58,528 nucleotides of DNA, from the NCBI GenBank assembly GCA_964019425.1, contig OZ025785.1, positions 1,674,001 to 1,732,528 on the forward strand, written 5' to 3'. Of the stretch, positions 1-58,528 are shown piece by piece. The notes under the pieces were generated by a model, which did not search any database, was not told where the DNA came from, and saw nothing but the letters and a program-made list of their open reading frames with translations. This DNA comes from Flectonema sp. DT1601. Taxonomy: Eukaryota. The translations under genes were made by a program, and so were the position numbers. Within the stretch, counting starts at the first letter, position 1. Every line of letters starts with the position of its first letter.

Positions 1-2087
1 TTTCCTTTTTTTTAATTTTAATTTTAATTTTAATTTTTTGTTTTTTTTCAACACACTCGCAAGTAAAAACCCTTCTTCCCTTTCCTCATCGTTGAGTAAC
101 TTTTCACACTCACTCACCGTTTTAATCTCATTAGGGTGGAGGGGGGAATACTTGCACGGAGAGTTTACCTTGATATTCATTTTAGTTTTTACACGCAATG
201 CTTCACTTTTCTTAATTGGGTGGTTGTGTATGTTTTTTTCTCGTAAGGTTGGAAAGAAAGGAAATTGTCCGATTTTCCGTCGGTTGGTGTGTCTGTGGAA
301 AGATTTGTTTTGTTGGAGGAGGTTGTATGTTTCCTTTTCTGGTTTTCTGGTTTTCTGGTTTTCTTTTTTTTTTTTTTTTTTGTGAGATGTGGTTTTTAGG
401 ATGTTTATTTATCTTTTTTTTTTTTTTGGGTGTCCTTGTGTTGGATTCCAAAATGCAAATTAAGTAAAATAAAATAAAATGAATTCCTTTTTCTTTCTTT
501 CTTCTTCATTCTAATCAGTCCAGTGACCGTTGGTCCTGTCTTGATTAGTTTTGTGGTTGTCAGAAAGAAGTGACCGTGTTCCCTTTTGCCCCCGTGTTGC
601 GGGAGGTTTGTTTCTGTTTTATATTTTTGGGAAAAAGAGATGAAACCTAAGCTGTGGCAGCGACCTTTTTCTTTTCTTCAATTTGATTCTTTCATTTTGA
701 CTTCTGTTTGTGTGATGTGTCACAACAACTGAGAGGAGCCAACCTGTCAGTGTTGTTGTGTATTCCGCAGACGGATTCGATTCCATCTCATTTTGGAGAT
801 GAGAGAGATGGGAGTCGATTATATTTATTTGGGTCTGCTGTTAGCACAGTTGTACTCTTTTTGTGATTTCATGTATCTTGTTGGTCATGTCTGCTTTGCT
901 TGGTTTCATCTGCTTCTGCGCGGTCCGAATTCAAGACTGCTGCTTGTTGGGTTTAGAGCAGTGGGTCTAATTAATAGTTGATAATAACTTGTTGAATGTG
1001 TGTTCCCATTATTTATTATCATCATCATCGTTCTTCCCTCAGTTCCTCTGCGAAGTCGCGGAGGGGTATGAGGAAAATGATAAATGTGATGATGATGATG
1101 AAAATGATGGGTTTTTCTTGAAAACATGTGTATTCCCTGCTTCTGTGGGTGTTTGCTTTGTTTTCTTCCCTTTCCGTTGAATATTAATTTACACTATTCT
1201 TTTCCTTTTTCCTTTTTCCTTTTATTTTTCTTTCTTGTGGGTTGTTGTTGTTATTGTTAACATTATAGTGCACAACACAACACAACCCACAAAAACACAT
1301 GCTCTCTCTCCTTCCTGTCTTCTTCTTCTTCATGTCTTCTCATGTATGTTGAAGTGTTAGGTTGGAGGGAAATCACCATCTGGCTTCTCGTTCTTCGTTT
1401 CCTCCGTTTTCGGAGTGGTTGAAGGAGAGGCGATTAATCCTTTTTTTAGGCTAATGTCCTTGTTTTGAGTTCTGTTTTGTTTTGTTTTTTTAGTTTTTTT
1501 TATTTTCATCAGTTCAGTTTATATCGAATATTTGATTGTTAGTTTTTGAGAAGTAAATGTGTTTTGAGTGATCTCCGTTGAAGATAGAGATCGTTGTAAA
1601 AGTGTTTTCTTTTTTTGTTTATTTTACCGTTGATGTGCCTTTCTTGGACAGCTTCGGGTGCATACAACCGACTCCTTCATTTTTTAATCTTCTTCAGCAA
1701 TACCCTTCCTTTTGTTTTTTAATTGTAGCCTTACATTATCATTACACCAACCTCCCCAGTTGAAGCATTGCAATTTTTAATTTCCAAAAGAATATCTGAA
1801 TCTGTGAAAGTATGTTGGGTCCTTTTTTGTTTTTATTTTTATTTTTATTTTAATTCCATCTCTTTTTTCCTTCAACCGTTTATCCTCGTTTTTCTCTTTT
1901 CGAGTACAGGATAAAGAAGGAAGTGAAGTGATGGCGATGAGGCAAGGAATAAAGTGTTTTTCTTAAAAAAAAATAAAAATAAGGCAAGTAACATGGGGGA
2001 AACTTTCCCTGTGTAATCTTCAAAAAAATAAAAAAAAAATAAAAAAAAGGGGTTCCACTCCCCGCTAATCAAAAAAAAAACAAACAA

Positions 2088-2131
2088 ATACATACATACA
2101 TACATACATACATACATACATACATACATAC
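2088..2131 (+). repeat. (ATAC)n microsatellite, length-polymorphic among units
   Basis: 11 copies in units 1 and 5, 10 in units 2 and 6, 4 in most others, and a longer variant with an extra GTAC in the last unit (~56610-56645). Confidence 0.9.
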
Positions 2132-2440
2132 GTACATAAATAAAAAAAAACAACCAAGAAAAATAAAAATAATAATAACAAACAAAAAAATATAAATAGC
2201 AGGGGAACCTCCCTGTGAAAATAAAATAAAAAAAAAATACAAAAAAAGGGTTCCACTTCCCTAATAATTGATGTGTCTCAAAACGTTTGTTGATGTTGTT
2301 CAGATTATTGTCTTCTACAGGTTCAGGAAATTTAATGAAAGCCACAAGATGGAGAACAGCAGGGAGGAGGGGGTTCGTTGGGGGGAATAATGTGTTTTGT
2401 TTTATTGGGACCCTGAGTACGAGTGATTGGTGTATTGTTG

Positions 2441-2464
2441 TAATTATCTTTTTTATTTCCACAG
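2441..2464 (+). promoter_or_regulatory. Putative 3' splice acceptor (cis or trans) upstream of the 310-aa ORF, present in units 1-12
   Basis: T-rich tract ending TTTTTATTTCCACAG (AG at 2463-2464). A matching TTTTCCCACAG precedes the unrelated gene at 57251. Confidence 0.45.
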
Positions 2465-2496
2465 GCAGCCGTATCGAAAAGTTCTAAACCTAAATC

Positions 2497-3429
2497 ATGT
2501 TCTGGACAACGTTAACGCCGTGGGAGTCCGAGGAGGAGATCCAACGCGGTGTTGGGAATGAGAGTGGGAGAGGCACCAGTAAGCACGGTGCCTCTCCCAG
2601 AAGGGAGCATCAGAGACGGAGAGAGTCTCAGGAGAGGGAACGAAGGGACTTGCTTCGGGGAGTGAAGGACGCGATTCGTGTTTCGGAAGATCGGGAGCAG
2701 CCGGAGGAGCAGCCATCGTTGGTGCAGCCACTACTACTACCACAAGAACAAGAAGAACATCAACAGCTACAGCATCAACAGCAGCAGCCGTCACTACCAC
2801 TACCGACGTTATATCGACCAACGCAGCAGGGGGCGACTTCGACATTACAACATCAGCAACCTCAGCAAGAACAACGTAGAGGGCAACAACTGCAGCAAGA
2901 ACAACAACAACAACAACCACTACTACTTCAGCATTCAGTACCTCAGCCGCTCACATCACAGCGTGTTTGGGGCGAACCACTGGCACAACCACAACCACAA
3001 CCACAACCACAAGTACGTGCATTGTCGCTGAGCCATCCACAAGCGATGATGCCAAACAGACAACCGCGGAGTTCATTCCGAGACCGGATGACCACCGACG
3101 CACCAACGGATGGCGACTTCTTCGTGAGACAGCTTTGTGCATGTCTTCTCGCGACAGTTATTTTGTTGTTATGTGTTGTTTATTTTGCTCGTGCGAACCC
3201 CAAAGTCGTTGAAGGATTCGGGGCTTTTTTTTCCGTTTTTCTTTTCGTAGCGAAATTGTACATTTCTCTTTTCCCTCCTCCTGTACTGATCATTGCGGTG
3301 ATCAGTAGTTGGTACACGTCTACCGATTGGAAGGAATTTTTGTTTCGCTTGTGTACTTTTCCCATCCAGGTAGTCGTCTACCTGGGGGGAGTAAGTGGAT
3401 TGCTGGGAAGTCGCCAGGTTAAGAAATGA
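2497..3429 (+). CDS. Hypothetical 310-aa protein, copy 1: R/E-rich N-terminus, Q/P-rich low-complexity middle, ~3 predicted C-terminal transmembrane segments
   Basis: Longest ORF in the unit and GC-richer than the AT-rich flanks. A pyrimidine tract + CACAG lies 32 nt upstream of the ATG. Hydrophobic stretches: LCACLLATVILLLCVVYFA, FGAFFSVFLFVAKLYISLFPPPVLIIAVISSW, FLFRLCTFPIQVVVYLGGVSGLLG. No family recognised. Confidence 0.7.
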   Translation: MFWTTLTPWESEEEIQRGVGNESGRGTSKHGASPRREHQRRRESQERERRDLLRGVKDAIRVSEDREQPEEQPSLVQPLLLPQEQEEHQQLQHQQQQPSLPLPTLYRPTQQGATSTLQHQQPQQEQRRGQQLQQEQQQQQPLLLQHSVPQPLTSQRVWGEPLAQPQPQPQPQVRALSLSHPQAMMPNRQPRSSFRDRMTTDAPTDGDFFVRQLCACLLATVILLLCVVYFARANPKVVEGFGAFFSVFLFVAKLYISLFPPPVLIIAVISSWYTSTDWKEFLFRLCTFPIQVVVYLGGVSGLLGSRQVKK

Positions 3430-3566
3430 TCTGAACCATCTCCACCTTGGGTTCGAATTGTTTTTGGATCGACTTTTCATCTTCTTCATCTTGTTGTTGT
3501 TTTTTTGATATTCCCTTCGTTTGTGTTGCTCTCGTCACTCATTGGCTCTTGTTATGCCAGAACATT

Positions 3567-3590
3567 AAAAAAAAAAAAAAAAAAAAAAAA
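3567..3590 (+). repeat. A24 homopolymer ~140 nt downstream of the 310-aa ORF stop (each complete unit)
   Basis: Directly visible. Confidence 0.9.
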
Positions 3591-6539
3591 GAAGTATTAA
3601 TCGACTTGTTTTTCAGTTCTTTTTAATTTTTATATAAACATTGCACGCAGGGATTGCTCGGAGTAACTTCACCCATTTGAAAATCTCCTGGCAACCCCTG
3701 CGTGCATTGGGGTTTTGGGGTTCTTTTTTCTTTTGTACAAATAACCGGAAGTCATTTTCACCTAATTTAATATCTTCCGGGTACTGCTTTAATTTGTTCT
3801 GTTTTGTTAATTTTCTTGAAAAGAATACTTGCCCTCCATAATAGCGACTGTACTTCCTGTCTCGATCGTCCAATCCCACACCCAAACCCATAGCCACCAA
3901 AAAAAATAAACAAATAAATAATAGTAATTAAAAAAAAAAAAAACTTCACCGACCATTCTTCATGTTTTTTCTCAATTTCGCACATCCCAATCTCTGCCCC
4001 TCTTTTTTCAGGTGTACAGTCGCTGAATGAATATTAGTGTCTTGCCTTTTCCTTTTTTTTAATTTTAATTTTAATTTTAATTTTTTGTTTTTTTTCAACA
4101 CACTCGCAAGTAAAAACCCTTCTTCCCTTTCCTCATCGTTGAGTAACTTTTCACACTCACTCACCGTTTTAATCTCATTAGGGTGGAGGGGGGAATACTT
4201 GCACGGAGAGTTTACCTTGATATTCATTTTAGTTTTTACACGCAATGCTTCACTTTTCTTAATTGGGTGGTTGTGTATGTTTTTTTCTCGTAAGGTTGGA
4301 AAGAAAGGAAATTGTCCGATTTTCCGTCGGTTGGTGTGTCTGTGGAAAGATTTGTTTTGTTGGAGGAGGTTGTATGTTTCCTTTTCTGGTTTTCTGGTTT
4401 TCTGGTTTTCTTTTTTTTTTTTTTTTTTGTGAGATGTGGTTTTTAGGATGTTTATTTATCTTTTTTTTTTTTTTGGGTGTCCTTGTGTTGGATTCCAAAA
4501 TGCAAATTAAGTAAAATAAAATAAAATGAATTCCTTTTTCTTTCTTTCTTCTTCATTCTAATCAGTCCAGTGACCGTTGGTCCTGTCTTGATTAGTTTTG
4601 TGGTTGTCAGAAAGAAGTGACCGTGTTCCCTTTTGCCCCCGTGTTGCGGGAGGTTTGTTTCTGTTTTATATTTTTGGGAAAAAGAGATGAAACCTAAGCT
4701 GTGGCAGCGACCTTTTTCTTTTCTTCAATTTGATTCTTTCATTTTGACTTCTGTTTGTGTGATGTGTCACAACAACTGAGAGGAGCCAACCTGTCAGTGT
4801 TGTTGTGTATTCCGCAGACGGATTCGATTCCATCTCATTTTGGAGATGAGAGAGATGGGAGTCGATTATATTTATTTGGGTCTGCTGTTAGCACAGTTGT
4901 ACTCTTTTTGTGATTTCATGTATCTTGTTGGTCATGTCTGCTTTGCTTGGTTTCATCTGCTTCTGCGCGGTCCGAATTCAAGACTGCTGCTTGTTGGGTT
5001 TAGAGCAGTGGGTCTAATTAATAGTTGATAATAACTTGTTGAATGTGTGTTCCCATTATTTATTATCATCATCATCGTTCTTCCCTCAGTTCCTCTGCGA
5101 AGTCGCGGAGGGGTATGAGGAAAATGATAAATGTGATGATGATGATGAAAATGATGGGTTTTTCTTGAAAACATGTGTATTCCCTGCTTCTGTGGGTGTT
5201 TGCTTTGTTTTCTTCCCTTTCCGTTGAATATTAATTTACACTATTCTTTTCCTTTTTCCTTTTTCCTTTTATTTTTCTTTCTTGTGGGTTGTTGTTGTTA
5301 TTGTTAACATTATAGTGCACAACACAACACAACCCACAAAAACACATGCTCTCTCTCCTTCCTGTCTTCTTCTTCTTCATGTCTTCTCATGTATGTTGAA
5401 GTGTTAGGTTGGAGGGAAATCACCATCTGGCTTCTCGTTCTTCGTTTCCTCCGTTTTCGGAGTGGTTGAAGGAGAGGCGATTAATCCTTTTTTTAGGCTA
5501 ATGTCCTTGTTTTGAGTTCTGTTTTGTTTTGTTTTTTTAGTTTTTTTTATTTTCATCAGTTCAGTTTATATCGAATATTTGATTGTTAGTTTTTGAGAAG
5601 TAAATGTGTTTTGAGTGATCTCCGTTGAAGATAGAGATCGTTGTAAAAGTGTTTTCTTTTTTTGTTTATTTTACCGTTGATGTGCCTTTCTTGGACAGCT
5701 TCGGGTGCATACAACCGACTCCTTCATTTTTTAATCTTCTTCAGCAATACCCTTCCTTTTGTTTTTTAATTGTAGCCTTACATTATCATTACACCAACCT
5801 CCCCAGTTGAAGCATTGCAATTTTTAATTTCCAAAAGAATATCTGAATCTGTGAAAGTATGTTGGGTCCTTTTTTGTTTTTATTTTTATTTTTATTTTAA
5901 TTCCATCTCTTTTTTCCTTCAACCGTTTATCCTCGTTTTTCTCTTTTCGAGTACAGGATAAAGAAGGAAGTGAAGTGATGGCGATGAGGCAAGGAATAAA
6001 GTGTTTTTCTTAAAAAAAAATAAAAATAAGGCAAGTAACATGGGGGAAACTTTCCCTGTGTAATCTTCAAAAAAATAAAAAAAAAATAAAAAAAAGGGGT
6101 TCCACTCCCCGCTAATCAAAAAAAAAACAAACAAATACATACATACATACATACATACATACATACATACATACGTACATAAATAAAAAAAAACAACCAA
6201 GAAAAATAAAAATAATAATAACAAACAAAAAAATATAAATAGCAGGGGAACCTCCCTGTGAAAATAAAATAAAAAAAAAATACAAAAAAAGGGTTCCACT
6301 TCCCTAATAATTGATGTGTCTCAAAACGTTTGTTGATGTTGTTCAGATTATTGTCTTCTACAGGTTCAGGAAATTTAATGAAAGCCACAAGATGGAGAAC
6401 AGCAGGGAGGAGGGGGTTCGTTGGGGGGAATAATGTGTTTTGTTTTATTGGGACCCTGAGTACGAGTGATTGGTGTATTGTTGTAATTATCTTTTTTATT
6501 TCCACAGGCAGCCGTATCGAAAAGTTCTAAACCTAAATC

Positions 6540-7472
6540 ATGTTCTGGACAACGTTAACGCCGTGGGAGTCCGAGGAGGAGATCCAACGCGGTGTTGGGA
6601 ATGAGAGTGGGAGAGGCACCAGTAAGCACGGTGCCTCTCCCAGAAGGGAGCATCAGAGACGGAGAGAGTCTCAGGAGAGGGAACGAAGGGACTTGCTTCG
6701 GGGAGTGAAGGACGCGATTCGTGTTTCGGAAGATCGGGAGCAGCCGGAGGAGCAGCCATCGTTGGTGCAGCCACTACTACTACCACAAGAACAAGAAGAA
6801 CATCAACAGCTACAGCATCAACAGCAGCAGCCGTCACTACCACTACCGACGTTATATCGACCAACGCAGCAGGGGGCGACTTCGACATTACAACATCAGC
6901 AACCTCAGCAAGAACAACGTAGAGGGCAACAACTGCAGCAAGAACAACAACAACAACAACCACTACTACTTCAGCATTCAGTACCTCAGCCGCTCACATC
7001 ACAGCGTGTTTGGGGCGAACCACTGGCACAACCACAACCACAACCACAACCACAAGTACGTGCATTGTCGCTGAGCCATCCACAAGCGATGATGCCAAAC
7101 AGACAACCGCGGAGTTCATTCCGAGACCGGATGACCACCGACGCACCAACGGATGGCGACTTCTTCGTGAGACAGCTTTGTGCATGTCTTCTCGCGACAG
7201 TTATTTTGTTGTTATGTGTTGTTTATTTTGCTCGTGCGAACCCCAAAGTCGTTGAAGGATTCGGGGCTTTTTTTTCCGTTTTTCTTTTCGTAGCGAAATT
7301 GTACATTTCTCTTTTCCCTCCTCCTGTACTGATCATTGCGGTGATCAGTAGTTGGTACACGTCTACCGATTGGAAGGAATTTTTGTTTCGCTTGTGTACT
7401 TTTCCCATCCAGGTAGTCGTCTACCTGGGGGGAGTAAGTGGATTGCTGGGAAGTCGCCAGGTTAAGAAATGA
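6540..7472 (+). CDS. Hypothetical 310-aa Q-rich membrane protein, copy 2
   Basis: Translation identical to copy 1 in the ORF track. Confidence 0.7.
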   Translation: MFWTTLTPWESEEEIQRGVGNESGRGTSKHGASPRREHQRRRESQERERRDLLRGVKDAIRVSEDREQPEEQPSLVQPLLLPQEQEEHQQLQHQQQQPSLPLPTLYRPTQQGATSTLQHQQPQQEQRRGQQLQQEQQQQQPLLLQHSVPQPLTSQRVWGEPLAQPQPQPQPQVRALSLSHPQAMMPNRQPRSSFRDRMTTDAPTDGDFFVRQLCACLLATVILLLCVVYFARANPKVVEGFGAFFSVFLFVAKLYISLFPPPVLIIAVISSWYTSTDWKEFLFRLCTFPIQVVVYLGGVSGLLGSRQVKK

Positions 7473-10400
7473 TCTGAACCATCTCCACCTTGGGTTCGAA
7501 TTGTTTTTGGATCGACTTTTCATCTTCTTCATCTTGTTGTTGTTTTTTTGATATTCCCTTCGTTTGTGTTGCTCTCGTCACTCATTGGCTCTTGTTATGC
7601 CAGAACATTAAAAAAAAAAAAAAAAAAAAAAAAGAAGTATTAATCGACTTGTTTTTCAGTTCTTTTTAATTTTTATATAAACATTGCACGCAGGGATTGC
7701 TCGGAGTAACTTCACCCATTTGAAAATCTCCTGGCAACCCCTGCGTGCATTGGGGTTTTGGGGTTCTTTTTTCTTTTGTACAAATAACCGGAAGTCATTT
7801 TCACCTAATTTAATATCTTCCGGGTACTGCTTTAATTTGTTCTGTTTTGTTAATTTTCTTGAAAAGAATACTTGCCCTCCATAATAGCGACTGTACTTCC
7901 TGTCTCGATCGTCCAATCCCACACCCAAACCCATAGCCACCAAAAAAAATAAACAAATAAATAATAGTAATTAAAAAAAAAAAAAACTTCACCGACCATT
8001 CTTCATGTTTTTTCTCAATTTCGCACATCCCAATCTCTGCCCCTCTTTTTTCAGGTGTACAGTCGCTGAATGAATATTAGTGTCTTGCCTTTTCCTTTTT
8101 TTTAATTTTAATTTTAATTTTAATTTTTTGTTTTTTTTCAACACACTCGCAAGTAAAAACCCTTCTTCCCTTTCCTCATCGTTGAGTAACTTTTCACACT
8201 CACTCACCGTTTTAATCTCATTAGGGTGGAGGGGGGAATACTTGCACGGAGAGTTTACCTTGATATTCATTTTAGTTTTTACACGCAATGCTTCACTTTT
8301 CTTAATTGGGTGGTTGTGTATGTTTTTTTCTCGTAAGGTTGGAAAGAAAGGAAATTGTCCGATTTTCCGTCGGGTTGGTGTGTCTGTGGAAAGATTTGTT
8401 TTGTTGGAGGAGGTTGTATGTTTCCTTTTCTGGTTTTCTGGTTTTCTTTTTTTTTTTTTTTTTTGTGAGATGTGGTTTTTAGGATGTTTATTTATCTTTT
8501 TTTTTTTTTTGGGTGTCCTTGTGTTGGATTCCAAAATGCAAATTAAGTAAAATAAAATAAAATGAATTCCTTTTTCTTTCTTTCTTCTTCATTCTAATCA
8601 GTCCAGTGACCGTTGGTCCTGTCTTGATTAGTTTTGTGGTTGTCAGAAAGAAGTGACCGTGTTCCCTTTTGCCCCCGTGTTGCGGGAGGTTTGTTTCTGT
8701 TTTATATTTTTGGGAAAAAGAGATGAAACCTAAGCTGTGGCAGCGACCTTTTTCTTTTCTTCAATTTGATTCTTTCATTTTGACTTCTGTTTGTGTGATG
8801 TGTCACAACAACTGAGAGGAGCCAACCTGTCAGTGTTGTTGTGTATTCCGCAGACGGATTCGATTCCATCTCATTTTGGAGATGAGAGAGATGGGAGTCG
8901 ATTATATTTATTTGGGTCTGCTGTTAGCACAGTTGTACTCTTTTTGTGATTTCATGTATCTTGTTGGTCATGTCTGCTTTGCTTGGTTTCATCTGCTTCT
9001 GCGCGGTCCGAATTCAAGACTGCTGCTTGTTGGGTTTAGAGCAGTGGGTCTAATTAATAGTTGATAATAACTTGTTGAATGTGTGTTCCCATTATTTATT
9101 ATCATCATCATCGTTCTTCCCTCAGTTCCTCTGCGAAGTCGCGGAGGGGTATGAGGAAAATGATAAATGTGATGATGATGATGAAAATGATGGGTTTTTC
9201 TTGAAAACATGTGTATTCCCTGCTTCTGTGGGTGTTTGCTTTGTTTTCTTCCCTTTCCGTTGAATATTAATTTACACTATTCTTTTCCTTTTTCCTTTTT
9301 CCTTTTATTTTTCTTTCTTGTGGGTTGTTGTTGTTATTGTTAACATTATAGTGCACAACACAACACAACCCACAAAAACACATGCTCTCTCTCCTTCCTG
9401 TCTTCTTCTTCTTCATGTCTTCTCATGTATGTTGAAGTGTTAGGTTGGAGGGAAATCACCATCTGGCTTCTCGTTCTTCGTTTCCTCCGTTTTCGGAGTG
9501 GTTGAAGGAGAGGCGATTAATCCTTTTTTTAGGCTAATGTCCTTGTTTTGAGTTCTGTTTTGTTTTGTTTTTTTAGTTTTTTTTATTTTCATCAGTTCAG
9601 TTTATATCGAATATTTGATTGTTAGTTTTTGAGAAGTAAATGTGTTTTGAGTGATCTCCGTTGAAGATAGAGATCGTTGTAAAAGTGTTTTCTTTTTTTG
9701 TTTATTTTACCGTTGATGTGCCTTTCTTGGACAGCTTCGGGTGCATACAACCGACTCCTTCATTTTTTAATCTTCTTCAGCAATACCCTTCCTTTTGTTT
9801 TTTAATTGTAGCCTTACATTATCATTACACCAACCTCCCCAGTTGAAGCATTGCAATTTTTAATTTCCAAAAGAATATCTGAATCTGTGAAAGTGTGTTG
9901 GGTCCTTTTTTGTTTTTATTTTTATTTTTATTTTAATTCCATCTCTTTTTTCCTTCAACCGTTTATCCTCGTTTTTCTCTTTTCGAGTACAGGATAAAGA
10001 AGGAAGTGAAGTGATGGCGATGAGGCAAGGAATAAAGTGTTTTTCTTAAAAAAAAATAAAAATAAGGCAAGTAACATGGGGGAAACTTTCCCTGTGTAAT
10101 CTTCAAAAAAATAAAAAAAAAATAAAAAAAAGGGGTTCCACTCCCCGCTAATCAAAAAAAAAACAAACAAATACATACATACATACGTACATAAATAAAA
10201 AAAAACAACCAAGAAAAATAAAAATAATAATAACAAACAAAAAAATATAAATAGCAGGGGAACCTCCCTGTGAAAATAAAATAAAAAAAAAATACAAAAA
10301 AAGGGTTCCACTTCCCTAATAATTGATGTGTCTCAAAACGTTTGTTGATGTTGTTCAGATTATTGTCTTCTACAGGTTCAGGAAATTTAATGAAAGCCAC

Positions 10401-10551
10401 AAGATGGAGAACAGCAGGGAGGAGGGGGTTCGTTGGGGGGAATAATGTGTTTTGTTTTATTGGGACCCTGAGTACGAGTGATTGGTGTATTGTTGTAATT
10501 ATCTTTTTTATTTCCACAGGCAGCCGTATCGAAAAGTTCTAAACCTAAATC

Positions 10552-11484
10552 ATGTTCTGGACAACGTTAACGCCGTGGGAGTCCGAGGAGGAGATCCAAC
10601 GCGGTGTTGGGAATGAGAGTGGGAGAGGCACCAGTAAGCACGGTGCCTCTCCCAGAAGGGAGCATCAGAGACGGAGAGAGTCTCAGGAGAGGGAACGAAG
10701 GGACTTGCTTCGGGGAGTGAAGGACGCGATTCGTGTTTCGGAAGATCGGGAGCAGCCGGAGGAGCAGCCATCGTTGGTGCAGCCACTACTACTACCACAA
10801 GAACAAGAAGAACATCAACAGCTACAGCATCAACAGCAGCAGCCGTCACTACCACTACCGACGTTATATCGACCAACGCAGCAGGGGGCGACTTCGACAT
10901 TACAACATCAGCAACCTCAGCAAGAACAACGTAGAGGGCAACAACTGCAGCAAGAACAACAACAACAACAACCACTACTACTTCAGCATTCAGTACCTCA
11001 GCCGCTCACATCACAGCGTGTTTGGGGCGAACCACTGGCACAACCACAACCACAACCACAACCACAAGTACGTGCATTGTCGCTGAGCCATCCACAAGCG
11101 ATGATGCCAAACAGACAACCGCGGAGTTCATTCCGAGACCGGATGACCACCGACGCACCAACGGATGGCGACTTCTTCGTGAGACAGCTTTGTGCATGTC
11201 TTCTCGCGACAGTTATTTTGTTGTTATGTGTTGTTTATTTTGCTCGTGCGAACCCCAAAGTCGTTGAAGGATTCGGGGCTTTTTTTTCCGTTTTTCTTTT
11301 CGTAGCGAAATTGTACATTTCTCTTTTCCCTCCTCCTGTACTGATCATTGCGGTGATCAGTAGTTGGTACACGTCTACCGATTGGAAGGAATTTTTGTTT
11401 CGCTTGTGTACTTTTCCCATCCAGGTAGTCGTCTACCTGGGGGGAGTAAGTGGATTGCTGGGAAGTCGCCAGGTTAAGAAATGA
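10552..11484 (+). CDS. Hypothetical 310-aa Q-rich membrane protein, copy 3
   Basis: Translation identical to copy 1. Confidence 0.7.
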   Translation: MFWTTLTPWESEEEIQRGVGNESGRGTSKHGASPRREHQRRRESQERERRDLLRGVKDAIRVSEDREQPEEQPSLVQPLLLPQEQEEHQQLQHQQQQPSLPLPTLYRPTQQGATSTLQHQQPQQEQRRGQQLQQEQQQQQPLLLQHSVPQPLTSQRVWGEPLAQPQPQPQPQVRALSLSHPQAMMPNRQPRSSFRDRMTTDAPTDGDFFVRQLCACLLATVILLLCVVYFARANPKVVEGFGAFFSVFLFVAKLYISLFPPPVLIIAVISSWYTSTDWKEFLFRLCTFPIQVVVYLGGVSGLLGSRQVKK

Positions 11485-14400
11485 TCTGAACCATCTCCAC
11501 CTTGGGTTCGAATTGTTTTTGGATCGACTTTTCATCTTCTTCATCTTGTTGTTGTTTTTTTGATATTCCCTTCGTTTGTGTTGCTCTCGTCACTCATTGG
11601 CTCTTGTTATGCCAGAACATTAAAAAAAAAAAAAAAAAAAAAAAAGAAGTATTAATCGACTTGTTTTTCAGTTCTTTTTAATTTTTATATAAACATTGCA
11701 CGCAGGGATTGCTCGGAGTAACTTCACCCATTTGAAAATCTCCTGGCAACCCCTGCGTGCATTGGGGTTTTGGGGTTCTTTTTTCTTTTGTACAAATAAC
11801 CGGAAGTCATTTTCACCTAATTTAATATCTTCCGGGTACTGCTTTAATTTGTTCTGTTTTGTTAATTTTCTTGAAAAGAATACTTGCCCTCCATAATAGC
11901 GACTGTACTTCCTGTCTCGATCGTCCAATCCCACACCCAAACCCATAGCCACCAAAAAAAATAAACAAATAAATAATAGTAATTAAAAAAAAAAAAAACT
12001 TCACCGACCATTCTTCATGTTTTTTCTCAATTTCGCACATCCCAATCTCTGCCCCTCTTTTTTCAGGTGTACAGTCGCTGAATGAATATTAGTGTCTTGC
12101 CTTTTCCTTTTTTTTAATTTTAATTTTAATTTTAATTTTTTGTTTTTTTTCAACACACTCGCAAGTAAAAACCCTTCTTCCCTTTCCTCATCGTTGAGTA
12201 ACTTTTCACACTCACTCACCGTTTTAATCTCATTAGGGTGGAGGGGGGAATACTTGCACGGAGAGTTTACCTTGATATTCATTTTAGTTTTTACACGCAA
12301 TGCTTCACTTTTCTTAATTGGGTGGTTGTGTATGTTTTTTTCTCGTAAGGTTGGAAAGAAAGGAAATTGTCCGATTTTCCGTCGGTTGGTGTGTCTGTGG
12401 AAAGATTTGTTTTGTTGGAGGAGGTTGTATGTTTCCTTTTCTGGTTTTCTGGTTTTCTGGTTTTCTTTTTTTTTTTTTTTTTTGTGAGATGTGGTTTTTA
12501 GGATGTTTATTTATCTTTTTTTTTTTTTTGGGTGTCCTTGTGTTGGATTCCAAAATGCAAATTAAGTAAAATAAAATAAAATGAATTCCTTTTTCTTTCT
12601 TTCTTCTTCATTCTAATCAGTCCAGTGACCGTTGGTCCTGTCTTGATTAGTTTTGTGGTTGTCAGAAAGAAGTGACCGTGTTCCCTTTTGCCCCCGTGTT
12701 GCGGGAGGTTTGTTTCTGTTTTATATTTTTGGGAAAAAGAGATGAAACCTAAGCTGTGGCAGCGACCTTTTTCTTTTCTTCAATTTGATTCTTTCATTTT
12801 GACTTCTGTTTGTGTGATGTGTCACAACAACTGAGAGGAGCCAACCTGTCAGTGTTGTTGTGTATTCCGCAGACGGATTCGATTCCATCTCATTTTGGAG
12901 ATGAGAGAGATGGGAGTCGATTATATTTATTTGGGTCTGCTGTTAGCACAGTTGTACTCTTTTTGTGATTTCATGTATCTTGTTGGTCATGTCTGCTTTG
13001 CTTGGTTTCATCTGCTTCTGCGCGGTCCGAATTCAAGACTGCTGCTTGTTGGGTTTAGAGCAGTGGGTCTAATTAATAGTTGATAATAACTTGTTGAATG
13101 TGTGTTCCCATTATTTATTATCATCATCATCGTTCTTCCCTCAGTTCCTCTGCGAAGTCGCGGAGGGGTATGAGGAAAATGATAAATGTGATGATGATGA
13201 TGAAAATGATGGGTTTTTCTTGAAAACATGTGTATTCCCTGCTTCTGTGGGTGTTTGCTTTGTTTTCTTCCCTTTCCGTTGAATATTAATTTACACTATT
13301 CTTTTCCTTTTTCCTTTTTCCTTTTATTTTTCTTTCTTGTGGGTTGTTGTTGTTATTGTTAACATTATAGTGCACAACACAACACAACCCACAAAAACAC
13401 ATGCTCTCTCTCCTTCCTGTCTTCTTCTTCTTCATGTCTTCTCATGTATGTTGAAGTGTTAGGTTGGAGGGAAATCACCATCTGGCTTCTCGTTCTTCGT
13501 TTCCTCCGTTTTCGGAGTGGTTGAAGGAGAGGCGATTAATCCTTTTTTTAGGCTAATGTCCTTGTTTTGAGTTCTGTTTTGTTTTGTTTTTTTAGTTTTT
13601 TTTATTTTCATCAGTTCAGTTTATATCGAATATTTGATTGTTAGTTTTTGAGAAGTAAATGTGTTTTGAGTGATCTCCGTTGAAGATAGAGATCGTTGTA
13701 AAAGTGTTTTCTTTTTTTGTTTATTTTACCGTTGATGTGCCTTTCTTGGACAGCTTCGGGTGCATACAACCGACTCCTTCATTTTTTAATCTTCTTCAGC
13801 AATACCCTTCCTTTTGTTTTTTAATTGTAGCCTTACATTATCATTACACCAACCTCCCCAGTTGAAGCATTGCAATTTTTAATTTCCAAAAGAATATCTG
13901 AATCTGTGAAAGTGTGTTGGGTCCTTTTTTGTTTTTATTTTTATTTTTATTTTAATTCCATCTCTTTTTTCCTTCAACCGTTTATCCTCGTTTTTCTCTT
14001 TTCGAGTACAGGATAAAGAAGGAAGTGAAGTGATGGCGATGAGGCAAGGAATAAAGTGTTTTTCTTAAAAAAAAATAAAAATAAGGCAAGTAACATGGGG
14101 GAAACTTTCCCTGTGTAATCTTCAAAAAAATAAAAAAAAAATAAAAAAAAGGGGTTCCACTCCCCGCTAATCAAAAAAAAAACAAACAAATACATACATA
14201 CATACGTACATAAATAAAAAAAAACAACCAAGAAAAATAAAAATAATAATAACAAACAAAAAAATATAAATAGCAGGGGAACCTCCCTGTGAAAATAAAA
14301 TAAAAAAAAAATACAAAAAAAGGGTTCCACTTCCCTAATAATTGATGTGTCTCAAAACGTTTGTTGATGTTGTTCAGATTATTGTCTTCTACAGGTTCAG

Positions 14401-14570
14401 GAAATTTAATGAAAGCCACAAGATGGAGAACAGCAGGGAGGAGGGGGTTCGTTGGGGGGAATAATGTGTTTTGTTTTATTGGGACCCTGAGTACGAGTGA
14501 TTGGTGTATTGTTGTAATTATCTTTTTTATTTCCACAGGCAGCCGTATCGAAAAGTTCTAAACCTAAATC

Positions 14571-15503
14571 ATGTTCTGGACAACGTTAACGCCGTGGGAG
14601 TCCGAGGAGGAGATCCAACGCGGTGTTGGGAATGAGAGTGGGAGAGGCACCAGTAAGCACGGTGCCTCTCCCAGAAGGGAGCATCAGAGACGGAGAGAGT
14701 CTCAGGAGAGGGAACGAAGGGACTTGCTTCGGGGAGTGAAGGACGCGATTCGTGTTTCGGAAGATCGGGAGCAGCCGGAGGAGCAGCCATCGTTGGTGCA
14801 GCCACTACTACTACCACAAGAACAAGAAGAACATCAACAGCTACAGCATCAACAGCAGCAGCCGTCACTACCACTACCGACGTTATATCGACCAACGCAG
14901 CAGGGGGCGACTTCGACATTACAACATCAGCAACCTCAGCAAGAACAACGTAGAGGGCAACAACTGCAGCAAGAACAACAACAACAACAACCACTACTAC
15001 TTCAGCATTCAGTACCTCAGCCGCTCACATCACAGCGTGTTTGGGGCGAACCACTGGCACAACCACAACCACAACCACAACCACAAGTACGTGCATTGTC
15101 GCTGAGCCATCCACAAGCGATGATGCCAAACAGACAACCGCGGAGTTCATTCCGAGACCGGATGACCACCGACGCACCAACGGATGGCGACTTCTTCGTG
15201 AGACAGCTTTGTGCATGTCTTCTCGCGACAGTTATTTTGTTGTTATGTGTTGTTTATTTTGCTCGTGCGAACCCCAAAGTCGTTGAAGGATTCGGGGCTT
15301 TTTTTTCCGTTTTTCTTTTCGTAGCGAAATTGTACATTTCTCTTTTCCCTCCTCCTGTACTGATCATTGCGGTGATCAGTAGTTGGTACACGTCTACCGA
15401 TTGGAAGGAATTTTTGTTTCGCTTGTGTACTTTTCCCATCCAGGTAGTCGTCTACCTGGGGGGAGTAAGTGGATTGCTGGGAAGTCGCCAGGTTAAGAAA
15501 TGA
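14571..15503 (+). CDS. Hypothetical 310-aa Q-rich membrane protein, copy 4
   Basis: Translation identical to copy 1. Confidence 0.7.
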   Translation: MFWTTLTPWESEEEIQRGVGNESGRGTSKHGASPRREHQRRRESQERERRDLLRGVKDAIRVSEDREQPEEQPSLVQPLLLPQEQEEHQQLQHQQQQPSLPLPTLYRPTQQGATSTLQHQQPQQEQRRGQQLQQEQQQQQPLLLQHSVPQPLTSQRVWGEPLAQPQPQPQPQVRALSLSHPQAMMPNRQPRSSFRDRMTTDAPTDGDFFVRQLCACLLATVILLLCVVYFARANPKVVEGFGAFFSVFLFVAKLYISLFPPPVLIIAVISSWYTSTDWKEFLFRLCTFPIQVVVYLGGVSGLLGSRQVKK

Positions 15504-18500
15504 TCTGAACCATCTCCACCTTGGGTTCGAATTGTTTTTGGATCGACTTTTCATCTTCTTCATCTTGTTGTTGTTTTTTTGATATTCCCTTCGTTTGTGT
15601 TGCTCTCGTCACTCATTGGCTCTTGTTATGCCAGAACATTAAAAAAAAAAAAAAAAAAAAAAAAGAAGTATTAATCGACTTGTTTTTCAGTTCTTTTTAA
15701 TTTTTATATAAACATTGCACGCAGGGATTGCTCGGAGTAACTTCACCCATTTGAAAATCTCCTGGCAACCCCTGCGTGCATTGGGGTTTTGGGGTTCTTT
15801 TTTCTTTTGTACAAATAACCGGAAGTCATTTTCACCTAATTTAATATCTTCCGGGTACTGCTTTAATTTGTTCTGTTTTGTTAATTTTCTTGAAAAGAAT
15901 ACTTGCCCTCCATAATAGCGACTGTACTTCCTGTCTCGATCGTCCAATCCCACACCCAAACCCATAGCCACCAAAAAAAATAAACAAATAAATAATAGTA
16001 ATTAAAAAAAAAAAAAACTTCACCGACCATTCTTCATGTTTTTTCTCAATTTCGCACATCCCAATCTCTGCCCCTCTTTTTTCAGGTGTACAGTCGCTGA
16101 ATGAATATTAGTGTCTTGCCTTTTCCTTTTTTTTAATTTTAATTTTAATTTTAATTTTTTGTTTTTTTTCAACACACTCGCAAGTAAAAACCCTTCTTCC
16201 CTTTCCTCATCGTTGAGTAACTTTTCACACTCACTCACCGTTTTAATCTCATTAGGGTGGAGGGGGGAATACTTGCACGGAGAGTTTACCTTGATATTCA
16301 TTTTAGTTTTTACACGCAATGCTTCACTTTTCTTAATTGGGTGGTTGTGTATGTTTTTTTCTCGTAAGGTTGGAAAGAAAGGAAATTGTCCGATTTTCCG
16401 TCGGTTGGTGTGTCTGTGGAAAGATTTGTTTTGTTGGAGGAGGTTGTATGTTTCCTTTTCTGGTTTTCTGGTTTTCTTTTTTTTTTTTTTTTTTGTGAGA
16501 TGTGGTTTTTAGGATGTTTATTTATCTTTTTTTTTTTTTTGGGTGTCCTTGTGTTGGATTCCAAAATGCAAATTAAGTAAAATAAAATAAAATGAATTCC
16601 TTTTTCTTTCTTTCTTCTTCATTCTAATCAGTCCAGTGACCGTTGGTCCTGTCTTGATTAGTTTTGTGGTTGTCAGAAAGAAGTGACCGTGTTCCCTTTT
16701 GCCCCCGTGTTGCGGGAGGTTTGTTTCTGTTTTATATTTTTGGGAAAAAGAGATGAAACCTAAGCTGTGGCAGCGACCTTTTTCTTTTCTTCAATTTGAT
16801 TCTTTCATTTTGACTTCTGTTTGTGTGATGTGTCACAACAACTGAGAGGAGCCAACCTGTCAGTGTTGTTGTGTATTCCGCAGACGGATTCGATTCCATC
16901 TCATTTTGGAGATGAGAGAGATGGGAGTCGATTATATTTATTTGGGTCTGCTGTTAGCACAGTTGTACTCTTTTTGTGATTTCATGTATCTTGTTGGTCA
17001 TGTCTGCTTTGCTTGGTTTCATCTGCTTCTGCGCGGTCCGAATTCAAGACTGCTGCTTGTTGGGTTTAGAGCAGTGGGTCTAATTAATAGTTGATAATAA
17101 CTTGTTGAATGTGTGTTCCCATTATTTATTATCATCATCATCGTTCTATCGTTCTTCCCTCAGTTCCTCTGCGAAGTCGCGGAGGGGTATGAGGAAAATG
17201 ATAAATGTGATGATGATGATGAAAATGATGGGTTTTTCTTGAAAACATGTGTATTCCCTGCTTCTGTGGGTGTTTGCTTTGTTTTCTTCCCTTTCCGTTG
17301 AATATTAATTTACACTATTCTTTTCCTTTTTCCTTTTTCCTTTTATTTTTCTTTCTTGTGGGTTGTTGTTGTTATTGTTAACATTATAGTGCACAACACA
17401 ACACAACCCACAAAAACACATGCTCTCTCTCCTTCCTGTCTTCTTCTTCTTCATGTCTTCTCATGTATGTTGAAGTGTTAGGTTGGAGGGAAATCACCAT
17501 CTGGCTTCTCGTTCTTCGTTTCCTCCGTTTTCGGAGTGGTTGAAGGAGAGGCGATTAATCCTTTTTTTAGGCTAATGTCCTTGTTTTGAGTTCTGTTTTG
17601 TTTTGTTTTTTTAGTTTTTTTTATTTTCATCAGTTCAGTTTATATCGAATATTTGATTGTTAGTTTTTGAGAAGTAAATGTGTTTTGAGTGATCTCCGTT
17701 GAAGATAGAGATCGTTGTAAAAGTGTTTTCTTTTTTTGTTTATTTTACCGTTGATGTGCCTTTCTTGGACAGCTTCGGGTGCATACAACCGACTCCTTCA
17801 TTTTTTAATCTTCTTCAGCAATACCCTTCCTTTTGTTTTTTAATTGTAGCCTTACATTATCATTACACCAACCTCCCCAGTTGAAGCATTGCAATTTTTA
17901 ATTTCCAAAAGAATATCTGAATCTGTGAAAGTATGTTGGGTCCTTTTTTGTTTTTATTTTTATTTTTATTTTAATTCCATCTCTTTTTTCCTTCAACCGT
18001 TTATCCTCGTTTTTCTCTTTTCGAGTACAGGATAAAGAAGGAAGTGAAGTGATGGCGATGAGGCAAGGAATAAAGTGTTTTTCTTAAAAAAAAATAAAAA
18101 TAAGGCAAGTAACATGGGGGAAACTTTCCCTGTGTAATCTTCAAAAAAATAAAAAAAAAATAAAAAAAAGGGGTTCCACTCCCCGCTAATCAAAAAAAAA
18201 ACAAACAAATACATACATACATACATACATACATACATACATACATACATACGTACATAAATAAAAAAAAACAACCAAGAAAAATAAAAATAATAATAAC
18301 AAACAAAAAAATATAAATAGCAGGGGAACCTCCCTGTGAAAATAAAATAAAAAAAAAATACAAAAAAAGGGTTCCACTTCCCTAATAATTGATGTGTCTC
18401 AAAACGTTTGTTGATGTTGTTCAGATTATTGTCTTCTACAGGTTCAGGAAATTTAATGAAAGCCACAAGATGGAGAACAGCAGGGAGGAGGGGGTTCGTT

Positions 18501-18617
18501 GGGGGGAATAATGTGTTTTGTTTTATTGGGACCCTGAGTACGAGTGATTGGTGTATTGTTGTAATTATCTTTTTTATTTCCACAGGCAGCCGTATCGAAA
18601 AGTTCTAAACCTAAATC

Positions 18618-19550
18618 ATGTTCTGGACAACGTTAACGCCGTGGGAGTCCGAGGAGGAGATCCAACGCGGTGTTGGGAATGAGAGTGGGAGAGGCACCAG
18701 TAAGCACGGTGCCTCTCCCAGAAGGGAGCATCAGAGACGGAGAGAGTCTCAGGAGAGGGAACGAAGGGACTTGCTTCGGGGAGTGAAGGACGCGATTCGT
18801 GTTTCGGAAGATCGGGAGCAGCCGGAGGAGCAGCCATCGTTGGTGCAGCCACTACTACTACCACAAGAACAAGAAGAACATCAACAGCTACAGCATCAAC
18901 AGCAGCAGCCGTCACTACCACTACCGACGTTATATCGACCAACGCAGCAGGGGGCGACTTCGACATTACAACATCAGCAACCTCAGCAAGAACAACGTAG
19001 AGGGCAACAACTGCAGCAAGAACAACAACAACAACAACCACTACTACTTCAGCATTCAGTACCTCAGCCGCTCACATCACAGCGTGTTTGGGGCGAACCA
19101 CTGGCACAACCACAACCACAACCACAACCACAAGTACGTGCATTGTCGCTGAGCCATCCACAAGCGATGATGCCAAACAGACAACCGCGGAGTTCATTCC
19201 GAGACCGGATGACCACCGACGCACCAACGGATGGCGACTTCTTCGTGAGACAGCTTTGTGCATGTCTTCTCGCGACAGTTATTTTGTTGTTATGTGTTGT
19301 TTATTTTGCTCGTGCGAACCCCAAAGTCGTTGAAGGATTCGGGGCTTTTTTTTCCGTTTTTCTTTTCGTAGCGAAATTGTACATTTCTCTTTTCCCTCCT
19401 CCTGTACTGATCATTGCGGTGATCAGTAGTTGGTACACGTCTACCGATTGGAAGGAATTTTTGTTTCGCTTGTGTACTTTTCCCATCCAGGTAGTCGTCT
19501 ACCTGGGGGGAGTAAGTGGATTGCTGGGAAGTCGCCAGGTTAAGAAATGA
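18618..19550 (+). CDS. Hypothetical 310-aa Q-rich membrane protein, copy 5
   Basis: Translation identical to copy 1. Confidence 0.7.
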   Translation: MFWTTLTPWESEEEIQRGVGNESGRGTSKHGASPRREHQRRRESQERERRDLLRGVKDAIRVSEDREQPEEQPSLVQPLLLPQEQEEHQQLQHQQQQPSLPLPTLYRPTQQGATSTLQHQQPQQEQRRGQQLQQEQQQQQPLLLQHSVPQPLTSQRVWGEPLAQPQPQPQPQVRALSLSHPQAMMPNRQPRSSFRDRMTTDAPTDGDFFVRQLCACLLATVILLLCVVYFARANPKVVEGFGAFFSVFLFVAKLYISLFPPPVLIIAVISSWYTSTDWKEFLFRLCTFPIQVVVYLGGVSGLLGSRQVKK

Positions 19551-22500
19551 TCTGAACCATCTCCACCTTGGGTTCGAATTGTTTTTGGATCGACTTTTCA
19601 TCTTCTTCATCTTGTTGTTGTTTTTTTGATATTCCCTTCGTTTGTGTTGCTCTCGTCACTCATTGGCTCTTGTTATGCCAGAACATTAAAAAAAAAAAAA
19701 AAAAAAAAAAAGAAGTATTAATCGACTTGTTTTTCAGTTCTTTTTAATTTTTATATAAACATTGCACGCAGGGATTGCTCGGAGTAACTTCACCCATTTG
19801 AAAATCTCCTGGCAACCCCTGCGTGCATTGGGGTTTTGGGGTTCTTTTTTCTTTTGTACAAATAACCGGAAGTCATTTTCACCTAATTTAATATCTTCCG
19901 GGTACTGCTTTAATTTGTTCTGTTTTGTTAATTTTCTTGAAAAGAATACTTGCCCTCCATAATAGCGACTGTACTTCCTGTCTCGATCGTCCAATCCCAC
20001 ACCCAAACCCATAGCCACCAAAAAAAATAAACAAATAAATAATAGTAATTAAAAAAAAAAAAAACTTCACCGACCATTCTTCATGTTTTTTCTCAATTTC
20101 GCACATCCCAATCTCTGCCCCTCTTTTTTCAGGTGTACAGTCGCTGAATGAATATTAGTGTCTTGCCTTTTCCTTTTTTTTAATTTTAATTTTAATTTTA
20201 ATTTTTTGTTTTTTTTCAACACACTCGCAAGTAAAAACCCTTCTTCCCTTTCCTCATCGTTGAGTAACTTTTCACACTCACTCACCGTTTTAATCTCATT
20301 AGGGTGGAGGGGGGAATACTTGCACGGAGAGTTTACCTTGATATTCATTTTAGTTTTTACACGCAATGCTTCACTTTTCTTAATTGGGTGGTTGTGTATG
20401 TTTTTTTCTCGTAAGGTTGGAAAGAAAGGAAATTGTCCGATTTTCCGTCGGTTGGTGTGTCTGTGGAAAGATTTGTTTTGTTGGAGGAGGTTGTATGTTT
20501 CCTTTTCTGGTTTTCTGGTTTTCTGGTTTTCTTTTTTTTTTTTTTTTTTGTGAGATGTGGTTTTTAGGATGTTTATTTATCTTTTTTTTTTTTTTGGGTG
20601 TCCTTGTGTTGGATTCCAAAATGCAAATTAAGTAAAATAAAATAAAATGAATTCCTTTTTCTTTCTTTCTTCTTCATTCTAATCAGTCCAGTGACCGTTG
20701 GTCCTGTCTTGATTAGTTTTGTGGTTGTCAGAAAGAAGTGACCGTGTTCCCTTTTGCCCCCGTGTTGCGGGAGGTTTGTTTCTGTTTTATATTTTTGGGA
20801 AAAAGAGATGAAACCTAAGCTGTGGCAGCGACCTTTTTCTTTTCTTCAATTTGATTCTTTCATTTTGACTTCTGTTTGTGTGATGTGTCACAACAACTGA
20901 GAGGAGCCAACCTGTCAGTGTTGTTGTGTATTCCGCAGACGGATTCGATTCCATCTCATTTTGGAGATGAGAGAGATGGGAGTCGATTATATTTATTTGG
21001 GTCTGCTGTTAGCACAGTTGTACTCTTTTTGTGATTTCATGTATCTTGTTGGTCATGTCTGCTTTGCTTGGTTTCATCTGCTTCTGCGCGGTCCGAATTC
21101 AAGACTGCTGCTTGTTGGGTTTAGAGCAGTGGGTCTAATTAATAGTTGATAATAACTTGTTGAATGTGTGTTCCCATTATTTATTATCATCATCATCGTT
21201 CTTCCCTCAGTTCCTCTGCGAAGTCGCGGAGGGGTATGAGGAAAATGATAAATGTGATGATGATGATGAAAATGATGGGTTTTTCTTGAAAACATGTGTA
21301 TTCCCTGCTTCTGTGGGTGTTTGCTTTGTTTTCTTCCCTTTCCGTTGAATATTAATTTACACTATTCTTTTCCTTTTTCCTTTTTCCTTTTATTTTTCTT
21401 TCTTGTGGGTTGTTGTTGTTATTGTTAACATTATAGTGCACAACACAACACAACCCACAAAAACACATGCTCTCTCTCCTTCCTGTCTTCTTCTTCTTCA
21501 TGTCTTCTCATGTATGTTGAAGTGTTAGGTTGGAGGGAAATCACCATCTGGCTTCTCGTTCTTCGTTTCCTCCGTTTTCGGAGTGGTTGAAGGAGAGGCG
21601 ATTAATCCTTTTTTTAGGCTAATGTCCTTGTTTTGAGTTCTGTTTTGTTTTGTTTTTTTAGTTTTTTTTATTTTCATCAGTTCAGTTTATATCGAATATT
21701 TGATTGTTAGTTTTTGAGAAGTAAATGTGTTTTGAGTGATCTCCGTTGAAGATAGAGATCGTTGTAAAAGTGTTTTCTTTTTTTGTTTATTTTACCGTTG
21801 ATGTGCCTTTCTTGGACAGCTTCGGGTGCATACAACCGACTCCTTCATTTTTTAATCTTCTTCAGCAATACCCTTCCTTTTGTTTTTTAATTGTAGCCTT
21901 ACATTATCATTACACCAACCTCCCCAGTTGAAGCATTGCAATTTTTAATTTCCAAAAGAATATCTGAATCTGTGAAAGTATGTTGGGTCCTTTTTTGTTT
22001 TTATTTTTATTTTTATTTTAATTCCATCTCTTTTTTCCTTCAACCGTTTATCCTCGTTTTTCTCTTTTCGAGTACAGGATAAAGAAGGAAGTGAAGTGAT
22101 GGCGATGAGGCAAGGAATAAAGTGTTTTTCTTAAAAAAAAATAAAAATAAGGCAAGTAACATGGGGGAAACTTTCCCTGTGTAATCTTCAAAAAAATAAA
22201 AAAAAAATAAAAAAAAGGGGTTCCACTCCCCGCTAATCAAAAAAAAAACAAACAAATACATACATACATACATACATACATACATACATACATACGTACA
22301 TAAATAAAAAAAAACAACCAAGAAAAATAAAAATAATAATAACAAACAAAAAAATATAAATAGCAGGGGAACCTCCCTGTGAAAATAAAATAAAAAAAAA
22401 ATACAAAAAAAGGGTTCCACTTCCCTAATAATTGATGTGTCTCAAAACGTTTGTTGATGTTGTTCAGATTATTGTCTTCTACAGGTTCAGGAAATTTAAT

Positions 22501-22660
22501 GAAAGCCACAAGATGGAGAACAGCAGGGAGGAGGGGGTTCGTTGGGGGGAATAATGTGTTTTGTTTTATTGGGACCCTGAGTACGAGTGATTGGTGTATT
22601 GTTGTAATTATCTTTTTTATTTCCACAGGCAGCCGTATCGAAAAGTTCTAAACCTAAATC

Positions 22661-23593
22661 ATGTTCTGGACAACGTTAACGCCGTGGGAGTCCGAGGAGG
22701 AGATCCAACGCGGTGTTGGGAATGAGAGTGGGAGAGGCACCAGTAAGCACGGTGCCTCTCCCAGAAGGGAGCATCAGAGACGGAGAGAGTCTCAGGAGAG
22801 GGAACGAAGGGACTTGCTTCGGGGAGTGAAGGACGCGATTCGTGTTTCGGAAGATCGGGAGCAGCCGGAGGAGCAGCCATCGTTGGTGCAGCCACTACTA
22901 CTACCACAAGAACAAGAAGAACATCAACAGCTACAGCATCAACAGCAGCAGCCGTCACTACCACTACCGACGTTATATCGACCAACGCAGCAGGGGGCGA
23001 CTTCGACATTACAACATCAGCAACCTCAGCAAGAACAACGTAGAGGGCAACAACTGCAGCAAGAACAACAACAACAACAACCACTACTACTTCAGCATTC
23101 AGTACCTCAGCCGCTCACATCACAGCGTGTTTGGGGCGAACCACTGGCACAACCACAACCACAACCACAACCACAAGTACGTGCATTGTCGCTGAGCCAT
23201 CCACAAGCGATGATGCCAAACAGACAACCGCGGAGTTCATTCCGAGACCGGATGACCACCGACGCACCAACGGATGGCGACTTCTTCGTGAGACAGCTTT
23301 GTGCATGTCTTCTCGCGACAGTTATTTTGTTGTTATGTGTTGTTTATTTTGCTCGTGCGAACCCCAAAGTCGTTGAAGGATTCGGGGCTTTTTTTTCCGT
23401 TTTTCTTTTCGTAGCGAAATTGTACATTTCTCTTTTCCCTCCTCCTGTACTGATCATTGCGGTGATCAGTAGTTGGTACACGTCTACCGATTGGAAGGAA
23501 TTTTTGTTTCGCTTGTGTACTTTTCCCATCCAGGTAGTCGTCTACCTGGGGGGAGTAAGTGGATTGCTGGGAAGTCGCCAGGTTAAGAAATGA
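22661..23593 (+). CDS. Hypothetical 310-aa Q-rich membrane protein, copy 6
   Basis: Translation identical to copy 1. Confidence 0.7.
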   Translation: MFWTTLTPWESEEEIQRGVGNESGRGTSKHGASPRREHQRRRESQERERRDLLRGVKDAIRVSEDREQPEEQPSLVQPLLLPQEQEEHQQLQHQQQQPSLPLPTLYRPTQQGATSTLQHQQPQQEQRRGQQLQQEQQQQQPLLLQHSVPQPLTSQRVWGEPLAQPQPQPQPQVRALSLSHPQAMMPNRQPRSSFRDRMTTDAPTDGDFFVRQLCACLLATVILLLCVVYFARANPKVVEGFGAFFSVFLFVAKLYISLFPPPVLIIAVISSWYTSTDWKEFLFRLCTFPIQVVVYLGGVSGLLGSRQVKK

Positions 23594-26500
23594 TCTGAAC
23601 CATCTCCACCTTGGGTTCGAATTGTTTTTGGATCGACTTTTCATCTTCTTCATCTTGTTGTTGTTTTTTTGATATTCCCTTCGTTTGTGTTGCTCTCGTC
23701 ACTCATTGGCTCTTGTTATGCCAGAACATTAAAAAAAAAAAAAAAAAAAAAAAAGAAGTATTAATCGACTTGTTTTTCAGTTCTTTTTAATTTTTATATA
23801 AACATTGCACGCAGGGATTGCTCGGAGTAACTTCACCCATTTGAAAATCTCCTGGCAACCCCTGCGTGCATTGGGGTTTTGGGGTTCTTTTTTCTTTTGT
23901 ACAAATAACCGGAAGTCATTTTCACCTAATTTAATATCTTCCGGGTACTGCTTTAATTTGTTCTGTTTTGTTAATTTTCTTGAAAAGAATACTTGCCCTC
24001 CATAATAGCGACTGTACTTCCTGTCTCGATCGTCCAATCCCACACCCAAACCCATAGCCACCAAAAAAAATAAACAAATAAATAATAGTAATTAAAAAAA
24101 AAAAAAACTTCACCGACCATTCTTCATGTTTTTTCTCAATTTCGCACATCCCAATCTCTGCCCCTCTTTTTTCAGGTGTACAGTCGCTGAATGAATATTA
24201 GTGTCTTGCCTTTTCCTTTTTTTTAATTTTAATTTTAATTTTAATTTTTTGTTTTTTTTCAACACACTCGCAAGTAAAAACCCTTCTTCCCTTTCCTCAT
24301 CGTTGAGTAACTTTTCACACTCACTCACCGTTTTAATCTCATTAGGGTGGAGGGGGGAATACTTGCACGGAGAGTTTACCTTGATATTCATTTTAGTTTT
24401 TACACGCAATGCTTCACTTTTCTTAATTGGGTGGTTGTGTATGTTTTTTTCTCGTAAGGTTGGAAAGAAAGGAAATTGTCCGATTTTCCGTCGGGTTGGT
24501 GTGTCTGTGGAAAGATTTGTTTTGTTGGAGGAGGTTGTATGTTTCCTTTTCTGGTTTTCTGGTTTTCTTTTTTTTTTTTTTTTTTGTGAGATGTGGTTTT
24601 TAGGATGTTTATTTATCTTTTTTTTTTTTTTGGGTGTCCTTGTGTTGGATTCCAAAATGCAAATTAAGTAAAATAAAATAAAATGAATTCCTTTTTCTTT
24701 CTTTCTTCTTCATTCTAATCAGTCCAGTGACCGTTGGTCCTGTCTTGATTAGTTTTGTGGTTGTCAGAAAGAAGTGACCGTGTTCCCTTTTGCCCCCGTG
24801 TTGCGGGAGGTTTGTTTCTGTTTTATATTTTTGGGAAAAAGAGATGAAACCTAAGCTGTGGCAGCGACCTTTTTCTTTTCTTCAATTTGATTCTTTCATT
24901 TTGACTTCTGTTTGTGTGATGTGTCACAACAACTGAGAGGAGCCAACCTGTCAGTGTTGTTGTGTATTCCGCAGACGGATTCGATTCCATCTCATTTTGG
25001 AGATGAGAGAGATGGGAGTCGATTATATTTATTTGGGTCTGCTGTTAGCACAGTTGTACTCTTTTTGTGATTTCATGTATCTTGTTGGTCATGTCTGCTT
25101 TGCTTGGTTTCATCTGCTTCTGCGCGGTCCGAATTCAAGACTGCTGCTTGTTGGGTTTAGAGCAGTGGGTCTAATTAATAGTTGATAATAACTTGTTGAA
25201 TGTGTGTTCCCATTATTTATTATCATCATCATCGTTCTTCCCTCAGTTCCTCTGCGAAGTCGCGGAGGGGTATGAGGAAAATGATAAATGTGATGATGAT
25301 GATGAAAATGATGGGTTTTTCTTGAAAACATGTGTATTCCCTGCTTCTGTGGGTGTTTGCTTTGTTTTCTTCCCTTTCCGTTGAATATTAATTTACACTA
25401 TTCTTTTCCTTTTTCCTTTTTCCTTTTATTTTTCTTTCTTGTGGGTTGTTGTTGTTATTGTTAACATTATAGTGCACAACACAACACAACCCACAAAAAC
25501 ACATGCTCTCTCTCCTTCCTGTCTTCTTCTTCTTCATGTCTTCTCATGTATGTTGAAGTGTTAGGTTGGAGGGAAATCACCATCTGGCTTCTCGTTCTTC
25601 GTTTCCTCCGTTTTCGGAGTGGTTGAAGGAGAGGCGATTAATCCTTTTTTTAGGCTAATGTCCTTGTTTTGAGTTCTGTTTTGTTTTGTTTTTTTAGTTT
25701 TTTTTATTTTCATCAGTTCAGTTTATATCGAATATTTGATTGTTAGTTTTTGAGAAGTAAATGTGTTTTGAGTGATCTCCGTTGAAGATAGAGATCGTTG
25801 TAAAAGTGTTTTCTTTTTTTGTTTATTTTACCGTTGATGTGCCTTTCTTGGACAGCTTCGGGTGCATACAACCGACTCCTTCATTTTTTAATCTTCTTCA
25901 GCAATACCCTTCCTTTTGTTTTTTAATTGTAGCCTTACATTATCATTACACCAACCTCCCCAGTTGAAGCATTGCAATTTTTAATTTCCAAAAGAATATC
26001 TGAATCTGTGAAAGTGTGTTGGGTCCTTTTTTGTTTTTATTTTTATTTTTATTTTAATTCCATCTCTTTTTTCCTTCAACCGTTTATCCTCGTTTTTCTC
26101 TTTTCGAGTACAGGATAAAGAAGGAAGTGAAGTGATGGCGATGAGGCAAGGAATAAAGTGTTTTTCTTAAAAAAAAATAAAAATAAGGCAAGTAACATGG
26201 GGGAAACTTTCCCTGTGTAATCTTCAAAAAAATAAAAAAAAAATAAAAAAAAGGGGTTCCACTCCCCGCTAATCAAAAAAAAAACAAACAAATACATACA
26301 TACATACGTACATAAATAAAAAAAAACAACCAAGAAAAATAAAAATAATAATAACAAACAAAAAAATATAAATAGCAGGGGAACCTCCCTGTGAAAATAA
26401 AATAAAAAAAAAATACAAAAAAAGGGTTCCACTTCCCTAATAATTGATGTGTCTCAAAACGTTTGTTGATGTTGTTCAGATTATTGTCTTCTACAGGTTC

Positions 26501-26672
26501 AGGAAATTTAATGAAAGCCACAAGATGGAGAACAGCAGGGAGGAGGGGGTTCGTTGGGGGGAATAATGTGTTTTGTTTTATTGGGACCCTGAGTACGAGT
26601 GATTGGTGTATTGTTGTAATTATCTTTTTTATTTCCACAGGCAGCCGTATCGAAAAGTTCTAAACCTAAATC

Positions 26673-27605
26673 ATGTTCTGGACAACGTTAACGCCGTGGG
26701 AGTCCGAGGAGGAGATCCAACGCGGTGTTGGGAATGAGAGTGGGAGAGGCACCAGTAAGCACGGTGCCTCTCCCAGAAGGGAGCATCAGAGACGGAGAGA
26801 GTCTCAGGAGAGGGAACGAAGGGACTTGCTTCGGGGAGTGAAGGACGCGATTCGTGTTTCGGAAGATCGGGAGCAGCCGGAGGAGCAGCCATCGTTGGTG
26901 CAGCCACTACTACTACCACAAGAACAAGAAGAACATCAACAGCTACAGCATCAACAGCAGCAGCCGTCACTACCACTACCGACGTTATATCGACCAACGC
27001 AGCAGGGGGCGACTTCGACATTACAACATCAGCAACCTCAGCAAGAACAACGTAGAGGGCAACAACTGCAGCAAGAACAACAACAACAACAACCACTACT
27101 ACTTCAGCATTCAGTACCTCAGCCGCTCACATCACAGCGTGTTTGGGGCGAACCACTGGCACAACCACAACCACAACCACAACCACAAGTACGTGCATTG
27201 TCGCTGAGCCATCCACAAGCGATGATGCCAAACAGACAACCGCGGAGTTCATTCCGAGACCGGATGACCACCGACGCACCAACGGATGGCGACTTCTTCG
27301 TGAGACAGCTTTGTGCATGTCTTCTCGCGACAGTTATTTTGTTGTTATGTGTTGTTTATTTTGCTCGTGCGAACCCCAAAGTCGTTGAAGGATTCGGGGC
27401 TTTTTTTTCCGTTTTTCTTTTCGTAGCGAAATTGTACATTTCTCTTTTCCCTCCTCCTGTACTGATCATTGCGGTGATCAGTAGTTGGTACACGTCTACC
27501 GATTGGAAGGAATTTTTGTTTCGCTTGTGTACTTTTCCCATCCAGGTAGTCGTCTACCTGGGGGGAGTAAGTGGATTGCTGGGAAGTCGCCAGGTTAAGA
27601 AATGA
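26673..27605 (+). CDS. Hypothetical 310-aa Q-rich membrane protein, copy 7
   Basis: Translation identical to copy 1. Confidence 0.7.
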   Translation: MFWTTLTPWESEEEIQRGVGNESGRGTSKHGASPRREHQRRRESQERERRDLLRGVKDAIRVSEDREQPEEQPSLVQPLLLPQEQEEHQQLQHQQQQPSLPLPTLYRPTQQGATSTLQHQQPQQEQRRGQQLQQEQQQQQPLLLQHSVPQPLTSQRVWGEPLAQPQPQPQPQVRALSLSHPQAMMPNRQPRSSFRDRMTTDAPTDGDFFVRQLCACLLATVILLLCVVYFARANPKVVEGFGAFFSVFLFVAKLYISLFPPPVLIIAVISSWYTSTDWKEFLFRLCTFPIQVVVYLGGVSGLLGSRQVKK

Positions 27606-30600
27606 TCTGAACCATCTCCACCTTGGGTTCGAATTGTTTTTGGATCGACTTTTCATCTTCTTCATCTTGTTGTTGTTTTTTTGATATTCCCTTCGTTTGT
27701 GTTGCTCTCGTCACTCATTGGCTCTTGTTATGCCAGAACATTAAAAAAAAAAAAAAAAAAAAAAAAGAAGTATTAATCGACTTGTTTTTCAGTTCTTTTT
27801 AATTTTTATATAAACATTGCACGCAGGGATTGCTCGGAGTAACTTCACCCATTTGAAAATCTCCTGGCAACCCCTGCGTGCATTGGGGTTTTGGGGTTCT
27901 TTTTTCTTTTGTACAAATAACCGGAAGTCATTTTCACCTAATTTAATATCTTCCGGGTACTGCTTTAATTTGTTCTGTTTTGTTAATTTTCTTGAAAAGA
28001 ATACTTGCCCTCCATAATAGCGACTGTACTTCCTGTCTCGATCGTCCAATCCCACACCCAAACCCATAGCCACCAAAAAAAATAAACAAATAAATAATAG
28101 TAATTAAAAAAAAAAAAAACTTCACCGACCATTCTTCATGTTTTTTCTCAATTTCGCACATCCCAATCTCTGCCCCTCTTTTTTCAGGTGTACAGTCGCT
28201 GAATGAATATTAGTGTCTTGCCTTTTCCTTTTTTTTAATTTTAATTTTAATTTTAATTTTTTGTTTTTTTTCAACACACTCGCAAGTAAAAACCCTTCTT
28301 CCCTTTCCTCATCGTTGAGTAACTTTTCACACTCACTCACCGTTTTAATCTCATTAGGGTGGAGGGGGGAATACTTGCACGGAGAGTTTACCTTGATATT
28401 CATTTTAGTTTTTACACGCAATGCTTCACTTTTCTTAATTGGGTGGTTGTGTATGTTTTTTTCTCGTAAGGTTGGAAAGAAAGGAAATTGTCCGATTTTC
28501 CGTCGGTTGGTGTGTCTGTGGAAAGATTTGTTTTGTTGGAGGAGGTTGTATGTTTCCTTTTCTGGTTTTCTGGTTTTCTGGTTTTCTTTTTTTTTTTTTT
28601 TTTTGTGAGATGTGGTTTTTAGGATGTTTATTTATCTTTTTTTTTTTTTTGGGTGTCCTTGTGTTGGATTCCAAAATGCAAATTAAGTAAAATAAAATAA
28701 AATGAATTCCTTTTTCTTTCTTTCTTCTTCATTCTAATCAGTCCAGTGACCGTTGGTCCTGTCTTGATTAGTTTTGTGGTTGTCAGAAAGAAGTGACCGT
28801 GTTCCCTTTTGCCCCCGTGTTGCGGGAGGTTTGTTTCTGTTTTATATTTTTGGGAAAAAGAGATGAAACCTAAGCTGTGGCAGCGACCTTTTTCTTTTCT
28901 TCAATTTGATTCTTTCATTTTGACTTCTGTTTGTGTGATGTGTCACAACAACTGAGAGGAGCCAACCTGTCAGTGTTGTTGTGTATTCCGCAGACGGATT
29001 CGATTCCATCTCATTTTGGAGATGAGAGAGATGGGAGTCGATTATATTTATTTGGGTCTGCTGTTAGCACAGTTGTACTCTTTTTGTGATTTCATGTATC
29101 TTGTTGGTCATGTCTGCTTTGCTTGGTTTCATCTGCTTCTGCGCGGTCCGAATTCAAGACTGCTGCTTGTTGGGTTTAGAGCAGTGGGTCTAATTAATAG
29201 TTGATAATAACTTGTTGAATGTGTGTTCCCATTATTTATTATCATCATCATCGTTCTTCCCTCAGTTCCTCTGCGAAGTCGCGGAGGGGTATGAGGAAAA
29301 TGATAAATGTGATGATGATGATGAAAATGATGGGTTTTTCTTGAAAACATGTGTATTCCCTGCTTCTGTGGGTGTTTGCTTTGTTTTCTTCCCTTTCCGT
29401 TGAATATTAATTTACACTATTCTTTTCCTTTTTCCTTTTTCCTTTTATTTTTCTTTCTTGTGGGTTGTTGTTGTTATTGTTAACATTATAGTGCACAACA
29501 CAACACAACCCACAAAAACACATGCTCTCTCTCCTTCCTGTCTTCTTCTTCTTCATGTCTTCTCATGTATGTTGAAGTGTTAGGTTGGAGGGAAATCACC
29601 ATCTGGCTTCTCGTTCTTCGTTTCCTCCGTTTTCGGAGTGGTTGAAGGAGAGGCGATTAATCCTTTTTTTAGGCTAATGTCCTTGTTTTGAGTTCTGTTT
29701 TGTTTTGTTTTTTTAGTTTTTTTTATTTTCATCAGTTCAGTTTATATCGAATATTTGATTGTTAGTTTTTGAGAAGTAAATGTGTTTTGAGTGATCTCCG
29801 TTGAAGATAGAGATCGTTGTAAAAGTGTTTTCTTTTTTTGTTTATTTTACCGTTGATGTGCCTTTCTTGGACAGCTTCGGGTGCATACAACCGACTCCTT
29901 CATTTTTTAATCTTCTTCAGCAATACCCTTCCTTTTGTTTTTTAATTGTAGCCTTACATTATCATTACACCAACCTCCCCAGTTGAAGCATTGCAATTTT
30001 TAATTTCCAAAAGAATATCTGAATCTGTGAAAGTGTGTTGGGTCCTTTTTTGTTTTTATTTTTATTTTTATTTTAATTCCATCTCTTTTTTCCTTCAACC
30101 GTTTATCCTCGTTTTTCTCTTTTCGAGTACAGGATAAAGAAGGAAGTGAAGTGATGGCGATGAGGCAAGGAATAAAGTGTTTTTCTTAAAAAAAAATAAA
30201 AATAAGGCAAGTAACATGGGGGAAACTTTCCCTGTGTAATCTTCAAAAAAATAAAAAAAAAATAAAAAAAAGGGGTTCCACTCCCCGCTAATCAAAAAAA
30301 AAACAAACAAATACATACATACATACGTACATAAATAAAAAAAAACAACCAAGAAAAATAAAAATAATAATAACAAACAAAAAAATATAAATAGCAGGGG
30401 AACCTCCCTGTGAAAATAAAATAAAAAAAAAATACAAAAAAAGGGTTCCACTTCCCTAATAATTGATGTGTCTCAAAACGTTTGTTGATGTTGTTCAGAT
30501 TATTGTCTTCTACAGGTTCAGGAAATTTAATGAAAGCCACAAGATGGAGAACAGCAGGGAGGAGGGGGTTCGTTGGGGGGAATAATGTGTTTTGTTTTAT

Positions 30601-30691
30601 TGGGACCCTGAGTACGAGTGATTGGTGTATTGTTGTAATTATCTTTTTTATTTCCACAGGCAGCCGTATCGAAAAGTTCTAAACCTAAATC

Positions 30692-31624
30692 ATGTTCTGG
30701 ACAACGTTAACGCCGTGGGAGTCCGAGGAGGAGATCCAACGCGGTGTTGGGAATGAGAGTGGGAGAGGCACCAGTAAGCACGGTGCCTCTCCCAGAAGGG
30801 AGCATCAGAGACGGAGAGAGTCTCAGGAGAGGGAACGAAGGGACTTGCTTCGGGGAGTGAAGGACGCGATTCGTGTTTCGGAAGATCGGGAGCAGCCGGA
30901 GGAGCAGCCATCGTTGGTGCAGCCACTACTACTACCACAAGAACAAGAAGAACATCAACAGCTACAGCATCAACAGCAGCAGCCGTCACTACCACTACCG
31001 ACGTTATATCGACCAACGCAGCAGGGGGCGACTTCGACATTACAACATCAGCAACCTCAGCAAGAACAACGTAGAGGGCAACAACTGCAGCAAGAACAAC
31101 AACAACAACAACCACTACTACTTCAGCATTCAGTACCTCAGCCGCTCACATCACAGCGTGTTTGGGGCGAACCACTGGCACAACCACAACCACAACCACA
31201 ACCACAAGTACGTGCATTGTCGCTGAGCCATCCACAAGCGATGATGCCAAACAGACAACCGCGGAGTTCATTCCGAGACCGGATGACCACCGACGCACCA
31301 ACGGATGGCGACTTCTTCGTGAGACAGCTTTGTGCATGTCTTCTCGCGACAGTTATTTTGTTGTTATGTGTTGTTTATTTTGCTCGTGCGAACCCCAAAG
31401 TCGTTGAAGGATTCGGGGCTTTTTTTTCCGTTTTTCTTTTCGTAGCGAAATTGTACATTTCTCTTTTCCCTCCTCCTGTACTGATCATTGCGGTGATCAG
31501 TAGTTGGTACACGTCTACCGATTGGAAGGAATTTTTGTTTCGCTTGTGTACTTTTCCCATCCAGGTAGTCGTCTACCTGGGGGGAGTAAGTGGATTGCTG
31601 GGAAGTCGCCAGGTTAAGAAATGA
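30692..31624 (+). CDS. Hypothetical 310-aa Q-rich membrane protein, copy 8
   Basis: Translation identical to copy 1. Confidence 0.7.
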   Translation: MFWTTLTPWESEEEIQRGVGNESGRGTSKHGASPRREHQRRRESQERERRDLLRGVKDAIRVSEDREQPEEQPSLVQPLLLPQEQEEHQQLQHQQQQPSLPLPTLYRPTQQGATSTLQHQQPQQEQRRGQQLQQEQQQQQPLLLQHSVPQPLTSQRVWGEPLAQPQPQPQPQVRALSLSHPQAMMPNRQPRSSFRDRMTTDAPTDGDFFVRQLCACLLATVILLLCVVYFARANPKVVEGFGAFFSVFLFVAKLYISLFPPPVLIIAVISSWYTSTDWKEFLFRLCTFPIQVVVYLGGVSGLLGSRQVKK

Positions 31625-33317
31625 TCTGAACCATCTCCACCTTGGGTTCGAATTGTTTTTGGATCGACTTTTCATCTTCTTCATCTTGTTGTTGTTTTTT
31701 TGATATTCCCTTCGTTTGTGTTGCTCTCGTCACTCATTGGCTCTTGTTATGCCAGAACATTAAAAAAAAAAAAAAAAAAAAAAAAGAAGTATTAATCGAC
31801 TTGTTTTTCAGTTCTTTTTAATTTTTATATAAACATTGCACGCAGGGATTGCTCGGAGTAACTTCACCCATTTGAAAATCTCCTGGCAACCCCTGCGTGC
31901 ATTGGGGTTTTGGGGTTCTTTTTTCTTTTGTACAAATAACCGGAAGTCATTTTCACCTAATTTAATATCTTCCGGGTACTGCTTTAATTTGTTCTGTTTT
32001 GTTAATTTTCTTGAAAAGAATACTTGCCCTCCATAATAGCGACTGTACTTCCTGTCTCGATCGTCCAATCCCACACCCAAACCCATAGCCACCAAAAAAA
32101 ATAAACAAATAAATAATAGTAATTAAAAAAAAAAAAAACTTCACCGACCATTCTTCATGTTTTTTCTCAATTTCGCACATCCCAATCTCTGCCCCTCTTT
32201 TTTCAGGTGTACAGTCGCTGAATGAATATTAGTGTCTTGCCTTTTCCTTTTTTTTAATTTTAATTTTAATTTTAATTTTTTGTTTTTTTTCAACACACTC
32301 GCAAGTAAAAACCCTTCTTCCCTTTCCTCATCGTTGAGTAACTTTTCACACTCACTCACCGTTTTAATCTCATTAGGGTGGAGGGGGGAATACTTGCACG
32401 GAGAGTTTACCTTGATATTCATTTTAGTTTTTACACGCAATGCTTCACTTTTCTTAATTGGGTGGTTGTGTATGTTTTTTTCTCGTAAGGTTGGAAAGAA
32501 AGGAAATTGTCCGATTTTCCGTCGGTTGGTGTGTCTGTGGAAAGATTTGTTTTGTTGGAGGAGGTTGTATGTTTCCTTTTCTGGTTTTCTGGTTTTCTTT
32601 TTTTTTTTTTTTTTTGTGAGATGTGGTTTTTAGGATGTTTATTTATCTTTTTTTTTTTTTTGGGTGTCCTTGTGTTGGATTCCAAAATGCAAATTAAGTA
32701 AAATAAAATAAAATGAATTCCTTTTTCTTTCTTTCTTCTTCATTCTAATCAGTCCAGTGACCGTTGGTCCTGTCTTGATTAGTTTTGTGGTTGTCAGAAA
32801 GAAGTGACCGTGTTCCCTTTTGCCCCCGTGTTGCGGGAGGTTTGTTTCTGTTTTATATTTTTGGGAAAAAGAGATGAAACCTAAGCTGTGGCAGCGACCT
32901 TTTTCTTTTCTTCAATTTGATTCTTTCATTTTGACTTCTGTTTGTGTGATGTGTCACAACAACTGAGAGGAGCCAACCTGTCAGTGTTGTTGTGTATTCC
33001 GCAGACGGATTCGATTCCATCTCATTTTGGAGATGAGAGAGATGGGAGTCGATTATATTTATTTGGGTCTGCTGTTAGCACAGTTGTACTCTTTTTGTGA
33101 TTTCATGTATCTTGTTGGTCATGTCTGCTTTGCTTGGTTTCATCTGCTTCTGCGCGGTCCGAATTCAAGACTGCTGCTTGTTGGGTTTAGAGCAGTGGGT
33201 CTAATTAATAGTTGATAATAACTTGTTGAATGTGTGTTCCCATTATTTATTATCATCATCATCGTTCTTCCCTCAGTTCATTGATTGGTTTATTGATTTC
33301 CCAACACAACCCCTAAA

Positions 33318-35027
33318 ATGAAAGTACAGCCGGTCGGGTCTCTTGATGAGGCCCGATTGTTGTCCCTCTTCAGGAAATTCCTGAGTGAGGAACTGAGTGT
33401 TGAGAAGAAGAGAACGAAGAAGAAGAAGGGAGAGGCGGAAAAAACAGAAGCCAAGTGGCAAAAAGTTAGAGGTCCGCAAAAAATAGAAAGCTCAGCGAAG
33501 AGAACAGCCATTGCTCCGGGTAAGAAGGACGGATACTATGGCGCCTTACTGAATACGGCGAAGAAGCCTGATACGAAGTCGACCCAGCAGATTAAGACCC
33601 CGCTGATTAAGACACCTCCGTTAAAAACTCTGCCACCTTCATGGCAGAACATCACTTTACGACCAGAAGACTGGGTTTTACCGGTTGTCACCGCTACGAC
33701 AGCCTTCTCGAGTATTAGCAATACCTCTGGTATTTTTATTTGTAACCCAGCAGACGCAGTCCTGGCGTCTCGCAAACAAGGTGACTTTTCAGTCATCACT
33801 CACAAACAGTTGGAAGGTAGCACTCGGCTGACTTTTCCAATAACCATTAACGGAAAAACGTCGTCGCGTACTGGTTGGATCTCGTCCTACGGCAGCACGA
33901 AAGCCCCTCTCAGAACCCAACAGAAGTCTGAGAGAAACGTTAAAAATTGCGTAGTGTTATTTCACGCGCATAAATCTTATTTTGCGGAGAAGGTGGAAGT
34001 CACTCCGGACTTTCTGATGACACGCGCACGAGCAGCATACCTCAGTGCGTTCGGCGAAGAGATCGACAGTCACCTGGTGTGGCCATCAAAACAGAGGGAA
34101 ACCTCTAATAAAATTAGAACGGTGAACATGCGAATTCCGTGTACGCGCGTTCACAAGCTGTCGTTTGAGGTCACAGTCAACGGCCCAGACGGGTATTTTG
34201 TCACATTGCCGAAATTTACCCAGGACAGTATAGATGCAAAATTAAGCATCATCATGCTACAGACAAACGATCTTCAGCAGGCAAAAAACATCGGGAAGTC
34301 CCTCAACTCTCCGGTGACTTTCTTACGTGGTACAAACAAACTAGGAATAATCTGTTCGGCATCAATGACTGACCAAACACGTTCATCGCTTGGAGAGCTC
34401 GCATGTCCTGCTCCACCGGTAGGAGAAAAATACAGAATCTCTGGTGATCATGTGGGCCGCCTTTCTCGGAGCCAACTATGGCAGATCTGTAATAGCCATG
34501 GTTGGGAAATTTCGACCTGCACACACTTCAGCAGGAAAAATTCGAAGACGAACATGAGGTCTAGTCATTGTATAGTAGTGGCACGGACGTCGCCTCCCAG
34601 CTCGGTCCTGTGGGCTGATGACTTCTTCATCACAGTGAATGCTGTGTCTTCAACACTTCCAACGCAGAAAGATTTCCCGGCCTTGGGAAAGTCGGATGGG
34701 GATGTGGCAATGGATAATAACAGCCAGTGTTACAAAACACCTATTGACACGCCGATTGGAACCCCTTTACAACTCCCTAGTCAGCCCTCTGAGCCTTCCA
34801 ATGCTGAGATCATGCAGCAACTGCAGACGCTCAACCTTACCATAGATGGATTACGAAGGGAACTGGCCGCGGAGAAAGAAGCAAATCAGAAACTTAGAGA
34901 TAAACTGGGTAAATCCAACAAAGATCGCGAACGCCGCAGCGGTAGAGATTCCACCGACCAGCGCCCTCGGGCCAACTCTCACGCTGATATGGCGGCTCAA
35001 CTGAAGCACAACCAGTCAGCCCAGTAG
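33318..35027 (+). CDS. LINE ORF1 protein (569 aa): basic N-terminus, C-terminal coiled coil
   Basis: First long ORF of the element. It has a K-rich N-terminal region and the heptad-like IMQQLQTLNLTIDGLRRELAAEKEANQKLRDKL. No clear CCHC knuckle. It ends in TAG in frame with ORF2. Confidence 0.85.
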   Translation: MKVQPVGSLDEARLLSLFRKFLSEELSVEKKRTKKKKGEAEKTEAKWQKVRGPQKIESSAKRTAIAPGKKDGYYGALLNTAKKPDTKSTQQIKTPLIKTPPLKTLPPSWQNITLRPEDWVLPVVTATTAFSSISNTSGIFICNPADAVLASRKQGDFSVITHKQLEGSTRLTFPITINGKTSSRTGWISSYGSTKAPLRTQQKSERNVKNCVVLFHAHKSYFAEKVEVTPDFLMTRARAAYLSAFGEEIDSHLVWPSKQRETSNKIRTVNMRIPCTRVHKLSFEVTVNGPDGYFVTLPKFTQDSIDAKLSIIMLQTNDLQQAKNIGKSLNSPVTFLRGTNKLGIICSASMTDQTRSSLGELACPAPPVGEKYRISGDHVGRLSRSQLWQICNSHGWEISTCTHFSRKNSKTNMRSSHCIVVARTSPPSSVLWADDFFITVNAVSSTLPTQKDFPALGKSDGDVAMDNNSQCYKTPIDTPIGTPLQLPSQPSEPSNAEIMQQLQTLNLTIDGLRRELAAEKEANQKLRDKLGKSNKDRERRSGRDSTDQRPRANSHADMAAQLKHNQSAQ

Positions 35028-35033
35028 CAATCA
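35022..35033 (+). promoter_or_regulatory. Candidate stop-codon readthrough signal CAG-TAG-CAA-TCA (UAG-CARYYA type)
   Basis: ORF1 stop TAG (35025-35027) is followed by CAATCA, which matches the tobacco mosaic virus readthrough consensus CARYYA. The frame stays open into ORF2. Confidence 0.65.
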
Positions 35034-35072
35034 ATCGCTCCCATTCCTGACAACATATTTCATGAAACAGTA

Positions 35073-35123
35073 ACAGCCCGTATTAACCTCTTACGCTCAG
35101 GGATCCACCCTAATCCTGGGCCT
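35073..35123 (+). other. 2A-like (StopGo) peptide motif TARINLLRSGIHPNPG|P
   Basis: In-frame translation of the inter-ORF region. NPGP is at 35112-35123, directly before the APE motif LRVLSWN. It departs from canonical D(V/I)ExNPGP (G for D, H for E). Confidence 0.65.
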
Positions 35124-38100
35124 CTTAGGGTACTCTCATGGAATATGAGAGCTTATAAAACATCGCGCTCACATCTTGATGCTATTATCGAAGCTCACGA
35201 CCCTGATATTATCCACCTCCAGGAAACTTGGTTGAAAGCAGATGTAACCGATGATCAACTTGGGATTACAGGATATTCATTATTCCGCCGCGATAGGTGC
35301 GACTCTTCTAAAATGGGAGGTGGTGGACTTCTTTCTTATTTCAAAAAGTCTCTTGGTACGGTCCAATTAGAAGTAGGTAAGCATCCATCCGCTGTTGAGG
35401 TTATCCATTGCAGTTTCTCGACTTCCATGGGCATATTTAGAACTTTTAATATTTACATCCCACCGAAGGTGTGCCAGCTGCCCTCTTCTATGTTTTTGGG
35501 GGATCTAGCAGTAGGTGATTTCAATGCACATCATGAATCTTGGTCGCGTCGAATTCCTAAGGGATGCGTCTCTTCAGGAAGGATAGTAAATGAATGGATT
35601 ATAAATAATGGATTAGCTATTGAACCTCTGGCTCCTTCTATTCCTGCTCATGGTACAACGCCCGATTTATTATTGCACTCGCCGCAGTTCAAGTGTCTGC
35701 GTTCGCTGCAGATTGATGCTGGGCAAGTTAATTCCGATCATACCCCAATTGTTGCAGATTTTAATGTGACTCCCCTCACTGTACCGGTAGCTATTCCGGC
35801 TCATCGTATATGGTTCAAAAACAGTTTTACGGAATCTCATTGGTCCTCCTTCTCCGCACAACTTGACTCCCATTGTTTTAGACTTAATAGGATACGATCT
35901 TTAAATAAACTCTGTGACAGTTTTGTTCGAACAATAGAATCTGTTGCGATTGATACTCTTCCAAATAAGTGGCACAAAGAATCTTTCCGGGTTAAACGCA
36001 AACATCGCCATTTGGACCCTGAACTTATTCTAATCGACGGTTGTAAGAAGGGCTTTAGCTGGACTTATAAGAAATTACGAGAACTGAAAGGAGAGTCAAC
36101 GGTTATTGAGACCCCGCAGGTGAACGTCGGAGCGCTCAAACGTCGCTTTTTCCCTGATTCTTCTGACAATCGTCCCTTGCTTATTCCGCATACTTCAAAG
36201 GTAGATTTTTCAGAACCCAGTTGCTCTCCTTTTACAATGGCAGAGGCCCAAGCAGTTTTTAATTCTTTGAAAAAGTCTGACGGCTCCGGTCCGGATTCTA
36301 TAAGTAACAACATGATTTATCATTTTGGAGATATGGCTAAGGAAGTTCTCCTACGTATTGCAAACTGGTCTTTCCAGAGAGGAACCTTCCCGAAATGTTT
36401 GAAAGTAGCACATGTTCTCCCTATTCTAAAAGGTAGCAAAAAGGACCCGACTGATGCCGCCTCCTATCGTCCTATCTCTTTGACCTCAGTAGTTGCTAAA
36501 TTCATTGAATCCCTTGTCCATTTTAGATTAGAACATCTGCTGATTTCTAAACTAGACCCTAAACAATCTGGGTTTGTTCCTGGTAGGTCAGCGGAGGAAA
36601 ATATAGCCGTTATGATCGAAGCTGCAGCTGAAGTTAAAAACAATTATGAGAAATGTGCAACGATGATTTTCTTCGATATCTCGGGTGCGTTTGATAATGT
36701 GGATCACCATATTCTAATGAGTAGGCTTACAACACTCATCCCAGTCCCTTATGTAAGGTGGATTGGTAATTTCCTCTCGGACCGAGTAGCGCATCTTCTC
36801 CACGGCCATAACCGTACAGGCCCGATTTCTTGCAAAAAGGGGGTCCCACAAGGCAGTATTCTAGGACCGCTCTTATTCCGTGTGTACGTGAACTCCCTAC
36901 CGGATGCCATCACAGCCGATTTAAAGCTGTTATACGCGGATGACTTGACAGTGTTTGTTAGTGGCTCTTCGGTTAGTGATTTGGAATCCAAGGCGAACAA
37001 TGCCATTGGACAAGTGGAGAACTGGCTCGCTGATTCAGCAATGTCCCTCTCTCTGAACAAGACTGAATTTTTGGCATTCGGAGGACGTTTCTCAGACAGA
37101 AGTATTTGTAGACTTCCAAGACTTTATTTTCCCTCTACGGTGGACGATATCGACCTTCCCCGTGGCTCTGCCGACTTCATCAGGATACATCAGGATGATG
37201 GTGCCGCAGCTCTGCTCAATTTCAAAACAGGACCGGTATACCCACTTGCAATTAATGGTAACTACCTTGAGACCCGCTCTCAACTTTCACAAAGGACGCC
37301 AAAGGGTTCTTTCGTTCTAAAGGCTGCAATCCCTCTAAGGCGTGTGTCGCAGTCGCGGTATCTTGGCATAATTATCGACGATGATTTATCTTTTACATCG
37401 CAGTTAGCTCACCTATCAAATACCCTAAAGCGGGGAATCGGCTTGATTTCGATAGTTTCATCTTTTAAAATCAAAACGGAAGTTCTCCGACAAACAATCT
37501 ATGGGCTGATCCTCTCTAGGGCCTATTACGGACTAGCTTCTTATGCACCCTATATCAAGCAGAATTCTTTGAAACTTATTGAGAATACACTTCGTTCACT
37601 TCAACTAAGACTGACGGGATGCTCCAAATCGACCTCCTCAACTGCATTATCGGTAGAATCTAGTATTCCCCCGTTCAAACTACACGTGGCTAAAGTCCTG
37701 GCTTTATCCTACGAACGTTTCCTGAGGCTCCCAGACGATTGCCCGACTCGGTCGTTGGTTCACCCTGAAAAGTCTAGCTCGTGGAAACTGTACGCAGAAC
37801 CCCATGCCAAGACTTATGTGACCCCTAATGAAAGATCAATGCTCTGCCTACCGCATCACCAGACTCCTTGGGGACCACCCCCGGATGTTATTATCAATTC
37901 CTGGGCAGATTTCCGTAAGTCCATGGACCCATGCAAGAATTTGTTAGCTGCACTTGGAAAAATTAAGACCCTCCCAATGTCAGTGGCCTCGCTGTATACA
38001 GATGCTTCCTACTTCCAAGATAAAGAAAGTAACTACCATTGTGGTAATGCAGCAGTTTTAATCTTTGGAAAGAGATGCATCAAAGAAATACATCGTTACG

Positions 38101-39152
38101 ACCCATCTTTGATGATTTATAATGCCGAGCAACAGGCTCTGTTATCAGCAGTGAATTTGATTGAAAAGTATTCGTCTTGCCTGCCAAGTGGGAGGATTAA
38201 TATAATCACGGATAGTCAGTCAGCACTTCGAAGTCTTGAGCGTGGACATCTGAAGCAACATTCAGCGACTAATGCCGAATTATTGAGGAGAATATCGCTG
38301 CTCCAGCGTCCGATCACCCTACAATTTGTCCCCTCACACTGTGGGATCATCGGAAATGAAATGGCCGATTCTCTCGCCAACAAAGCAGCGGCTTCTGCTA
38401 TTCCCTTAACAGTGGTCAAGTTTGACTACAGGATGACCCAATGTTCAGTGAATAATAAAATCCGAAGAAACTGGTACGAGCAGCGCAGTACGTCACATGT
38501 GCACTCTTTATCGACAATGGGCAGAGGTGCTCAACGCTTCCACCCGGATCTTAACCGTGAGGGAGAAATGCAAATCGCCCGCCTCAGGACTGGACACCAT
38601 CCGCTTGTGAAGCAACCAAGAAAGGGATTATCAAACTGTCTCTTCTGTAATAAAAGAGATACAGATACTCACCATTTACTATCGAAATGTCCGGAGACTA
38701 AGATGTTTGTTCAAATTCACTTCCCACAGATGGTATTTAATGATCAAGATGAGGATGTGGGTCAACATCTACACAAGTTTTTTGCTACTGAAAACCAGTT
38801 GGCTCTCATATCGCTCTTGAATGACCTCCGGAGCCTACACGACAGCTTCCCGTTACGTCGAGCGGTCCCTCGACAACGCCTTGTCAAATATTTGTCCGTT
38901 CATTCCACTGTTACCACACTTGATTCGAAGTGTAAGGAGGAAGTCAGAAAACTGATCTCAGAAGTTTATAACGCAAATGAAATCGAAAAAGTCTACGACC
39001 ATTTGTGGGACTTGGAGTTATACTGTTTCTTGAATTCGGATAAAAACAAAAACCAACATTTTAATTCATTCCTGGAGAAGATTAGGTCTTCTAAATTTAC
39101 TCGGATCGATCCAGTGTGGTTCGATTCAAATAAATGGCTGCTGCCAACCTAG
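35121..39152 (+). CDS. LINE ORF2/Pol: AP endonuclease, reverse transcriptase, RNase H, CCHC zinc finger (first ATG 35145; frame open from 35028; predicted 2A-released N-terminus at Pro 35121)
   Basis: APE motifs: LRVLSWN, LQETWL, NIYIPP, GDFNAHH, SDHTPI. RT motifs: YRPISLTS, QSGF, FFDISGAFDNV, GVPQGSILGP, YADD (36933-36944), YLGI. RNase H motifs: YTDAS, AEQQA, ITDSQSA, VPSHCGIIGNEMAD. Also IARLRTGH and C-x2-C-x8-H-x4-C (38637-38690). Confidence 0.95.
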   Translation, partial: PLRVLSWNMRAYKTSRSHLDAIIEAHDPDIIHLQETWLKADVTDDQLGITGYSLFRRDRCDSSKMGGGGLLSYFKKSLGTVQLEVGKHPSAVEVIHCSFSTSMGIFRTFNIYIPPKVCQLPSSMFLGDLAVGDFNAHHESWSRRIPKGCVSSGRIVNEWIINNGLAIEPLAPSIPAHGTTPDLLLHSPQFKCLRSLQIDAGQVNSDHTPIVADFNVTPLTVPVAIPAHRIWFKNSFTESHWSSFSAQLDSHCFRLNRIRSLNKLCDSFVRTIESVAIDTLPNKWHKESFRVKRKHRHLDPELILIDGCKKGFSWTYKKLRELKGESTVIETPQVNVGALKRRFFPDSSDNRPLLIPHTSKVDFSEPSCSPFTMAEAQAVFNSLKKSDGSGPDSISNNMIYHFGDMAKEVLLRIANWSFQRGTFPKCLKVAHVLPILKGSKKDPTDAASYRPISLTSVVAKFIESLVHFRLEHLLISKLDPKQSGFVPGRSAEENIAVMIEAAAEVKNNYEKCATMIFFDISGAFDNVDHHILMSRLTTLIPVPYVRWIGNFLSDRVAHLLHGHNRTGPISCKKGVPQGSILGPLLFRVYVNSLPDAITADLKLLYADDLTVFVSGSSVSDLESKANNAIGQVENWLADSAMSLSLNKTEFLAFGGRFSDRSICRLPRLYFPSTVDDIDLPRGSADFIRIHQDDGAAALLNFKTGPVYPLAINGNYLETRSQLSQRTPKGSFVLKAAIPLRRVSQSRYLGIIIDDDLSFTSQLAHLSNTLKRGIGLISIVSSFKIKTEVLRQTIYGLILSRAYYGLASYAPYIKQNSLKLIENTLRSLQLRLTGCSKSTSSTALSVESSIPPFKLHVAKVLALSYERFLRLPDDCPTRSLVHPEKSSSWKLYAEPHAKTYVTPNERSMLCLPHHQTPWGPPPDVIINSWADFRKSMDPCKNLLAALGKIKTLPMSVASLYTDASYFQDKESNYHCGNAAVLIFGKRCIKEIHRYDPSLMIYNAEQQALLSAVNLIEKYSSCLPSGRINIITDSQSALRSLERGHLKQHSATNAELLRRISLLQRPITLQFVPSHCGIIGNEMADSLANKAAASAIPLTVVKFDYRMTQCSVNNKIRRNWYEQRSTSHVHSLSTMGRGAQRFHPDLNREGEMQIARLRTGHHPLVKQPRKGLSNCLFCNKRDTDTHHLLSKCPETKMFVQIHFPQMVFNDQDEDVGQHLHKFFATENQLALISLLNDLRSLHDSFPLRRAVPRQRLVKYLSVHSTVTTLDSKCKEEVRKLISEVYNANEIEKVYDHLWDLELYCFLNSDKNKNQHFNSFLEKIRSSKFTRIDPVWFDSNKWLLPT

Positions 39153-39315
39153 CGTTAATTGTTAATGCTCTACGAGTGCTTTAGTATATTATCAGTGTAA
39201 TTGTTCTATCCCGTTTTAATTTTGATGATTTTTATTTATTTATTATTAATTTTTTTTATTTTATTTTATTTTATTTTTATTTTTATTTCTTTTATTTTAG
39301 TTCGATAGTTTAATA

Positions 39316-39461
39316 AGCTAGGCGAGGCGGAAAGCTGGAGATTGGTATTTATTAATCTTCAGTCGATGCTACTTCAACAATCCATGCGAAATCTTCGGAT
39401 ATGGCTACGGATTGGGTCCTCTGTTACTGTGAGTTACCTAGCACTCATAATATACAGTAAC
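39316..39461 (+). other. Structured LINE 3' UTR (several stem-loops)
   Basis: CTGGAGATTGGT/ATTAATCTTCAG (39335-39362); CAATCC/GGATTG (39378-39414) enclosing ATC-TTCG-GAT; GTTACTGT-GAGT/ACTC-ACAGTAAC (39423-39461). Confidence 0.6.
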
Positions 39462-39472
39462 GTTGGATTAAA

Positions 39473-39493
39473 TAACTAACTAACTAACTAACT
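39473..39493 (+). repeat. (TAAC)5 3' tail of the LINE
   Basis: TAACTAACTAACTAACTAACT immediately before the right TSD. Confidence 0.9.
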
Positions 39494-40921
39494 AGTTCCT
39501 CTGCGAAGTCGCGGAGGGGTATGAGGAAAATGATAAATGTGATGATGATGATGAAAATGATGGGTTTTTCTTGAAAACATGTGTATTCCCTGCTTCTGTG
39601 GGTGTTTGCTTTGTTTTCTTCCCTTTCCGTTGAATATTAATTTACACTATTCTTTTCCTTTTTCCTTTTTCCTTTTATTTTTCTTTCTTGTGGGTTGTTG
39701 TTGTTATTGTTAACATTATAGTGCACAACACAACACAACCCACAAAAACACATGCTCTCTCTCCTTCCTGTCTTCTTCTTCTTCATGTCTTCTCATGTAT
39801 GTTGAAGTGTTAGGTTGGAGGGAAATCACCATCTGGCTTCTCGTTCTTCGTTTCCTCCGTTTTCGGAGTGGTTGAAGGAGAGGCGATTAATCCTTTTTTT
39901 AGGCTAATGTCCTTGTTTTGAGTTCTGTTTTGTTTTGTTTTTTTAGTTTTTTTTATTTTCATCAGTTCAGTTTATATCGAATATTTGATTGTTAGTTTTT
40001 GAGAAGTAAATGTGTTTTGAGTGATCTCCGTTGAAGATAGAGATCGTTGTAAAAGTGTTTTCTTTTTTTGTTTATTTTACCGTTGATGTGCCTTTCTTGG
40101 ACAGCTTCGGGTGCATACAACCGACTCCTTCATTTTTTAATCTTCTTCAGCAATACCCTTCCTTTTGTTTTTTAATTGTAGCCTTACATTATCATTACAC
40201 CAACCTCCCCAGTTGAAGCATTGCAATTTTTAATTTCCAAAAGAATATCTGAATCTGTGAAAGTGTGTTGGGTCCTTTTTTGTTTTTATTTTTATTTTTA
40301 TTTTAATTCCATCTCTTTTTTCCTTCAACCGTTTATCCTCGTTTTTCTCTTTTCGAGTACAGGATAAAGAAGGAAGTGAAGTGATGGCGATGAGGCAAGG
40401 AATAAAGTGTTTTTCTTAAAAAAAAATAAAAATAAGGCAAGTAACATGGGGGAAACTTTCCCTGTGTAATCTTCAAAAAAATAAAAAAAAAATAAAAAAA
40501 AGGGGTTCCACTCCCCGCTAATCAAAAAAAAAACAAACAAATACATACATACATACGTACATAAATAAAAAAAAACAACCAAGAAAAATAAAAATAATAA
40601 TAACAAACAAAAAAATATAAATAGCAGGGGAACCTCCCTGTGAAAATAAAATAAAAAAAAAATACAAAAAAAGGGTTCCACTTCCCTAATAATTGATGTG
40701 TCTCAAAACGTTTGTTGATGTTGTTCAGATTATTGTCTTCTACAGGTTCAGGAAATTTAATGAAAGCCACAAGATGGAGAACAGCAGGGAGGAGGGGGTT
40801 CGTTGGGGGGAATAATGTGTTTTGTTTTATTGGGACCCTGAGTACGAGTGATTGGTGTATTGTTGTAATTATCTTTTTTATTTCCACAGGCAGCCGTATC
40901 GAAAAGTTCTAAACCTAAATC

Positions 40922-41854
40922 ATGTTCTGGACAACGTTAACGCCGTGGGAGTCCGAGGAGGAGATCCAACGCGGTGTTGGGAATGAGAGTGGGAGAGGCA
41001 CCAGTAAGCACGGTGCCTCTCCCAGAAGGGAGCATCAGAGACGGAGAGAGTCTCAGGAGAGGGAACGAAGGGACTTGCTTCGGGGAGTGAAGGACGCGAT
41101 TCGTGTTTCGGAAGATCGGGAGCAGCCGGAGGAGCAGCCATCGTTGGTGCAGCCACTACTACTACCACAAGAACAAGAAGAACATCAACAGCTACAGCAT
41201 CAACAGCAGCAGCCGTCACTACCACTACCGACGTTATATCGACCAACGCAGCAGGGGGCGACTTCGACATTACAACATCAGCAACCTCAGCAAGAACAAC
41301 GTAGAGGGCAACAACTGCAGCAAGAACAACAACAACAACAACCACTACTACTTCAGCATTCAGTACCTCAGCCGCTCACATCACAGCGTGTTTGGGGCGA
41401 ACCACTGGCACAACCACAACCACAACCACAACCACAAGTACGTGCATTGTCGCTGAGCCATCCACAAGCGATGATGCCAAACAGACAACCGCGGAGTTCA
41501 TTCCGAGACCGGATGACCACCGACGCACCAACGGATGGCGACTTCTTCGTGAGACAGCTTTGTGCATGTCTTCTCGCGACAGTTATTTTGTTGTTATGTG
41601 TTGTTTATTTTGCTCGTGCGAACCCCAAAGTCGTTGAAGGATTCGGGGCTTTTTTTTCCGTTTTTCTTTTCGTAGCGAAATTGTACATTTCTCTTTTCCC
41701 TCCTCCTGTACTGATCATTGCGGTGATCAGTAGTTGGTACACGTCTACCGATTGGAAGGAATTTTTGTTTCGCTTGTGTACTTTTCCCATCCAGGTAGTC
41801 GTCTACCTGGGGGGAGTAAGTGGATTGCTGGGAAGTCGCCAGGTTAAGAAATGA
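40922..41854 (+). CDS. Hypothetical 310-aa Q-rich membrane protein, copy 9 (unit carrying the LINE upstream)
   Basis: Translation identical to copy 1. Confidence 0.7.
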   Translation: MFWTTLTPWESEEEIQRGVGNESGRGTSKHGASPRREHQRRRESQERERRDLLRGVKDAIRVSEDREQPEEQPSLVQPLLLPQEQEEHQQLQHQQQQPSLPLPTLYRPTQQGATSTLQHQQPQQEQRRGQQLQQEQQQQQPLLLQHSVPQPLTSQRVWGEPLAQPQPQPQPQVRALSLSHPQAMMPNRQPRSSFRDRMTTDAPTDGDFFVRQLCACLLATVILLLCVVYFARANPKVVEGFGAFFSVFLFVAKLYISLFPPPVLIIAVISSWYTSTDWKEFLFRLCTFPIQVVVYLGGVSGLLGSRQVKK

Positions 41855-44800
41855 TCTGAACCATCTCCACCTTGGGTTCGAATTGTTTTTGGATCGACTT
41901 TTCATCTTCTTCATCTTGTTGTTGTTTTTTTGATATTCCCTTCGTTTGTGTTGCTCTCGTCACTCATTGGCTCTTGTTATGCCAGAACATTAAAAAAAAA
42001 AAAAAAAAAAAAAAAGAAGTATTAATCGACTTGTTTTTCAGTTCTTTTTAATTTTTATATAAACATTGCACGCAGGGATTGCTCGGAGTAACTTCACCCA
42101 TTTGAAAATCTCCTGGCAACCCCTGCGTGCATTGGGGTTTTGGGGTTCTTTTTTCTTTTGTACAAATAACCGGAAGTCATTTTCACCTAATTTAATATCT
42201 TCCGGGTACTGCTTTAATTTGTTCTGTTTTGTTAATTTTCTTGAAAAGAATACTTGCCCTCCATAATAGCGACTGTACTTCCTGTCTCGATCGTCCAATC
42301 CCACACCCAAACCCATAGCCACCAAAAAAAATAAACAAATAAATAATAGTAATTAAAAAAAAAAAAAACTTCACCGACCATTCTTCATGTTTTTTCTCAA
42401 TTTCGCACATCCCAATCTCTGCCCCTCTTTTTTCAGGTGTACAGTCGCTGAATGAATATTAGTGTCTTGCCTTTTCCTTTTTTTTAATTTTAATTTTAAT
42501 TTTAATTTTTTGTTTTTTTTCAACACACTCGCAAGTAAAAACCCTTCTTCCCTTTCCTCATCGTTGAGTAACTTTTCACACTCACTCACCGTTTTAATCT
42601 CATTAGGGTGGAGGGGGGAATACTTGCACGGAGAGTTTACCTTGATATTCATTTTAGTTTTTACACGCAATGCTTCACTTTTCTTAATTGGGTGGTTGTG
42701 TATGTTTTTTTCTCGTAAGGTTGGAAAGAAAGGAAATTGTCCGATTTTCCGTCGGTTGGTGTGTCTGTGGAAAGATTTGTTTTGTTGGAGGAGGTTGTAT
42801 GTTTCCTTTTCTGGTTTTCTGGTTTTCTGGTTTTCTTTTTTTTTTTTTTTTTTGTGAGATGTGGTTTTTAGGATGTTTATTTATCTTTTTTTTTTTTTTG
42901 GGTGTCCTTGTGTTGGATTCCAAAATGCAAATTAAGTAAAATAAAATAAAATGAATTCCTTTTTCTTTCTTTCTTCTTCATTCTAATCAGTCCAGTGACC
43001 GTTGGTCCTGTCTTGATTAGTTTTGTGGTTGTCAGAAAGAAGTGACCGTGTTCCCTTTTGCCCCCGTGTTGCGGGAGGTTTGTTTCTGTTTTATATTTTT
43101 GGGAAAAAGAGATGAAACCTAAGCTGTGGCAGCGACCTTTTTCTTTTCTTCAATTTGATTCTTTCATTTTGACTTCTGTTTGTGTGATGTGTCACAACAA
43201 CTGAGAGGAGCCAACCTGTCAGTGTTGTTGTGTATTCCGCAGACGGATTCGATTCCATCTCATTTTGGAGATGAGAGAGATGGGAGTCGATTATATTTAT
43301 TTGGGTCTGCTGTTAGCACAGTTGTACTCTTTTTGTGATTTCATGTATCTTGTTGGTCATGTCTGCTTTGCTTGGTTTCATCTGCTTCTGCGCGGTCCGA
43401 ATTCAAGACTGCTGCTTGTTGGGTTTAGAGCAGTGGGTCTAATTAATAGTTGATAATAACTTGTTGAATGTGTGTTCCCATTATTTATTATCATCATCAT
43501 CGTTCTTCCCTCAGTTCCTCTGCGAAGTCGCGGAGGGGTATGAGGAAAATGATAAATGTGATGATGATGATGAAAATGATGGGTTTTTCTTGAAAACATG
43601 TGTATTCCCTGCTTCTGTGGGTGTTTGCTTTGTTTTCTTCCCTTTCCGTTGAATATTAATTTACACTATTCTTTTCCTTTTTCCTTTTTCCTTTTATTTT
43701 TCTTTCTTGTGGGTTGTTGTTGTTATTGTTAACATTATAGTGCACAACACAACACAACCCACAAAAACACATGCTCTCTCTCCTTCCTGTCTTCTTCTTC
43801 TTCATGTCTTCTCATGTATGTTGAAGTGTTAGGTTGGAGGGAAATCACCATCTGGCTTCTCGTTCTTCGTTTCCTCCGTTTTCGGAGTGGTTGAAGGAGA
43901 GGCGATTAATCCTTTTTTTAGGCTAATGTCCTTGTTTTGAGTTCTGTTTTGTTTTGTTTTTTTAGTTTTTTTTATTTTCATCAGTTCAGTTTATATCGAA
44001 TATTTGATTGTTAGTTTTTGAGAAGTAAATGTGTTTTGAGTGATCTCCGTTGAAGATAGAGATCGTTGTAAAAGTGTTTTCTTTTTTTGTTTATTTTACC
44101 GTTGATGTGCCTTTCTTGGACAGCTTCGGGTGCATACAACCGACTCCTTCATTTTTTAATCTTCTTCAGCAATACCCTTCCTTTTGTTTTTTAATTGTAG
44201 CCTTACATTATCATTACACCAACCTCCCCAGTTGAAGCATTGCAATTTTTAATTTCCAAAAGAATATCTGAATCTGTGAAAGTGTGTTGGGTCCTTTTTT
44301 GTTTTTATTTTTATTTTTATTTTAATTCCATCTCTTTTTTCCTTCAACCGTTTATCCTCGTTTTTCTCTTTTCGAGTACAGGATAAAGAAGGAAGTGAAG
44401 TGATGGCGATGAGGCAAGGAATAAAGTGTTTTTCTTAAAAAAAAATAAAAATAAGGCAAGTAACATGGGGGAAACTTTCCCTGTGTAATCTTCAAAAAAA
44501 TAAAAAAAAAATAAAAAAAAGGGGTTCCACTCCCCGCTAATCAAAAAAAAAACAAACAAATACATACATACATACGTACATAAATAAAAAAAAACAACCA
44601 AGAAAAATAAAAATAATAATAACAAACAAAAAAATATAAATAGCAGGGGAACCTCCCTGTGAAAATAAAATAAAAAAAAAATACAAAAAAAGGGTTCCAC
44701 TTCCCTAATAATTGATGTGTCTCAAAACGTTTGTTGATGTTGTTCAGATTATTGTCTTCTACAGGTTCAGGAAATTTAATGAAAGCCACAAGATGGAGAA

Positions 44801-44940
44801 CAGCAGGGAGGAGGGGGTTCGTTGGGGGGAATAATGTGTTTTGTTTTATTGGGACCCTGAGTACGAGTGATTGGTGTATTGTTGTAATTATCTTTTTTAT
44901 TTCCACAGGCAGCCGTATCGAAAAGTTCTAAACCTAAATC

Positions 44941-45873
44941 ATGTTCTGGACAACGTTAACGCCGTGGGAGTCCGAGGAGGAGATCCAACGCGGTGTTGGG
45001 AATGAGAGTGGGAGAGGCACCAGTAAGCACGGTGCCTCTCCCAGAAGGGAGCATCAGAGACGGAGAGAGTCTCAGGAGAGGGAACGAAGGGACTTGCTTC
45101 GGGGAGTGAAGGACGCGATTCGTGTTTCGGAAGATCGGGAGCAGCCGGAGGAGCAGCCATCGTTGGTGCAGCCACTACTACTACCACAAGAACAAGAAGA
45201 ACATCAACAGCTACAGCATCAACAGCAGCAGCCGTCACTACCACTACCGACGTTATATCGACCAACGCAGCAGGGGGCGACTTCGACATTACAACATCAG
45301 CAACCTCAGCAAGAACAACGTAGAGGGCAACAACTGCAGCAAGAACAACAACAACAACAACCACTACTACTTCAGCATTCAGTACCTCAGCCGCTCACAT
45401 CACAGCGTGTTTGGGGCGAACCACTGGCACAACCACAACCACAACCACAACCACAAGTACGTGCATTGTCGCTGAGCCATCCACAAGCGATGATGCCAAA
45501 CAGACAACCGCGGAGTTCATTCCGAGACCGGATGACCACCGACGCACCAACGGATGGCGACTTCTTCGTGAGACAGCTTTGTGCATGTCTTCTCGCGACA
45601 GTTATTTTGTTGTTATGTGTTGTTTATTTTGCTCGTGCGAACCCCAAAGTCGTTGAAGGATTCGGGGCTTTTTTTTCCGTTTTTCTTTTCGTAGCGAAAT
45701 TGTACATTTCTCTTTTCCCTCCTCCTGTACTGATCATTGCGGTGATCAGTAGTTGGTACACGTCTACCGATTGGAAGGAATTTTTGTTTCGCTTGTGTAC
45801 TTTTCCCATCCAGGTAGTCGTCTACCTGGGGGGAGTAAGTGGATTGCTGGGAAGTCGCCAGGTTAAGAAATGA
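44941..45873 (+). CDS. Hypothetical 310-aa Q-rich membrane protein, copy 10
   Basis: Translation identical to copy 1. Confidence 0.7.
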   Translation: MFWTTLTPWESEEEIQRGVGNESGRGTSKHGASPRREHQRRRESQERERRDLLRGVKDAIRVSEDREQPEEQPSLVQPLLLPQEQEEHQQLQHQQQQPSLPLPTLYRPTQQGATSTLQHQQPQQEQRRGQQLQQEQQQQQPLLLQHSVPQPLTSQRVWGEPLAQPQPQPQPQVRALSLSHPQAMMPNRQPRSSFRDRMTTDAPTDGDFFVRQLCACLLATVILLLCVVYFARANPKVVEGFGAFFSVFLFVAKLYISLFPPPVLIIAVISSWYTSTDWKEFLFRLCTFPIQVVVYLGGVSGLLGSRQVKK

Positions 45874-48800
45874 TCTGAACCATCTCCACCTTGGGTTCGA
45901 ATTGTTTTTGGATCGACTTTTCATCTTCTTCATCTTGTTGTTGTTTTTTTGATATTCCCTTCGTTTGTGTTGCTCTCGTCACTCATTGGCTCTTGTTATG
46001 CCAGAACATTAAAAAAAAAAAAAAAAAAAAAAAAGAAGTATTAATCGACTTGTTTTTCAGTTCTTTTTAATTTTTATATAAACATTGCACGCAGGGATTG
46101 CTCGGAGTAACTTCACCCATTTGAAAATCTCCTGGCAACCCCTGCGTGCATTGGGGTTTTGGGGTTCTTTTTTCTTTTGTACAAATAACCGGAAGTCATT
46201 TTCACCTAATTTAATATCTTCCGGGTACTGCTTTAATTTGTTCTGTTTTGTTAATTTTCTTGAAAAGAATACTTGCCCTCCATAATAGCGACTGTACTTC
46301 CTGTCTCGATCGTCCAATCCCACACCCAAACCCATAGCCACCAAAAAAAATAAACAAATAAATAATAGTAATTAAAAAAAAAAAAAACTTCACCGACCAT
46401 TCTTCATGTTTTTTCTCAATTTCGCACATCCCAATCTCTGCCCCTCTTTTTTCAGGTGTACAGTCGCTGAATGAATATTAGTGTCTTGCCTTTTCCTTTT
46501 TTTTAATTTTAATTTTAATTTTAATTTTTTGTTTTTTTTCAACACACTCGCAAGTAAAAACCCTTCTTCCCTTTCCTCATCGTTGAGTAACTTTTCACAC
46601 TCACTCACCGTTTTAATCTCATTAGGGTGGAGGGGGGAATACTTGCACGGAGAGTTTACCTTGATATTCATTTTAGTTTTTACACGCAATGCTTCACTTT
46701 TCTTAATTGGGTGGTTGTGTATGTTTTTTTCTCGTAAGGTTGGAAAGAAAGGAAATTGTCCGATTTTCCGTCGGTTGGTGTGTCTGTGGAAAGATTTGTT
46801 TTGTTGGAGGAGGTTGTATGTTTCCTTTTCTGGTTTTCTGGTTTTCTTTTTTTTTTTTTTTTTTGTGAGATGTGGTTTTTAGGATGTTTATTTATCTTTT
46901 TTTTTTTTTTGGGTGTCCTTGTGTTGGATTCCAAAATGCAAATTAAGTAAAATAAAATAAAATGAATTCCTTTTTCTTTCTTTCTTCTTCATTCTAATCA
47001 GTCCAGTGACCGTTGGTCCTGTCTTGATTAGTTTTGTGGTTGTCAGAAAGAAGTGACCGTGTTCCCTTTTGCCCCCGTGTTGCGGGAGGTTTGTTTCTGT
47101 TTTATATTTTTGGGAAAAAGAGATGAAACCTAAGCTGTGGCAGCGACCTTTTTCTTTTCTTCAATTTGATTCTTTCATTTTGACTTCTGTTTGTGTGATG
47201 TGTCACAACAACTGAGAGGAGCCAACCTGTCAGTGTTGTTGTGTATTCCGCAGACGGATTCGATTCCATCTCATTTTGGAGATGAGAGAGATGGGAGTCG
47301 ATTATATTTATTTGGGTCTGCTGTTAGCACAGTTGTACTCTTTTTGTGATTTCATGTATCTTGTTGGTCATGTCTGCTTTGCTTGGTTTCATCTGCTTCT
47401 GCGCGGTCCGAATTCAAGACTGCTGCTTGTTGGGTTTAGAGCAGTGGGTCTAATTAATAGTTGATAATAACTTGTTGAATGTGTGTTCCCATTATTTATT
47501 ATCATCATCATCGTTCTTCCCTCAGTTCCTCTGCGAAGTCGCGGAGGGGTATGAGGAAAATGATAAATGTGATGATGATGATGAAAATGATGGGTTTTTC
47601 TTGAAAACATGTGTATTCCCTGCTTCTGTGGGTGTTTGCTTTGTTTTCTTCCCTTTCCGTTGAATATTAATTTACACTATTCTTTTCCTTTTTCCTTTTT
47701 CCTTTTATTTTTCTTTCTTGTGGGTTGTTGTTGTTATTGTTAACATTATAGTGCACAACACAACACAACCCACAAAAACACATGCTCTCTCTCCTTCCTG
47801 TCTTCTTCTTCTTCATGTCTTCTCATGTATGTTGAAGTGTTAGGTTGGAGGGAAATCACCATCTGGCTTCTCGTTCTTCGTTTCCTCCGTTTTCGGAGTG
47901 GTTGAAGGAGAGGCGATTAATCCTTTTTTTAGGCTAATGTCCTTGTTTTGAGTTCTGTTTTGTTTTGTTTTTTTAGTTTTTTTTATTTTCATCAGTTCAG
48001 TTTATATCGAATATTTGATTGTTAGTTTTTGAGAAGTAAATGTGTTTTGAGTGATCTCCGTTGAAGATAGAGATCGTTGTAAAAGTGTTTTCTTTTTTTG
48101 TTTATTTTACCGTTGATGTGCCTTTCTTGGACAGCTTCGGGTGCATACAACCGACTCCTTCATTTTTTAATCTTCTTCAGCAATACCCTTCCTTTTGTTT
48201 TTTAATTGTAGCCTTACATTATCATTACACCAACCTCCCCAGTTGAAGCATTGCAATTTTTAATTTCCAAAAGAATATCTGAATCTGTGAAAGTGTGTTG
48301 GGTCCTTTTTTGTTTTTATTTTTATTTTTATTTTAATTCCATCTCTTTTTTCCTTCAACCGTTTATCCTCGTTTTTCTCTTTTCGAGTACAGGATAAAGA
48401 AGGAAGTGAAGTGATGGCGATGAGGCAAGGAATAAAGTGTTTTTCTTAAAAAAAAATAAAAATAAGGCAAGTAACATGGGGGAAACTTTCCCTGTGTAAT
48501 CTTCAAAAAAATAAAAAAAAAATAAAAAAAAGGGGTTCCACTCCCCGCTAATCAAAAAAAAAACAAACAAATACATACATACATACGTACATAAATAAAA
48601 AAAAACAACCAAGAAAAATAAAAATAATAATAACAAACAAAAAAATATAAATAGCAGGGGAACCTCCCTGTGAAAATAAAATAAAAAAAAAATACAAAAA
48701 AAGGGTTCCACTTCCCTAATAATTGATGTGTCTCAAAACGTTTGTTGATGTTGTTCAGATTATTGTCTTCTACAGGTTCAGGAAATTTAATGAAAGCCAC

Positions 48801-48951
48801 AAGATGGAGAACAGCAGGGAGGAGGGGGTTCGTTGGGGGGAATAATGTGTTTTGTTTTATTGGGACCCTGAGTACGAGTGATTGGTGTATTGTTGTAATT
48901 ATCTTTTTTATTTCCACAGGCAGCCGTATCGAAAAGTTCTAAACCTAAATC

Positions 48952-49884
48952 ATGTTCTGGACAACGTTAACGCCGTGGGAGTCCGAGGAGGAGATCCAAC
49001 GCGGTGTTGGGAATGAGAGTGGGAGAGGCACCAGTAAGCACGGTGCCTCTCCCAGAAGGGAGCATCAGAGACGGAGAGAGTCTCAGGAGAGGGAACGAAG
49101 GGACTTGCTTCGGGGAGTGAAGGACGCGATTCGTGTTTCGGAAGATCGGGAGCAGCCGGAGGAGCAGCCATCGTTGGTGCAGCCACTACTACTACCACAA
49201 GAACAAGAAGAACATCAACAGCTACAGCATCAACAGCAGCAGCCGTCACTACCACTACCGACGTTATATCGACCAACGCAGCAGGGGGCGACTTCGACAT
49301 TACAACATCAGCAACCTCAGCAAGAACAACGTAGAGGGCAACAACTGCAGCAAGAACAACAACAACAACAACCACTACTACTTCAGCATTCAGTACCTCA
49401 GCCGCTCACATCACAGCGTGTTTGGGGCGAACCACTGGCACAACCACAACCACAACCACAACCACAAGTACGTGCATTGTCGCTGAGCCATCCACAAGCG
49501 ATGATGCCAAACAGACAACCGCGGAGTTCATTCCGAGACCGGATGACCACCGACGCACCAACGGATGGCGACTTCTTCGTGAGACAGCTTTGTGCATGTC
49601 TTCTCGCGACAGTTATTTTGTTGTTATGTGTTGTTTATTTTGCTCGTGCGAACCCCAAAGTCGTTGAAGGATTCGGGGCTTTTTTTTCCGTTTTTCTTTT
49701 CGTAGCGAAATTGTACATTTCTCTTTTCCCTCCTCCTGTACTGATCATTGCGGTGATCAGTAGTTGGTACACGTCTACCGATTGGAAGGAATTTTTGTTT
49801 CGCTTGTGTACTTTTCCCATCCAGGTAGTCGTCTACCTGGGGGGAGTAAGTGGATTGCTGGGAAGTCGCCAGGTTAAGAAATGA
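48952..49884 (+). CDS. Hypothetical 310-aa Q-rich membrane protein, copy 11
   Basis: Translation identical to copy 1. Confidence 0.7.
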   Translation: MFWTTLTPWESEEEIQRGVGNESGRGTSKHGASPRREHQRRRESQERERRDLLRGVKDAIRVSEDREQPEEQPSLVQPLLLPQEQEEHQQLQHQQQQPSLPLPTLYRPTQQGATSTLQHQQPQQEQRRGQQLQQEQQQQQPLLLQHSVPQPLTSQRVWGEPLAQPQPQPQPQVRALSLSHPQAMMPNRQPRSSFRDRMTTDAPTDGDFFVRQLCACLLATVILLLCVVYFARANPKVVEGFGAFFSVFLFVAKLYISLFPPPVLIIAVISSWYTSTDWKEFLFRLCTFPIQVVVYLGGVSGLLGSRQVKK

Positions 49885-52800
49885 TCTGAACCATCTCCAC
49901 CTTGGGTTCGAATTGTTTTTGGATCGACTTTTCATCTTCTTCATCTTGTTGTTGTTTTTTTGATATTCCCTTCGTTTGTGTTGCTCTCGTCACTCATTGG
50001 CTCTTGTTATGCCAGAACATTAAAAAAAAAAAAAAAAAAAAAAAAGAAGTATTAATCGACTTGTTTTTCAGTTCTTTTTAATTTTTATATAAACATTGCA
50101 CGCAGGGATTGCTCGGAGTAACTTCACCCATTTGAAAATCTCCTGGCAACCCCTGCGTGCATTGGGGTTTTGGGGTTCTTTTTTCTTTTGTACAAATAAC
50201 CGGAAGTCATTTTCACCTAATTTAATATCTTCCGGGTACTGCTTTAATTTGTTCTGTTTTGTTAATTTTCTTGAAAAGAATACTTGCCCTCCATAATAGC
50301 GACTGTACTTCCTGTCTCGATCGTCCAATCCCACACCCAAACCCATAGCCACCAAAAAAAATAAACAAATAAATAATAGTAATTAAAAAAAAAAAAAACT
50401 TCACCGACCATTCTTCATGTTTTTTCTCAATTTCGCACATCCCAATCTCTGCCCCTCTTTTTTCAGGTGTACAGTCGCTGAATGAATATTAGTGTCTTGC
50501 CTTTTCCTTTTTTTTAATTTTAATTTTAATTTTAATTTTTTGTTTTTTTTCAACACACTCGCAAGTAAAAACCCTTCTTCCCTTTCCTCATCGTTGAGTA
50601 ACTTTTCACACTCACTCACCGTTTTAATCTCATTAGGGTGGAGGGGGGAATACTTGCACGGAGAGTTTACCTTGATATTCATTTTAGTTTTTACACGCAA
50701 TGCTTCACTTTTCTTAATTGGGTGGTTGTGTATGTTTTTTTCTCGTAAGGTTGGAAAGAAAGGAAATTGTCCGATTTTCCGTCGGTTGGTGTGTCTGTGG
50801 AAAGATTTGTTTTGTTGGAGGAGGTTGTATGTTTCCTTTTCTGGTTTTCTGGTTTTCTGGTTTTCTTTTTTTTTTTTTTTTTTGTGAGATGTGGTTTTTA
50901 GGATGTTTATTTATCTTTTTTTTTTTTTTGGGTGTCCTTGTGTTGGATTCCAAAATGCAAATTAAGTAAAATAAAATAAAATGAATTCCTTTTTCTTTCT
51001 TTCTTCTTCATTCTAATCAGTCCAGTGACCGTTGGTCCTGTCTTGATTAGTTTTGTGGTTGTCAGAAAGAAGTGACCGTGTTCCCTTTTGCCCCCGTGTT
51101 GCGGGAGGTTTGTTTCTGTTTTATATTTTTGGGAAAAAGAGATGAAACCTAAGCTGTGGCAGCGACCTTTTTCTTTTCTTCAATTTGATTCTTTCATTTT
51201 GACTTCTGTTTGTGTGATGTGTCACAACAACTGAGAGGAGCCAACCTGTCAGTGTTGTTGTGTATTCCGCAGACGGATTCGATTCCATCTCATTTTGGAG
51301 ATGAGAGAGATGGGAGTCGATTATATTTATTTGGGTCTGCTGTTAGCACAGTTGTACTCTTTTTGTGATTTCATGTATCTTGTTGGTCATGTCTGCTTTG
51401 CTTGGTTTCATCTGCTTCTGCGCGGTCCGAATTCAAGACTGCTGCTTGTTGGGTTTAGAGCAGTGGGTCTAATTAATAGTTGATAATAACTTGTTGAATG
51501 TGTGTTCCCATTATTTATTATCATCATCATCGTTCTTCCCTCAGTTCCTCTGCGAAGTCGCGGAGGGGTATGAGGAAAATGATAAATGTGATGATGATGA
51601 TGAAAATGATGGGTTTTTCTTGAAAACATGTGTATTCCCTGCTTCTGTGGGTGTTTGCTTTGTTTTCTTCCCTTTCCGTTGAATATTAATTTACACTATT
51701 CTTTTCCTTTTTCCTTTTTCCTTTTATTTTTCTTTCTTGTGGGTTGTTGTTGTTATTGTTAACATTATAGTGCACAACACAACACAACCCACAAAAACAC
51801 ATGCTCTCTCTCCTTCCTGTCTTCTTCTTCTTCATGTCTTCTCATGTATGTTGAAGTGTTAGGTTGGAGGGAAATCACCATCTGGCTTCTCGTTCTTCGT
51901 TTCCTCCGTTTTCGGAGTGGTTGAAGGAGAGGCGATTAATCCTTTTTTTAGGCTAATGTCCTTGTTTTGAGTTCTGTTTTGTTTTGTTTTTTTAGTTTTT
52001 TTTATTTTCATCAGTTCAGTTTATATCGAATATTTGATTGTTAGTTTTTGAGAAGTAAATGTGTTTTGAGTGATCTCCGTTGAAGATAGAGATCGTTGTA
52101 AAAGTGTTTTCTTTTTTTGTTTATTTTACCGTTGATGTGCCTTTCTTGGACAGCTTCGGGTGCATACAACCGACTCCTTCATTTTTTAATCTTCTTCAGC
52201 AATACCCTTCCTTTTGTTTTTTAATTGTAGCCTTACATTATCATTACACCAACCTCCCCAGTTGAAGCATTGCAATTTTTAATTTCCAAAAGAATATCTG
52301 AATCTGTGAAAGTGTGTTGGGTCCTTTTTTGTTTTTATTTTTATTTTTATTTTAATTCCATCTCTTTTTTCCTTCAACCGTTTATCCTCGTTTTTCTCTT
52401 TTCGAGTACAGGATAAAGAAGGAAGTGAAGTGATGGCGATGAGGCAAGGAATAAAGTGTTTTTCTTAAAAAAAAATAAAAATAAGGCAAGTAACATGGGG
52501 GAAACTTTCCCTGTGTAATCTTCAAAAAAATAAAAAAAAAATAAAAAAAAGGGGTTCCACTCCCCGCTAATCAAAAAAAAAACAAACAAATACATACATA
52601 CATACGTACATAAATAAAAAAAAACAACCAAGAAAAATAAAAATAATAATAACAAACAAAAAAATATAAATAGCAGGGGAACCTCCCTGTGAAAATAAAA
52701 TAAAAAAAAAATACAAAAAAAGGGTTCCACTTCCCTAATAATTGATGTGTCTCAAAACGTTTGTTGATGTTGTTCAGATTATTGTCTTCTACAGGTTCAG

Positions 52801-52970
52801 GAAATTTAATGAAAGCCACAAGATGGAGAACAGCAGGGAGGAGGGGGTTCGTTGGGGGGAATAATGTGTTTTGTTTTATTGGGACCCTGAGTACGAGTGA
52901 TTGGTGTATTGTTGTAATTATCTTTTTTATTTCCACAGGCAGCCGTATCGAAAAGTTCTAAACCTAAATC

Positions 52971-53903
52971 ATGTTCTGGACAACGTTAACGCCGTGGGAG
53001 TCCGAGGAGGAGATCCAACGCGGTGTTGGGAATGAGAGTGGGAGAGGCACCAGTAAGCACGGTGCCTCTCCCAGAAGGGAGCATCAGAGACGGAGAGAGT
53101 CTCAGGAGAGGGAACGAAGGGACTTGCTTCGGGGAGTGAAGGACGCGATTCGTGTTTCGGAAGATCGGGAGCAGCCGGAGGAGCAGCCATCGTTGGTGCA
53201 GCCACTACTACTACCACAAGAACAAGAAGAACATCAACAGCTACAGCATCAACAGCAGCAGCCGTCACTACCACTACCGACGTTATATCGACCAACGCAG
53301 CAGGGGGCGACTTCGACATTACAACATCAGCAACCTCAGCAAGAACAACGTAGAGGGCAACAACTGCAGCAAGAACAACAACAACAACAACCACTACTAC
53401 TTCAGCATTCAGTACCTCAGCCGCTCACATCACAGCGTGTTTGGGGCGAACCACTGGCACAACCACAACCACAACCACAACCACAAGTACGTGCATTGTC
53501 GCTGAGCCATCCACAAGCGATGATGCCAAACAGACAACCGCGGAGTTCATTCCGAGACCGGATGACCACCGACGCACCAACGGATGGCGACTTCTTCGTG
53601 AGACAGCTTTGTGCATGTCTTCTCGCGACAGTTATTTTGTTGTTATGTGTTGTTTATTTTGCTCGTGCGAACCCCAAAGTCGTTGAAGGATTCGGGGCTT
53701 TTTTTTCCGTTTTTCTTTTCGTAGCGAAATTGTACATTTCTCTTTTCCCTCCTCCTGTACTGATCATTGCGGTGATCAGTAGTTGGTACACGTCTACCGA
53801 TTGGAAGGAATTTTTGTTTCGCTTGTGTACTTTTCCCATCCAGGTAGTCGTCTACCTGGGGGGAGTAAGTGGATTGCTGGGAAGTCGCCAGGTTAAGAAA
53901 TGA
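52971..53903 (+). CDS. Hypothetical 310-aa Q-rich membrane protein, copy 12
   Basis: Translation identical to copy 1. Confidence 0.7.
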   Translation: MFWTTLTPWESEEEIQRGVGNESGRGTSKHGASPRREHQRRRESQERERRDLLRGVKDAIRVSEDREQPEEQPSLVQPLLLPQEQEEHQQLQHQQQQPSLPLPTLYRPTQQGATSTLQHQQPQQEQRRGQQLQQEQQQQQPLLLQHSVPQPLTSQRVWGEPLAQPQPQPQPQVRALSLSHPQAMMPNRQPRSSFRDRMTTDAPTDGDFFVRQLCACLLATVILLLCVVYFARANPKVVEGFGAFFSVFLFVAKLYISLFPPPVLIIAVISSWYTSTDWKEFLFRLCTFPIQVVVYLGGVSGLLGSRQVKK

Positions 53904-56859
53904 TCTGAACCATCTCCACCTTGGGTTCGAATTGTTTTTGGATCGACTTTTCATCTTCTTCATCTTGTTGTTGTTTTTTTGATATTCCCTTCGTTTGTGT
54001 TGCTCTCGTCACTCATTGGCTCTTGTTATGCCAGAACATTAAAAAAAAAAAAAAAAAAAAAAAAGAAGTATTAATCGACTTGTTTTTCAGTTCTTTTTAA
54101 TTTTTATATAAACATTGCACGCAGGGATTGCTCGGAGTAACTTCACCCATTTGAAAATCTCCTGGCAACCCCTGCGTGCATTGGGGTTTTGGGGTTCTTT
54201 TTTCTTTTGTACAAATAACCGGAAGTCATTTTCACCTAATTTAATATCTTCCGGGTACTGCTTTAATTTGTTCTGTTTTGTTAATTTTCTTGAAAAGAAT
54301 ACTTGCCCTCCATAATAGCGACTGTACTTCCTGTCTCGATCGTCCAATCCCACACCCAAACCCATAGCCACCAAAAAAAATAAACAAATAAATAATAGTA
54401 ATTAAAAAAAAAAAAAACTTCACCGACCATTCTTCATGTTTTTTCTCAATTTCGCACATCCCAATCTCTGCCCCTCTTTTTTCAGGTGTACAGTCGCTGA
54501 ATGAATATTAGTGTCTTGCCTTTTCCTTTTTTTTAATTTTAATTTTAATTTTAATTTTTTGTTTTTTTTCAACACACTCGCAAGTAAAAACCCTTCTTCC
54601 CTTTCCTCATCGTTGAGTAACTTTTCACACTCACTCACCGTTTTAATCTCATTAGGGTGGAGGGGGGAATACTTGCACGGAGAGTTTACCTTGATATTCA
54701 TTTTAGTTTTTACACGCAATGCTTCACTTTTCTTAATTGGGTGGTTGTGTATGTTTTTTTCTCGTAAGGTTGGAAAGAAAGGAAATTGTCCGATTTTCCG
54801 TCGGTTGGTGTGTCTGTGGAAAGATTTGTTTTGTTGGAGGAGGTTGTATGTTTCCTTTTCTGGTTTTCTGGTTTTCTGGTTTTCTTTTTTTTTTTTTTTT
54901 TTGTGAGATGTGGTTTTTAGGATGTTTATTTATCTTTTTTTTTTTTTTGGGTGTCCTTGTGTTGGATTCCAAAATGCAAATTAAGTAAAATAAAATAAAA
55001 TGAATTCCTTTTTCTTTCTTTCTTCTTCATTCTAATCAGTCCAGTGACCGTTGGTCCTGTCTTGATTAGTTTTGTGGTTGTCAGAAAGAAGTGACCGTGT
55101 TCCCTTTTGCCCCCGTGTTGCGGGAGGTTTGTTTCTGTTTTATATTTTTGGGAAAAAGAGATGAAACCTAAGCTGTGGCAGCGACCTTTTTCTTTTCTTC
55201 AATTTGATTCTTTCATTTTGACTTCTGTTTGTGTGATGTGTCACAACAACTGAGAGGAGCCAACCTGTCAGTGTTGTTGTGTATTCCGCAGACGGATTCG
55301 ATTCCATCTCATTTTGGAGATGAGAGAGATGGGAGTCGATTATATTTATTTGGGTCTGCTGTTAGCACAGTTGTACTCTTTTTGTGATTTCATGTATCTT
55401 GTTGGTCATGTCTGCTTTGCTTGGTTTCATCTGCTTCTGCGCGGTCCGAATTCAAGACTGCTGCTTGTTGGGTTTAGAGCAGTGGGTCTAATTAATAGTT
55501 GATAATAACTTGTTGAATGTGTGTTCCCATTATTTATTATCATCATCATCGTTCTTCCCTCAGTTCCTCTGCGAAGTCGCGGAGGGGTATGAGGAAAATG
55601 ATAAATGTGATGATGATGATGAAAATGATGGGTTTTTCTTGAAAACATGTGTATTCCCTGCTTCTGTGGGTGTTTGCTTTGTTTTCTTCCCTTTCCGTTG
55701 AATATTAATTTACACTATTCTTTTCCTTTTTCCTTTTTCCTTTTATTTTTCTTTCTTGTGGGTTGTTGTTGTTATTGTTAACATTATAGTGCACAACACA
55801 ACACAACCCACAAAAACACATGCTCTCTCTCCTTCCTGTCTTCTTCTTCTTCATGTCTTCTCATGTATGTTGAAGTGTTAGGTTGGAGGGAAATCACCAT
55901 CTGGCTTCTCGTTCTTCGTTTCCTCCGTTTTCGGAGTGGTTGAAGGAGAGGCGATTAATCCTTTTTTTAGGCTAATGTCCTTGTTTTGAGTTCTGTTTTG
56001 TTTTGTTTTTTTAGTTTTTTTTATTTTCATCAGTTCAGTTTATATCGAATATTTGATTGTTAGTTTTTGAGAAGTAAATGTGTTTTGAGTGATCTCCGTT
56101 GAAGATAGAGATCGTTGTAAAAGTGTTTTCTTTTTTTGTTTATTTTACCGTTGATGTGCCTTTCTTGGACAGCTTCGGGTGCATACAACCGACTCCTTCA
56201 TTTTTTAATCTTCTTCAGCAATACCCTTCCTTTTGTTTTTTAATTGTAGCCTTACATTATCATTACACCAACCTCCCCAGTTGAAGCATTGCAATTTTTA
56301 ATTTCCAAAAGAATATCTGAATCTGTGAAAGTGTGTTGGGTCCTTTTTTGTTTTTATTTTTATTTTTATTTTAATTCCATCTCTTTTTTCCTTCAACCGT
56401 TTATCCTCGTTTTTCTCTTTTCGAGTACAGGATAAAGAAGGAAGTGAAGTGATGGCGATGAGGCAAGGAATAAAGTGTTTTTCTTAAAAAAAAATAAAAA
56501 TAAGGCAAGTAACATGGGGGAAACTTTCCCTGTGTAATCTTCAAAAAAATAAAAAAAAAATAAAAAAAAGGGGTTCCACTCCCCGCTAATCAAAAAAAAA
56601 AACAAACAAATACATACATACATACATACATACGTACATACGTACATAAATAAAAAAAAACAACCAAGAAAAATAAAAATAATAATAACAAACAAAAAAA
56701 TATAAATAGCAGGGGAACCTCCCTGTGAAAATAAAATAAAAAAAAAATACAAAAAAAGGGTTCCACTTCCCTAATAATTGATGTGTCTCAAAACGTTTGT
56801 TGATGTTGTTCAGATTATTGTCTTCTACAGGTTCAGGAAATTTAATGAAAGCCACAAGA

Positions 56860-57107
56860 TGGAGAGCAGCAGGGAGGAGGGGGTGGAGGGAAAGGAGAAA
56901 AGATAACTTTTGCGAGTTTACGGGTTTACGGGGAACGTAAGTTAGGGGAAATATGTGTTTTGTTTTATTAGGACCCTGAGAACGAGAGACTGGTGTATTG
57001 TTGTAATTTTCTTTTTTATTTACACAAGCAGCCGTATCCAAAGTTCAACACCAATCATGTTCTGGACGACAACTGCAGTCTCGAATAAGTTGGATGTTGT
57101 TAGTTAG
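56860..57107 (+). pseudogene. Diverged terminal unit with a truncated remnant of the 310-aa gene
   Basis: The upstream region is homologous but carries many substitutions and a ~50-nt insertion. The acceptor CCACAGG has become ACACAAG. ATG TTC TGG ACG ACA (MFWTT) is at 57057, homology is then lost, and a TAG follows after 16 codons. Confidence 0.75.
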
Positions 57108-57250
57108 ATATGAATATCATTTCGCTCACAGATAATCGCAGTCCATTTTGAGACACTAAAAAAAGCTTATGCGTGGTGTCTGCAGCCGTGTAATTTCTAA
57201 GCCAAATATCGCAATCTATTTTCCCACAGGGACCTGTAGCACAAAACAAA

Positions 57251-57544
57251 ATGTCCACCTCAAGTCAAGGTGTTCAGCCTGCTGAGAAAGATACAGAGAG
57301 AGCATATCTAAGACTCTTGGACGTGAACACAATGGCGATTGCTGTAACTAACGAAGAACTCGACAAACTCGGCAACATTGCTGTAAAGTCGGAAGAAGCC
57401 TTAACGGGTGATGAGATAACCTTCAAGAACAAATGCCTTTTCCTTTCTGGAACTCTCGAACGTCATAAAGAGAAACTCGGGAACGCATTAGTGGAACAGA
57501 AGGAGGAAAGAAACAAGCTGCTTGACTTGTTGAATACTTCTGAG
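57251..57544 (+). CDS. Exon 1 (98 aa, helical/coiled-coil-like) of a putative HNH-nuclease gene
   Basis: TTTTCCCACAG (AG 57228-57229) lies upstream of the ATG. Protein-like composition ends at ...NTSE, followed by GAG|GTATAC and a T-rich stretch. Confidence 0.6.
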
Positions 57545-57797
57545 GTATACCTTTTACTTTTTGTTTGTAACGCATTTCGGGGGAAACCTGTCTGAACGGG
57601 TCCAACCTTTTTTTGTATTGGTCACATACCTTTTTACTTTTTCTTTGTGTACCTTTACTTTTTTTCTTACACATGTATCGAGGTTCAAAAAGCAATTTCA
57701 GAGAAAAGGTTAAGATCAATCAGTACAGATAATGAACCTTGTCTGAACGGGTCCAACCTTTTTTTGTGTTACTCACCCAATAAATCAATCCAAACAG
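57545..57797 (+). other. Putative 253-nt phase-0 GT-AG intron
   Basis: GTATAC...CAAACAG. Removing it joins exon 1 in frame to a 243-codon open frame. It contains a 28-bp direct repeat (57589-57616, 57740-57767). Confidence 0.55.
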
Positions 57798-58528
57798 AAA
57801 ACACGCAACCAAACCGAACATGAATTGCCAGAAGGTTATGAATTGGCACCGGTATTGCGTGCGAGAGGAATCGACCCCACCATATTTAACCGATCACGCA
57901 CTGCATCCACAAAAGCAACAGATCTTTGGCCCTCCTTGATTCCAAATAAATGCGAAGTCTGCGGGGCTACTGAAGGGGTTACTCGTGCCCATATTATTCG
58001 TGAGAGGAATGATGCTAAGCGACTGCAGTTAGACTATGACTCTAACAAGAATGTTCTCTTACTTTGTGGGACTAGGGATACATATCGGTCAAAGGATCCT
58101 CCGAAATCTTGGAAATGCCATGCGATGTTTGACAGAATGATAATGTCATTTCTGCATGTACCTAATGATGAAACCCAGACACAGTTTATTGTGATTGGAG
58201 GGCCTCATAACGGCAAGGTGGTAACATTCTCCCGCAGTCCACACCGACGTGCGATACATTCTCATTTTGAGCATTGTCGTTTGAATAATAGTTTCCGTCT
58301 TGCAGGGGACATAACCGTGAGGCTAGGGACAGAGGACATGAAACCAACAGACCAAACAATTCAGAACTGGGCCGCCAATGTTACCCCTACTGATGGTCCC
58401 ACAAAAATAAAGGAATCCAAGAAACATGAGGAGAAACGGGTGGATCCCAGCGACCCATCAGCAGGGAAGTTCACTTACAAGGAGTTCATCAACTTCTATG
58501 GTCAGAAAGATGGGGCTGCTACATGGAA
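57798..58528 (+). CDS. Exon 2 (runs off the window): HNH endonuclease-like domain (HNH_2-type) plus C-terminal motif
   Basis: Manual translation has no stop over 243 codons: KTRNQTEHEL...CEVCGATEGVTRAHIIRE...DSNKNVLLLCG...KCHAMFDR...PHRRAIHSH...EKRVDPSDPSAGKFTYKEFINFYG. It is absent from the ORF track, probably because it has no stop in the window. Confidence 0.7.

Follow-up and report, generated by a model that had tools for sequence, protein, structure and literature searches.

How ORF2 of LINEs is translated is described as an open question (PMC3894237). In trypanosomatids, the Ingi/L1Tc elements encode an APE-RT-RNase H protein with a 2A-like peptide directly before the APE domain and show a target duplication, and they have a single ORF without ORF1, a 77-nt Pr77 5' signature and a poly(A) tail (PMC3708506, PMC3894237, PMC12278014). 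An ORF1 combined with a 2A in ORF2, upstream of APE, was described for CR1-26_BF, CR1-53_BF and CR1-1_LG (PMC3708506), and a 2A between ORF1p and ORF2p domains for Cordylochernes elements (PMC13405545); these belong to other clades than the element reported here, and a leaky in-frame stop is not described in the accessible text of either report. In the non-LTR Group 3 of Paramecium tetraurelia, a ciliate clade, ORF1 and ORF2 share one frame and readthrough of the ORF1 stop was proposed from sequence, with 2A, RNase H and a type I context not mentioned in the accessible text (PMC5405496). Type I readthrough of tobamoviruses, pomoviruses and Providence virus is associated with a nine-base signal, UAG-CAR-YYA, with the polymerase downstream, and its products are fusions (PMC3542737, PMC13517186). 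This consensus is active in plants, mammals and yeast without downstream structure (PMC13517186), the form UAG-CAA-UYA occurs naturally in pomoviruses, and adenosines are the stimulating form before the stop (PMC3542737).

The window analysed here, a 58,528-nt stretch of contig OZ025785.1 from Flectonema sp. DT1601, contains a complete LINE of 6,214 bp inserted in a 4-kb tandem array, with all features on the plus strand. When matched to an intact array unit, the two flanks overlap by 5 bases; from this overlap and the junction sequence, a 5-bp target duplication was read (left copy AGTTC at 33275..33279, right copy at 39494..39498). Between the two copies lie a 38-nt 5' UTR (33280..33317; this copy may be 5'-truncated), ORF1 of 569 aa (33318..35027, ATG at 33318), ORF2 and a 341-nt 3' UTR (39153..39493) ending in a (TAAC)5 tail; LTRs are absent, and no Rfam match was obtained across the window. 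ORF2 contains an APE endonuclease domain (35133..35741; Pfam PF03372, E 2e-10, and alignments to solved AP endonucleases), a reverse transcriptase domain with YADD (36438..37076; Pfam RVT_1, E 1e-36), an RNase H domain (37989..38390; Pfam RNase_H, E 1.2e-9) and a C-terminal CCHC motif (38637..38690) that is present in both sister families. By its APE endonuclease followed by a non-LTR RT, an assignment based on Pfam plus sequence alignments to PDB entries, the element is an APE-type non-LTR retrotransposon. It shares with Ingi/L1Tc the APE-RT-RNase H architecture, the 2A-like peptide before APE and the target duplication, but it has an ORF1 in frame behind a stop instead of a single ORF, a short 5' UTR and (TAAC)n instead of Pr77 and poly(A), and a 2A core that is a G/H variant.

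ORF1 and ORF2 lie in one frame and are separated by a single stop, TAG at 35025-35027, in the context CAG TAG CAA TCA (35022..35033). This arrangement, given in the original prediction, was reproduced from the sequence together with the translations, and the observation of an in-frame LINE with a leaky-type stop followed by a 2A-like peptide is confirmed. The type I (TMV-like) consensus UAG-CAR-YYA is found in frame between the two ORFs; the claimed TMV-type context therefore stands for the UAG-CARYYA match, and TMV also has a Gln just before the stop, but the codon itself is CAG here and CAA in TMV, and the host of the signal is a LINE and not a virus (PMC3542737, PMC13517186). The 2A would also separate the polymerase, unlike in the viral fusions. 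CARYYA was found in 8 of 1943 in-frame codon pairs, which puts the chance of the match at about 0.4%, and directly after 2 of the 283 stop triplets of the element, one of them the ORF1 stop, and the combined stop-plus-2A pattern was obtained in 0 of 100 shuffles of the window. Four segments gave no convincing stimulatory RNA structure (z of +0.17, -1.85 with 9/200 shuffles, -0.82 and +0.15). The CAG before the stop, in place of the stimulating adenosines, is an observation against readthrough.

The stop is followed by a variable 11-codon linker (35028..35060) and a 2A-like peptide of 20 residues up to NPG, with the next Pro at 35121 (35061..35123 in all), so that the G|P boundary at 35120/35121 lies 31 codons after the stop. 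About 30 residues are needed by a 2A in the exit tunnel, and the stop-to-skip spacing is close to this length. The 2A-like motif that had been predicted is present as NPG|P in frame just before APE, but its core, GIHPNPGP, is a double variant that departs from D(V/I)ExNPGP at two positions (G and H); compared with (D/G/C/N)(V/I)ExNPGP it deviates only by H at p14. Leu-Leu is found at -10 and -11 of the upstream tract, as expected of a 2A, and a leucine bias has been described for the upstream tract of 2A-like peptides (PMC13405545). In the sister-family record P0135, 19 of the 20 residues are identical, whereas identity is 58% overall and falls to 2 of 9 in the linker residues directly ahead of the 2A, and only 12 of 1341 segments of this comparison reach 19/20. 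Between families, few parts of ORF2 are as strongly conserved as this putative 2A. Since a 2A acts as a nascent peptide, this conservation points to the linker being translated.

The ORF2 frame is open for 1374 codons after the stop, to TAG at 39150-39152, and a product starting at the Pro after G|P would have 1343 aa; for this length and that of ORF1, the earlier values were obtained again. The first in-frame ATG after the stop lies at 35145 (Met40), which is also where the ORF2 record starts in 7 contigs. The Pfam endonuclease match starts at residue 36 of the frame, and the S-W-N motif upstream of Met40 corresponds in alignments to the first strand of ExoIII and of AP endonucleases with solved structures, in agreement with the earlier reading that the first APE motif precedes the first ORF2 ATG. 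A product started at Met40 would be missing this strand together with its conserved Asn, and this LINE family has no usable ATG. Two out-of-frame ATGs (35062 and 35138) would face a ribosome scanning to Met40, an observation in favour of readthrough.

The nearest named relatives are diplonemids; in a quick tree of 62 rows, built without labelled clade references, the three families formed one group (SH-aLRT 100), with two diplonemid elements next to it (91). Sister-family ORF2 records (P0002, P0135, P0136 and P0142) start at a Met 29-30 residues ahead of G|P, which aligns with ATC at codon 3 of the linker and which, as the second of two Mets in P0002, is a true ATG. Provided that the linkers are colinear, TCA is matched in P0002 by ATG, GTG or TTG and not by a YYA codon. 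The chance of a Met in an 11-codon linker is about 16%. In the third family, all six N-terminal ORF2 records examined begin beyond the QET motif, and this family, too, therefore seems to have no ATG before the endonuclease, for which the chance probability is about 30%. ORF1 homologues exist in related elements, and their last residue is Gln in P0170 from the Flectonema neradi transcriptome (39%) and in P0173 of the third family (28%), and Lys in P0174; at least two terminal Gln out of three would arise by chance with a probability of 0.013 if independent, in a statistic that is post hoc and drawn from related lineages. The ORF2 partner of the Flectonema neradi ORF1 was not found among the matches listed, and searches for the ORF1 of the sister family did not identify it.

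The single frame, the virus-type leaky stop context and the strongly conserved 2A-like peptide suggest that Pol is made by readthrough followed by skipping, a complete route that we consider about evenly balanced. For its parts, readthrough at TAG is fairly likely, and skipping at G|P, given translation of the linker, is clearly probable. For most ribosomes, translation would end at TAG with the 569-aa ORF1p as product, while a minority would read through UAG-CAA-UCA and then skip at G|P, giving a 601-aa extended ORF1p and a separate, Pro-started APE-RT-RNase H protein of 1343 aa. The ratio of ORF1p to Pol would be determined by how often the stop is read through, and Pol would be separated from ORF1p by the 2A.

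This originally predicted reading gains from the family-wide stop, the 2A conservation and the finding that TAG is not a sense codon, but the sister-family Met keeps termination-reinitiation alive. Because a real Met lies three codons into the sister-family linker, this is a serious rival, even if on the whole an unlikely one: ribosomes would stop at TAG and restart two codons on, the start codon being AUG in the sister family and, in this element, the near-cognate AUC (35034) or some other codon; the 2A would trim a 29-residue leader, as in L1Tc/Ingi, and CAATCA would be incidental. Near-cognate codons are present at linker codons 3 (ATC), 6 (ATT) and 10 (ATA), the diplonemid relatives P0004 and P0005 have a Met ahead of the 2A, and L1 ORF2 tolerates loss of its AUG. 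Reinitiation is documented in SART1 and has been put forward for mammalian L1 (PMC5972666). It requires, however, three coincidences (the same frame, CARYYA and the terminal Gln in related ORF1s), and there is no AUG in this family, with the third-family records suggesting likewise. It is quite improbable that readthrough occurs and the 2A skips poorly, so that Pol would be mainly a 1944-aa ORF1-Pol fusion or the peptide would mostly stall and lower output. The doubly variant core is consistent with this, as are the very low activity that accompanied an E-to-H change in the 2A core of a Crack-clade LINE (PMC3708506) and a reporter screen in which many retrotransposon 2A-like peptides lowered protein abundance (PMC13405545), whose supplements contained no G(I/V)HPNPGP peptide. 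The E-to-H result, and the presence of a highly active 2A in only 43 of 580 retroelement contigs (bioRxiv 2026.09.24.754024), also speak against the two-step route. Poor skipping is opposed by the 19/20 conservation across families and by viral data in which G at p12 and H at p14, the latter a rare functional variant, each gave more than 95% skipping in natural contexts (PMC12846837); the supplement of that study has 10 rows with GIHPNPGP and 5 with GVHPNPGP.

Translation of ORF2 from an RNA whose stop has been removed by processing, either through addition of a spliced leader in trans or through cis-splicing at the AG of CAG or TAG, is considered very improbable. In diplonemids, where the nearest named relatives are found, a spliced leader is added to nearly every mRNA (PMC10161547), and an acceptor at the stop would put the sister-family Met a few bases downstream; but no pyrimidine tract precedes these AGs (48% pyrimidine, 10% T, the 31st percentile of AGs in the element), and trans-splicing at the stop would leave this family without an in-frame AUG before the endonuclease. 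It is scarcely credible that TAG arose in a single-ORF element as a nonsense mutation private to this copy, or that the host reads it as Gln. TAG is one change from CAG, and Cordylochernes single proteins have a 2A between ORF1p-like and ORF2p domains (PMC13405545), but ORF1 ends at the same Gln in all seven other contigs with an intact ORF1 end (P0164, 1 contig; P0165, 4; P0166, 1; P0168, 1), the remaining two of the six ORF1 cluster members being broken fragments, and related ORF1s end as separate proteins. A private mutation, raised earlier as a possible explanation, is contradicted by these records, and no fused ORF1-ORF2 form was seen in the 15 cluster members read or among the 120 of 488 matches listed from a search spanning 755-2405 aa. 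The shared end is known from protein records, in which the stop codon and the following bases are invisible, and in copies that are 99% identical a common stop shows inheritance and not selection on CARYYA. Reassignment of TAG to Gln was rejected: the 73 Gln codons of the element and the 45 of the array ORF are all CAA/CAG, and TAG is found solely at the two ORF ends of the element and nowhere in the array ORF. The target duplication and tail, together with protein copies that differ by about 1% or less, indicate a recent copying of the LINE in which the stop was already present.

Each signal alone has already been reported in LINEs, and only the series is unreported in the literature searched, with subscription journals and Repbase outside its scope; the novelty originally supposed is thus retained for readthrough and 2A in series, but not for readthrough in a LINE, which had been proposed for Paramecium Group 3 (PMC5405496). 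Scans for the cassette gave 8 matches in metagenomes (TAG with gaps of 45-75 nt), 1 for TAG, 0 for longer-gap TAG, 7 for TGA and 0 for TAA in viral sequences, and 4 in prokaryote genomes. No second instance was found among these 20 pattern matches, the one match in frame being at a bacterial locus where the upstream frame spans 2 codons and there is no upstream ORF; the same scans also missed this LINE family itself. tblastn of ORF1 and ORF2 on the first 9 of the 20 loci gave no match, and a search with the three-family alignment gave 67 pattern matches in genome contigs and 98 in viral contigs, none of them confirmed.

As a tentative view, held with slightly less than even confidence, a small clade of probably diplonemid LINEs may chain a leaky stop and a 2A, about one exit-tunnel length apart, as a compact cassette, in which the TMV-type stop would meter ribosomes entering the polymerase frame and the downstream 2A would release the polymerase. 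Two recoding mechanisms would then be chained in one transposon, as a natural counterpart of the reporter design that combines readthrough with a 2A and as a separate solution to the translation of LINE ORF2, and the element would represent a snapshot of the transition that links LINEs with two ORFs to Ingi-like elements with one ORF and a 2A. Because the Ingi-like architecture here retains both ORF1 and the 2A, the cassette is relevant to the proposal that ORF1 gave way to 2A as the brake on ORF2. Point mutants of the 100-nt cassette in the stop context, the linker ATC and the 2A core would separate readthrough, reinitiation and skipping, and the sister family with its linker Met is a natural comparison.

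For ORF1, no match was obtained against Pfam, and an ESM Atlas search gave scores no higher than 0.82. The structure model (mean pLDDT 60.8, low confidence) contains an RRM-like domain at residues about 367-452, whose best match was a qRRM (Z 8.3, rmsd 2.6, 78 residues aligned; borderline), and a long C-terminal helix, a predicted coiled coil, at residues 495-541. ORF1 is thus predicted to consist of an RRM-like domain plus a coiled coil.

The element, a LINE at 33280-39493 flanked by a 5-bp duplication and ending in a (TAAC)5 tail, carries ORF1 (33318-35027, 569 aa) and, after it, the ORF2 frame (35028-39152, 1374 codons), with a 5' UTR of 38 nt and a 3' UTR of 341 nt. ORF2 encodes APE, RT and RNase H domains and a CCHC motif. 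No Pfam match was obtained for ORF1; in a low-confidence model built from five sequences, residues from about 367 to 452 are predicted to form an RRM-like domain, and the C-terminal part a long helix. Towards its end (about 37100-37350) the RT domain is split by a long insertion of ~90 residues, and comparable stretches were observed in both sister families described below and in the Diplonema ambulator ORF2 (P0004).

The junction proposed in the original prediction was borne out by sequence and translation: the two ORFs share one frame, parted by a single TAG in the context CAG TAG CAA TCA, and the G|P of a 2A-like peptide follows at a distance of 31 codons from the TAG. A protein beginning with its Pro (35121) would be 1343 aa long. 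The earliest in-frame ATG (35145, Met40) lies past the S-W-N motif, and in alignments this motif matches the first strand of AP endonucleases whose structures are solved, confirming that the first conserved APE motif is upstream of any ORF2 ATG. Entry into the Pol frame must occur before Met40. Two out-of-frame ATGs lie between the stop and 35145. CARYYA was found at 8 of 1943 in-frame codon pairs, and the joint stop-plus-2A pattern in none of 100 shuffles.

The stop-plus-2A feature is real and family-wide. Since the exact proteins of the window are absent from the protein collection, the element is a further copy of its family. ORF1 protein records from seven contigs (P0164, four of P0165, P0166 and P0168) end at the identical Gln, these records revealing the terminal residue rather than the stop codon or the bases after it; of the six ORF1 cluster members, the remaining two are incomplete, broken records. 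On seven contigs the called ORF2 starts at Met40, and no fused ORF1-ORF2 protein was present in 15 cluster members or among the matches listed. A nonsense mutation private to this copy, which would have undone the original prediction, is thus ruled out, and the 3-10 residue differences among ORF2 copies indicate a young family that spread with the stop already present. TAG as a sense codon was likewise rejected on codon counts, as it occurs solely at the two ORF ends in the element versus 73 CAA/CAG codons, and not at all in the ORF of the surrounding array versus 45.

The closest named relatives among the matches listed are diplonemids, with 39% identity for ORF1 (Flectonema neradi transcriptome) and 25% for ORF2 (two Diplonema species, placed next to the element's family by a quick tree of RT sequences; SH-aLRT 91). 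These relatives point to a diplonemid-like euglenozoan as the probable host. Two further families have ORF2s 58% and 52% identical to that of the element. Between the element and the 58% family (P0002, P0135), 19 of 20 residues of the 2A 20-mer are identical; 12 of 1341 windows score as high, and two of the nine preceding residues are common to both. This strongly suggests a 2A that is translated and selected; constraint at the RNA level may also account for the conservation. In the D. ambulator transcriptome, the P0004 N-terminus has three NPGP/HPGP motifs and a repeated APE domain start, its first Met lying just 14 residues ahead of the first G|P.

As for the activity expected of the core, G at p12, like H at p14, is described as a highly active natural 2A variant in PMC12846837, whose supplement rows include viral ORFs with the same octapeptides; E-to-H in a Crack LINE is reported to give very weak activity (PMC3708506), and the majority of retroelement 2As are given mid or low scores in bioRxiv 2026.09.24.754024. 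H replacing E (e.g. DIHPNPGP, GIHPNPGP) was common among LINE 2A-like cores (39 proteins with a core in the first 300 residues, among the matches listed) and is listed as rare in viruses.

Ribosomes would read through the TAG and then skip at the 2A G|P, giving Pol. Readthrough of the ORF1 stop is judged the probable route, since it offers one explanation for the shared frame, CARYYA context, terminal Gln and missing AUG; readthrough and skipping together are rated evenly balanced. UAG-CAR-YYA is described as functioning across eukaryotes without downstream structure (PMC13517186), with which the lack of any strong RNA fold found near the stop agrees. A terminal Gln is also present in P0173, the putative ORF1 of the 52% family, and in the F. 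neradi ORF1 (P0170, its C-terminus taken as complete from the alignment); a fourth ORF1 ends in Lys. Splicing at the junction to supply an ORF2 RNA is unlikely, as the AGs there have no pyrimidine tract.

The main evidence against pure readthrough is a linker Met in the 58% family, where the first residue of the called ORF2 is a Met opposite linker codon 3, an ATC in the element. The gene caller renders TTG and GTG starts as M, but in P0002 a second Met follows the first, and this one at least must be encoded by ATG. Reinitiation after termination at the TAG would explain this Met, yet it leaves the shared frame, CARYYA, terminal Gln and missing AUG to chance. In the 52% family, none of six N-terminal ORF2 records has a called start before the end of the QET motif. 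An earlier ATG is therefore probably missing from this family, a result with a chance expectation of ~30%.

Each signal is known singly in LINEs, and the novelty would lie in the two in series. L1Tc/Ingi and other clades are known to place a 2A ahead of APE, mostly in ORF1-less elements according to PMC3708506 and PMC3894237, and for Paramecium Group 3 LINEs readthrough between in-frame ORFs has been proposed (PMC5405496). With an ORF1 present and the ends described for Ingi absent, the element is not classed as Ingi. The original prediction knew of no LINE with both signals in series, and the literature search likewise found no such description. Pattern scans for the cassette gave no second instance (one of 20 matches in frame, without an upstream ORF), in collections that also failed to return the element's own family. 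On a metagenome contig (L008:1496-1595), a class B-like 2A of the W-x-x-DLTEEGIEPNPGP type precedes a frame of 1465 codons; this is probably a polyprotein of virus-like kind with no relation to the element.

The element interrupts a single repeat of a tandem array with a 4.0-kb unit, which is present across the window (1-58528) as ~13 near-identical units (98.9-100% identity, 11 compared; period about 4.01-4.05 kb; e.g. 26670-30688). Each unit encodes a 310-aa Gln-rich ORF, which gave no Pfam match and is hydrophobic in its C-terminal part. Directly before the insertion point, a pyrimidine-rich tract (33245-33279, 76%) ending in CAG resembles a splice acceptor, and the host array might provide this copy, with its 5' UTR of just 38 nt, with a leader. 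At about 57050-58528 the array ends: the ORF of the last unit is cut short near 57060, a few codons from its start, and the different sequence beyond it, with open frames at 57194-57595 and from 57747 to the end, may be a second insertion.
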